Assembly (NCBI RefSeq): GCF_900199515.1 | Contig: NZ_LT963434.1 | Span: 1,203,272-1,235,271 of the forward strand | Reading direction: 5' to 3' | Length of the DNA: 32,000 nt | DNA from: Massilicoli timonensis | GTDB taxonomy: Bacteria; Bacillota_I; Bacilli_A; Erysipelotrichales; Erysipelotrichaceae | Shown: positions 1-32,000 of the stretch, piece after piece | How positions within the stretch are numbered: the first letter of the stretch is position 1 | Layout of the letters: every line of letters begins with the position of its first letter | Made by a program: the position numbers and the translations under genes | Notes under the pieces: model-generated | Seen by the model: the letters and a program-made list of their open reading frames with translations, nothing else | The model's database searches: none | What the model was told of the DNA's origin: nothing

Positions 1-1251
1 TGGAAATGGCATCCATCTGGAAAAGAGTTAGGAGAAGGAAATAGAGAAAATGCTATTAGATATGGTTCATCGTTACGAGTAAAAGATGGTGAAGTTGCTG
101 TATTTGTTTATAAACAAAAAGATGAAACTATGCAAGAGTTTATTGAAGGACCATATGATGAAATCATCAAAACAAATAACTTTCCTATCCTTGCAAGTAT
201 TGTGGGCTTAGCATACGAGGGGGGAACTCCTTTCCAAGCAGAAATTTACTTTATAAATCTTGCTCGTATTATCCAAGTAAAATTTGGTGTTCCATTTTTT
301 GATGTATATGATCCTAGATTTATGGATTTTGGTGTCCCAACTGCTGTTAGAGGAACTATAAGTTTCAAGATTAACGATTACAGAGAATTTATTAAATTAC
401 ATCGACTTAATACTTTTAATTTAGATGATTTTCAAAGAGAAATTAGAGATGCGGTTTGTCGTTATGTTAAAGATATCGTAGCAAATGCACCAGCTCAAAA
501 TAATATTCCTTTAGTTCAAATTGAAACAAAAACTTCTCAAATAAATGATGTTGTAGAATTACATATTGAAGAAAGATTGAATGAAGATTTTGGTGTGACA
601 GTATCTGGAGTAGACATATCTGCAATTGAACTAGATAAATCAAGTGATGGATTTAAACAATTAATGAGTGTAACGAAAGATATTGATATTGTTAAAGTAC
701 AAGCACAAACAGAAGATTATGTTGAAAGACTTCGTATTCAAAGAGAAGAAGGTCAATATGCACAACATAAACAAACTCAAACTGCTAATATTGGGGCTTT
801 CCAAGTCGAAAAACAGGCAGAAGTTGGTGTTGCTGGTGCTGAAGCATTAGGTCAAATGGGAACTAATGAAGCAGGAGATATTAATTTAGGTGATAATGGA
901 GATGGATTTAATATGGCAGCAATGATGGCCAGTATGGCTGTTGGAGGTGCTGTTGGACAAAATATTGCAGGTTCAATAAGTAATATGATGTCTGGAATAA
1001 ACCAGCCTAACCAAATCGGAATAACACCACCACCTTTACCTACTGTAATGTATTATGTTGCAGTAAACGGCGAAGCAACTGGTCCTTTTGATTTAAATAC
1101 ATTATCTCAAATGATTGTGCAAGGAACATTGACTAAAGATACTCTTGTTTGGAAGCAAGGAATGGATAATTGGGATAGAGCAGGAAATATTATTGAAATA
1201 TTATCTTTATTTAATGTTAATAACGTTCCTCCACTTCCAGAGAAATTTTAG
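1..1251 (+). CDS. SPFH/Band-7 family protein (YdjI-like, 'virion core protein' type) with C-terminal GYF_2 (DUF4339) domain; 5' end outside window
   Basis: Frame 1 is open from nt 1 (WKWHPSGKELGEG...VAVFVYKQKDET precedes the tracked Met at 130), so the gene is cut by the window edge. The body resembles the SPFH family. A Gly/Ala/Met/Asn-rich linker follows. The C-terminal VMYYVAVNGEATGPFDLNTLSQMIVQGTLTKDTLVWKQGMDNWDRAGNI fits the GYF_2 pattern. Confidence 0.8.
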   Translation, partial: WKWHPSGKELGEGNRENAIRYGSSLRVKDGEVAVFVYKQKDETMQEFIEGPYDEIIKTNNFPILASIVGLAYEGGTPFQAEIYFINLARIIQVKFGVPFFDVYDPRFMDFGVPTAVRGTISFKINDYREFIKLHRLNTFNLDDFQREIRDAVCRYVKDIVANAPAQNNIPLVQIETKTSQINDVVELHIEERLNEDFGVTVSGVDISAIELDKSSDGFKQLMSVTKDIDIVKVQAQTEDYVERLRIQREEGQYAQHKQTQTANIGAFQVEKQAEVGVAGAEALGQMGTNEAGDINLGDNGDGFNMAAMMASMAVGGAVGQNIAGSISNMMSGINQPNQIGITPPPLPTVMYYVAVNGEATGPFDLNTLSQMIVQGTLTKDTLVWKQGMDNWDRAGNIIEILSLFNVNNVPPLPEKF

Positions 1252-1446
1252 ATGGAGAGCAAAATCATGAGTAATTGGAAAAGTATAAAAAATTTCAGTA
1301 GAGATATTATTGAAGAAGTAAGAGAAAGAAATAGGCAAAGATTTAATGATGCTCAAATAGAAATTCAGATAGAAGATATAAAGAAAATAGTTTATGTATT
1401 GAAAGAACTTGATATAGAAAACGATAAGATCATTCGAATTTTGTAG
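1252..1446 (+). CDS. small hypothetical protein (64 aa, predicted helical, charged)
   Basis: The start codon abuts the upstream stop (TAGATG), suggesting translational coupling to the SPFH gene. No family recognised. Confidence 0.4.
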   Translation: MESKIMSNWKSIKNFSRDIIEEVRERNRQRFNDAQIEIQIEDIKKIVYVLKELDIENDKIIRIL

Positions 1447-1536
1447 AAGCATTGGGATTTAAGATTAAGTGAAGCTGAATACTTTTTAAATAATATGGAA
1501 TAAAACGAACGGTTTAGCTAGTTAGGAGGTGTTTTT

Positions 1537-1683
1537 ATGGAAGAAAAATTAAACAAAAATATTCTCTCATCTTCTCACATTAATTTTTTGTTCGGTGTGG
1601 GTGTGAATAGAAGTGCATTCCCTCAACTTAAAGGATTTATTAAAACTATAATGTTATTTTATTTGGGAATAGGGGGATTTTAA
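1537..1683 (+). pseudogene. 49-aa stub with SIR2/Rossmann-like N-terminal motif; probable remnant of a deleted gene
   Basis: Strong SD (AGGAGGTG, 7 nt before ATG 1537). INFLFGVGVNRSAFPQLK aligns with the sirtuin/SIR2 N-terminal NAD motif (h-h-h-x-G-A-G-h-S-x-x-S-G-I-P-x-F-R) with one gap. The ORF ends after 49 aa and no alternative frame continues it. Confidence 0.3.
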
Positions 1684-1715
1684 ATGAATCAAAAGATGAG
1701 AAAGAGGATGATTAA

Positions 1716-3176
1716 ATGAGTGCAGAGCAAGAATATTACATTAGTTTAATAGAAAGGCTATGTCATTTTTCTAACGAAACAGAGTGGTTAGAATTTAAAG
1801 TCAACAATGATGAACCATCTCTAATTGGCGAATATGTTTCTGCGTTAAGCAATTCTGCTACTATATGCGAAAAAGAAAAAGCATATATGATTTGGGGGAT
1901 TGATGATAGCACTCATGAAATCGTTGGTACTAGTTTTAGTCCGAAACAGACGAAAATTGGTAACGAAGAATTAGAAAATTGGCTATTAAGAGCATTAAAG
2001 CCAAGAGTTGATTTCAAGTTTTTTGAAATATCAATCAATGGCGTTAATGTCGTAATAATGGAAATCCCTCGTGCGAATAATCATCCAACAAGGTTCAAAG
2101 AAACAGAGTATATTCGCGTAGGTTCCTATAAGAAAAAATTAAAAGATTTTCCTGAAAAAGAACGGAAACTTTGGTTGTCTTTTGAACAAAAACCTTTTGA
2201 ATTGATGATTGCATTAGAAAACATTACTTCTTCAAGAGTCACAGAGTTATTAGATTGTGCAGCGTACTATACACTTATGAATTTACCATTACCTAGTAAC
2301 CGTGATGGTATTATTCATAATATGTTGGATGAACAGTTTATTATTGAAATGGATAATGGAAATTATGCAATTACCAATATGGGAGCATTATTATTCGCAA
2401 AGAATCTTAATGATTTTTCACATCTAAAACGTAAATCTATTCGTGTGATTCAATACAGAGGAACAGGAAGAACTAATGCAATTAGAGAACAGGTTTTTTC
2501 AAAAGGATATGCAGTTCAGTTCAGCGATATTACAGACTACGTAATGACAATCATTCCACAGGAGGAAGAAATTGATGGTGGTCCTAGAGAAGAACATATT
2601 ATGTTTCCAAAAAAAGCAGTTAGGGAAATGGTTGGAAATATGATTATCCATCAAGACCTAACTGTTCATGGAAATGGGCCAATGATGGAAGTATTTGATA
2701 CTAGAGTTGAGTCTTCAAATCCAGGCAACTTATTAGTCGAAGTAAATCGTATTATTGATACAGCTCCGCACTCTAGAAATGAGTATATTGCTTCTTTTTT
2801 GCGAATCGTTAAAATTTGTGAGGAGCGTGGCAGTGGTTTTGATCGCATGGAAGAAGGAATGAATGAACTCAAAATTCCGGCACCAAAAGTAGAAACTGCT
2901 GAAGATTTTACTCGTACTAAGTTATATTGGTACAAAAACTTCGGCGAGTGGAAAAAAGAAGATAAGATAAGAACATGTTATTTGTATACTTGCTATTGCT
3001 ATGTTAATGAAATTGAAGTATCAAATGCTGTTTTAAGAAATCGTTTTGGTATTGAAGAAAAAAACAAAGCTATGGTTTCTAGAGTAATTAAAGAAACAAT
3101 GAAACTAGGATTTATTAAACTAGCCGACAATTCTGCTCCTACAAAAATGAGAAGATATATTCCGTATTGGGCATAA
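1716..3176 (+). CDS. AlbA_2 (Schlafen-like 'divergent AAA') + HATPase_c_4 ATP-binding protein with C-terminal wHTH-like tail
   Basis: N-terminal ETEWLEFKV...YVSALSNS...IWGIDD fits the AlbA_2 domain. REMVGNMIIHQDL...ERGSGFDRM fits HATPase_c_4 (typical RExlxNAxxHRDY ... GsGi). SD AAGAGGA lies 7 nt upstream. The ATG overlaps the TGA of an 11-codon ORF (ATGA). Confidence 0.8.
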   Translation: MSAEQEYYISLIERLCHFSNETEWLEFKVNNDEPSLIGEYVSALSNSATICEKEKAYMIWGIDDSTHEIVGTSFSPKQTKIGNEELENWLLRALKPRVDFKFFEISINGVNVVIMEIPRANNHPTRFKETEYIRVGSYKKKLKDFPEKERKLWLSFEQKPFELMIALENITSSRVTELLDCAAYYTLMNLPLPSNRDGIIHNMLDEQFIIEMDNGNYAITNMGALLFAKNLNDFSHLKRKSIRVIQYRGTGRTNAIREQVFSKGYAVQFSDITDYVMTIIPQEEEIDGGPREEHIMFPKKAVREMVGNMIIHQDLTVHGNGPMMEVFDTRVESSNPGNLLVEVNRIIDTAPHSRNEYIASFLRIVKICEERGSGFDRMEEGMNELKIPAPKVETAEDFTRTKLYWYKNFGEWKKEDKIRTCYLYTCYCYVNEIEVSNAVLRNRFGIEEKNKAMVSRVIKETMKLGFIKLADNSAPTKMRRYIPYWA

Positions 3177-3287
3177 TTTTCGTTGACAAGTCGTTGATTG
3201 TTTTATACAAAAATGATTGAAAAGCTTATAATTAAGCCTATTTTCAATCATTTTTATATTAGTTTTCGTTGATAGGTCGTTGATTGT
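3177..3287. repeat. two 25-bp direct repeats (23/25 identical) carrying four TCGTTGA heptamers phased at 11 bp
   Basis: TTTTCGTTGACAAGTCGTTGATTGT (3177-3201) and TTTTCGTTGATAGGTCGTTGATTGT (3263-3287). The heptamers start at 3180, 3191, 3266 and 3277. The flanks suggest a degenerate 86-bp tandem duplication. Confidence 0.75.
3209..3255 (+). terminator. perfect 15-bp inverted repeat hairpin (probable bidirectional terminator after the AlbA_2 gene)
   Basis: AAAAATGATTGAAAA (3209-3223) pairs with TTTTCAATCATTTTT (3241-3255). The loop contains a further GCTTA/TAAGC pairing. The A-run/T-run arms give a U-tract in either orientation. Confidence 0.5.
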
Positions 3288-3582
3288 GATAAGTTTTATA
3301 TGATTAAAATGAAGATTATTATCTAAATTTAAGTTGCTTCACTAATAAGATAATACAAAGAAGACGTGGAAGAAAATGAGTTTTTAATGGCAATGAAATA
3401 GATAGACTGTTAGACATTATAAATGAAAGTTTTACTATAAAAGCTCCTTTCTCTAATCTCTTATTTCCTTCACTTTTCCCCAATCTACTCAAAACTTAAT
3501 GAAAGAGAATGTAGTTAGAGCCAACACCACAATCATATGCTCCTCTTCTCAAACCACAAAAAGGCATAAAAAGAGACGTAAT

Positions 3583-3610
3583 AAAAACCTGTGTCAAATG
3601 ATTGCACAGG
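3583..3610 (-). terminator. weak intrinsic terminator downstream of the YwaF-like gene
   Basis: CCTGTG (3588-3593) pairs with CACAGG (3605-3610), followed on the minus strand by TTTTT (3583-3587). The stem is only 6 bp. Confidence 0.4.
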
Positions 3611-3631
3611 CTTTTCAAAATATTTGCTCTA

Positions 3632-4363
3632 TCAAGACAGCACTGATCTTCTATTATAATCATATAGTACAAAGGAGTAAGCGAATAATGCAGAAGCAAC
3701 TCCTGCCAGCTCCAACAAAAGGATCGGCGATTGAAAATGAGAAAGAAAAGGCATCAGCCGCAAGATATGACTAGGCAAAGTGCTTGTCATGATGTAGTTG
3801 GTGTGAAAGAGCTGGTTGAATAGGAACACGAGCAGAAAGACAAAGTTTGCCTTGATGATCGCCGGCACTATATCTTTTCGCTCCACCCGCCACTGTAAAA
3901 CAAATAAACAGTAAAATACCGCAATCAGGAAAAAATGATGGGAGATGAAATACTGCCAGTACAGAAAACGGTCAAATCCGCAGGTAAGATCAGGTAAAAG
4001 AATGGCAGGCAGCGGACCGGCAAAAGCAAAGAAATAAAGCCAGTGAAACATCTCTTTACGGTTTGTGACCAATGCATACATGAATAAGTAACCGCTGATG
4101 AAGCAGAAATGAAGAGGAAGATGCACATGAAAATCCCAAGTACCGGTATATAGCTTCAAGCCATAATAGACCGTCATATTCAAAAACATGATACCGGCAA
4201 AGAGATAGCGCATTTGTTCACGAAAACGCCACTTCATTAAACGAAAGCGGAAGCGATAAAGCAAGTAAACTGCCAGTATCAAAACCGCTATGGTAAGCAG
4301 ATGGAGCCAGCCAAAAAGGGAGAAGCCGATCAACCCGTCGGTATCACTGAAAAAGGTATTCAT
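3632..4363 (-). CDS. YwaF/TIGR02206-family integral membrane protein
   Basis: Polytopic hydrophobic protein of 243 aa with the family-typical LPLHFC motif. SD AAAGGAAG lies 7 nt before the ATG. Confidence 0.65.
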   Translation of the reverse strand: MNTFFSDTDGLIGFSLFGWLHLLTIAVLILAVYLLYRFRFRLMKWRFREQMRYLFAGIMFLNMTVYYGLKLYTGTWDFHVHLPLHFCFISGYLFMYALVTNRKEMFHWLYFFAFAGPLPAILLPDLTCGFDRFLYWQYFISHHFFLIAVFYCLFVLQWRVERKDIVPAIIKANFVFLLVFLFNQLFHTNYIMTSTLPSHILRLMPFLSHFQSPILLLELAGVASALFAYSFVLYDYNRRSVLS

Positions 4364-4755
4364 AAAATCACTTCCTTTCTTCTTTTACAGTATAAAAGAA
4401 AAAAGTAAAGATTCCCTCTTAAAAAATATTAAGAATTTCAAAAGAATTAAAAAAGAAATAATCATAGACATTGATTTCCAAGCAAAAAAAGACCAATACG
4501 GCATAGGCAAAGACGAACCGCCATTGTATCACTTTTTCTCCTAATCATATATCTATGATCGTGAGCCTGCAATGCGTTCTATCTTTACAGATAACGCAAT
4601 CGTATTTTTTATAAATTTTATTTCTTATGATCGATCGCATACATATCGTCCTTCTCACAACATATTTTTACATTTGTTTTTACCTGTTGTTTCTTTCTTT
4701 TAGAAGCCAGTTACGCTATACTATAAAGTAGAAGCAAACGACAGGAGGCGGCCGT

Positions 4756-7413
4756 ATGAACCTTTATGAGATCCCTGAAAATGCCACGATTCTTGCACCG
4801 AGTTACCTGCATCCTTTTTTACAATACCGCTTGTTGAAACAGCACAAAAATCTGTTTGACCTGCACATGAAAACCCCGCAGGCCTTTTTAACAGAAACGA
4901 TCGGCAAAGAAGTCAATGAAACCGCAGTCTTATGGCAGTATTATCACAAGATCAAAGAAATACTGCCTGCTTTGCATATCTTAAAACGAATTGCGCCTAC
5001 CTATGCGTTTCTAAGTGAAGTGCACCGATTTTTAGTAAAACGGGAGCAATTCGCATTTGACCTTTCCACCTTGCCTAACCAAAGTGAAGTACAGCGCGAG
5101 CTCGCTTTGATCCTGCATGCACTGGCAGATCTCGCTATCATGCTCGACCCCGCAAGCACCTCATGCAGCGTGCTGCTATCAACAAAGCGCGATCTCAGCA
5201 ATGTCTATATTTTAGATTGCGGCTATTCCTTCACGCAGCAACAACAGATAGAAGCATTGTATGCATTAGGTGCAAAGCGCATCGACTGGTATGCGTACAA
5301 ACCGAAGCTCCATTTTTATCACAGCATCAATAAACGGCAGGAAATAGAAAGTGTCGCCGACCTTATCTTAACGAAACAATATCGGGCAGAAGACGTACAG
5401 ATCACCGTTTGTGATGATTCCTATAAGCCTTTTATCAAACAGATCTTTTCCCGACATCAGATCCCCCATACCATCTTATTTGAACAGCGTGCCTCTTTAG
5501 GCATGAAGGCGTTTGTGCTGTTATTGACGTATGCCATGACGCCAGATCGCGCACACTTGCTCGCTTTGTTGGATGCTTCCTTGTTTCCGATCAAGCATCT
5601 GCATGCGCTCAGCACCTATCTGCTCATCTTTGAAAAAGAACTGCATGATTCTTTTACCCATATGGAACAAGCTGTGATCAGCGATGATATTCTCTCCGCT
5701 TATGAAGTGGAAGAATTAAAGCAGATCGAACAAAAAGCACGCATTGCCAAGGAAGAATTGTTACTGCAACTGGTTCCGCTGCAACAAGACGATCTGCCTG
5801 CTTTGTTTCACCACTGCTATGATCTGCTTGCCCAAAACCGCGCCTATCAAAGCGCTTTGCCACAGATACAGACGATCTTGCAGGACAGTATGCCTTATTT
5901 GAATGAAAAAGAAGATCTTTCTTTTTTACTGGCAATATGTGATTCCTTTATGAAACAAGAACGCTGTGAGCACTATGAGGGGGTCATGATAACCGACCTC
6001 AATAAGCCGCTGCTGCATACGCCGATACATATCATCATGGGCTGCGATCAGAAACATTATCCTGCATTCAGCGGAGAAAAAGGCTTTTTTGATGAAAGCT
6101 ACATGGAACAGGTTGCTTATCCCGCTTTAGAGAAGCGCTATGCGCATGCACTGAAACGATTAGAAAAGCACCATCATAATGCACAGGAACTGTATCTGTT
6201 CTATGCACAGGGCGATTTTAAGGGAAAAAGTCAAGAGGCGGCGCCGGAAATCGAACTGCTTGCCGATAGGACATCTGTCCTTTATCCTTTATCCCAGCAT
6301 GATCATGAACGGCAAGAAGAAATTTGTTTGCGGGAAACAACGGCACGGCAGTTATTTACCCCCGACCAGATATTAAAGGGAAGTATCTCAGCATTTGAAC
6401 GCTATGTGAACTGTCCGTTTTCCTATTTTGTGCGCTATGGACTGGGGATCAAAGAACCGTTGGATGTGAGCTTCAATGTCGCCAAGATCGGTACCTTATC
6501 CCATTATGCCATGGAACAGATGACACGTCATTACCAAAAATCCTATACCAAGCATGAAGAGGCGCTGCTTCCTTATCTGGAAAGCAAAATACAGGAAATC
6601 ATGCAGGTTTATCCAAACAAAGAAGTGCTTTTATCCAATATCTTGCAGCGTTTGCATCAAAACTTACAGGTACTGCTGGGATTGTTAGACGATATGGAAG
6701 AACAGACTTCCTATGCGCCCGCTGCCTTTGAACACCGCTTTGAGGAAGAAATCCCGACCAATCAAGGCATTTTGATCCGTATTAGCGGTGTGATCGACCG
6801 TATTGACTTTTATGAACATTTTTTACGCATCATCGACTATAAGAGCAGTGCCAAAGTGCTCTCTTTACAAAATGTCTTATCAGGGAAACAATTACAGCTG
6901 CTCACCTATGCCTATGTTGCACAAAAGCAGTTTCACAAAGATGTCGCAGGCGCTTATTATCAGTCTTTGAAGAATGAAAGCATCCCTTTTCCTTATGGCA
7001 AGATCAAACGCAGACCGGTGGCTTTCCACGTTTACGAAGAGGCTGATGCACTGCGAGACAAATTAAAGAAAAGTGGCTTAAAGGGCTGGACGACATGTGA
7101 ATTTTTAGAGGCGCTTGATCATGACGGTACGCACATCAACGGTTTTTCCCAAAATAAAGACGGTGCGATACAGGCACGTACGATCTATTCTATGGAAGGG
7201 ATCAGCGAAGTGCTGTTGCAGCTCTATGATGCGATCGTAAAACAGATGATGAGCGGTGTGATCGCGCCCGCACCGATCAAAGATGCCTGCCTGTTCTGTC
7301 ATTATCATGACATCTGCCGCTATCAGGGCAATAATCGAGAACTAAAAGCATTGATCGAAGAACTGCCGGAGCATTTTTACATCAAAGGAGGAAAGCAGCA
7401 TGAAATGGAATGA
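4756..7413 (+). CDS. addB: helicase-nuclease AddAB subunit B (short form, no N-terminal Walker A)
   Basis: C-terminal PD-(D/E)XK nuclease motif (GVIDRIDF...RIIDYKSS) flanked by the Fe-S cysteines (YVNCPF ... CLFCHYHDIC). SD AGGAGG. The 3' end overlaps addA by 14 nt. No GxxGxGKT at the N-terminus. Confidence 0.9.
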   Translation: MNLYEIPENATILAPSYLHPFLQYRLLKQHKNLFDLHMKTPQAFLTETIGKEVNETAVLWQYYHKIKEILPALHILKRIAPTYAFLSEVHRFLVKREQFAFDLSTLPNQSEVQRELALILHALADLAIMLDPASTSCSVLLSTKRDLSNVYILDCGYSFTQQQQIEALYALGAKRIDWYAYKPKLHFYHSINKRQEIESVADLILTKQYRAEDVQITVCDDSYKPFIKQIFSRHQIPHTILFEQRASLGMKAFVLLLTYAMTPDRAHLLALLDASLFPIKHLHALSTYLLIFEKELHDSFTHMEQAVISDDILSAYEVEELKQIEQKARIAKEELLLQLVPLQQDDLPALFHHCYDLLAQNRAYQSALPQIQTILQDSMPYLNEKEDLSFLLAICDSFMKQERCEHYEGVMITDLNKPLLHTPIHIIMGCDQKHYPAFSGEKGFFDESYMEQVAYPALEKRYAHALKRLEKHHHNAQELYLFYAQGDFKGKSQEAAPEIELLADRTSVLYPLSQHDHERQEEICLRETTARQLFTPDQILKGSISAFERYVNCPFSYFVRYGLGIKEPLDVSFNVAKIGTLSHYAMEQMTRHYQKSYTKHEEALLPYLESKIQEIMQVYPNKEVLLSNILQRLHQNLQVLLGLLDDMEEQTSYAPAAFEHRFEEEIPTNQGILIRISGVIDRIDFYEHFLRIIDYKSSAKVLSLQNVLSGKQLQLLTYAYVAQKQFHKDVAGAYYQSLKNESIPFPYGKIKRRPVAFHVYEEADALRDKLKKSGLKGWTTCEFLEALDHDGTHINGFSQNKDGAIQARTIYSMEGISEVLLQLYDAIVKQMMSGVIAPAPIKDACLFCHYHDICRYQGNNRELKALIEELPEHFYIKGGKQHEME

Positions 7414-10400
7414 AGCACAGTTAAAAGCCATTACGACAAGAGATAAAAATGTGCTGGTTTCCGCATCGGCGGGGAGCGGCAAGACGACCGTGCTGATAGA
7501 GCGTTTGATGCGCCGTATCCTTGACGATCAGATCCCGCTTTCTTCCATCTTGGCAATGACTTATACCGATGCCGCTGCCAATGAAATGAAAAAACGACTG
7601 GCAAAGCAGCTGCAAAGCCGTTTACAGGAAGCCGATGATGAACAAACACGCGCATATATCCGCAAGCAGCTTTCCTTGCTTCCCGACGCCAATATCTCAA
7701 CGATCCATTCATTTTGTTTATCGATCGTGAAAAAGTATTATTATGTGACCGATCTAACGCCAAAGCAGGTGGAAACGATCTTAGATCCTTCCCTGCTTGC
7801 CATTTATGAGCAGGAAGCCTGTGAAGAGGTGCTGCATGAGGCAATGGCGCAAAACGATGAGGACATGCAAAAACTTTGTGCGTTATTTTCACCGCGGGCT
7901 GAAAATGATGAGGCGCTGAAGCAGGCGATCTTTTCCTTATCGCAAGCCGCATCTTCTTTCGTCGATGAACAGGCTTATTTACAAATGTGTATTGACAACT
8001 ATCAGCCGATCACTTCTTTTCAAGAACTGCCGGAAACGATCTATCAGGCTTTTTTCGATTACTTAACATCACAGCTCAGTATTTACAGCGCACAGTACGA
8101 TGCCCTCGCCATGCGTTTCACCTATCGTGAAGAAGCAACAGAAAAGCAGCGTACTGCATTAACCAGTAAACAGGTCGGCATTGCGGCGATGAAAAAAGCG
8201 TTAGACCAAAAGGACTATGATCTGTTTCGGGAGCAGCTGATCGCCTGTGCAAAAGTGATCCTGCCGGCCAATCCCGACAAAGCAAACGATCCGGAATATG
8301 ATCAGCTACGCAAACAGATCCAAGAGCTGGAAGAACGGCTGCTGGCACAGCTTTATTCCAAGGAAGAACTGTTTGCGCAAATCAGTGAACAGCGCCCGTT
8401 GATCCGAAAGCTATGTGAATTGACAAGCGCCTATCAAAAACGCTTTTTGATGAAAAAGAAACAGCAGCAGGGAATGGACTTTCACGATATGGAAAGTTAT
8501 GCGCTCTCTATCCTGCAAGAGCATGAAGAGATCCGAAACGATTACCGCATGCAGTTTGCGGAAATCATGGTCGATGAGTTTCAGGATGCCAATGACGTAC
8601 AGAATGTTTTGGTGAATTTGATCGCCAGAGGAAACAATGTATTTCGAGTGGGCGATATTAAGCAGTCCATTTACGGTTTCCGTCATGCCAAGCCATCGAT
8701 CATGCGCGATCTCATCACACATCGAGGGGCACAGGATGAAGTCATCTATTTATCAAACAACTATCGTTCCAAACAGCTGCTGATCGACTTCAATAATGCA
8801 CTTTATGAGGAATTGATGAATACCGATGATTTCACACCGGCCTTTCATCAGGAAGATATTGCATATGGCGGCACACCGGCACAGTTACAAGACAACCAGC
8901 CGATCATTTTTCATAAGCTGATGTGGAAAGAATTATCGGTGCAGCTCCCCGCTTCGATCAGCAACCCGGCGTTAAAAGCAGATTACATCGCCAAAGAGAT
9001 CGCAAGGCTCCATGAAGAAAAACGATGCAAGTGGAAAGATTTTGTCGTGCTGGCACGCTCCAATTCGATCAAGGCAGAGATGAAAAAAGCCTTTTCCGCA
9101 TACCGCATTCCCTTCTTTATTGATGCAAAGTCCGGCTTCTATGAATCTTACGGCGTTTCCTGTATTCTTTCCTACTTACGCGCCTGTGTCGATCCTTTTG
9201 ACAATATCGCATTGGTCGCCGCACTGACTTCGCCTTTATTTGCGGTTTCTTTCGAAGAGCTGGCAAAGTGGAAGCAGGCCATGCGGCAGGAACAGGAATA
9301 TTCGTATTATGCGTATTTGAAAAAACATCCTTGTGACGGCTTTTCTGCTTTCCTTGCGCATCATCAAACGATCCTGCACGCTTCCTTGAAAGATCTGTTG
9401 AATGAACTCTATGAAACCAACGCTTTTTACTTAGCGCATACAAGCGTACAGGAAAAGACCAATCTCGATCTGCTATATGAAATGGCATGTGATTTTGAAC
9501 GGCAGGAAGGCTTTGGGGTAACCGGCTTTTTGCGCTATGTGGAAACGCTGAAGCAGCAGGAAAGCGCCGAAGCGCTGCCAATCGGCAGTGAAGATGATGT
9601 CGTGCGGGTCATGAGCATTCATCAATCAAAAGGCTTACAGTTTAAGATCGTCTTTTTGTGGTCAACCGTTACGTTCCCGGCATTGGAATCCAAAGATCTG
9701 ATGATCTGTGACAATGAATTGGGCATTGCGATGGATCAGATCGTATTGCCGATGCGTTATCGTAAAGATACGATCATGCGCATGGCGATGGAGCACAAGA
9801 AAAACAAAGAAGAGTTGGAAGAAGAAATGCGCATTTTATATGTAGCGACAACGCGTGCACAGGATGAAATGCACATTGTCGACGTCATTACCGATGAAAG
9901 CAGGCTTGCCAGATCTGCAATCACGTCTCCTTTCCTTTACTTGCGAAGAGGCTATACCTCATGGTTATGCAGCGCTTCGCATCTAAAACCCGGCATGGTG
10001 CTCACCAAAACAGTCAGCAAGACCTGGCAAACAGAGAAAAAATCCTATCTGCAAAGCAAACCACAGCAGGATCATTTTCAAAAGCTTACTTATGCGTACG
10101 CACATCAGCCGCTTTTCTATGAAACACCGACAGCGAAAAAAAGCGATGCCCTGCCAAAACTCACGTTACAAAACGAGGGCATGCAGTATGGTACGGCCTT
10201 GCACGCCTATATAGAAAAGCTGGGTGATCTGCCATGGGACAGCGCAAAGATCCAAGCTGTTTCACAAAAATGGGAGCTTCCTTATCAAACCGGAATTGAA
10301 AACGCCCTGCTTGCCTTAGCGAAGCAGCCGCTCTTTCAAAAGGCACAGCAGATGCCTAAGCGCTACTATGAAGCGCCGTTTGCCATTTTACAAGATGATA

Positions 10401-10618
10401 CGCTGCTGCATGGCGTCATAGACTTTTTAGCGGCAGATGAGAAGGAACTGCTTTTGATCGATTTCAAAAGCGATCGGGTATCGAATGGCGATGCGCTGCT
10501 TGCCCATTATCGAGCACAATTACAGGCATATGAGGACGCATTGCATCAGATTTATCCTAACCATCGCATACACAGTTATCTATACAGCTTCCATTTGGAA
10601 GAGATGATTGAAAAATAA
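7400..10618 (+). CDS. addA: helicase-nuclease AddAB subunit A (UvrD/Rep-type helicase + RecB-type nuclease)
   Basis: Walker A SASAGSGKTTVL, DEFQD (motif II), YRS, and IHQSKGLQF/VATTRA helicase motifs. C-terminal nuclease GVIDFL...LIDFKSD...QLQAY. Confidence 0.93.
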   Translation: MKWNEAQLKAITTRDKNVLVSASAGSGKTTVLIERLMRRILDDQIPLSSILAMTYTDAAANEMKKRLAKQLQSRLQEADDEQTRAYIRKQLSLLPDANISTIHSFCLSIVKKYYYVTDLTPKQVETILDPSLLAIYEQEACEEVLHEAMAQNDEDMQKLCALFSPRAENDEALKQAIFSLSQAASSFVDEQAYLQMCIDNYQPITSFQELPETIYQAFFDYLTSQLSIYSAQYDALAMRFTYREEATEKQRTALTSKQVGIAAMKKALDQKDYDLFREQLIACAKVILPANPDKANDPEYDQLRKQIQELEERLLAQLYSKEELFAQISEQRPLIRKLCELTSAYQKRFLMKKKQQQGMDFHDMESYALSILQEHEEIRNDYRMQFAEIMVDEFQDANDVQNVLVNLIARGNNVFRVGDIKQSIYGFRHAKPSIMRDLITHRGAQDEVIYLSNNYRSKQLLIDFNNALYEELMNTDDFTPAFHQEDIAYGGTPAQLQDNQPIIFHKLMWKELSVQLPASISNPALKADYIAKEIARLHEEKRCKWKDFVVLARSNSIKAEMKKAFSAYRIPFFIDAKSGFYESYGVSCILSYLRACVDPFDNIALVAALTSPLFAVSFEELAKWKQAMRQEQEYSYYAYLKKHPCDGFSAFLAHHQTILHASLKDLLNELYETNAFYLAHTSVQEKTNLDLLYEMACDFERQEGFGVTGFLRYVETLKQQESAEALPIGSEDDVVRVMSIHQSKGLQFKIVFLWSTVTFPALESKDLMICDNELGIAMDQIVLPMRYRKDTIMRMAMEHKKNKEELEEEMRILYVATTRAQDEMHIVDVITDESRLARSAITSPFLYLRRGYTSWLCSASHLKPGMVLTKTVSKTWQTEKKSYLQSKPQQDHFQKLTYAYAHQPLFYETPTAKKSDALPKLTLQNEGMQYGTALHAYIEKLGDLPWDSAKIQAVSQKWELPYQTGIENALLALAKQPLFQKAQQMPKRYYEAPFAILQDDTLLHGVIDFLAADEKELLLIDFKSDRVSNGDALLAHYRAQLQAYEDALHQIYPNHRIHSYLYSFHLEEMIEK

Positions 10619-10668
10619 AAGCGGTTCTTGCGCCTAATCAATAGGCGTAAAGATCCGCTTTCTTTTCT
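10617..10668. terminator. bidirectional terminator between convergent addA and the cytidylate kinase-like gene
   Basis: Long hairpin AAAGCGGTTCTT...AAGATCCGCTTT with an inner CGCCT/AGGCG stem. T-runs follow on both strands. Confidence 0.6.
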
Positions 10669-10685
10669 ATTTGCACAGCCTGTGC

Positions 10686-11303
10686 TTACTGTTTTGATTT
10701 TACCAGCTGTGCGATCATTTCCGCAATTTCCTCTAGTTCAAAACGACTGCTGTCGATCGCAATATGATAATTCTCTGCCTTGCCCCATTTTCGGTCGGTA
10801 TAATAATTATAGTAGTTGGCACGGCGTTTATCCGTCTTGATCAAAATATCTTCCGCATCTTCGCGATCAACGCCATATTCTTCAATCGCACGGCGTTTTC
10901 TGCTTTCTAAATTAGAGTGAATAAATACATTGATGCAATATGGATCTTCCCGCAGCACATAATCCGCACATCTTCCGACAATGACCGCAGAGCCTGCTGC
11001 CGCAATCTGCTGAATGACTTGACTCTGTACCAAAAACATTCTATCATTCAACGTCATTTCACTCAACCCGGCAACCGGACTGCCCAGCGTATAACCGATG
11101 ACACCTAAGAAATTAAAGCCTTTGCTCGTCCGTTCTCCTTCGGTTTCAAACAGTTCTTTGTCAATGCCGCTTTCCGCCGCTGCCATTTCGATCAGTTCCT
11201 TGTCATAGAAAGGAACGCCCAGCAGTTCTGCCAGTCTTTTGCCGACCTCTCTGCCCCCGCTGCCATATTGTCTGCTGATGGTAATCAAATACTTTTTGTT
11301 CAT
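10686..11303 (-). CDS. cytidylate kinase-like family protein (AAA_33/Cytidylate_kin2)
   Basis: MNKKYLITISRQYGSGGREVGKRLAELLGVPFYDKEL is the typical N-terminus of this family. I chose ATG 11303 (SD GGGAGGTG 5-6 nt upstream) rather than the tracked 11384 start, which overlaps the divergent promoter region. Confidence 0.8.
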   Translation of the reverse strand: MNKKYLITISRQYGSGGREVGKRLAELLGVPFYDKELIEMAAAESGIDKELFETEGERTSKGFNFLGVIGYTLGSPVAGLSEMTLNDRMFLVQSQVIQQIAAAGSAVIVGRCADYVLREDPYCINVFIHSNLESRKRRAIEEYGVDREDAEDILIKTDKRRANYYNYYTDRKWGKAENYHIAIDSSRFELEEIAEMIAQLVKSKQ

Positions 11304-11330
11304 AAAGACACCTCCCGTCTTGCTATTTTC

Positions 11331-11359
11331 ATTATACCCTTTCAAAGCAAAAACATCAA
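11331..11359 (-). promoter_or_regulatory. sigma-A-type promoter for the cytidylate kinase-like gene
   Basis: The minus strand reads TTGATG - 17 nt - TATAAT. Confidence 0.45.
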
Positions 11360-11369
11360 TCTTCTTTAC

Positions 11370-11398
11370 TTGCAAGCACCACATTTATCCGTTACAAT
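11370..11398 (+). promoter_or_regulatory. sigma-A-type promoter for the HAD hydrolase gene
   Basis: TTGCAA - 17 nt - TACAAT. Confidence 0.45.
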
Positions 11399-11423
11399 AA
11401 TCCTATGTGAAAGGATGATCTTC

Positions 11424-12293
11424 ATGCACGAAATTTACCGCATGATCGTATGCGATTTGGACAATACTTTAGTAGACAGTAAAAAACAGCTCTCTGCCGC
11501 CACGATTCAGGAAATGATTCGTTTACAGGAAAAAGGCTATCTCTTGGTCATTGCCAGTGGACGCTTTATCCATGAAATCGAACCGGTTGCCAAGGCTTTA
11601 CAGATCGAAGAACACCATGGCATCATCATCGCCTGCAACGGCTTTGAGATCTATGATAAAAAAGATAACAGCTATCATCGTTTTACCCCCATCAGTGCAA
11701 AGGAAAGTGAAGAACTGATCCGTTTTGCCAAAAGCAAGCACTGCTGTACTTATCTCTATGATGAGGACGGCTACTATTTCATACAGACCGGCAGTATCCG
11801 CAGGATCATGCGCATCGCCAAGCATTTGTTTCCACTGTTTCGCAAGCTGCACCCGAAGATCGGTCATGGCATTGACCGCTATGAGCAGATGCAGATCTTA
11901 AAGGAAGAACCGCACTTCGAGCATTCCTTTCAAAAATTATGCTTTCTCTCTCATAAGCCGAAACATATCGTAGCGTTAGAAACGGCAATTCATCGCCGCT
12001 ATGGCAGGACTTATCAATTCTTTTACGAAAATCCCTTTGTAAGCGAAATTACGAAAAGTGATGTATCAAAGCGACACGCAGTGGAATACATTTGTCAAAA
12101 ATACGGCTATGAGATGAAACAGGTCATCGCTTTTGGCGACAACGGCAACGATTTACTGCTGTTAGAAGCAGCAGGACACGGTGTTACGATGAAAAATGCT
12201 TCTCGCTATATCAGAGCACAAGCCAATCATATCACTGAGGATACTTGCGATGAGGACGGTGTGATCCATTATTTGAAAAAGATGAACCTATAA
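11424..12293 (+). CDS. Cof-type HAD-IIB family hydrolase
   Basis: MIVCDLDNTL (motif I), SGR (motif II) and FGDNGNDLLLL (motif IV). I chose ATG 11424 (SD GAAAGGA about 8 nt upstream) rather than the tracked 11268 start. Confidence 0.85.
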   Translation: MHEIYRMIVCDLDNTLVDSKKQLSAATIQEMIRLQEKGYLLVIASGRFIHEIEPVAKALQIEEHHGIIIACNGFEIYDKKDNSYHRFTPISAKESEELIRFAKSKHCCTYLYDEDGYYFIQTGSIRRIMRIAKHLFPLFRKLHPKIGHGIDRYEQMQILKEEPHFEHSFQKLCFLSHKPKHIVALETAIHRRYGRTYQFFYENPFVSEITKSDVSKRHAVEYICQKYGYEMKQVIAFGDNGNDLLLLEAAGHGVTMKNASRYIRAQANHITEDTCDEDGVIHYLKKMNL

Positions 12294-12341
12294 TGACTAC
12301 ATCGGCAGATACGTCGATTTCCCTTTCTAATCAATCAATTG

Positions 12342-12380
12342 AAAAAACCGCACTTCCCCTTTTTCGAGATCTGCGGTTTT
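12342..12380. terminator. bidirectional terminator between the HAD gene and the FAD-dependent gene
   Basis: AAAACCGCA pairs with TGCGGTTTT (9 bp perfect) around a 19-nt loop. The flanks are A-rich and T-rich. Confidence 0.5.
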
Positions 12381-12386
12381 ATTGTT

Positions 12387-13781
12387 TTAATGCTTTTGCT
12401 CGTTTTTCTCTTTTCTTGTCTGCACAAGATGTCTTGCGACATATACCCCACTGGCGGAAGCATGGGACAGCGAATGTGTAACCCCGCTGCAATCACCGAT
12501 CACATATAGTCCTTTGTGTTTGGTTTCTAAGTTCTCGTCGATTTCCACTTCCAAATTATAGAATTTCACTTCTACTCCATATAACAGCGTTTCATCGCTG
12601 GCGGTACCCGGCGCCACTTTGTCCAGCGCATAGATCATTTCGATGATGTCATCCATCTGACGTTTCGGAATGACCAGCGACAGATCGCCCGGTGTAGCGG
12701 AAAGTGTCGGCTTTAAGAAACTGGAACGAATACGGCTTTCCGTAGAACGCTGTCCACGGATCAGATCACCGAATCGCTGTACGATCACGCCGCCTCCTAA
12801 CATATTGGATAAGCGCGCAATGCTTTCCCCATATTCATTACTGTCCTTAAACGGTTCGGAAAAGTGATTGCTGACAAGCAGGGCAAAATTCGTATTTTCC
12901 GTATAACGTGATGGATCCTCATAACTATGCCCGTTTACCGTTACGATGCCATTCGTATTTTCACTGACCACGACTCCTCTTGGATTCATGCAGAATGTTC
13001 TGACATTATCTTGAAATTTCTTCGTGCGATACACCAGCTTGCTCTCATAAAGTTCATCGGTCAAATGTGAAAACACTTCCGCCGGCAGTTCCACCCGTAC
13101 ACCGATGTCTACTCGGTTGGATTTGGTATGGATTCCCAATGCAGAACAGATGCTTTCCATCCACTTGCTGCCGCTTCTGCCTGTCGATACGATGCAGTAC
13201 GGTGCGTCAAAGCATTCCTCGCCGGCAATGACACGATAACCGTCTTTCGTTTTTTCAATCTGTTTGGCATAGCAGCGGAAATAAAAATCCACATGCTCGG
13301 ATAAATGTGCGTACAGATTCTGCAATACGATGTAATTGACATCGGTTCCCAAGTGGCGCACCTGCGCATCAAGCAGATGCAAGTCATTTTGCAGACAGAT
13401 CTTCTTTAATCTGGAATTAGCGGTCGAATACAGCTTTGTTCCTTCTCCGCCGAATTGTAAATTCAAAGCATCGACATAACGCATCAAAGACAGCGCTTCT
13501 TCTCTGCCGATGTGTTCATAAAGCGTTCCGCCGAACTGGTTGGTAATATTGTACTTCCCATCTGAAAAAGCACCGGCACCGCCAAAACCGTTCATGATCG
13601 CACAGGTAGAACAGCCGATACAGCGCTTGATCTTTTTGTTGTCGATGGGACAATGGCGTTTCTCAAGCGGATTCCCTGCTTCCAGTACCGCGATCTTTAA
13701 TGCCGGATCCTGTTTCAACAGCTCATAGGCTGAGAAAATACCGCCCGGTCCAGCACCGATAATCAAAACATCATATTTCAT
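12387..13781 (-). CDS. NAD(P)/FAD-dependent oxidoreductase (COG2509-type uncharacterised FAD-dependent dehydrogenase)
   Basis: MKYDVLIIGAGPGGIFSAYEL dinucleotide-binding fold, then HCPI...CIGCSTCAIMNGFGGAGAFSDGK, typical of COG2509. The tracked start 13787 is TTG, so I use ATG 13781. Confidence 0.85.
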   Translation of the reverse strand: MKYDVLIIGAGPGGIFSAYELLKQDPALKIAVLEAGNPLEKRHCPIDNKKIKRCIGCSTCAIMNGFGGAGAFSDGKYNITNQFGGTLYEHIGREEALSLMRYVDALNLQFGGEGTKLYSTANSRLKKICLQNDLHLLDAQVRHLGTDVNYIVLQNLYAHLSEHVDFYFRCYAKQIEKTKDGYRVIAGEECFDAPYCIVSTGRSGSKWMESICSALGIHTKSNRVDIGVRVELPAEVFSHLTDELYESKLVYRTKKFQDNVRTFCMNPRGVVVSENTNGIVTVNGHSYEDPSRYTENTNFALLVSNHFSEPFKDSNEYGESIARLSNMLGGGVIVQRFGDLIRGQRSTESRIRSSFLKPTLSATPGDLSLVIPKRQMDDIIEMIYALDKVAPGTASDETLLYGVEVKFYNLEVEIDENLETKHKGLYVIGDCSGVTHSLSHASASGVYVARHLVQTRKEKNEQKH

Positions 13782-13876
13782 AATCAAACCTCATTTCCTC
13801 ATCTATTTTATCATACTTCCTAAAAAACCGGCAGTTATTTTATGAACTGCTTTTTCTTATTTTTTCCATATTCCTT

Positions 13877-13905
13877 GTATAAAATCACAAGCAGCGGCAA
13901 TGCTA
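13877..13905 (+). promoter_or_regulatory. possible sigma-F-type forespore promoter upstream of the SpoIIR-like gene
   Basis: GTATA - 14 nt - GGCAATGCTA resembles my recollection of the sigma-F consensus (GYATA ... GGnRAnAHTW). The consensus is recalled from memory, so this is weak evidence. Confidence 0.3.
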
Positions 13906-13928
13906 CTAATACAAAGGAAGTGGCATGA

Positions 13929-14408
13929 ATGAAACAGACGATGACAGAACAAGAACAAATACAGTATGAGGCATATGTAGAAAAGACCTTTGCGGCATCA
14001 CCGCGGTCAAATAAGCGCAAACCCTTGCTTTTGATTGCCCTGTTAGGCATTTTATTCTGCAGTGCCTGCATCCGCGTATCTTCCCATGACAACAATGAAA
14101 TTGCTTACCGTATTTACTTTGACAGCAGCAGCGATAACCTCTATGAAGTAAAAGAAACTGTCAATCAACTGTATCTGGAACTATGTGAAGGACTGGACGC
14201 GGACAGCGAAAAAGCCATGATTCGCTCTCACCTGTCGGTATTTGAGCGTGTTGATGAGCATGCGCATGTTACTTGGAAGCACAATCGTCTCAACATTCAG
14301 ATTGGCGATGGCAAGGGAGAATTCCTGAGCGGTACGCTTGCCAAACCTTTGCATTGTATCGAAGAAGTAAAACCGCGCAGCCTGCTGGCGGAATTCTTCG
14401 ATCTATGA
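13929..14408 (+). CDS. spoIIR: divergent stage II sporulation protein R-like, signal-anchored protein
   Basis: N-terminal basic stretch plus hydrophobic segment (KRKPLLLIALLGILFCSAC). IAYRIYFDSSSDNLYEVKETV resembles SpoIIR IRLRILANSDSDQDQQLK. IQIGDGKGEF...KPLHC resembles ITLGNGDGANWWCVLFPPLC. The position upstream of tsaC/rpiB/glyA matches B. subtilis spoIIR-ywlA..ywlC..ywlF..glyA synteny. Confidence 0.5.
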   Translation: MKQTMTEQEQIQYEAYVEKTFAASPRSNKRKPLLLIALLGILFCSACIRVSSHDNNEIAYRIYFDSSSDNLYEVKETVNQLYLELCEGLDADSEKAMIRSHLSVFERVDEHAHVTWKHNRLNIQIGDGKGEFLSGTLAKPLHCIEEVKPRSLLAEFFDL

Positions 14409-14425
14409 TGTTTCTCCTTGTGAGG

Positions 14426-14455
14426 GTCCGAGGGTGCTCGGACTTTTCTTTTATT
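14426..14455 (+). terminator. intrinsic terminator after the SpoIIR-like gene
   Basis: GTCCGAG-GGTG-CTCGGAC followed by TTTTCTTTTATTTT. Confidence 0.7.
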
Positions 14456-14520
14456 TTGCTAACGCTTAGAATCTAACCTGTGATACAATAACAATAGAAA
14501 TTAGAAAGGATCGATGAAGC

Positions 14521-15585
14521 ATGGATACGATACGCTATCTGAAAACGGAAATAGAACTTGTGGCAAATGAATTAAAAAAAGGAAAAGTGATCGCATTCCC
14601 TACGGATACGGTATATGGATTGGGCGTTGTTTACGATGATGAAGCAGCGCTGCAGCGCTTAAAGACCGCCAAGGGACGACCTGAAACAAAGCCGATTCCG
14701 ACAATGGCGGCAAGCAGCGCACAAATAGAGGAAGTCGCCATCGTCGATGAAAGAAGCAAGAAACTCATAGACGCGTTCATGCCGGGCGCTTTCACCTTGA
14801 TCTTGCCAAAGCAGCCTTCTGCTCCCGCTTATATAAGCAATGGCATGGATACGATTGCCGTGCGTATCCCGGATGATCCTTTTGTACTGGAGCTGCTGAA
14901 ACAAGTGGGAAAACCGATGTTGGTAACCAGCGCCAATTTATCCGATCAACCGGCTGCTACGACCGGCATTGAAGCGCTGGGACAGTTAGATGGCAGGATC
15001 GACGGAATCGTAATGGGTGCAAGCGGTGCGTCTGCGGCTTCCACCATTTTGGATGTTACAAAAACCGAGTGGCAGATTCTTCGCTGCGGAGCGGTGAGCG
15101 AAGAACAGATCGAAGCGGTGATCGGAGAGAAAAGAAAAATGAGAATTGCACTGGCATGTGATCATGGCGCCTTGGAATATAAAGAGATCTTGAAAAAAGA
15201 ACTGCCGCAGGAAGGCTATGAAGTCGTTGATTTCGGCACATATAGTCATGAGAGCTGTGATTATCCGGATTATATCGCCAAAGCTGCCCAAGCGGTGGCA
15301 AAGGGAGAATGTGATCGCGGCATCGTACTTTGCGGTACCGGGATCGGCGCCAGCATCGCCGCCAATAAGATCAAGGGCATTCGCTGTGCGCTTTGCAGTG
15401 AATCCTTCAGCGCTCGTTTGACCCGCGAACACAATGACAGCAATATCTTGGCAATGGGACAGCGTGTCATCGGCGAGGAAGTCATGCGCGACATTGTAAA
15501 GACATGGCTGACAACTCCTTTTTCTCAGGGAGAGCGGCATAAAAAAAGAATTGCGAAGTTAGCACGGCTGGAACAAGCAGACTAG
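14521..15585 (+). CDS. tsaC-rpiB: in-frame fusion: L-threonylcarbamoyladenylate synthase (TsaC/YwlC YrdC-domain, aa 1-206) + ribose-5-phosphate isomerase B (RpiB/LacAB, aa 207-354)
   Basis: VIAFPTDTVYGLG...KGRP...LVTSANLS is the YrdC/Sua5 fold. From Met207 (nt 15139), MRIALACDHGALEYK...GIVLCGTGIGASIAANK...ARLTREHNDSNILAMGQRV is RpiB. There is no stop codon between the two parts. Confidence 0.85.
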   Translation: MDTIRYLKTEIELVANELKKGKVIAFPTDTVYGLGVVYDDEAALQRLKTAKGRPETKPIPTMAASSAQIEEVAIVDERSKKLIDAFMPGAFTLILPKQPSAPAYISNGMDTIAVRIPDDPFVLELLKQVGKPMLVTSANLSDQPAATTGIEALGQLDGRIDGIVMGASGASAASTILDVTKTEWQILRCGAVSEEQIEAVIGEKRKMRIALACDHGALEYKEILKKELPQEGYEVVDFGTYSHESCDYPDYIAKAAQAVAKGECDRGIVLCGTGIGASIAANKIKGIRCALCSESFSARLTREHNDSNILAMGQRVIGEEVMRDIVKTWLTTPFSQGERHKKRIAKLARLEQAD

Positions 15586-15597
15586 CTCCTCTGAACG

Positions 15598-15640
15598 ACC
15601 TCTTTTCTTTCATCCTCACTTTAAGGAAAGAGGTTTTCTG
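15598..15640 (+). terminator. intrinsic terminator after tsaC-rpiB
   Basis: ACCTCTTTTCTT pairs with AAGGAAAGAGGT (12 bp with one G-U) and is followed by TTTCT. Confidence 0.55.
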
Positions 15641-15714
15641 ATGCGCGCTCCTCTGTCTTTAGGAAAACACTTGCTCTGTATGTAAATGGAGAACTGCGTA
15701 TTTCAAGCATTGTT

Positions 15715-15744
15715 TTTCCACAATCAGCGATCTTCCTGTATAAT
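15715..15744 (+). promoter_or_regulatory. candidate glyA promoter
   Basis: TTTCCA - 18 nt - TATAAT. Confidence 0.4.
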
Positions 15745-15785
15745 AGAAGCAGACAAGAACATGCAGATATGCAGGAAAGGATCAC

Positions 15786-17015
15786 ATGATGAAAGACAGA
15801 GAAATAGCAGCAGCGATTGAAAAAGAAGCCAAGCGACAAAAAGACCATATTGAGCTGATCGCATCGGAAAACTATGTATCAGATGAAGTCAGAGAAGCCG
15901 TTGGCAGCATACTTACCAATAAATATGCGGAAGGTTATCCGGGAAAACGCTATTACGGCGGCTGTGTGTATGTCGATGAAGTAGAGGAAATCGCAAGACA
16001 GCGGGCGATGAAGCTATTTCATGCCGAACATGCCAACGTACAGCCACACAGCGGTTCACAGGCCAACATGGGCGTTTATATGGCTGTATTAGAGCCGGGC
16101 GATACGGTACTGGGGATGGACCTTGCGGCCGGTGGACATTTAACACATGGACATCCCTTAAATTTCAGCGGTTCTATCTACCGTTTTGTATCTTATGGCG
16201 TACGCAAAGAGGATGAAATGATCGATTATGAGGAGGTGCGCACCGTAGCCCTGCAAGAGAAGCCAAAGCTCATCGTGGCGGGTGCCAGCGCTTATTCCCG
16301 TATCATCGACTTTCAAAAATTCCGTGCCATCGCTGATGAAGTCGGCGCTTACCTCATGGTGGATATGGCGCACATTGCCGGATTAGTTGCGGCCGGGCTG
16401 CATCCTTCGCCGATTCCCTATGCGGATTTTGTAACGACGACCACGCATAAAACATTGCGCGGTACCCGCGGCGGTATGATCTTATGTAAAAAAGAGTATG
16501 CGAGCCTGATCGATAAAAAAGTGTTCCCCGGCATGCAGGGCGGTCCTTTGATGCACGTCATCGCCGGAAAGGCCGTATGCCTTTATGAAGCGATGCAGCC
16601 GACATTCATCGCTTATCAAAAGCAGGTACTCGCCAATATGCAGGCGCTGTGCGATGTTTTGAAGCAAGAGGGTTTTCGCTTGGTAAGCGGCGGCAGTGAT
16701 AATCACGTCGTACTGGTAGATGTGAAAAGCTCTATCGGCATGAGCGGGAAAGAAGCGGAAAAGCTATTAGATGAAGTATCGATCACCTGTAATAAAAACA
16801 GTATTCCTTTTGATGAAGAAAAACCGTTTACGACCAGCGGTATCCGCTTAGGCAGTGCCGCAATGACAACACGCGGCTTAAAGGAAAACGAGTTTATGCA
16901 GATCGGGAAATGGATCGCTTCTTTATTAAAAGATCCTTCTGTACCAAACAAGCAGCGCATCAAACAAGAAGTCTTGACATTGACCGCCAAATATCCGATT
17001 GCCCCTCTTTTGTAG
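15786..17015 (+). CDS. glyA: serine hydroxymethyltransferase
   Basis: [28 protein letters not shown] and [14 protein letters not shown] (PLP lysine motif). The start is either ATG 15786 or the adjacent ATG 15789; the latter has better SD spacing. Confidence 0.95.
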
Positions 17016-17028
17016 GGGCTTTCTTTTG
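17001..17028 (+). terminator. intrinsic terminator overlapping the glyA stop
   Basis: GCCCCT-CTTTTGT-AGGGGC followed by TTTCTTTT. Confidence 0.65.
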
Positions 17029-17075
17029 TGAAAAATATAACTATTTGATGAATGCGTTATCATTAAAAATTTCAT

Positions 17076-17104
17076 TTGCTTTTATGATAAAACAGGACTA
17101 TACT
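17076..17104 (+). promoter_or_regulatory. sigma-A-type promoter for the antiporter gene
   Basis: TTGCTT - 17 nt - TATACT. Confidence 0.5.
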
Positions 17105-17134
17105 GATTAAGGTCTAAAAAAGGAGTTGTCAAAA

Positions 17135-18421
17135 ATGGAATATGGATTTATGTTTGATGTGGCAATCATTTTAGCAGCTACAAAATTATTAGGCATGCTG
17201 ACGAGGCGGGTAAAACTCCCTCAAGTGGTTGGTGCATTGCTGGCGGGACTGATCTTAGGCCCGGCAGGTTTCGGGATCTTGAAGGAAACGGAATTTATTA
17301 CCCAAGTGGCGGAATTAGGCGTTATCGTGTTAATGTTTGATGCCGGTTTAGAAACTGATATCAATGAATTGAAACGATCGGGAAAAAATTCTTTCATCGT
17401 TGCGTTAATGGGTGTCATCATCCCTTTCATCGGCGGCTTTATCGTTGCTGATCTTTATGGAATCGGTACGACCGATGTTTTGAAAAATGTCTTTATCGGG
17501 GTGATCCTGACAGCGACTTCGGTCAGCATCTCAGTTGAAACATTAAAAGAAATGGGCCGTTTATCGACAAGAAGCGGCAATATTATATTAGGAGCGGCAC
17601 TGATCGATGATATTTTAGGAATTATCCTTTTGACTGTAATTACCAGCTTTGCCGATCCAAATGTAAATATCATGATGATGGCGATCAAGATCATTGCTTT
17701 CTTTGCTTTAAGCGGGATCCTCGGCATGCTGCTGCATAAAGGATTTGCGATCTGGATGAAGCGTCATGATCGTGATTTGCGTCGTTTTGCGGTCTTCTCT
17801 TTTGCTTTCTGCTTGCTTTATTCTTTTGTGGCAGAAGAGTTTTTCGGGGTTGCGGATATCACCGGCGCTTTCTTTGCGGGACTTGTGATCTCTAATACGA
17901 CGAAGGCGACCTATGTGTCATCCCGTGTCAATACATTGTCTTATATGCTATTAAGTCCATTGTTTTTTGCGAGCATCGGTTTGAAGGTCGTATTACCGGC
18001 AATGAACTGGGAGATCATTTCCTTTACGCTGATTCTGGTAATCGTAGCTATTTTGACCAAAGTACTTGGCTGTGGACTGGGCGCCAAGATGTGCGGATGT
18101 CCGACTCCTCGGGCAATGCGGATCGGTGTCGGTATGATCTCACGTGGTGAAGTCGCTTTGATCGTTGCTATGAAGGGTATTTCTTTAGGCATGATGGATG
18201 AACAGTACATTGCGCCGGTCATTTTAATGGTCGTGGTTACGACGATCATTACACCGATCTTATTGAAGATCGTATATAGTTCTAAGTATGATTCTATCAC
18301 TTACGAACACAGTGAGTTGCTGAATCGTTACGAAGAGGTACGCGATTTCGAACGTGCTTCACAGGCGCTGCTTCGCCAGCATCATAATATGCAGAAAAAC
18401 GAACAGACAGAAAACAACTGA
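17135..18421 (+). CDS. cation:proton antiporter (CPA2, Na+/H+ exchanger family)
   Basis: About 12 TM helices. N-terminal LLGMLTRRVKLPQVVGALLAGLILGP...ELGVIVLMFDAGLE is typical of KefB/NapA-type CPA2. The tracked start 17126 is TTG. ATG 17135 lies 9 nt after AGGAG. Confidence 0.85.
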   Translation: MEYGFMFDVAIILAATKLLGMLTRRVKLPQVVGALLAGLILGPAGFGILKETEFITQVAELGVIVLMFDAGLETDINELKRSGKNSFIVALMGVIIPFIGGFIVADLYGIGTTDVLKNVFIGVILTATSVSISVETLKEMGRLSTRSGNIILGAALIDDILGIILLTVITSFADPNVNIMMMAIKIIAFFALSGILGMLLHKGFAIWMKRHDRDLRRFAVFSFAFCLLYSFVAEEFFGVADITGAFFAGLVISNTTKATYVSSRVNTLSYMLLSPLFFASIGLKVVLPAMNWEIISFTLILVIVAILTKVLGCGLGAKMCGCPTPRAMRIGVGMISRGEVALIVAMKGISLGMMDEQYIAPVILMVVVTTIITPILLKIVYSSKYDSITYEHSELLNRYEEVRDFERASQALLRQHHNMQKNEQTENN

Positions 18422-18445
18422 TCCAGCCAAACAAATGATTTTAGT

Positions 18446-18484
18446 AACAGCAATCGCAGCCTGTCGGATTGCTGTTTTTTTATT
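18446..18484 (+). terminator. intrinsic terminator after the antiporter gene
   Basis: AACAGCAATC pairs with GATTGCTGTT (10 bp perfect) and is followed by TTTTTTTA. Confidence 0.75.
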
Positions 18485-18496
18485 CCGTTTCCCACC

Positions 18497-18526
18497 AAAA
18501 AAGGAGCACTGCTCTTGTCATGCTCC
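18497..18526 (-). terminator. intrinsic terminator after parB
   Basis: The minus strand reads GGAGCA-loop-TGCTCC followed by TTTTTTGG. Confidence 0.5.
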
Positions 18527-18537
18527 ATCTGTTCTAA

Positions 18538-19422
18538 CTATTCTTCCTCTAAGCACCCTAGGATTTCCAATAAACGGTTTAAGTCGTCCGTACCGTGATA
18601 GCGGATCACGATCTGCTTTTCATCCAGCTTTACCTGCGTTTGAAATTTTTCCTGTAAACGATCCTGTAAGATACGGTATTGCGGATCCTGTACTTTTGCT
18701 TCCACGTGTTTTTTCGGCGTATTCATTTTCTTTACCAATGCCTCTACCCCGCGGACTGACATTTTATCATGAATCGCTTTTTGTGCCACTAAGATCATAT
18801 CCTCTTCACACAAGCCTAGCAGCGCCCTTACATGTCCCATGCTCAGCTCATTAGAGATTACATACTGTGCAACTTGATCCGGCAATTTTCTTAACCGCAA
18901 CATATTGGTCACATGCGTTCTCGATTTTCCGATGCGCTTTGCCAGTTCTTCCTGTGTATAGTGCAGTTTTGTGATCAGCTTATCATAGGCGTTTGCCTCT
19001 TCTATCGCATTCAGATCTTCTCGCTGGATATTCTCTAACAATGCGATCTCCATCATCTGTTGATCGTCAAATTCAACAATGATTGCCGGAATCGTCGCAA
19101 GTCCGGCCAGTTTGCTTGCCCGCAAACGTCTTTCTCCGGTTACCAGCTCATAACCCTTCACTGCCTTTTTTACTAAAATCGGTGTAAAGACCCCATGCAG
19201 GCGAATCGAATCTGCCAATTCATTGATCTTTGTATCGTCGAACTGTTTTCTTGGCTGATAAGGATTCGGCTTGATTTCTTCCACCGCAATCTCGATCTTT
19301 CCCGATCCATGGTCTTCATTCACGCCCTGCTGAATATCATCCAGCACACTTTCAATATCTTCACCGAAGATTGCGGACAATCCCTGTCCTAACCGGCTGT
19401 TATCTTTTTTTGTCCTTGCCAT
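18538..19422 (-). CDS. parB: chromosome partitioning protein ParB/Spo0J
   Basis: GLSAIFG N-terminus, PNPYQPRK, GERRLRA (CTP-binding/ParB box), HTH (TQEELAKRIGKSRTHVTNMLRL). SD AGGAGG lies 7 nt upstream. Confidence 0.93.
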   Translation of the reverse strand: MARTKKDNSRLGQGLSAIFGEDIESVLDDIQQGVNEDHGSGKIEIAVEEIKPNPYQPRKQFDDTKINELADSIRLHGVFTPILVKKAVKGYELVTGERRLRASKLAGLATIPAIIVEFDDQQMMEIALLENIQREDLNAIEEANAYDKLITKLHYTQEELAKRIGKSRTHVTNMLRLRKLPDQVAQYVISNELSMGHVRALLGLCEEDMILVAQKAIHDKMSVRGVEALVKKMNTPKKHVEAKVQDPQYRILQDRLQEKFQTQVKLDEKQIVIRYHGTDDLNRLLEILGCLEEE

Positions 19423-19437
19423 CTGTTCGCCTCCTGT

Positions 19438-20211
19438 TTATTTCTTCCTGTTGGCCTTTACCACTTCTGCCGCCAGACCGGCATATGCTTTCGCTCCCTC
19501 ACAGCGCACATCATACTCAAAGATCGACATGCCGCGAGACGGCGCTTCTGACAGTTTGATATTTCTGGGAATATAACTCTTATACACTTTATCCTTAAAA
19601 TGCTTGCGCACTTCCTGCTGCACCTCTACACTTAGCTTGGTACGCGCATCATACATCGTCAATAACACGCCCTCGATCATCAAATGCTTATTAAATAACT
19701 GCTGCACCAAACGAATCGTCAAAAGCAGCTGGGTTACACCTTCCAACGCATAATATTCACACTGCACCGGGATCATGACCGAATCTGCGGCAGTCAAAGC
19801 GTTGGTATTCAAAAGTCCCAAGGAAGGCGGACAGTCGATGATGATAAAATCATAAGCATCGCGCACTTCCTCTAATTTATTTTTTAACAGCTGTTCCTTT
19901 CCGGTTTCGAATTTTACCATCTGCAAATCGGCACCGGCCAAAGAGATATTGGCAGGAATGATGTCGATGGGCGGAGATGACAGCTTGCGGATCACATCCC
20001 GGGCATGATAATCCTCCATGATCAGTTCATAAACACTGAGTGCTCCTTCCTTGGTATTTGCCCCAACGCCCTGCGTTGCATTGCCTTGTGGGTCAAAATC
20101 CACTAACAGCACTTTTTTTCCTAAATATCCTAAGCCAACCGCAAGATTGATTGCAGTGGTCGTTTTCCCTACGCCGCCTTTTTGATTCGATACGGCAATG
20201 ATTTTTGACAT
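19438..20211 (-). CDS. soj: chromosome partitioning ATPase ParA/Soj
   Basis: Deviant Walker A NQKGGVGKTTT, then VLLVDFDPQGNAT and IIIDCPPSLG. Confidence 0.95.
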   Translation of the reverse strand: MSKIIAVSNQKGGVGKTTTAINLAVGLGYLGKKVLLVDFDPQGNATQGVGANTKEGALSVYELIMEDYHARDVIRKLSSPPIDIIPANISLAGADLQMVKFETGKEQLLKNKLEEVRDAYDFIIIDCPPSLGLLNTNALTAADSVMIPVQCEYYALEGVTQLLLTIRLVQQLFNKHLMIEGVLLTMYDARTKLSVEVQQEVRKHFKDKVYKSYIPRNIKLSEAPSRGMSIFEYDVRCEGAKAYAGLAAEVVKANRKK

Positions 20212-20231
20212 TTCTCACACTTCCTATCTGT

Positions 20232-20993
20232 TTATTTCTTAAAAGTCAATGTAATGATGACCTCATCATCATTTTCCTGCTCTTTTAATGCAACTGCCGT
20301 TCCTGCTTTCTGGATCATGGCAACTGCCTGATGCACCGTATTTAAGGCGATCCTGATATTGCGGCTCACTGCCTTTAATTTCGCTTTCTTCGCTTTTGGC
20401 GCTTTTTTCTCATGAATCATCTTTTCGACCTGCGCCACGGTCAATCCCTTTTTCACGATCGCATGCAAATATTTTTTCTGCTGTGCGGGATCGCTTCCGA
20501 GCAATGCCCTGGCATGACGCTCACTGATCTTTTTTTCACTGACTGCCTGCTGCACCTCATCACATAAGTTCAGCAAACGCAGTTTATTGGCGATCGACGG
20601 CTGGCTTTTCCCCATCTTCAGCGCTAACTGCGACTGGGTCAAATTCGCATATGCCATTAAATCAACATATGCTTTTGCTTCTTCGATCGCGCTTAAATTT
20701 TCTCGCTGAATATTCTCTACCAGCGCCATTTCCGCCATCTGCAATTCATCGGCATCCATTACGACTGCCGGAATCTCCAGCTGCCCCAGTAATTTCATTG
20801 CCCGAAATCTGCGTTCTCCGGCAACGATCTGATAGGTGCCATCCGGCATTGCCCTAAGGGTAACCGGCTGAATCAAGCCGTTTTCGCGAATCGACTGCGC
20901 CAGATCCATCAGCGCTTCATCCTGAAATTCTATGCGCGGCTGATAGGGATTAGGTGCAATCAGTTCCATATCGATCATTTTTGTTTCTCTCAT
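20232..20993 (-). CDS. noc: nucleoid occlusion protein Noc (ParB paralogue), N-terminally short
   Basis: PNPYQPR, GERRFRA, SIANKLRLL and KKISERHARALL. The Noc-specific C-terminus SRNIRIALNTVHQAV...EVIITLTFKK compares with B. subtilis RDTRIAMNTIRQSL...YIQLTIRIPK. An in-frame TGA two codons upstream of the ATG precludes an N-terminal extension. Confidence 0.8.
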   Translation of the reverse strand: MRETKMIDMELIAPNPYQPRIEFQDEALMDLAQSIRENGLIQPVTLRAMPDGTYQIVAGERRFRAMKLLGQLEIPAVVMDADELQMAEMALVENIQRENLSAIEEAKAYVDLMAYANLTQSQLALKMGKSQPSIANKLRLLNLCDEVQQAVSEKKISERHARALLGSDPAQQKKYLHAIVKKGLTVAQVEKMIHEKKAPKAKKAKLKAVSRNIRIALNTVHQAVAMIQKAGTAVALKEQENDDEVIITLTFKK

Positions 20994-21009
20994 ATATCAT
21001 TCTCTCCTA

Positions 21010-21714
21010 TTAAAGCGGCTTCTTCTTTATCATTGCATAATTGCGAGGATATTGTTTCGGCGTCGGCTTTTCCTTGCGATAGATCAAATTACAGCGCAGA
21101 GAATCTGTTCCCAGCCGCCGCACATCCTGTGCTTCCGCTGCACAGCCAAGCAAAGCAATCGCTCTCTGCGCTTCTTTCGCTTCTTCTATTCCGGCAGATC
21201 CTTTCATCGCCAGAAAAACACCGCCTATTTTGACAAGCGGAATGCAAAGTTCGCTCAGCACCCGCAGATTTGCGACTGCACGCGCTGTTACGAAATCAAA
21301 TGTTTCTCGATGTTCTTTCGCATAATCCTCCGCTCTTGCATTTACGATCACAACATCGCTTAATCCCAGTGCTTCTGTTAATGCCCGCAAAAATTGACAG
21401 CGTTTGCCGATCGGTTCAATGATCGTTACCCGTAGATCCGGCAAAAGGATCTTTAACGGCAAGGAAGGAAAACCCGCGCCTGCTCCTACATCGCAAAGTG
21501 ATCCGCTGATCTTTCTCTCAAAGGCAGGCAGCGCACAATCTAAAAAATGCTTCTCATAAATTTCCGCTGTTTCACGAATTGCCGTCAGGTTCATACGCTG
21601 GTTCCATTCCTGCAGCATGGACGCATACAAAGCAAACTGAGACATTTGTTCTTTTGTTACGGCGATGCCGTTTTGTTGCAGTATTTCTTGCAGTTCTTCC
21701 GGTGTCACAAGCAT
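21010..21714 (-). CDS. rsmG: 16S rRNA (guanine527-N7)-methyltransferase RsmG (GidB)
   Basis: WNQRMNLTAI, SLCDVGAGAGFPSLPLKI (SAM motif) and VTARAVA. The true start may be GTG 21708, which has better SD spacing from GGAGGG. Confidence 0.92.
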   Translation of the reverse strand: MLVTPEELQEILQQNGIAVTKEQMSQFALYASMLQEWNQRMNLTAIRETAEIYEKHFLDCALPAFERKISGSLCDVGAGAGFPSLPLKILLPDLRVTIIEPIGKRCQFLRALTEALGLSDVVIVNARAEDYAKEHRETFDFVTARAVANLRVLSELCIPLVKIGGVFLAMKGSAGIEEAKEAQRAIALLGCAAEAQDVRRLGTDSLRCNLIYRKEKPTPKQYPRNYAMIKKKPL

Positions 21715-21728
21715 CCCTCCGTTTCTTT

Positions 21729-21737
21729 ATTATACCA
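21729..21737 (-). promoter_or_regulatory. extended -10 promoter (TGgTATAAT) for rsmG-noc-soj-parB
   Basis: The minus strand reads TTTGGTATAATAAAGAAACGGAGGG immediately upstream of rsmG. Confidence 0.5.
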
Positions 21738-21783
21738 AATTCGCCATGTAAACGAAACACAATATTCATGAAAGATCGTGCGA

Positions 21784-21820
21784 AAAGAAAGAAGCGCATG
21801 CTGGCGCTGCTTGTTTCTTC
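21784..21820 (-). terminator. probable terminator insulating rsmG from upstream transcription
   Basis: The minus strand reads AAGCAGCGC-CAGCAT-GCGCTTCTT, followed by TCTTTTCG. The stem has one mismatch. Confidence 0.45.
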
Positions 21821-22025
21821 ATCTCAGCCTTTACTTATCACCCGGGAAATAAATGCGATCGTCATAAGACCAAACAGATTGAAAAACAGGCTTTTCATAG
21901 AAAAACCTGCTATACAAAATAAGAGCATTCTCTTTCATTTTCGATGATGCACACACCCTGCTCTTCATCAAACACTGCGCTTCCCTCCTTTTGTTCATCA
22001 AACCATAAAGATAGACAAACTGCAC

Positions 22026-22056
22026 AAAGCGGCACGCCTTCTTCGGTGCCGCTTTT
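22026..22056. terminator. perfect 10-bp GC-rich hairpin flanked by A/T runs (orientation ambiguous)
   Basis: AAAGCGGCAC (22026-22035) pairs with GTGCCGCTTT (22046-22055). On the plus strand it is followed by TCCATTTATTTT; on the minus strand by GTGCAGTTTG. Confidence 0.55.
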
Positions 22057-22253
22057 CCATTTATTTTCCAACAGTAGTTGTATTCAGTTTTCTTTACTTA
22101 TGCGTCCTTTCATTTCAAATACTTTTTCCTTTCCGTATCTTACTATTACTTTACGCATAATCCATTCTCTAACGTTCCATCTATCTTTTACATACTCTGT
22201 CCTGCATCACTTTTTTCCAATTCTTTTAGGTTTCTTTCCTTTCCTCTTTTTCT

Positions 22254-22403
22254 TTATGCTTCAGACAGAATATGATTCTCGCTCATGCTTGTTCCCGTTC
22301 TATTCTCACTGATCGGGTCGTAGTCATATTGATTTCGCGTTAAACTTTCGGAAGATCTTTTTCTAAGACGGGTCCATCGCTGTTCCCTTTCCTGCTGCCT
22401 CAT
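22254..22403 (-). CDS. candidate small ORF (49 aa from ATG 22403; 61 aa if TTG 22439), highly charged
   Basis: SD-like TAGGTGA lies 7 nt before ATG 22403. The peptide is MRQQEREQRWTRLRKRSSESLTRNQYDYDPISENRTGTSMSENHILSEA. No family recognised, so it may be fortuitous. Confidence 0.2.
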   Translation of the reverse strand: MRQQEREQRWTRLRKRSSESLTRNQYDYDPISENRTGTSMSENHILSEA

Positions 22404-22619
22404 GCATCTTTCACCTACATTTCCGCAGGCATCTTTCAATTCCGGCCTTCCTGCCGTATTTTCCTATATTCGCAAAACACAATTATGATTGTTATTCTCT
22501 TTTCCCTGTATGCCCGTACATGCTCTACAAGTCATGTCTTTCTTACAGAATCATAATGGTTTTGCTAAAATCGATCACCCATGTTCTCACACCTTTCCGT
22601 GCTTTTTCTTTACACCTTT

Positions 22620-22647
22620 ATTATAGAAAATTTTGCTATTCTGTAAA
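22620..22647 (-). promoter_or_regulatory. near-consensus sigma-A promoter immediately downstream of the LytTR regulator gene
   Basis: The minus strand reads TTTACA (22647-22642) - 16 nt - TATAAT (22625-22620). Confidence 0.65.
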
Positions 22648-22656
22648 GTGCTTTGG

Positions 22657-22686
22657 CATAACTTGTTGTTTTATGTCCTTAACTTG
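22657..22686 (-). promoter_or_regulatory. LytTR-type operator: 9-bp direct repeats CAAGTTAAG / CAAGTTATG separated by 12 bp
   Basis: The minus strand reads CAAGTTAAG (22686-22678), GACATAAAACAA, then CAAGTTATG (22665-22657), ending 9 nt upstream of the -35. This matches the AgrA-type consensus [TA][AC][CA]GTTN[AG][TG] at 8/9 and 7/9 positions, with the canonical 12-bp spacer. Confidence 0.55.
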
Positions 22687-23353
22687 CATCATCGGGTTGA
22701 AATGTTTGCAATGTTTCATAAAAACGATGCTTTTTGCTGCGAGAAATCGGGATGCTTTCCTGATTGATCAGCTCCACCTCATCTCCACGCACCGCTTTCA
22801 CACTGCGCAAATTCAATAAAAACGCATGATGTACCCGCACAAAGCCATCTTCCTGCCACTTTGCTTCTTTTTCCTTCAAAGTGCCGCGCTCTTGAAAAAT
22901 CCCGTATTTCGTATGATAAAGCAAATATTTTTCCTGCTTTTCCACATAGTAAATATCCCGTAAACGGATCTGCATGCTCGCCCCTTGCGTATGGATCAGA
23001 TAATATTGCTTCCCTTTTGCACACTGTTTCAGCAAATGCAGACAAAAAGGCAATTCTTTTTGAAAATCATGCAGATAGAGAAAAGTTGTCTGATTATATT
23101 TTCGGCTTTGGTAAGACGCGCTGTCCACAAATAAAACAATCGATGCTTTTGTAAATAATGTATCCCGAAAACGCGGGAGATCCATTTTTTCCGATAAGAT
23201 CAGCACATCATAAGGCAAGGCCTGCGCCGCCTTGGCATACTGCGCCAATTTCGCAAACCAGCGAAAAGAAAATGCGGTATCCTCCAACTGTACTCCCAGT
23301 GTAAAAATCATGTCTTTTGCTTTTTCTGCTTCCGCAACGACCGCAATGCGCAT
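22679..23353 (-). CDS. orphan LytTR-family regulator with degenerate (pseudo-)receiver domain
   Basis: C-terminal LytTR domain (IRLRDIYYVEKQEKYLLYHTKYGIFQERGTLKEKE...GFVRVHHAFLLNLRSVKAV). The N-terminal REC-like fold has AEAE in place of the DD/DE acidic pocket (MRIAVVAEAE) and Ser at the phospho-acceptor position (DVLILSEKMDLP). I prefer start ATG 23353 (MRIAVV) over the tracked 23416. Confidence 0.8.
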   Translation of the reverse strand: MRIAVVAEAEKAKDMIFTLGVQLEDTAFSFRWFAKLAQYAKAAQALPYDVLILSEKMDLPRFRDTLFTKASIVLFVDSASYQSRKYNQTTFLYLHDFQKELPFCLHLLKQCAKGKQYYLIHTQGASMQIRLRDIYYVEKQEKYLLYHTKYGIFQERGTLKEKEAKWQEDGFVRVHHAFLLNLRSVKAVRGDEVELINQESIPISRSKKHRFYETLQTFQPDDAS

Positions 23354-23374
23354 ACCGATCACCGTCCTATCCAC

Positions 23375-23383
23375 ATTATAGCA
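23375..23383 (-). promoter_or_regulatory. extended -10 element (TGcTATAAT) for the LytTR regulator gene
   Basis: The minus strand reads GAATGCTATAATGTGG about 20 nt upstream of ATG 23353. This supports the shorter start. Confidence 0.4.
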
Positions 23384-23530
23384 TTCTTTCTCATAAAAGA
23401 AGCGTTTTCCTCCCATTTCTTCGGTTTTTGATTGTATATTCTCCGCATTTTCATGATTTTGTAAATTGTTATTGTTTTTTTCTCACATCTATCTAATAAT
23501 AGAATCAGAGATAACGAAGGAGGTGCTGCT

Positions 23531-23998
23531 ATGTTAAAGCCAAAACGAATGATCTCAAAGCAGGAAGCGATCGAAATCTTAGACAAGTGTGATCATGGCT
23601 ATTTGTCGATGATCGATGAAGAGGGAAACCCTTATGGTGTACCGATCAATTACTTCCTTGACAAAGGCGCGCATGCACTCTATTTTCACTGCTCAAAAAC
23701 AGGTAAGAAATACCGTGCCCTGCACTTGCATCCGCAGGTGTCTTTTGTCGCTGTTGCCCAAACACAGATCATTCCCGATCGTTTCATTACACATTATGAA
23801 AGTGCACTGATCAGCGGTACAGTATCATTCATCGAAGATGAACAGGAAATGCGTGTTCTCTTAGGCAGGCTTTGTGAACGACTGGCAGCCGGAGAATTAG
23901 CCAAACGTCCAAGCGTGATCGACATGTATATCAATGCGGTCGCCATCGGCAAGATCACCATCGAAAGCATCAGCGGAAAGCGCAATGTCGATTATTAA
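23531..23998 (+). CDS. pyridoxamine 5'-phosphate oxidase family protein (Pyridox_ox_2 / NimA-like)
   Basis: The size (155 aa) and the pattern EILDKCDHGYLSMIDEEGNPYGVPINYF...LYFHCSKTGKK are typical of the PNPOx-like split barrel. SD AAGGAGGTG. Confidence 0.8.
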   Translation: MLKPKRMISKQEAIEILDKCDHGYLSMIDEEGNPYGVPINYFLDKGAHALYFHCSKTGKKYRALHLHPQVSFVAVAQTQIIPDRFITHYESALISGTVSFIEDEQEMRVLLGRLCERLAAGELAKRPSVIDMYINAVAIGKITIESISGKRNVDY

Positions 23999-24007
23999 AG
24001 CAAAATG

Positions 24008-24032
24008 CCATCTCAGTTGAGATGGTTTTTTT
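24008..24032 (+). terminator. intrinsic terminator
   Basis: CCATCTC-AGTT-GAGATGG followed by TTTTTTT. Confidence 0.8.
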
Positions 24033-24077
24033 ATGCCTTCTCTGCAATATGCTATAATAAAACAAAAAGGAGTTTAT

Positions 24078-24968
24078 ATGAGCAGATACTATCGGCATAT
24101 TGTGCATACAGATGAGGAAATCCCCTTAAAGAAATGGATGCGGGAACACTTACAATTAACAAACAGACAGATCAGCCGTCTGAAATTTCAACCTGATGCT
24201 TTGATGGTGAATCATCAGCGTGTTTATGTCAGTCATCTGCTTCAGAAAGGTGATCTGATCGAAATAAAATTGGAAAGCGATCGACCGCCCCTGCCGCTGA
24301 GTGATCCCCTCTATCCTTTGACTGTTCTTTATGAGGACGAGGATTTGCTTGTGCTGAACAAGCCATGCGGAAGTGTAGTGCATCCGATCCATGCCCACTA
24401 CCATGATACTTTGCTCATACAGGCAAGCGGCTATTGCGCAAAGAAAGGGGAAACCGTGCGTTTGCACTGTGTCGGCAGGTTGGACAAAGAAACTTCCGGC
24501 ATCATCTTACTTGCGAAAAACCGTATCGCAGCACAAAAACTGACGGAACAGCGTAATTCTCAACAAAGTCAAAAGACCTATTATGCGATCGTAGAAGGCG
24601 TGATGGAAAAACAAAATGATGTTATTTCCTTTCCGATGATGAACGACCCTGCCGAACCGAGAAAAATGATCATCCATGAAAACGGGAAAGCGGCGTCTAC
24701 TCATTATAGCGTTGTCAAACAGTTTTGCGATCATGCATTGCTTGCGGTAACGATCAAAACCGGCAGGATGCACCAGATCAGAGTTCATATGAAAGCCATC
24801 CATCATCCGCTGATCGGCGATGTTCTTTATGATGGTAAGCCTTATCCGCGCTTATGCCTGCATGCTTGCCAAATCGTTTTTTATCAGCCTTTCACAAACG
24901 AGCGCATTTCGATCAGTGCGCCTTATGACGCGTCTTTCCAAAAACTGCTCGTTTCCTCTATACGATGA
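24078..24968 (+). CDS. RluA-family pseudouridine synthase with N-terminal S4-like domain
   Basis: HCVGRLDKETSGIILLAKN (catalytic Asp motif) and GRMHQIRVHM. SD AAGGAG lies 7 nt before ATG 24078. The tracked start 24033 overlaps the upstream terminator. Confidence 0.9.
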   Translation: MSRYYRHIVHTDEEIPLKKWMREHLQLTNRQISRLKFQPDALMVNHQRVYVSHLLQKGDLIEIKLESDRPPLPLSDPLYPLTVLYEDEDLLVLNKPCGSVVHPIHAHYHDTLLIQASGYCAKKGETVRLHCVGRLDKETSGIILLAKNRIAAQKLTEQRNSQQSQKTYYAIVEGVMEKQNDVISFPMMNDPAEPRKMIIHENGKAASTHYSVVKQFCDHALLAVTIKTGRMHQIRVHMKAIHHPLIGDVLYDGKPYPRLCLHACQIVFYQPFTNERISISAPYDASFQKLLVSSIR

Positions 24969-25003
24969 TTCCTCTGGCTGCATCACTTCTTTCCAATAGA
25001 AAA

Positions 25004-25059
25004 ATCCCCTTAACCTGCACTGACTTGAAACAGTATCTGTTAAGAGGATCTTATTTTTT
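25004..25059. terminator. bidirectional terminator between convergent rluA-like and cofE-like genes
   Basis: ATCCCCTTAAC pairs with GTTAAGAGGAT (10/11). T-runs follow on both strands. Confidence 0.55.
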
Positions 25060-25071
25060 AATAATCGTCGC

Positions 25072-26265
25072 TTAGTTAGTAAAGTTGTCGAAATAGCCTT
25101 GAATCAAAATAATCGGTGTTCCTTTATCACCGCTGCCGCTTGTTAAGTCGCATAATGAACCGATCAAGTCCGTCAGCTTACGCGGTGTCGTACCCTGTGA
25201 AGCCATATTGCCCTTTAAGTCATTGTCTTTCTTCTGGATACTTTCTTTGATCGCTTTCTGCAATGCTTCTCCGCTTAGTTCCGCAAAGTCATTGTCCGCG
25301 AGATATTTTAATTTCAATTCATTCGGTGTACCTTCCAGGCCTTCTGTATAAGCAGGACTGACAACCGGATCGGCTAATTCCCAGATCTTTCCGATCGGAT
25401 CTTTGAAGGCGCCGTCGCCATATACCATTACTTCTACATGTTTGCCGGTCTTATCCAACAGTTGTTTCTGAATATCCAAAACGAAATCCTGGCATTCTTT
25501 CGGGAACAGTTTAACCGTATCTTCTGTCGCTTTGTTAGAACCGAGCAGACCATATTTTTCATTGTAGCCACTGCCTTCAATAGAAGCATTCATGATATCG
25601 TCCATGCCGAATACTTTTTCCGCTCCGGCTGCTTTTAACAGACGTTTTGTGCGGGCACGCGTATGAATATCGCAAGTCAGCACATTTTTTGTATATTGCA
25701 GGATCGCTTTCGGATCATTGGCAAACACCACTTCCACTTCCGCGCCTGCTTCTTCGATTACCGAGGAATAGTAGGCTACATAGTCGATTCCGGTAAATGG
25801 ATGTTTGTTTTCACCGAATAATTTACGATAAGTTTCCAGTGTCAGCACATCGCTGTATGGATTGATGCCGTGTTCATCTAACTGATCAAAGCTTACCAGC
25901 TCATTTCCTACTTCATCAGATGGATAGCTTAACATCAGCACGACTTTTTTTACGCCCGCCGCAATGCCTTTGAGACAGATCGCAAAACGATTACGGCTCA
26001 GGATCGGGAAGATCACACCGATCGTCGCATCTTTTCCGAATTTTTGTTCTACATCTTTGGCGATTGCCGCAACGCTTGCATAATTGCCCTGTGATCTTGC
26101 CACAACAGATTCTGTTACCGCGACAATATCACGATCACGCAATTCAAACCCTTCTGATTGTGCCGCTTCCAATACAGAAGTTACCACAATATCAGCCAGT
26201 GCGTCGCCTTCACGAATGATCGGGCAGCGGACACCTCTGGATACAGTACCGATTTTTCTTTCCAT
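25072..26265 (-). CDS. F420-0:gamma-glutamyl ligase-like (CofE/F420_ligase domain) protein, long 397-aa form
   Basis: [14 protein letters not shown] and [18 protein letters not shown] resemble the CofE N-terminal motifs. The C-terminal [16 protein letters not shown] resembles the CofE G..D..iPvvivRG motif. SD AGGAGAG. Confidence 0.7.
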
Positions 26266-26308
26266 AGTTCAACTCTCCTGTCTTGTATTTTCAATAAATA
26301 CCGTAATT

Positions 26309-26337
26309 ATTATACTCGCAGACCTACTATCTGTAAA
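26309..26337 (-). promoter_or_regulatory. near-consensus promoter for the cofE-like gene
   Basis: The minus strand reads TTTACA - 17 nt - TATAAT. Confidence 0.6.
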
Positions 26338-26421
26338 GTTATTTTTTATGCTTTCCATCAGTTTTTACATGCTGTTTTCAAAAACATTTTCAATAATGAT
26401 GTAAATTGTTTCAATGCATTT

Positions 26422-27165
26422 CTAACGATGCACCAGCTCTGCCAGTTTCGCTACTTTCCTTTGATCCACGGCATCATAACATTCCGCCTGTTCTCCCTGC
26501 GCATACGCATAAGAAACATCGCCTTGTATGGTCGTAGGATCCTTGATCCATGTTTTACAGCTGCTGTGCACCTGTTTTATGCCCTGTGTCAATAGTAATT
26601 CTACATTTCCCTCATTCACTCCACAGCCGGCCAATATTTCGATCTGATCGCCATATCGCTTTTGTAACATCATTAACCGATCCATTCCTTCTGTTACACT
26701 GCGGCTCAATCCACTGGTCAAAACACGATCGACACCTAATTCGATCAGACATCGGATGCTCGCTTCTCCATCCTTTACACAGTCAAAGGCACGATGAAAG
26801 ACCGCCTCTTTTTGATGCGCATGGATCAGTTCGACCATCTTCTTCGTATGAGCGCGATCAATTTTATGATCTGCATGCAGGAAGCCAAACGCAATGCCAT
26901 CTGCCCCCGCCTGCAACAGTGCTTCTGCCTGTAAATACAGCAGTTCACATTCTGTTTCATCATAGCAAAATCCGGCGCCGCGCTCTCTTACCATGCAGAC
27001 GACAGGAATCGACACCGCTTTTTTTACCGCTTCTAAAATAACGATGCTCGGTGTCAGACCGCCCAAATGCAGCGCAGTGTTCAATTCAATTCGATCCGCT
27101 CCGCCGGCCTGTGCCGCCAAAGCGTCTTGGTAACTGCCGCAGCATACTTCCAGTTTATTCTTCAT
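26422..27165 (-). CDS. cutC: CutC family (copper homeostasis-like, TIM barrel) protein
   Basis: LEVCCGSYQDALAAQAGGADRIELNTAL...GGLTPS is the CutC signature N-terminus. I prefer ATG 27165 over the tracked GTG 27177. It overlaps the M20 gene's 3' end. Confidence 0.85.
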   Translation of the reverse strand: MKNKLEVCCGSYQDALAAQAGGADRIELNTALHLGGLTPSIVILEAVKKAVSIPVVCMVRERGAGFCYDETECELLYLQAEALLQAGADGIAFGFLHADHKIDRAHTKKMVELIHAHQKEAVFHRAFDCVKDGEASIRCLIELGVDRVLTSGLSRSVTEGMDRLMMLQKRYGDQIEILAGCGVNEGNVELLLTQGIKQVHSSCKTWIKDPTTIQGDVSYAYAQGEQAECYDAVDQRKVAKLAELVHR

Positions 27166-28279
27166 AGGTTCCCTCACTTCCTAAACGCAACATGCTGATT
27201 CCGTAGATCATGGCGTTTTTGATCAGATCTTCTTTATCCATCCATTCATCCGGCAGATGGGCAATGCCTTTCTGTCCCGGGAAACTCGGCCCAAACGGCA
27301 CGATGTGCGGCATGAGCTTCGCATAAGTACCACCGCTTGTCGTAACCGGCGTTCCATCCGTACCGGTGATCTTTTCATAAGCCGATTGGAGCGTTCGACA
27401 TAAAAAACCATCTTTCGCAAAGCGTACCGGCTCCCAGTTTATCAGACACTGCATCATTAAACCATCGGGCAGAAATGAACGCACCTGACGCATGATCGTT
27501 TCCGCATCGATCCCAAATGGATAGGCAAAGGTAAAAGCAACGCACAGCTTTTCCCCTTCCCTATGCAGCTTGCCTCTGCTTAATTGCATTTTACCAAACT
27601 CTTGATCTTCGATCTCTAAATCAAAGCATTTTCCCATGCCGTTATCCTGTTGCAGATAAGCATTTACAAATGTGCAAAAGGCATCATAATGCACAGGATC
27701 GGCGCTTACTTGTAAAGTACAGCGTCCTCTTTCTCCATAAACGACCGGATATTTACAGTCCGGTGTAAATCCCATGATCGGCGGCTGATGTTTCCTTAAA
27801 TAGTATTGCAGATCATGAAATCCGCTTTCCTCGTCAGTACCGAATAAGATCCAGATCGGGTGCTGCAGCGTTATATGCAGCTGCTTGATCGCATATAAAG
27901 CATATAAACAGCTGAGGATCGCGCCTTTGTTATCCAATATGCCTCTGCCATAGATCCGTCCCTTTTCTTCTTCTGCACCAAATGGCGCATGTTTCCATCC
28001 ATCACCCGCTTCAACGACATCTAAATGTCCGATGATACCGATATAATCTTTTCCTTCTCCATATTTTACGATTCCCATGTGGCCATCCACATTTTCTGTT
28101 TCAAAGCCCATCTCCTGCGCCAAAGCAAGCACTGCCGAAAGCGCTTCATGAATCGCTTTTCCATAAGGCATCTGCGGCAGCGGTTCACTTTTCACACTGG
28201 GGATCCGTACGATCGCTTTGATCGATTCGATCATGTCATCCGCATTGCGCGCGATCTTTTGTATGAGCATTTCTTCCAT
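27155..28279 (-). CDS. M20 family metallopeptidase (PepV/Sapep-like dipeptidase, short form)
   Basis: GHLDVVEAGDGW, GRGILDNKG and GTDEESG are metal-ligand and catalytic motifs of the M20 family. Confidence 0.85.
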   Translation of the reverse strand: MEEMLIQKIARNADDMIESIKAIVRIPSVKSEPLPQMPYGKAIHEALSAVLALAQEMGFETENVDGHMGIVKYGEGKDYIGIIGHLDVVEAGDGWKHAPFGAEEEKGRIYGRGILDNKGAILSCLYALYAIKQLHITLQHPIWILFGTDEESGFHDLQYYLRKHQPPIMGFTPDCKYPVVYGERGRCTLQVSADPVHYDAFCTFVNAYLQQDNGMGKCFDLEIEDQEFGKMQLSRGKLHREGEKLCVAFTFAYPFGIDAETIMRQVRSFLPDGLMMQCLINWEPVRFAKDGFLCRTLQSAYEKITGTDGTPVTTSGGTYAKLMPHIVPFGPSFPGQKGIAHLPDEWMDKEDLIKNAMIYGISMLRLGSEGTYEE

Positions 28280-28288
28280 GCGGCACCT

Positions 28289-29257
28289 CTATTTATAAGC
28301 AAGCGGCGCAGTACGCACCCGCATATATTCTTCCATCCACGCTTCATCCGCTTCCTCAAAATAAGAATTGCCCGCTTCATCTTTTTTTGCCAGATAGACC
28401 GTCGGTTTTTGTTTTTCGCCGGCTACGACAAAAGAAAAATTGTCGATATTGGTCGATACGCCCCATTCGCCTTTTTGATTCATGGCAATCAGCGACATAT
28501 CGCCTGCTTTCCCACGTCGTCTGCGCAGTTCCCGATCAAATGTCTGCACCGCCTGATCACAGGCCTTTTGCGGATGCATGCCTTCCTTCATCAACCGCAC
28601 GATCTCATAAGAAACACAGCCTTTCATCACATCTTCGCCAAAGCCGGTCGCACTGGCTCCGCCAACCTGTGAATCCACATAAAACCCTGCGCCTAAGACA
28701 GGAGAATCCCCCACTCTGCCGGCATGCTTCATAAACAGTCCGCTCGTTGAAGTTGCGGCAGTCATATGCCCCTGTGTATCCAGACAGACCATTCCCACCG
28801 TATCATGGCCTGCATAAGGCTTCAATTCCTGATCGCGGTTCTCGACGATTCGATTATGATAATGAATTTTCGCTCGTTCACTCAGCATATTTTTACGGAC
28901 AAAGCCATGGCGGTGCGCATATTTCTCCGCGCCTGCACCGACCAAGAAATTATTGACACGTTCTTTTGACAATGCCCGGGCAATCAAGATCGGATTGGCA
29001 TAATCTTTGATCGCGCCGACACACCCGATATCAAACGTATCGCCATCCATATAGCCCGCATCCAGCTCTACTTCCATTTCTTCATTCGGCAAGCCGCCGT
29101 ATCCAACACTTTTATAATACTCAAAATCCTCTACCGCACAGATTGCCCGTACGATCGCATCAGATGCGTTCCCTTCCTTTTCCAGCAGCTCTGCCGCCTC
29201 GCTGACACCTTCTAATGCCATTCTCCATGTTGCAATCATGCCCCACATTTCCATCAT
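28289..29257 (-). CDS. Ntn-hydrolase asparaginase_2 family: glycosylasparaginase / isoaspartyl peptidase-L-asparaginase
   Basis: HDTVGMVCLD (autoprocessing Thr nucleophile), GRVGDSPVLGAGFY and ATGFGEDVM. The true start may be ATG 29248 (MWGMIATW), 8 nt after AAAGGA. Confidence 0.88.
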   Translation of the reverse strand: MMEMWGMIATWRMALEGVSEAAELLEKEGNASDAIVRAICAVEDFEYYKSVGYGGLPNEEMEVELDAGYMDGDTFDIGCVGAIKDYANPILIARALSKERVNNFLVGAGAEKYAHRHGFVRKNMLSERAKIHYHNRIVENRDQELKPYAGHDTVGMVCLDTQGHMTAATSTSGLFMKHAGRVGDSPVLGAGFYVDSQVGGASATGFGEDVMKGCVSYEIVRLMKEGMHPQKACDQAVQTFDRELRRRRGKAGDMSLIAMNQKGEWGVSTNIDNFSFVVAGEKQKPTVYLAKKDEAGNSYFEEADEAWMEEYMRVRTAPLAYK

Positions 29258-29283
29258 CCTTTCTATATTCCTTTTCGGTTTTT

Positions 29284-29312
29284 ATTATACTTCAGATTAC
29301 TTTTGCATTCAA
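29284..29312 (-). promoter_or_regulatory. near-consensus promoter for the asparaginase_2-M20-cutC operon
   Basis: The minus strand reads TTGAAT - 17 nt - TATAAT. Confidence 0.6.
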
Positions 29313-29399
29313 AGAAAAAAGGACAAAAGCGGCCGTTTGTTTTCCAAAGATCAAAGCAGTTCTTCCTCTTTGTAAACACGTGCCCTTTGCCCGTCCTTT

Positions 29400-30509
29400 T
29401 TAATATTTCAGATCAATGATCTTTTCCCATGTAAACTGTGGATCACCGAAATGTCCATAACAGCTCGTCTTTGCATAGATTGGTTTTCTTAGATCCAGTT
29501 CCTTCAAAATATTGCCTACTTCAAAGTTAAAATTCCGCTTGATGATCGCTAAGATCTCTTCATCGCTCTTCGTACCGGTGCCAAAGGTTTCTACCATCAA
29601 GGATACCGGTTTACTTTTTCCGATCGCATAGGCAACCTCGATCTCACATTTATGCGCCAAACCGTGCGCAACGATATTCTTCGCGACATAGCGGCAATAA
29701 TACGCAGCGCTTCTGTCTACTTTCGTCGGGTCCTTTGATGAGAAACATCCGCCGCCGATCCTGCCCATTCCGCCATAAGTATCACATACGATCTTTCTTC
29801 CCGTCGTACCGGAATCGCCGAAGCTGCCGCCTACGACAAAGCTGCCGCTTGGATTGATCAAAAACTTGGTAGAGGCATCGATCAGCTCCGGTTCAATACA
29901 TGGTGCAATGACTTCCTTCATGATCAGCTCTCTGATTTCTTCCTGCGTCGCTTCTTTTTTATGCTGGGTCGATACCACGATCGTATCAATGCGTTTGATG
30001 TGATCATCCTCATATTCCACCGAAACCTGTGTCTTGCCATCCGGTCCTAAAATAGAATGTGGATCGCTCTTTCGCACTTTTGCCAACTGGCGTGCCAATT
30101 TATGCGCGTAATAAATCGGCGCCGGCATGTATTCATCACTTTCTGCGCAGGCAAAGCCAAACATGATGCCCTGATCTCCCGCACCGATCTCTCCTTCGTT
30201 TTCCTGCGCCGTTACCGCGTGGTTGATCTCCGAAGACTGTTTGTTTACCTTTACCATCACTTCATATGTTTCTTCATACCCGATCTTCTTGATCGTATCT
30301 TTGGCGATCTGTTCATAGTCGATCTTCGCGCTTGTATTCGCTTCTCCGTAAATTAAGACAAAATCGTCTTTGATCGTCGCTTCGACCGCCATTTTGCTGT
30401 TAGGATCCTGCCGCAGCGCTTCATCTAAGATACTGTCCGCAATCTGATCACAGATCTTATCTGGATGTCCTTCCGTAATGCTTTCTGATGTAAATAAATA
30501 ATCTCTCAT
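29400..30509 (-). CDS. metK: S-adenosylmethionine synthase (methionine adenosyltransferase)
   Basis: FTSESITEGHPDKICDQIADSILD, GAGDQGIMFGFA and GGGCFSSKDPTKVDRSAAY. ATG 30509 (MRDYLFTSES) is preferred over the tracked TTG 30530. Confidence 0.95.
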   Translation of the reverse strand: MRDYLFTSESITEGHPDKICDQIADSILDEALRQDPNSKMAVEATIKDDFVLIYGEANTSAKIDYEQIAKDTIKKIGYEETYEVMVKVNKQSSEINHAVTAQENEGEIGAGDQGIMFGFACAESDEYMPAPIYYAHKLARQLAKVRKSDPHSILGPDGKTQVSVEYEDDHIKRIDTIVVSTQHKKEATQEEIRELIMKEVIAPCIEPELIDASTKFLINPSGSFVVGGSFGDSGTTGRKIVCDTYGGMGRIGGGCFSSKDPTKVDRSAAYYCRYVAKNIVAHGLAHKCEIEVAYAIGKSKPVSLMVETFGTGTKSDEEILAIIKRNFNFEVGNILKELDLRKPIYAKTSCYGHFGDPQFTWEKIIDLKY

Positions 30510-30530
30510 GCTCCTCGTCCTTTCTTTCAA

Positions 30531-30559
30531 ATAAAAACTGCCTTCCGATAAGAAGACAG
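30531..30559 (-). terminator. S-box expression-platform terminator
   Basis: The minus strand reads CTGTCTTC-TTATCG-GAAGGCAG followed by TTTTTAT. Its 5' arm (TCTTCTTATC) can alternatively pair with the aptamer P1 3' strand (GATAAGAGA) as an antiterminator. Confidence 0.75.
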
Positions 30560-30574
30560 TAGTGTCATTTAACT

Positions 30575-30667
30575 GTTTCTCTTATCGCTGTCAGCTTTAC
30601 CACCTTGTAGATACAGGTTGGCGCGGGATCATCGAGCTGACTCTCTACTCCGACTCTTGATAATAGG
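30575..30667 (-). promoter_or_regulatory. SAM-I (S-box) riboswitch aptamer, atypical P2 apex/P4
   Basis: The minus strand reads UUAUCAAGAG...GGAG...GAUGAUCCCGCGCCAACC...AAGGUGGUAAAGC...GAUAAGAG. It matches the S-box core (P1 UUAUC/GAUAA, J1/2 AAGAG, GAUGA k-turn half, CAACC, AGGUG) and sits upstream of metK. Confidence 0.8.
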
Positions 30668-30674
30668 CTTCTAT

Positions 30675-30703
30675 ATTAAAGCATAGAAAATAAAAAAAAG
30701 CAA
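30675..30703 (-). promoter_or_regulatory. candidate promoter for the S-box-metK transcript
   Basis: The minus strand reads TTGCTT - 17 nt - TTTAAT. Confidence 0.45.
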
Positions 30704-30786
30704 CTGTCTATTTTTACCCTTTCCGGTAAATCAATCGTAACATGTACTTTTTTATTCCCGCCTTCATTCACCCTTTCTTTCTATAA

Positions 30787-30823
30787 GAAAAAAGCCATGC
30801 CTTGTCTATGAACAAAACATGAC
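30787..30823 (-). terminator. possible terminator after the LiaF-like gene
   Basis: The minus strand reads GTCATG-18 nt loop-CATGGC (6 bp including one G-U), followed by TTTTTTT. Confidence 0.35.
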
Positions 30824-30830
30824 TGTTTTC

Positions 30831-31523
30831 CTAAATATAAGTGATCGTAATACCCGCAAAACTGAGATTCCCGCTTAGGATCAAACGCGGTGCATTCCCA
30901 TCTGCCGCATTGTGATTTTTCTCATTGATCCCGCCAAAGGAAGTGTGCATGCGGTTTACGACCTGCCAGTTCTTCGGTACATACAAATCCACTCCGCAAA
31001 AATCCACATCCATATAGAGATAGGCTTCCTCCTGAATGCCGGCATTTTCAAAATGCACCTTCATGCTGCCGAAAGAACAAGTCAAATAGGCTTTCTCTAA
31101 GGCATTGGAATTGACATATTTGATACTTTCGCCAAAGGAAGTATGAAAGCTTAATTCATCATCGCTCACGTGCTCGACGCTTTTACTGAAAGAATGCGCC
31201 TGTCCATGATCCACGTACTTTTTTTTCGGCTGCAAGAGAAAGTGAAACCCGATACTGAGAAACAGCGCTATGCTTAACAGCGTCCATGGCGCCCATGCAC
31301 CGATTCCCAGTTCTTCCGCAAACACACTTCCTAAACAAGCCGCCGCAAACAGCACACCGCTGATGCTTCGATAAAGCGCGCTTTTTACAAGCATTGCCGC
31401 AAACAACATGCCAAGTACGAGCTGCATCATACTGAATCCGCCCAGCATACCCAACTGATTGGCAATCATCACCGCCGCAATCGCAATAAAGAACAAGCCC
31501 CAAAAGATTCTCTGTTTTCTCAT
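30831..31523 (-). CDS. LiaF-like / DUF2154 membrane protein (4 N-terminal TM helices + C-terminal beta-rich domain)
   Basis: Hydrophobic N-terminal half. The C-terminal half (SFGSMKVHFENA...YLYMDVDFCGVDLYVPKNWQV...SFGGI...LILSGNLSFAGITITYI) shows the repetitive pattern of LiaF C-terminal domains. It lies 5 nt downstream of a LytTR gene. Confidence 0.7.
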   Translation of the reverse strand: MRKQRIFWGLFFIAIAAVMIANQLGMLGGFSMMQLVLGMLFAAMLVKSALYRSISGVLFAAACLGSVFAEELGIGAWAPWTLLSIALFLSIGFHFLLQPKKKYVDHGQAHSFSKSVEHVSDDELSFHTSFGESIKYVNSNALEKAYLTCSFGSMKVHFENAGIQEEAYLYMDVDFCGVDLYVPKNWQVVNRMHTSFGGINEKNHNAADGNAPRLILSGNLSFAGITITYI

Positions 31524-31528
31524 ATGAT

Positions 31529-31990
31529 CTACCTCATTTCTTCTAACCGCATTTTCAGCGTTTTATAATAATTTCTTGAAACATATACTTGTTTATGACA
31601 GTTCTTAAATTCCACTAAGCTGGACGCACTGATCGACTTTGTGATCGAATAGATCTCCCTGCAATTTAAGATCGTCGATTTTGATACCCGCATAAAATAA
31701 GCAGGGAGCAGCGTTTCCAGTTCATACAGGCGATACTTGGTTTCATAAATATCTTTAGCGGTATGCGCATACACCGTTTTGGCATCTGTTTCAAAAAACA
31801 AGATGTCTGTAAGCGACAGGTAATATTCCGTTTCTTTTTTATAAAATACGAGCTTGCTTGTGCCATGTGCGATTTCCGCAAGGGCGCGTTCGATCTGCCG
31901 CAGTTCTTCAGAGATGCGTGCAGCGCGAATATGGACTTCGATTTCTTCCAGTTGTTCTTCTAGTGCAATACTGATTTTCACGTCGCTCAT
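31529..31990 (-). CDS. stand-alone LytTR-family DNA-binding protein (no receiver domain)
   Basis: SLTDILFFETDAKTVYAHTAKDIYETKYRLYELETLLPAYFMRVSKSTILNCREI is a LytTR domain. It is preceded by a short coiled N-terminal segment. SD GGAGATGAGCGACGTG context lies at the window end. Confidence 0.85.
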   Translation of the reverse strand: MSDVKISIALEEQLEEIEVHIRAARISEELRQIERALAEIAHGTSKLVFYKKETEYYLSLTDILFFETDAKTVYAHTAKDIYETKYRLYELETLLPAYFMRVSKSTILNCREIYSITKSISASSLVEFKNCHKQVYVSRNYYKTLKMRLEEMR

Positions 31991-32000
31991 CTCCTTGCCC

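What the first reader, a model, noticed from the sequence alone, without database searches (positions are those of the whole stretch)
21800..22619. 0.6-0.85 kb gene-less, purine-rich/C-depleted transcript predicted downstream of the LytTR-box promoter: candidate RNAIII/VR-RNA-like regulatory RNA or peptide locus
No credible protein gene lies between the LytTR-box promoter (TSS about 22613, minus strand) and the rsmG promoter. All six frames are broken or give low-complexity products.

Strand composition. The segment 22081-22260 has only 11 G in 180 nt on the plus strand by hand count. The minus-strand RNA would therefore be about 6% C. It would be full of A/G triplets and SD-like GGA/AGGA/GAGG motifs (AAGAAAAAGAGGAAAGGAAAGAAA, ACGGAAAGGAAAAAG, AAAGGACG).

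Leader. The 5' part contains a well-formed SD (GGAAAGGTG) 7 nt before a 5-codon ORF (MGDRF*, 22582..22565). It also has a 9-bp long-range inverted repeat, plus-strand ATTATGATT (22482-22490) and AATCATAAT (22550-22558), about 60 nt apart.

Small ORF and hairpin. A 49-aa charged ORF (22403..22254) follows, then a perfect 10-bp GC hairpin at 22026-22056. If that hairpin terminates transcription, the RNA would be about 590 nt.

Precedent. LytTR regulators classically drive regulatory RNAs or small peptides from such boxes (AgrA to RNAIII/hld; VirR to VR-RNA). I cannot assign this region to any RNA family I know.
Basis: partly seen in the sequence, partly recalled or inferred. Interest (0 to 1): 0.72.

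Follow-up and report, generated by a model that had tools for sequence, protein, structure and literature searches.

The report
LytTR-linked large structured noncoding RNA
The apparently empty kilobase beside a LytTR regulator gene encodes an undescribed, roughly 600-nt structured noncoding RNA that sits next to the same regulator in a group of gut Erysipelotrichaceae, and it is probably that regulator's RNA output, as RNAIII and FasX are in pathogens.

Summary
Window 22018-22613 (minus strand) is a self-contained transcription unit. It has two LytTR-type 9-mers 21 bp apart, a near-consensus promoter, about 596 nt without a conserved ORF, and an intrinsic terminator (the 22026-22056 hairpin).

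I found 18 non-redundant homologues (Amedibacillus dolichus, Longicatena caecimuris, gut metagenomes). Wherever upstream sequence is available, each lies downstream of a member of one 224-253 aa LytTR protein family, whatever gene follows.

The regulators are only 24-31% identical to the window's. The RNA nevertheless keeps a roughly 330-nt 5' domain and a roughly 200-nt 3' domain, separated by a variable A-rich, C-poor body; total length is 0.5-0.95 kb.

Helices covary strongly: 90% of cells are paired against 30-45% when partners are slid, 19 of 32 pairs show double changes, and 0 of 500 shuffles match. One helix is capped by a GNRA loop. A Shine-Dalgarno (SD) sequence plus a 5-6-codon mini-ORF is kept in 18/18, with its stop codon at the base of long-range helix H1.

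Rfam 15 has no matching family. The regulator has a ComE-like fold but no acceptor aspartate.

Best reading: a new RNA family that is the dedicated output of an atypical LytTR regulator. Expression, regulator dependence and targets are untested.

The parts
22679..23416 (-). Partner regulator gene (245 aa): a receiver-like N-terminal domain without an acceptor Asp, plus a LytTR DNA-binding domain.
   Evidence: Pfam LytTR E = 3.7e-18; no Response_reg hit even at E <= 10. The AF2 model has a (beta-alpha)5 N-terminal domain plus LytTR (pLDDT 72.5). The best Foldseek match is full-length ComE 4cbv, E = 3.7e-10. The residues after strand beta3, where ComE-type receivers carry the acceptor Asp, are S75-E76 here and H-E or N-E in the family. 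Family: P0003-P0043.
22657..22686 (-). Two direct 9-mers, CAAGTTAAG and CAAGTTATG, 21 bp start to start (LytTR-type boxes). They end 9 nt upstream of the -35 and overlap the regulator's stop codon.
   Evidence: Only match in the 32-kb window even with 3 mismatches allowed. Homologues carry two ACCRATTnTTCCA units 20 bp apart at the same place. The resemblance to the AgrA/ComE 9-mer with a 12-bp spacer is from my own knowledge.
22620..22647 (-). Sigma-A-type promoter: -35 TTTACA (22647..22642), 16-nt spacer, -10 TATAAT (22625..22620). The inferred start site is about 22613.
   Evidence: 11/12 match. TATAAT is invariant and -35 is TTTACA in 16 of 18 homologues.
22018..22613 (-). The noncoding RNA gene (about 596 nt): 5' domain about 22613-22290, short variable body, 3' domain about 22270-22060, then the terminator.
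   Evidence: nhmmer profile hit at 22655-22244, E = 1.8e-57, the only hit in the window. Covariance model R1 hit at 22352-22461, 70.5 bits. Fold z = -5.0. No Rfam family matches.
22565..22598 (-). 5' leader with an SD-like GGAAAGGUGUGAG and the mini-ORF AUG GGU GAU CGA UUU UAG (22582..22565).
   Evidence: An SD (GGUGAG) plus AUGGG plus a 5-6-codon ORF is kept in 18/18. Stops are TAA, TAG or TGA at the same place. Peptides vary: MGTLAS, MGKFES, MGSFRG and others.
22472..22565 (-). Long-range helix H1: GCAAAAC (22565..22559) pairs with GUUUUGC (22478..22472). It is extended by AUUAUGAUU (22557..22549) pairing with AAUCAUAAU (22490..22482). H1 encloses H2. The G of the mini-ORF stop codon is the first H1 base.
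   Evidence: 5 of 7 pairs show double changes and 94% of cells are paired. Other members have GUUAGAU/AUCUAAC or GUUAAAU/AUUUAAC.
22517..22537 (-). Hairpin H2.
   Evidence: 8 pairs, 3 with double changes: UUUC/GGAA, UCUC/GGGA, UGCC/GGUA, UAUC/GGUA.
22443..22456 (-). Hairpin H3 (CGGC...GCCG; CGGUG...CAUCG in the family).
   Evidence: 95% of cells paired. The window carries the compensatory UA-to-CG change.
22391..22429 (-). Helix H4 (CCUGC...GCAGG), enclosing the small hairpin H5.
   Evidence: 99% of cells paired. Three covarying versions occur: CCUGA/UCAGG, CCUAA/UUAGG, CCUGC/GCAGG. H5 is recovered by per-sequence folds.
22356..22387 (-). Hairpin H6, capped by a GNRA tetraloop (GCGA), followed by the small hairpin H7 (UCUU...AAGA).
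   Evidence: In H6, 7 of 7 pairs show double changes. Loops are GUGA, GCGA or GUAA. H7 covaries: CUG/CAG, CUA/UAG, CUAG/CUAG, CUCAUA/UAUGAG.
22098..22160 (-). 3'-domain long hairpin T3: UUAUGCGU (22160..22153) pairs with ACGCAUAA (22105..22098). An inner hairpin GAUAC/GUAUU carries a 12-nt purine loop, GGAAAGGAAAAA (22134..22123).
   Evidence: Per-sequence folds give the same nested hairpin in 15 of 17 members (UUGUA/UACAA, UUGCA/UGCAA). The loop (A)GGAAGGAAAAA or a close variant occurs in 9 members. Not tested with shuffle controls.
22026..22056 (-). Intrinsic terminator hairpin with a weak U-tract (UUUGUGCAGUUUG).
   Evidence: -17.5 kcal/mol. Every homologue has a strong hairpin plus U-tract 500-950 nt after the -10.

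Best explanation
Window 22018-22613 (minus strand) is the gene for a roughly 600-nt noncoding RNA. It belongs to a previously undescribed family of 0.5-0.95 kb RNAs, found so far only in some Erysipelotrichaceae. The family is genetically coupled to one family of atypical LytTR regulators: ComE-like fold, no phospho-acceptor Asp, and no kinase gene beside it in the window.

Proposed working, step by step:
1. The regulator encoded just upstream binds the two direct repeats that abut the -35 and sets the RNA's transcription. (Inferred.)
2. Transcription starts near 22613 and stops at the 22026-22056 terminator. (Inferred from conserved signals.)
3. The purine-rich 5' leader loads a ribosome on a conserved SD and 5-6-codon mini-ORF. 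This most likely protects the long untranslated RNA from 5'-end-dependent decay, as STAB-SD and polypurine 5' stabilisers do in Firmicutes. Because the stop codon sits at the base of helix H1, translation would also open the H1-enclosed domain. (Inferred.)
4. The folded 5' core (H1-H7, including a GNRA loop) and the 3' domain (a hairpin presenting a 12-nt purine loop) are the functional parts. Their conservation and covariation are shown.
5. The RNA acts in trans as the regulator's effector, as RNAIII does for AgrA and FasX for FasA. It would work by pairing with mRNAs or by binding a protein or ribosome partner. (Inferred; the weakest step.)

The C-poor, A-rich, GGAG-depleted body fits a long RNA selected to stay untranslated and, I infer, to offer no C-rich Rho loading sites.
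For: Conserved linkage:
- In all 12 loci fetched through regulator homologues, a stretch of about 0.9-1.1 kb holding the RNA element (verified by profile) lies just downstream of the LytTR gene. What lies beyond it varies: rsmG, another LytTR response regulator, MatE, an IS200 transposase, an alanine-racemase-like gene.
- Of the 18 true loci found through an RNA-only pattern, the ten tested that include upstream sequence all have the regulator just upstream.

Conservation:
- Regulators are 24-31% identical to the window protein.
- The RNA keeps invariant blocks. Its first 300 nt are 42-66% identical between the window and A. dolichus and 66-100% within subgroups. The middle is unalignable and the 3' end is conserved again.

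Transcription unit:
- The -10 is invariant, the -35 is conserved and a box pair is present.
- A strong terminator is present in every member.

RNA structure on sequence-only MAFFT alignments:
- First alignment: 90.4% of cells paired against 30-45% when slid, 19 of 32 pairs with double changes, 0 of 500 shuffles.
- Second alignment: 84% against 30-49%.
- Covariance-model alignment: 88% paired, and 7 of 7 H6 pairs covary.
- Frequent G-U pairs (for example 14 of 18 and 16 of 18 sequences at two positions) fit only this strand as RNA.
- Independent single-sequence folds recover H4-H7 and T3.

Non-coding:
- No conserved ORF and no Pfam signal.
- GGAG is depleted.
- The mini-ORF is kept in 18/18.

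Not a known family: Rfam 15 finds nothing in the window or in 13 homologue loci.

Precedent:
- FasA is a ComE-like regulator with a site upstream of the -35 of fasX, and FasX is its main effector (PMC12675982).
- 5' SD and polypurine stabilisers are listed in the review PMC3997798.
Against: - There are no expression data of any kind.
- The promoter is near-consensus (11/12), so it may not need an activator. The regulator could repress it or be irrelevant to it.
- The window's boxes (CAAGTTAWG) differ from the family's (ACCRATTnTTCCA). No binding is shown.
- The window terminator has a poor U-tract, and a second hairpin lies 150 nt further on (21886-21910).
- No target, partner or conserved unpaired seed common to all members was found. 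The anti-SD-like AACUCCA is present in only 9 of 17 members and absent from the window.
- GGA enrichment is weak.
- In L034 and L070 a partial copy of the promoter and leader (plus H1/H2 in L070) precedes protein-coding genes. The 5' part can therefore serve as an mRNA leader, which fits a cis role at least there.
- The alignment has 18 sequences from a narrow clade, and shuffle controls ignore phylogeny.
Confidence: 0.7

Rival explanations
1. Cis-regulatory leader. The conserved 5' domain is a riboswitch-like or translation-coupled attenuator that controls whatever lies downstream. The terminator at 22026-22056 is its expression platform, and the rest is spacer.
For: - In L070 a partial copy (leader, mini-ORF, H1/H2 up to H3) runs directly into a lipoprotein gene. 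In L034 the promoter and leader precede a 105-aa membrane-protein ORF.
- The mini-ORF stop codon lies inside H1, as in leader-peptide attenuators.
- In the window there is no terminator between the regulator gene and the RNA.
Against: - Downstream genes differ, and the next called gene is on the opposite strand in L028/L029.
- The terminator lies 500-950 nt from the start, after a second conserved domain next to it.
- rsmG-adjacent loci share a conserved extended -10 of their own after the terminator.
- The full copies have no ORF behind them.
Confidence: 0.12
2. Micro-peptide locus. The functional product is the 5-6-residue peptide (MGDRF here, MGTLAS and others elsewhere), for example a signal sensed by the Asp-less receiver-like domain. 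The RNA is merely its carrier.
For: - SD, AUG and stop are kept in 18/18, with three different stop codons at one position.
- LytTR systems often control genes for small signalling peptides (own knowledge).
- The peptide varies between lineages, as pherotypes do.
Against: - Only Met-Gly is conserved.
- The Gly codon's third base is A in 17 of 18 and the flanks are invariant, which points to a constraint at the nucleotide level.
- The stop codon's third base covaries with its H1 partner (AU in 8, GC in 6).
- More than 95% of the conserved, covarying sequence lies outside the ORF.
- No export or processing gene is linked.
Confidence: 0.08
3. Decayed protein gene or neutral spacer. The gap is a pseudogene remnant, or a composition-skewed intergenic region shaped by strand-biased mutation.
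For: - The GC and AT skew of the region has the same sign as the neighbouring minus-strand genes.
- The middle of the element is unalignable between genera.
Against: - Compensatory double changes occur in 19 of 32 pairs, with 0 of 500 shuffles matching.
- The RNA is conserved more strongly than the adjacent protein.
- No ORF is shared between members and there is no Pfam similarity.
- Promoter and terminator are kept in 18 lineages.
Confidence: 0.03
4. DNA-level element tied to the origin-proximal rsmG-noc-parA-parB cluster, for example a partition, unwinding or protein-binding region, rather than an RNA.
For: - In eight of the 18 non-redundant loci the element is followed directly by rsmG-noc-parAB.
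- The tract is A+T-rich and strand-asymmetric.
Against: - The element travels with the LytTR gene, not with rsmG. L024, L028, L081 and L082 have other neighbours. Longicatena caecimuris has it about 6 kb from rsmG, with three ORFs between.
- Holdemania and other relatives have rsmG without the element.
- Helices include many G-U pairs, which would be A-C mismatches on the other strand.
Confidence: 0.02

Closest known systems
FasBCA-FasX of Streptococcus pyogenes (ComE-like LytTR regulator FasA plus the sRNA fasX encoded directly downstream)
   Same: - The gene order is regulator followed by RNA.
- A regulator-type site lies just upstream of the RNA promoter's -35.
- The RNA is the main or only output of the regulator (PMC12675982).
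   Different: - FasX is about 200 nt (own knowledge); this RNA is 500-950 nt with two conserved structured domains.
- FasA needs Asp60 phosphorylation by the FasB/C kinases. This regulator has no acceptor Asp, and no kinase gene lies beside it in the window.
- There is no sequence or Rfam relationship.
AgrA-RNAIII (Staphylococcus aureus) and VirR-VR-RNA (Clostridium perfringens)
   Same: - A LytTR-domain regulator drives a regulatory RNA from direct repeats spaced about two helical turns apart.
- RNAIII (514 nt) also carries a small ORF.
   Different: - There is no homology (Rfam finds nothing).
- RNAIII uses C-rich loops to pair with SD sequences; this RNA is C-depleted.
- The mini-ORF is 5-6 codons with a non-conserved peptide, not a 26-aa toxin.
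- Those details of RNAIII and VR-RNA are from my own knowledge.
Large 'ornate' bacterial ncRNAs (OLE, ROOL, GOLLD, HEARO, raiA)
   Same: - The size class is 0.5-1 kb.
- There are multiple covarying helices and a GNRA tetraloop.
- Distribution is narrow and the biochemical role is unknown.
   Different: - None of those families matches.
- This RNA has long unpaired purine-rich stretches and a fast-evolving middle, so it is less densely structured.
- It is tied to a transcription factor gene, which those RNAs are not (own knowledge).
5' stabilisers of Firmicute RNAs (STAB-SD of cryIIIA, polypurine stabiliser, ribosome-protected hbs, ermC stall)
   Same: An SD-like polypurine sequence or short translated ORF lies 30-45 nt from the 5' end of a long RNA (references 106, 179 and 180 in PMC3997798).
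   Different: Here it heads a noncoding RNA, and its stop codon is built into a conserved helix. A stabilising effect has not been tested.

Membership tests
Any Rfam 15 family (including RNAIII, FasX, OLE, ROOL, GOLLD, HEARO, raiA, riboswitches) | A match to the family covariance model at or above its gathering score. | tested here: not met
   In the window, only a SAM riboswitch at 30579-30666 reaches threshold. In the region at E <= 10 there are only chance eukaryotic hits. In 13 homologue loci, only one tRNA is found.
LytTR-regulator-driven effector RNA (RNAIII / FasX / VR-RNA kind) | The RNA gene has its own promoter, preceded by direct repeats of LytTR type about 20-21 bp apart. | tested here: met
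   The window has CAAGTTAAG-N12-CAAGTTATG at 22686..22657, 9 nt from the -35. Family members have ACCRATTnTTCCA twice at the same place.
LytTR-regulator-driven effector RNA (RNAIII / FasX / VR-RNA kind) | Transcription depends on the LytTR regulator. | not testable with these tools
   Only conserved adjacency is available. The promoter is near-consensus, so dependence is uncertain.
LytTR-regulator-driven effector RNA (RNAIII / FasX / VR-RNA kind) | The RNA acts in trans on mRNA targets. | not testable with these tools
   No genome-wide target search was possible. No seed shared by all members was found.
Structured noncoding RNA gene | Base pairs are maintained by compensatory substitutions, beyond controls. 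| tested here: met
   84-90% of cells paired against 29-49% when slid; 16-19 pairs with double changes; at most 1 of 500 shuffles matches.
Structured noncoding RNA gene | No conserved protein-coding frame. | tested here: met
   No shared ORF of 15 aa or more beyond what nucleotide identity explains. No Pfam hit above cut-off. No gene was called in the gap on eight near-identical contigs.
AgrA/ComE-type response regulator (the partner protein) | C-terminal LytTR DNA-binding domain. | tested here: met
   Pfam PF04397, E = 3.7e-18. Foldseek matches AgrA and B. cereus LytTR domains with target-normalised TM-scores of 0.78-0.85.
AgrA/ComE-type response regulator (the partner protein) | N-terminal receiver domain with a phospho-acceptor Asp. 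| tested here: not met
   The fold is receiver-like and the full length aligns to ComE. However, there is no Pfam Response_reg hit at E <= 10. The residues after beta3 are S-E, H-E or N-E, never Asp. The N-terminal model confidence is moderate (pLDDT 53-81).
AgrA/ComE-type response regulator (the partner protein) | A cognate histidine kinase is encoded alongside. | tested here: not met
   The window neighbours are PNPOx-like, pseudouridine synthase and rsmG genes. A ydjC gene precedes the regulator in L024, L026, L028, L031, L033 and L082.
Cis-acting leader / riboswitch | It lies in the 5' UTR of the gene it controls, and the same gene class follows it across species. | tested here: inconclusive
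   This is not met for the 18 full copies, whose downstream genes vary or are on the opposite strand. Partial copies in L034 and L070 do precede protein genes.
CsrB-like protein sponge | Many GGA motifs, presented in hairpin loops, well above expectation. | tested here: inconclusive
   There are 7-21 GGA per RNA, with z of only 2.9 against dinucleotide shuffles. One conserved 12-nt loop carries two GGA. Whether the host has CsrA was not checked.

The most novel reading that the evidence does not exclude
The RNA may not be a base-pairing sRNA at all. It could be a new class of large RNA that engages the translation machinery or a protein partner. On this reading a ribosome loaded on the invariant SD and mini-ORF terminates at the foot of helix H1 and thereby toggles the fold of the 5' core. 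The RNA would then report translational status, or scaffold a ribonucleoprotein (RNP) through its GNRA loop and purine-loop hairpin. The Asp-less LytTR protein would be both its transcription factor and, possibly, its ligand-sensing partner.
Probability: 0.2. Interest if true: 0.85.

Novelty: new variant of a known kind. Interest (0 to 1): 0.72.

Why it matters
LytTR regulators with RNA effectors (AgrA-RNAIII, FasA-FasX, VirR-VR-RNA) are central to virulence control, but they are known almost only from pathogens with classical kinase-driven systems. This locus would extend that logic to commensal gut Erysipelotrichaceae. It pairs a phosphorylation-independent regulator with an RNA three to four times larger than FasX.

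The family is absent from Rfam. It is large for a bacterial ncRNA and has clear covariation. It also offers a conserved feature that can be tested directly: a translated mini-ORF whose stop codon sits in a structural helix.

Two cultivable type strains carry it: Amedibacillus dolichus DSM 3991 and Longicatena caecimuris DSM 29481. Expression, regulator binding and function can therefore be tested directly.

Tried and rejected
- **Known RNA families.** Rfam at gathering and at E <= 10 on the region, and on 13 homologue loci, found no family. ARAGORN found no tRNA or tmRNA.
- **Near-identical strains.** Contigs L001-L008 are 99.5-100% identical and carry no useful variation.
- **Single-protein search.** Searching with the regulator alone found almost nothing. 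An alignment with the A. dolichus protein was needed.
- **RNAalifold.** On the raw MAFFT alignment it found only three helices. The others came from a column-pair scan and inspection.
- **Coding potential.** ORF clustering across 15 members and Pfam on eight local ORFs were both negative. The 49/61-aa ORF is specific to the window.
- **SD sequestration.** I considered the H3 3' strand (CAUCG) pairing with the SD (CGGUG). This pairing is not maintained in the window, where H3 covaries internally instead, so I rejected it.
- **Anti-SD-like AACUCCA as a universal seed.** It is present in only 9 of 17 members.
- **CsrB-like GGA sponge.** Enrichment is weak.
- **Phage association.** The viral scan gave one chance match with no profile similarity.
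- **Metagenome pattern hits.** 27 of 45 were chance matches from unrelated environments, removed by nhmmer and the covariance model.
- **Additional box pairs.** None were found in the window or in homologue loci apart from the RNA promoters.
- **Strict terminator scan.** The first scan missed most terminators. An energy-based scan found them.
- **3' domain.** The MAFFT alignment was too gappy for column-based pair counting, so only per-sequence folds are offered for it.
Full report
**1. Context.** The finding lies in a 964-nt gap (21715-22678). On one side is rsmG (21010-21714, minus strand), followed by noc, parA and parB. On the other is a 245-aa ORF (22679-23416, minus strand) whose only Pfam domain is LytTR. 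RsmG is at most 58-60% identical to those of Longicatena caecimuris and Amedibacillus dolichus. The organism is therefore an unnamed member of the Erysipelotrichaceae. It is common in metagenome assemblies: the regulator sequence occurs in 80 blocks of the collection.

**2. The observation.** All sequence facts check out.
- 22081-22260 has 11 G in 180 nt, the window-wide minimum.
- The minus-strand promoter is TTTACA-16-TATAAT at 22647..22620.
- The SD and MGDRF* ORF are at 22582..22565. The inverted repeat, the 49-aa ORF and the hairpin at 22026-22056 all exist.
- One arm of the repeat is mis-placed by 1 nt.
- The predicted RNA is 68% purine and 13% C, against 51-61% purine and 17-23% C for the sense strands of ten nearby genes.
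- The claim that it is 'full of SD-like motifs' does not hold. Across the family GGA is barely above expectation (z = 2.9). The real SD core GGAG is depleted about twofold (z = -3.8) and absent from the window RNA.
- Rfam and ARAGORN find nothing in the region.

**3. Relatives.**
- Near-identical contigs carried no useful variation.
- The key lead came from rsmG-containing loci of related species. A. dolichus DSM 3991 has the same layout: a LytTR ORF only 24% identical to ours, then a gene-less stretch of about 1 kb, then rsmG. Its promoter and first 22 nt (CTATAATAAAGGTGTAAAGAAA) are identical to the window's.
- A profile of the two regulators retrieved a family of 224-253 aa proteins (P0003-P0043; Amedibacillus, Longicatena, [Eubacterium] hominis and unnamed gut bacteria).
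- In every locus fetched through these proteins, a stretch of about 0.9-1.1 kb with no called gene (or only short, unconserved ORF calls) lies downstream of the LytTR gene. What lies beyond it varies: rsmG, a second LytTR response regulator, MatE, an IS200 transposase, an alanine-racemase-like gene.
- A metagenome scan with an RNA-only pattern that excludes the window's own species gave 18 more true copies. All ten tested that include upstream sequence have the regulator just upstream.
- After removing copies more than 97% identical, 18 distinct elements remain.
- Other Erysipelotrichaceae sampled (Holdemania and unnamed metagenome-assembled genomes) have rsmG but not the element.

**4. Anatomy.**

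*Upstream.* Two direct repeats about two helical turns apart end just before the -35. The window has CAAGTTAAG-N12-CAAGTTATG (22686..22657). This is the only such pair in the 32 kb, and it overlaps the regulator's stop codon. It resembles the AgrA/ComE 9-mer (own knowledge). Other members have ACCRATTnTTCCA twice.

*Promoter.* The -35 is TTTACA in 16 of 18, the spacer is 16 nt, and TATAAT is invariant.

*Leader.* The transcript opens with AAAGGUGUAAAGAAA and a purine run. Then comes an invariant GAGAGCGGUGAGAAnAUGGGAA (GGAAAGGUGUGAGAACAUGGGUG in the window). This is an SD at proper spacing, an AUG and a 6-codon ORF (5 codons here). The ORF is intact in 18/18 with TAA, TAG or TGA at one position. 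Only Met-Gly is conserved.

*End.* Every member ends in a strong hairpin plus U-tract 500-950 nt after the -10. In the window this is the 22026-22056 hairpin, which gives about 596 nt.

*Conservation profile.* The first roughly 300-330 nt are conserved, the middle is unalignable and variable in length, and the last roughly 200 nt are conserved again.

**5. Structure.** On a sequence-only MAFFT alignment of the first 285 nt (18 sequences) I placed five helices.
- **H1** is long-range. In the window, GCAAAAC (22565..22559) pairs with GUUUUGC (22478..22472). Other members have GUUAGAU/AUCUAAC.
- **H2, H3 and H4** follow.
- **H6** is capped by a GNRA loop (GUGA, GCGA or GUAA).

Pair counts on this alignment: 90.4% of cells form standard pairs, against 30-45% when partners are slid by 1-3 columns. 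19 of 32 pairs show changes on both sides. No shuffle out of 500 reaches any observed measure.

A second alignment of the H3-H7 segment gives 84% against 30-49%.

A covariance model built from that segment finds exactly one strong hit per element (window 22352-22461, 70.5 bits). It finds nothing in unrelated loci. On its alignment 88% of cells pair and all seven H6 pairs show double changes. That alignment leans towards the model.

Many pairs are G-U, which only this strand can form as RNA. Single-sequence folds independently recover H4-H7 in most members. The window RNA folds 5 standard deviations better than its shuffles.

In the 3' domain, per-sequence folds give a nested hairpin, T3. The window has UUAUGCGU/ACGCAUAA at 22160-22098; others have UUGUA/UACAA or UUGCA/UGCAA. 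Its inner stem presents a 12-nt purine loop, GGAAAGGAAAAA in the window and (A)GGAAGGAAAAA elsewhere. Conserved blocks (ACAUACAAAUGU, GUUGGUAAAAUUGAAUAG) sit before the terminator. I did not obtain shuffle-controlled counts for the 3' domain.

**6. Not coding.** The longest sense ORFs are 24-61 aa and none is shared between members beyond what nucleotide identity explains. The window's 49/61-aa ORF has no counterpart. Eight local ORF peptides have no Pfam match above cut-off. Helix H2 overlaps an apparent ORF (MRE...) in some members. That ORF has no SD, lacks a start codon in A. dolichus and the window, and varies by compensatory base changes.

**7. The partner protein.** Pfam sees only the LytTR domain. 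An AlphaFold model built on 16 family members (pLDDT 72.5) has an N-terminal (beta-alpha)5 domain. The whole chain matches full-length ComE (4cbv, E = 3.7e-10). The residues after strand beta3, where ComE-type receivers carry the acceptor Asp, are S75-E76 in the window and H-E or N-E elsewhere. No kinase gene lies beside it. It is therefore best described as an Asp-less, probably phosphorylation-independent, ComE-like regulator. The N-terminal model is of moderate confidence only.

**8. How it most likely works.**

Shown:
- a conserved module of regulator gene plus RNA gene;
- a complete promoter-terminator unit;
- covarying RNA structure;
- no coding frame.

Inferred:
- The regulator binds the repeats and controls the RNA promoter, as FasA does at fasX (PMC12675982).
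- The 5' SD and mini-ORF load a ribosome that shields the long untranslated RNA from 5'-dependent decay. STAB-SD, polypurine stabilisers and ribosome-protected hbs do this in Firmicutes (references listed in PMC3997798).
- The stop codon lies at the first bases of H1. A terminating ribosome would therefore hold H1 open, coupling the core's fold to translation.
- The RNA then acts in trans.

The C-poor, GGAG-poor, A-rich body fits a long RNA kept free of internal ribosome loading and, I infer, of C-rich Rho entry sites.

I put 0.85 on 'independently transcribed, functional structured ncRNA coupled to this regulator'. I put about 0.5 on 'trans-acting effector'. The combined statement gets 0.7.

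**9. Caveats and rivals.**
- The promoter is near-consensus, so activation may be unnecessary.
- The window terminator's U-tract is weak.
- No universal seed or partner was found.
- In L034 and L070, a partial second copy of the promoter and leader (through H1/H2 in L070) sits directly after the regulator gene. It runs into a membrane-protein gene in L034 and a lipoprotein gene in L070. The full RNA copy follows. This shows the regulator's promoter-leader cassette can drive mRNAs, and it keeps a cis-leader reading alive at 0.12.
- The micro-peptide reading gets 0.08, the pseudogene or neutral reading 0.03, and the DNA-element reading 0.02. The evidence against each is given in the rival entries.

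**10. Comparison and novelty.** It works most like the FasA-FasX and AgrA-RNAIII pairs but belongs to neither family. There is no Rfam match. The regulator lacks the acceptor Asp and a kinase. The RNA is far larger than FasX, has two structured domains, and carries a conserved mini-ORF built into a helix. In size it approaches OLE, ROOL or GOLLD, but it is less densely folded and unrelated to them. No paper in the searchable library describes it. I class it as a new variant of a known kind: a new RNA family within the LytTR-regulator/effector-RNA theme.

**11. Verdict.** Interest is 0.72.

Noticed in passing
window 21910-21975 (minus strand): A 21-codon ORF (GTG start, MFDEEQGVCIIENERECSYFV) with a strong SD (AAAGGAGGG, 8-nt spacing). 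It sits between the RNA's terminator and a second terminator-like hairpin (21886-21910). It is not seen in homologues. If the first terminator leaks, it would be co-transcribed with the RNA.
   Followed up: partly
L034 3676-4790 and L070 7814-8900: A partial second copy of the box-promoter-leader cassette lies directly after the LytTR gene. In L034 it precedes a 105-aa membrane-protein ORF. In L070, where it extends through H1/H2, it precedes a roughly 200-aa lipoprotein with an LFLC lipobox. The full RNA copy follows in both. This suggests the regulon can recruit protein genes by duplicating the RNA's 5' end.
   Followed up: partly
window 30579-30666 (minus strand): A SAM riboswitch (RF00162, 46.4 bits, just above the gathering score) lies upstream of the 376-aa ORF at 29400-30530.
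   Followed up: no
L016 5755-5853 (opposite strand to the RNA): In A. dolichus a 32-aa hydrophobic ORF (MFFFLFALIIAYLVYVLLIYPSRCCQKCKRRR) with a strong SD lies between the RNA terminator and rsmG, convergent with the RNA. L030 and L032 have an unrelated 54-aa membrane ORF after their RNA.
   Followed up: no
L024, L026, L028, L031, L033, L082 (gene upstream of the LytTR gene): A YdjC-family (PF04794) gene immediately precedes the regulator, probably as an operon, in six of the loci. The window instead has a divergent PNPOx-like gene.
   Followed up: no
window 22657-22686 and 22679-22681: The upstream LytTR-type box overlaps the regulator's stop codon, and no terminator separates the regulator gene from the RNA promoter. 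Read-through could therefore make the RNA a long 3' extension of the regulator mRNA as well. L028 and L068, by contrast, have a terminator after the regulator gene.
   Followed up: partly
L032 4594-5064; L068 8590-9606: Insertions occur next to the module. In L032 an IS200-type Y1 transposase sits right after the RNA. In L068/L056 an opposite-strand gene, which looks ankyrin-repeat-like by eye, sits between the regulator and the RNA. The two parts stay within about 1 kb of each other.
   Followed up: no
window 23367-23375: A single DnaA-box-like 9-mer, CTATCCACA (one mismatch to TTATCCACA), lies inside the 5' end of the regulator gene. It is isolated and could easily be chance.
   Followed up: no

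Follow-up and report, generated by a model that had tools for sequence, protein, structure and literature searches.

Organization of the locus

The locus belongs to Massilicoli timonensis, a human-gut bacterium, and lies in a 32-kb stretch of DNA, here called the window, which was examined together with flanks of about 13 kb. On the minus strand, a gene for a LytTR regulator is followed by two direct repeats and a near-consensus promoter, composed of the following elements:

22679..23353, minus strand: regulator gene, LytTR domain and pseudo-receiver N-terminal domain, 224 aa (Pfam, alignment, AlphaFold)
22678..22686, minus strand: distal direct repeat CAAGTTAAG, at about -73..-65 relative to the predicted transcription start, 8/9 identical to the proximal copy
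22677-22666, minus strand: spacer between the repeats, GACATAAAACAA (sequence)
22665-22657, minus strand: proximal 9-mer CAAGTTATG (sequence)
22654..22666, minus strand: proximal operator unit ACAAGTTATGCCA, which contains CAAGTTATG and ends 6 bp before the -35 hexamer (family matrix)
22656-22648, minus strand: gap between proximal 9-mer and -35 hexamer, CCAAAGCAC (sequence)
22642..22647, minus strand: -35 hexamer TTTACA (promoter scan, family loci)
22620..22625, minus strand: -10 hexamer TATAAT, after a 16-nt spacer (promoter scan, family loci)

In the re-read sequence, the arrangement given in the preliminary description was found exactly, i.e., CAAGTTAAG-N12-CAAGTTATG, 9 nt and TTTACA-N16-TATAAT, with 9-bp direct repeats of 8/9 identity, a 12-bp spacer and a 21-bp period. 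The promoter, described there as consensus, scores 11/12 with a perfect -10 hexamer and is one of only two in the 32 kb that reach at least 11/12. The TAA of the regulator reading frame (22679..23353/23416) occupies positions 22681-22679, within the first repeat as had been stated, and the placement of the regulator gene directly upstream of the promoter agrees with the sequence and recurs in 16 distinct loci. A terminator between regulator gene and promoter is absent according to the sequence and a consensus scan.

The regulator and its gene neighbourhood

Gene callers start the regulator at an upstream ATG (23416), which yields a protein of 245 aa; the alignment of the regulator family begins at MRIAVV, corresponding to position 23353. 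Its earlier assignment as a LytTR gene is borne out by Pfam (PF04397, E=3.7e-18, 66 bits vs. a cutoff of 22.6, residues 148-236). An AlphaFold model (pLDDT 90) has ComE as its top full-length structural match, and the predicted C-terminal domain superimposes on the LytTR domain of AgrA (3bs1, 4xqn, 4g4k) with an rmsd of 1.9 Å and TM scores of 0.80-0.84.

The N-terminal half gave no match to the receiver domain PF00072 in Pfam at E<=0.1 and none by sequence to solved receivers. Its receiver homology is seen at the level of profile and fold only: the profile-level alignment to canonical REC-LytTR proteins is full-length, and receiver-like fold matches include 2hqr and 2j48. When aligned with five canonical REC-LytTR proteins, the window protein has Ser in the column of the phospho-acceptor Asp at the end of beta-3 (F(L/F)D(I/V)xMP), where subfamily members carry H, H, H, Q, N or S; the acidic pair after beta-1 (DD/DE) is replaced by AE or ET. 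Precomputed Pfam assignments list LytTR only for the whole subfamily, while more distant matches do carry PF00072. The marks of AgrA/VirR/ComE-type response regulators, namely PF00072, the Asp together with the acidic pair, and an adjacent kinase, are all lacking. The protein belongs to a small and distinct Erysipelotrichaceae subfamily, with about 50 clusters at 90% identity followed by an E-value gap of about 27 orders of magnitude; at 50% identity, 33 clusters reach E<=1e-30 among 1.84 billion. Within it the M. timonensis protein is a divergent outlier (24-34% identity to the family), and the relatives have diverged beyond the reach of exact 8-mer peptide seeds taken from the regulator, so that the neighbouring RsmG was used as anchor.

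The label 'orphan' given to the regulator is explained by the pseudo-receiver nature of the N-terminal domain, which has no phospho-acceptor Asp. The reported absence of kinase, agrB/D and bacteriocin genes holds for +/-6 kb as judged from called genes and Pfam: no HisKA/HATPase gene was found over this distance in M. timonensis, and neither agrB nor agrD was among the called genes and Pfam matches. A kinase gene occurs near the regulator in one of eight related loci (L035), and neither in the window nor in related loci does a membrane-protein gene adjoin the regulator, whose downstream 0.6-1 kb is free of called genes. Neighbours on one side are PNPOx, RluD, F420-ligase-like, CutC, peptidase and asparaginase genes, and on the other RsmG, Noc, ParA, ParB and Na/H exchanger genes. 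A functional tie to rsmG was considered and rejected: many loci have regulator and RNA upstream of rsmG, whereas L020, L035 and L039 do not, and the association is therefore one of synteny, not of function.

Proposed operator and predicted RNA unit in related loci

Phylogenetic footprinting, proposed in the preliminary description, recovered the architecture. In at least four genera, 16 distinct loci in all, a homologous regulator gene has two direct repeats behind it at a distance of 20-21 bp from each other. The conserved operator unit comprises about 13 nt, ACCRRTTWTTCCA, and its proximal copy is fixed 6 bp from the -35 hexamer, which reads TTTACA in 14 of the 16 distinct loci and TTCACA or TTTACG in the remaining two. 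The -10 hexamer TATAAT is invariant across the family loci and the spacer measures 16 nt in nearly all of them. With a matrix built without M. timonensis, the proximal unit ACAAGTTATGCCA scored 12.6 bits, the highest score on its strand and the second highest among about 64,000 window positions (top 3e-5); it is identical at 10 of 13 positions to the unit ACCAGTTTTTCCA of L044. The distal copy, although it occupies the slot of the distal unit in the family, does not match this matrix (-10 to -12 bits), and only its identity to the proximal copy of M. timonensis marks it as a box. The stop-codon overlap is peculiar to M. timonensis and probably incidental. The CAAGTTA box proposed earlier, which occurs twice in the 32-kb window, both times within the operator repeats, matches the 5' half of the ~13-nt unit, but it is lineage-specific and not itself the conserved unit.

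The AgrA-like geometry that had been pointed out (12-bp spacer, 9 bp from the -35 hexamer) falls within the range published for LytTR operators, which consist of direct repeats with spacers of 11-13 bp located 4-11 bp upstream of the -35 hexamer (PMC6193735). The family operators fit these criteria as well, with units 20-21 bp apart and 6 bp from the -35 hexamer in the 16 loci. Matrix dimers at the RNA promoters reach 23-35 bits, whereas the best dimer in the 300 bp upstream of seven regulator genes scored <=0.8 bits, and CAAGTTA is absent upstream of the M. timonensis regulator gene; autoregulation through the same operator, considered as a candidate, was not detected upstream of these seven genes. 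Taken together, the comparison with related loci argues for the reading of the repeats as an operator.

As a sequence pattern the repeat is not rare. Repeats of 8/9 identity at an offset of 21 bp form 7 clusters per 32-kb window, and the exact two-box pattern with <=3 mismatches is present in 21 of 100 shuffles, so that its significance derives from the adjoining strong promoter and LytTR gene and from conservation in relatives. It would be compatible with this frequency, with the failure of the distal box against the family matrix and with the divergence of the regulator that the repeat is a product of chance or a relic, that recognition of the promoter does not involve the adjacent regulator and that the latter acts elsewhere in the genome. 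We regard this as very unlikely, as the proximal unit lies in the top 3e-5 of the window exactly at the conserved slot, and no informative locus lacks the link between regulator and RNA: the RNA was present in 8 of 8 loci found via the protein, the regulator in 10 of 10 loci found via the RNA with enough upstream sequence, and the linkage persists where the gene neighbourhood differs. Neither box carries a SNP in 19 conspecific loci (about 1% divergence), all three SNPs lying between the boxes and outside the motifs, a comparison that is underpowered (p~0.17), with essentially one alternative haplotype across the site among the 19 strains.

A second possibility accepts the repeats as a genuine LytTR site and assigns the regulator a different effect: it might repress or tune a strong constitutive promoter, or block, as a roadblock, transcription that reads through from its own gene, without any activation. 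The score of 11/12 with a perfect -10 hexamer, the missing terminator between regulator gene and promoter and the missing autoregulatory operator upstream of the regulator genes would all suit such a role. We consider it improbable, because the boxes lie wholly upstream of the -35 hexamer, the typical position for LytTR activators (PMC6193735, PMC4227749), and because the conserved non-optimal 16-bp spacer suggests that a bound factor helps the promoter.

The transcript of this promoter, not named in the preliminary description, would be a conserved structured RNA without a conserved ORF, for which we propose these features:

22022..22613, minus strand: predicted RNA of about 590 nt without conserved ORF (ends predicted; A 41%, G 27%, U 19%, C 13%)
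22385..22594, minus strand: structured 5' domain with helices P1, P2, Pa and Pb (covariation, covariance model (CM), nhmmer)
22565..22582, minus strand: mini-ORF ATG GGT GAT CGA TTT TAG (MGDRF*), after the Shine-Dalgarno (SD)-like GGTGTGAGAAC (12-species comparison)
22569-22549 / 22490-22472, minus strand: P1 (cognate duplex test)
22537-22533 / 22522-22518, minus strand: P2, with conserved apical ACUUGUAGAG (covariation)
22456-22453 / 22446-22443, minus strand: Pa (covariation)
22429-22425 / 22395-22391, minus strand: Pb, 3' strand placed by hand from the block-4 sequence
22067-22057, minus strand: conserved 3' block AAAAUAAAUGG, before the terminator (family comparison)
22029..22052, minus strand: terminator GCGGCAC-N10-GUGCCGC followed by UUUGUGCAGUUUG (fold -19.8 kcal/mol)

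Every family regulator is followed downstream by a homologous C-poor unit of 0.6-0.9 kb; in relatives these units share conserved blocks at the 5' and 3' ends as well as a terminator, and no gene is called within the unit in any assembly. An nhmmer search with the A. dolichus unit matched the window at 22660-22394 (E=1.2e-6), while the best window match of a CM built without M. timonensis was weak (22594-22454, 22 bits, E~0.08). The minimum free energy of the RNA is -131 kcal/mol vs. -99.7+/-5.6 kcal/mol for shuffled sequences (z=-5.6). The family units have strong terminators at the position homologous to that of the M. timonensis terminator; owing to its weak U-tract the latter was missed by the consensus scan.

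The 5' domain contains at least seven helices with compensatory changes, some of them carried by the helices of the window copy. For the outer helix P1, an alignment-free test of cognate against non-cognate duplexes gave energies of -11.5 vs. -5.9 kcal/mol (0 of 20000 permutations); the inner helices are 94-95% paired, with covariation of 0.37-0.42 vs. <=0.15 in slid controls, values obtained from 8-13 sequences from which the structures themselves had been derived. Each of the 12 species compared possesses a mini-ORF, of six codons in 11 of them and of five in M. timonensis, and its stop codon always lies at the base of P1, UAA, UAG and UGA covarying with the 3' strand.

Several assignments were tried and rejected. 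The unit belongs to no known RNA family in Rfam 15, which at gathering threshold identified only a SAM riboswitch elsewhere in the window; permissive scans of the unit from four species returned nothing beyond sub-threshold noise of eukaryotic snoRNA/miRNA type. The frequency of GGA motifs equals that expected from composition, speaking against a CsrA-type sponge. A cis-regulatory leader of a downstream gene was discarded since the sole following ORF, in L055, is an insertion inside the element, the conserved block reappearing about 900 nt past it. Block 4 does not appear to be coding, as M. timonensis and L020 differ there by a 2-nt indel with the stems retained, and candidates for a conserved small protein were multi-frame artefacts of nucleotide-conserved blocks, none of them involving M. 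timonensis.

These observations bear on two further explanations. The unit might primarily be an mRNA, with the mini-ORF or another small ORF as product or translational sensor and an attenuator-like structure. Consistent with this are the universal mini-ORF with its stop at the P1 base, the suitably spaced SD-like GGUGA and the occurrence of the same SD/mini-ORF block before real secreted-protein genes in L055 and L056. The peptides vary, however (e.g., MGDRF, MGTLAS, MGTFDR, MDNNDS), the structure is not followed by a conserved ORF, that of L055 being an insertion, longer 'shared peptides' arise from nucleotide blocks in several frames and never include M. timonensis, and 300-600 nt of RNA with conserved 3' blocks would be left unexplained; we therefore judge this explanation unlikely. 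That the 0.9-kb gap is the remnant of a decaying pseudogene with a leftover promoter might be suggested by the lack of an ORF and the purine-rich, odd composition. This appears extremely improbable in view of nucleotide blocks shared by genera with an RsmG protein identity of only 55-60%, of compensatory helix changes, and of the conserved terminator and folding energy.

A proposed regulator-RNA module and its relation to known systems

Based on sequence comparison, the most likely role of the repeats is that of a site at which a kinase-independent LytTR regulator binds to control the adjacent RNA promoter. We consider it fairly probable that they form the operator-promoter junction of a dedicated module of regulator and RNA conserved in gut Erysipelotrichaceae, in which the regulator activates the RNA promoter. 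The degenerate receiver would not be phosphorylated at the canonical Asp, and we propose that for this reason the regulator works without a histidine kinase. A regulator dimer on the LytTR boxes CAAGTTAAG and (A)CAAGTTATG(CCA), 21 bp apart after the regulator stop codon and at about -41 to -73, could contact RNA polymerase and activate transcription from about position 22613 at the near-consensus sigma-A promoter, whose conserved 16-bp spacer is one short. On the other hand, a promoter of 11/12 is so near consensus that it may need no activator. AgrA-type promoters are weak due to long spacers (PMC4227749), whereas the M. timonensis spacer is short by one.

The product would be a discrete, C-poor RNA of about 590 nt with its own terminator, a structured 5' domain and no conserved ORF. 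By analogy with AgrA-P3-RNAIII and VirR-VR-RNA this RNA may be the effector of the regulator; a trans-acting role is proposed purely by analogy. The SD-like sequence and mini-ORF may load a ribosome and so stabilise the 5' end or open the domain. A more specific version, which we put forward tentatively and hold to be less probable than the activated module as such, regards the unit as a new 0.6-0.9 kb class of translation-coupled regulatory RNA, as opposed to a simple sRNA, and the sole output of the pseudo-receiver LytTR regulator, in which a ribosome ending the mini-ORF at the foot of the main helix would open or stabilise the RNA.

In pathogens, LytTR regulators are familiar above all as the output stage of quorum sensing by peptides (agr, VirSR, Com), often via a regulatory RNA. 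Apparently the same logic operates, without a kinase, in common gut commensals (Massilicoli, Amedibacillus, Longicatena and relatives), where the sole detectable target of the regulator is an undescribed, unusually long, C-poor structured RNA encoded alongside. As regulator to terminator span no more than 1.6 kb and a cultured type strain, A. dolichus DSM 3991, is available, the system is directly testable, and it may offer a route to how pseudo-receiver LytTR proteins are switched.

By analogy, AgrA/RNAIII and VirR/VR-RNA appear to be the nearest counterparts. RNAIII is a structured regulatory RNA of about 0.5 kb that carries a short ORF (hld) and is driven by agr P3; the M. timonensis RNA is unrelated to it in sequence (no Rfam match) and its ORF has 5-6 codons only. 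With AgrA at agr P3 of Staphylococcus aureus the locus shares a LytTR regulator, two direct repeats, a spacer of about 12 bp and a non-optimal -35/-10 spacer (PMC4227749), and the M. timonensis 9-mers fit the AgrA-type pattern at 8/9. In contrast to AgrA, the M. timonensis regulator has no phospho-acceptor Asp and no AgrC/AgrB/AgrD nearby, the proximal box is centred at about -47 instead of about -60, the promoter spacer is 16 nt and not 18-20, and there is no divergent autoregulated operon at the locus.

The family unit ACCAGTTTTTCCA and CAAGTTATGCCA of the window resemble the VirR box, whose consensus we take to be CCAGTTNTNCAC; on this assumption the conserved unit is nearer to the VirR box than to the AgrA 9-mer. 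VirR boxes of Clostridium perfringens, known from the system that includes VR-RNA, VirT and VirU, are two imperfect direct repeats of about 12 bp with critical spacing to the promoter (PMC2688746); of the five targets under direct VirR control, three are sRNA genes (PMC4877802). At the position of the FxRxHrS motif of VirR, the M. timonensis regulator reads F-V-R-V-H-H-A. VirR is, however, phosphorylated (D57) and paired with the kinase VirS, whereas the M. timonensis protein has neither Asp nor kinase; VirR targets are scattered over the genome, whereas the single detectable target adjoins the regulator gene here; and the family RNA, at 0.6-0.9 kb, is longer than VR-RNA and unrelated to it.

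Kinase-independent LytTR proteins also occur in the LytTR Regulatory Systems (LRS) of Streptococcus mutans (HdrRM/BrsRM), with repeats 11-13 bp apart and 4-11 bp from the -35 hexamer (PMC6193735). The gene of an LRS regulator shares its transcript with that of a membrane inhibitor protein, none of which adjoins the M. timonensis regulator, and LRS regulators autoactivate their own operon, whereas the operator lies downstream of the regulator gene here; in addition, the M. timonensis protein possesses an extra receiver-like domain of about 120 aa. The use of a receiver-like fold without canonical phosphorylation is shared with pseudo-receiver regulators of the HP1043 type (PMC12632262). In C. 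difficile, the gene of CdtR, an orphan LytTR regulator, adjoins the genes that it controls (PMC4944984), which resembles the present arrangement, although the output here would be an RNA without conserved ORF and not toxin or other protein genes.

Among large bacterial RNAs, OLE, GOLLD, ROOL and raiA are similar in that they comprise several hundred nucleotides, covarying helices and no ORF and have a narrow phylogenetic range. The family RNA has no match in Rfam 15, is much C-poorer and is less densely structured than these; it extends the small set of large bacterial non-coding RNAs of unknown function by one candidate and, unusually, is associated with a transcription factor gene and an operator dedicated to it.

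Candidate operator and promoter in the window and in related genomes

On the minus strand of the window, the two repeats, their spacing, the promoter and the overlap with the TAA of the regulator gene are exactly as set out in the preliminary description, and the ORF directly upstream of the promoter indeed encodes a Pfam LytTR domain (E=3.7e-18).

Features of the candidate operator-promoter and the predicted RNA (window coordinates)
22686-22678, minus strand, distal repeat CAAGTTAAG, read from the sequence; a 12-nt spacer and the proximal repeat follow
22681-22679, minus strand, TAA of the regulator ORF, inside the distal repeat
22665-22657, minus strand, proximal repeat CAAGTTATG, read from the sequence; 9 nt and the -35 follow
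22647-22642, minus strand, -35 TTTACA; 16 nt and the -10 follow
22625-22620, minus strand, -10 TATAAT, 3' of the 16-nt spacer
22052-22029, minus strand, terminal hairpin, at which the predicted RNA ends

The promoter scores 11/12, which only one other promoter in the window equals or exceeds. The other (TTTACA-N17-TATAAT, 26337-26309, minus strand) is located just upstream of an F420-ligase-like gene (25072-26265, minus strand), which in some M. timonensis strains is replaced by an ABC-transporter pair (666-aa protein and ATPase), a strain variation upstream of rluD (window ~25000-27000 vs. positions 1-1350 of loci L005-L018).

Taken alone the repeat is unremarkable, as seven clusters of 8/9 repeats with a 21-bp offset occur across the 32 kb and a degenerate two-box pattern is present in 21% of shuffles, and the case for an operator must therefore rest on position and conservation. 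Among 19 conspecific assemblies (~1% divergent), three SNPs fall within the operator-promoter stretch, all of them outside both 9-mers, the -35 and the -10, which is not significant. Phylogenetic footprinting, suggested in the preliminary description, was performed on 16 distinct loci, eight of them protein-anchored and the rest retrieved from metagenomes via a 20-nt RNA pattern. The architecture proved to be conserved throughout: regulator gene, two direct repeats, TTTACA, N16 (rarely 17) and TATAAT occur in that order in all 16 loci, with one-base variants of the -35 in two. Next to this conservation, the view that the repeat in M. timonensis is a chance feature, for which the frequency of such repeats in the window had spoken, is no longer a serious one.

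Ungapped alignment on the -35 yields a repeat unit of ~13 nt with the consensus ACC(A/G)(A/G)TT(T/A)TTCCA, and in the 16-locus alignment the proximal unit resides at -19 to -7 relative to the -35 hexamer and the distal unit 20 bp (once 21 bp) upstream of it. This layout is that of published LytTR operators, which have 11-13 bp spacers and are located 4-11 bp from the -35 (PMC6193735), and in geometry the candidate operator, with binding as a prediction, qualifies as one of them. Non-optimal -35/-10 spacers are also found at AgrA-dependent promoters (PMC4227749). In a weight matrix built from other species only, with M. timonensis left out, the proximal unit of the window, ACAAGTTATGCCA (22666-22654), has the highest score on its strand and the second highest among ~64,000 positions, while the distal copy does not match the same matrix (-10 to -12 bits). 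As the distal copy fails the matrix and has only CAAGTTA in common with the proximal one, this heptamer represents just the 5' half of a longer unit, a half specific to the lineage. Either the specificity of the divergent M. timonensis has moved to it, or the distal site of this species is weak. The operator reading is supported, with the motif revised to ~13 nt and the distal site as its weak part.

Only in M. timonensis does the distal repeat overlap the stop codon; elsewhere the distal unit begins 2-45 nt past the stop. Regulator gene and operator/promoter are separated by a 510-aa HIRAN-domain gene in locus L040 (3742-5274) and by a ~1-kb gap in L053 (~908-1938), and in both the operator remains with the RNA promoter rather than with the regulator gene. 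An operator was also looked for upstream of the regulator genes themselves and none was found.

A pseudo-receiver LytTR protein

The regulator protein is known from Massilicoli timonensis, one of the human-gut Erysipelotrichaceae. The start at ATG 23353 (224 aa) assumed earlier is favoured by family alignment and an SD-like GGTGA, while gene callers instead begin at ATG 23416 (245 aa; additional segment 23354-23416, minus strand). A single-sequence search returned, apart from remote matches, just the cluster of the species itself; a positional homologue, 24% identical over the full length, was found in Amedibacillus dolichus by anchoring on RsmG. A profile of these two proteins retrieved ~50 clusters at E<=1e-43, all of ~226 aa with LytTR as the sole Pfam domain; ~27 orders of magnitude separate them from the next matches, which are canonical REC+LytTR response regulators. 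Exhaustive profile search of 1.84 billion representatives gave only 33 clusters (50% identity) with E<=1e-30, below which canonical regulators align full-length. Judged by sequence, the regulator is a member of a small, distinct subfamily.

The AlphaFold model (pLDDT 90) has ComE as top full-length match; its C-terminal half superimposes on the AgrA LytTR domain at 1.9 A and its N-terminal half weakly resembles receivers and pseudo-receivers, though sequence comparison of that half with solved receivers gave no match. At the alignment position of the canonical phospho-acceptor Asp, the window protein has Ser and subfamily members have His, Gln, Asn or Ser; the acidic pair after beta-1 is likewise lost. 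These features make the regulator a LytTR protein with a pseudo-receiver and account for the lack of a kinase: in agreement with the preliminary description, neither a histidine kinase nor agrB/D or bacteriocin genes occur within +/-6 kb of the site, the neighbours being housekeeping genes with rsmG-noc-parA-parB downstream. Locus L035 differs from the others in that a histidine kinase is encoded two genes upstream of the pseudo-receiver regulator (1-2143) and a canonical REC+LytTR response regulator directly after the RNA (4733-5446). Elsewhere in the window, a SAM riboswitch (RF00162, 30579-30666, minus strand, 46.4 bits, above the gathering score) precedes an S-adenosylmethionine synthetase gene (29400-30530, minus strand), an ordinary arrangement.

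The predicted downstream RNA

More interesting than the operator itself is the conserved structured RNA that the promoter would drive. From the -10 onward, sequence is conserved between genera that share only 55-60% identity in RsmG (the closest RsmG in a one-genome-per-species collection is 60% identical). The conserved start, TATAAT-(A/G)AAGTGTAAAGAAA, an A-rich stretch and GAGAGCGGUGAGAAxAUGGGAAC, is followed by more blocks over ~250 nt, a variable middle, conserved 3' blocks and a terminator. Units span 0.6-0.9 kb, contain only 9-13% C and no called gene; in 19 conspecific assemblies, zero genes are called in the 970 bp from the regulator stop codon to rsmG. Since L020, L035 and L039 have different neighbours, the unit is not tied to rsmG. 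The RNA predicted in the window (22613-22022, minus strand, 592 nt) folds at -131 kcal/mol vs. -99.7+/-5.6 for shuffles and is found by nhmmer from A. dolichus (E=1.2e-6). Rfam 15, searched at permissive thresholds with the units of four species, gave no match; the RNA is outside every described family, and no literature was found on it or the regulator subfamily.

A leader of a downstream gene was rejected, as the sole following ORF (L055) is an insertion after which the conserved block returns ~900 nt later, and so were a coding sequence, as stems survive frame-breaking indels, and shared peptides, which are multi-frame artefacts of conserved blocks with none in M. timonensis. The gene inserted in L055 (~8110-8760, oriented; +220 to +861 from the -10) lies within the 5' domain and encodes ~210 aa, with an N-terminus resembling a signal peptide; the conserved block is partly duplicated, its intact copy residing ~900 nt downstream. 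Between the RNA terminator and rsmG (300 bp), the window carries a 21-codon ORF (21910-21975, minus strand; GTG start, MFDEEQGVCIIENERECSYFV and stop) with a strong SD (AAGGAGGG, 7 nt) and a hairpin behind it (sub-threshold 'U7' Rfam match); it appears unconstrained, because most conspecific strains carry F2L and C9R.

For the 5' domain, nested helices P1b, P2 and P3 and hairpins Pa, Pb and Pc are obtained both with RNAalifold and from individual folds. With structures derived from the very 8-13 sequences tested, 94-95% of alignment cells are paired vs. 19-53% with partners slid 1-3 columns, and covariation scores are 0.37 and 0.42 vs. <=0.15 for slid controls, values reached by 0/500 shuffles. 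The outer helix P1 was tested alignment-free because MAFFT cannot align this long-range helix: own 5' and 3' strands average -11.5 kcal/mol vs. -5.9 with strands of other species, an energy reached in 0/20,000 permutations, and nine of 12 species rank their own partner first, the outlier being L055 with its insertion. With M. timonensis, L027 (A. dolichus) and L035 left out of its construction, a covariance model finds L035 (E=5e-13) and L027 (E=2e-10); the top match within the window (22594-22454) is weak (22 bits). Decayed DNA, a reading that the want of called genes might invite, is no longer a serious explanation of a unit so paired and conserved.

An SD-like GGUGA, a short spacer, AUG and 5-6 codons are present in all 12 species compared, and the stop codon of this mini-ORF is the first element of P1. 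UAA, UAG and UGA alternate with compensating 3'-strand changes, while the peptides are unconserved. The pattern is suggestive, though no proof, of ribosome loading at the mini-ORF. Such a ribosome could stabilise the RNA 5' end, as SD-type 5' stabilisers do in Firmicutes, or open the 5' domain. A translation-centred role for the mini-ORF remains a serious alternative. The 23-nt SD/mini-ORF block also precedes secreted-protein genes in L055 and L056 and may therefore be a portable leader. In L056 (11803-12535, oriented) the block, GAGAGCGGTGAGAAGATGGGAAC (MGTYVCF and stop), occurs without LytTR gene or family promoter directly before a 223-aa secreted-protein gene on a very AT-rich contig.

One module and its relation to known systems

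Regulator gene, operator, promoter and RNA occur together in all eight of the protein-anchored loci, and likewise in all ten RNA-anchored loci whose upstream sequence extends far enough, and this comparison of sequences shows them to be one conserved module. Most probably, the pseudo-receiver LytTR protein would bind at about -41 to -73, where the two boxes are located, and would activate the promoter. That it instead represses or tunes an intrinsically strong promoter, a reading to which the 11/12 score lends itself, remains a serious alternative. The RNA would be the regulator's effector, by analogy with AgrA-RNAIII and VirR targets.

The inferred scheme parallels AgrA with RNAIII and VirR with VR-RNA, VirT and VirU, and of the five targets that VirR controls directly, three are sRNAs (PMC4877802). 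Tested against the defining features of a phosphorylatable response regulator and of an LRS (HdrRM-type) system, the case at hand qualifies as neither. Control of a regulatory RNA by a LytTR regulator is established logic; what is new lies in the kinase-independent regulator, in the dedicated target next to it and in the RNA.
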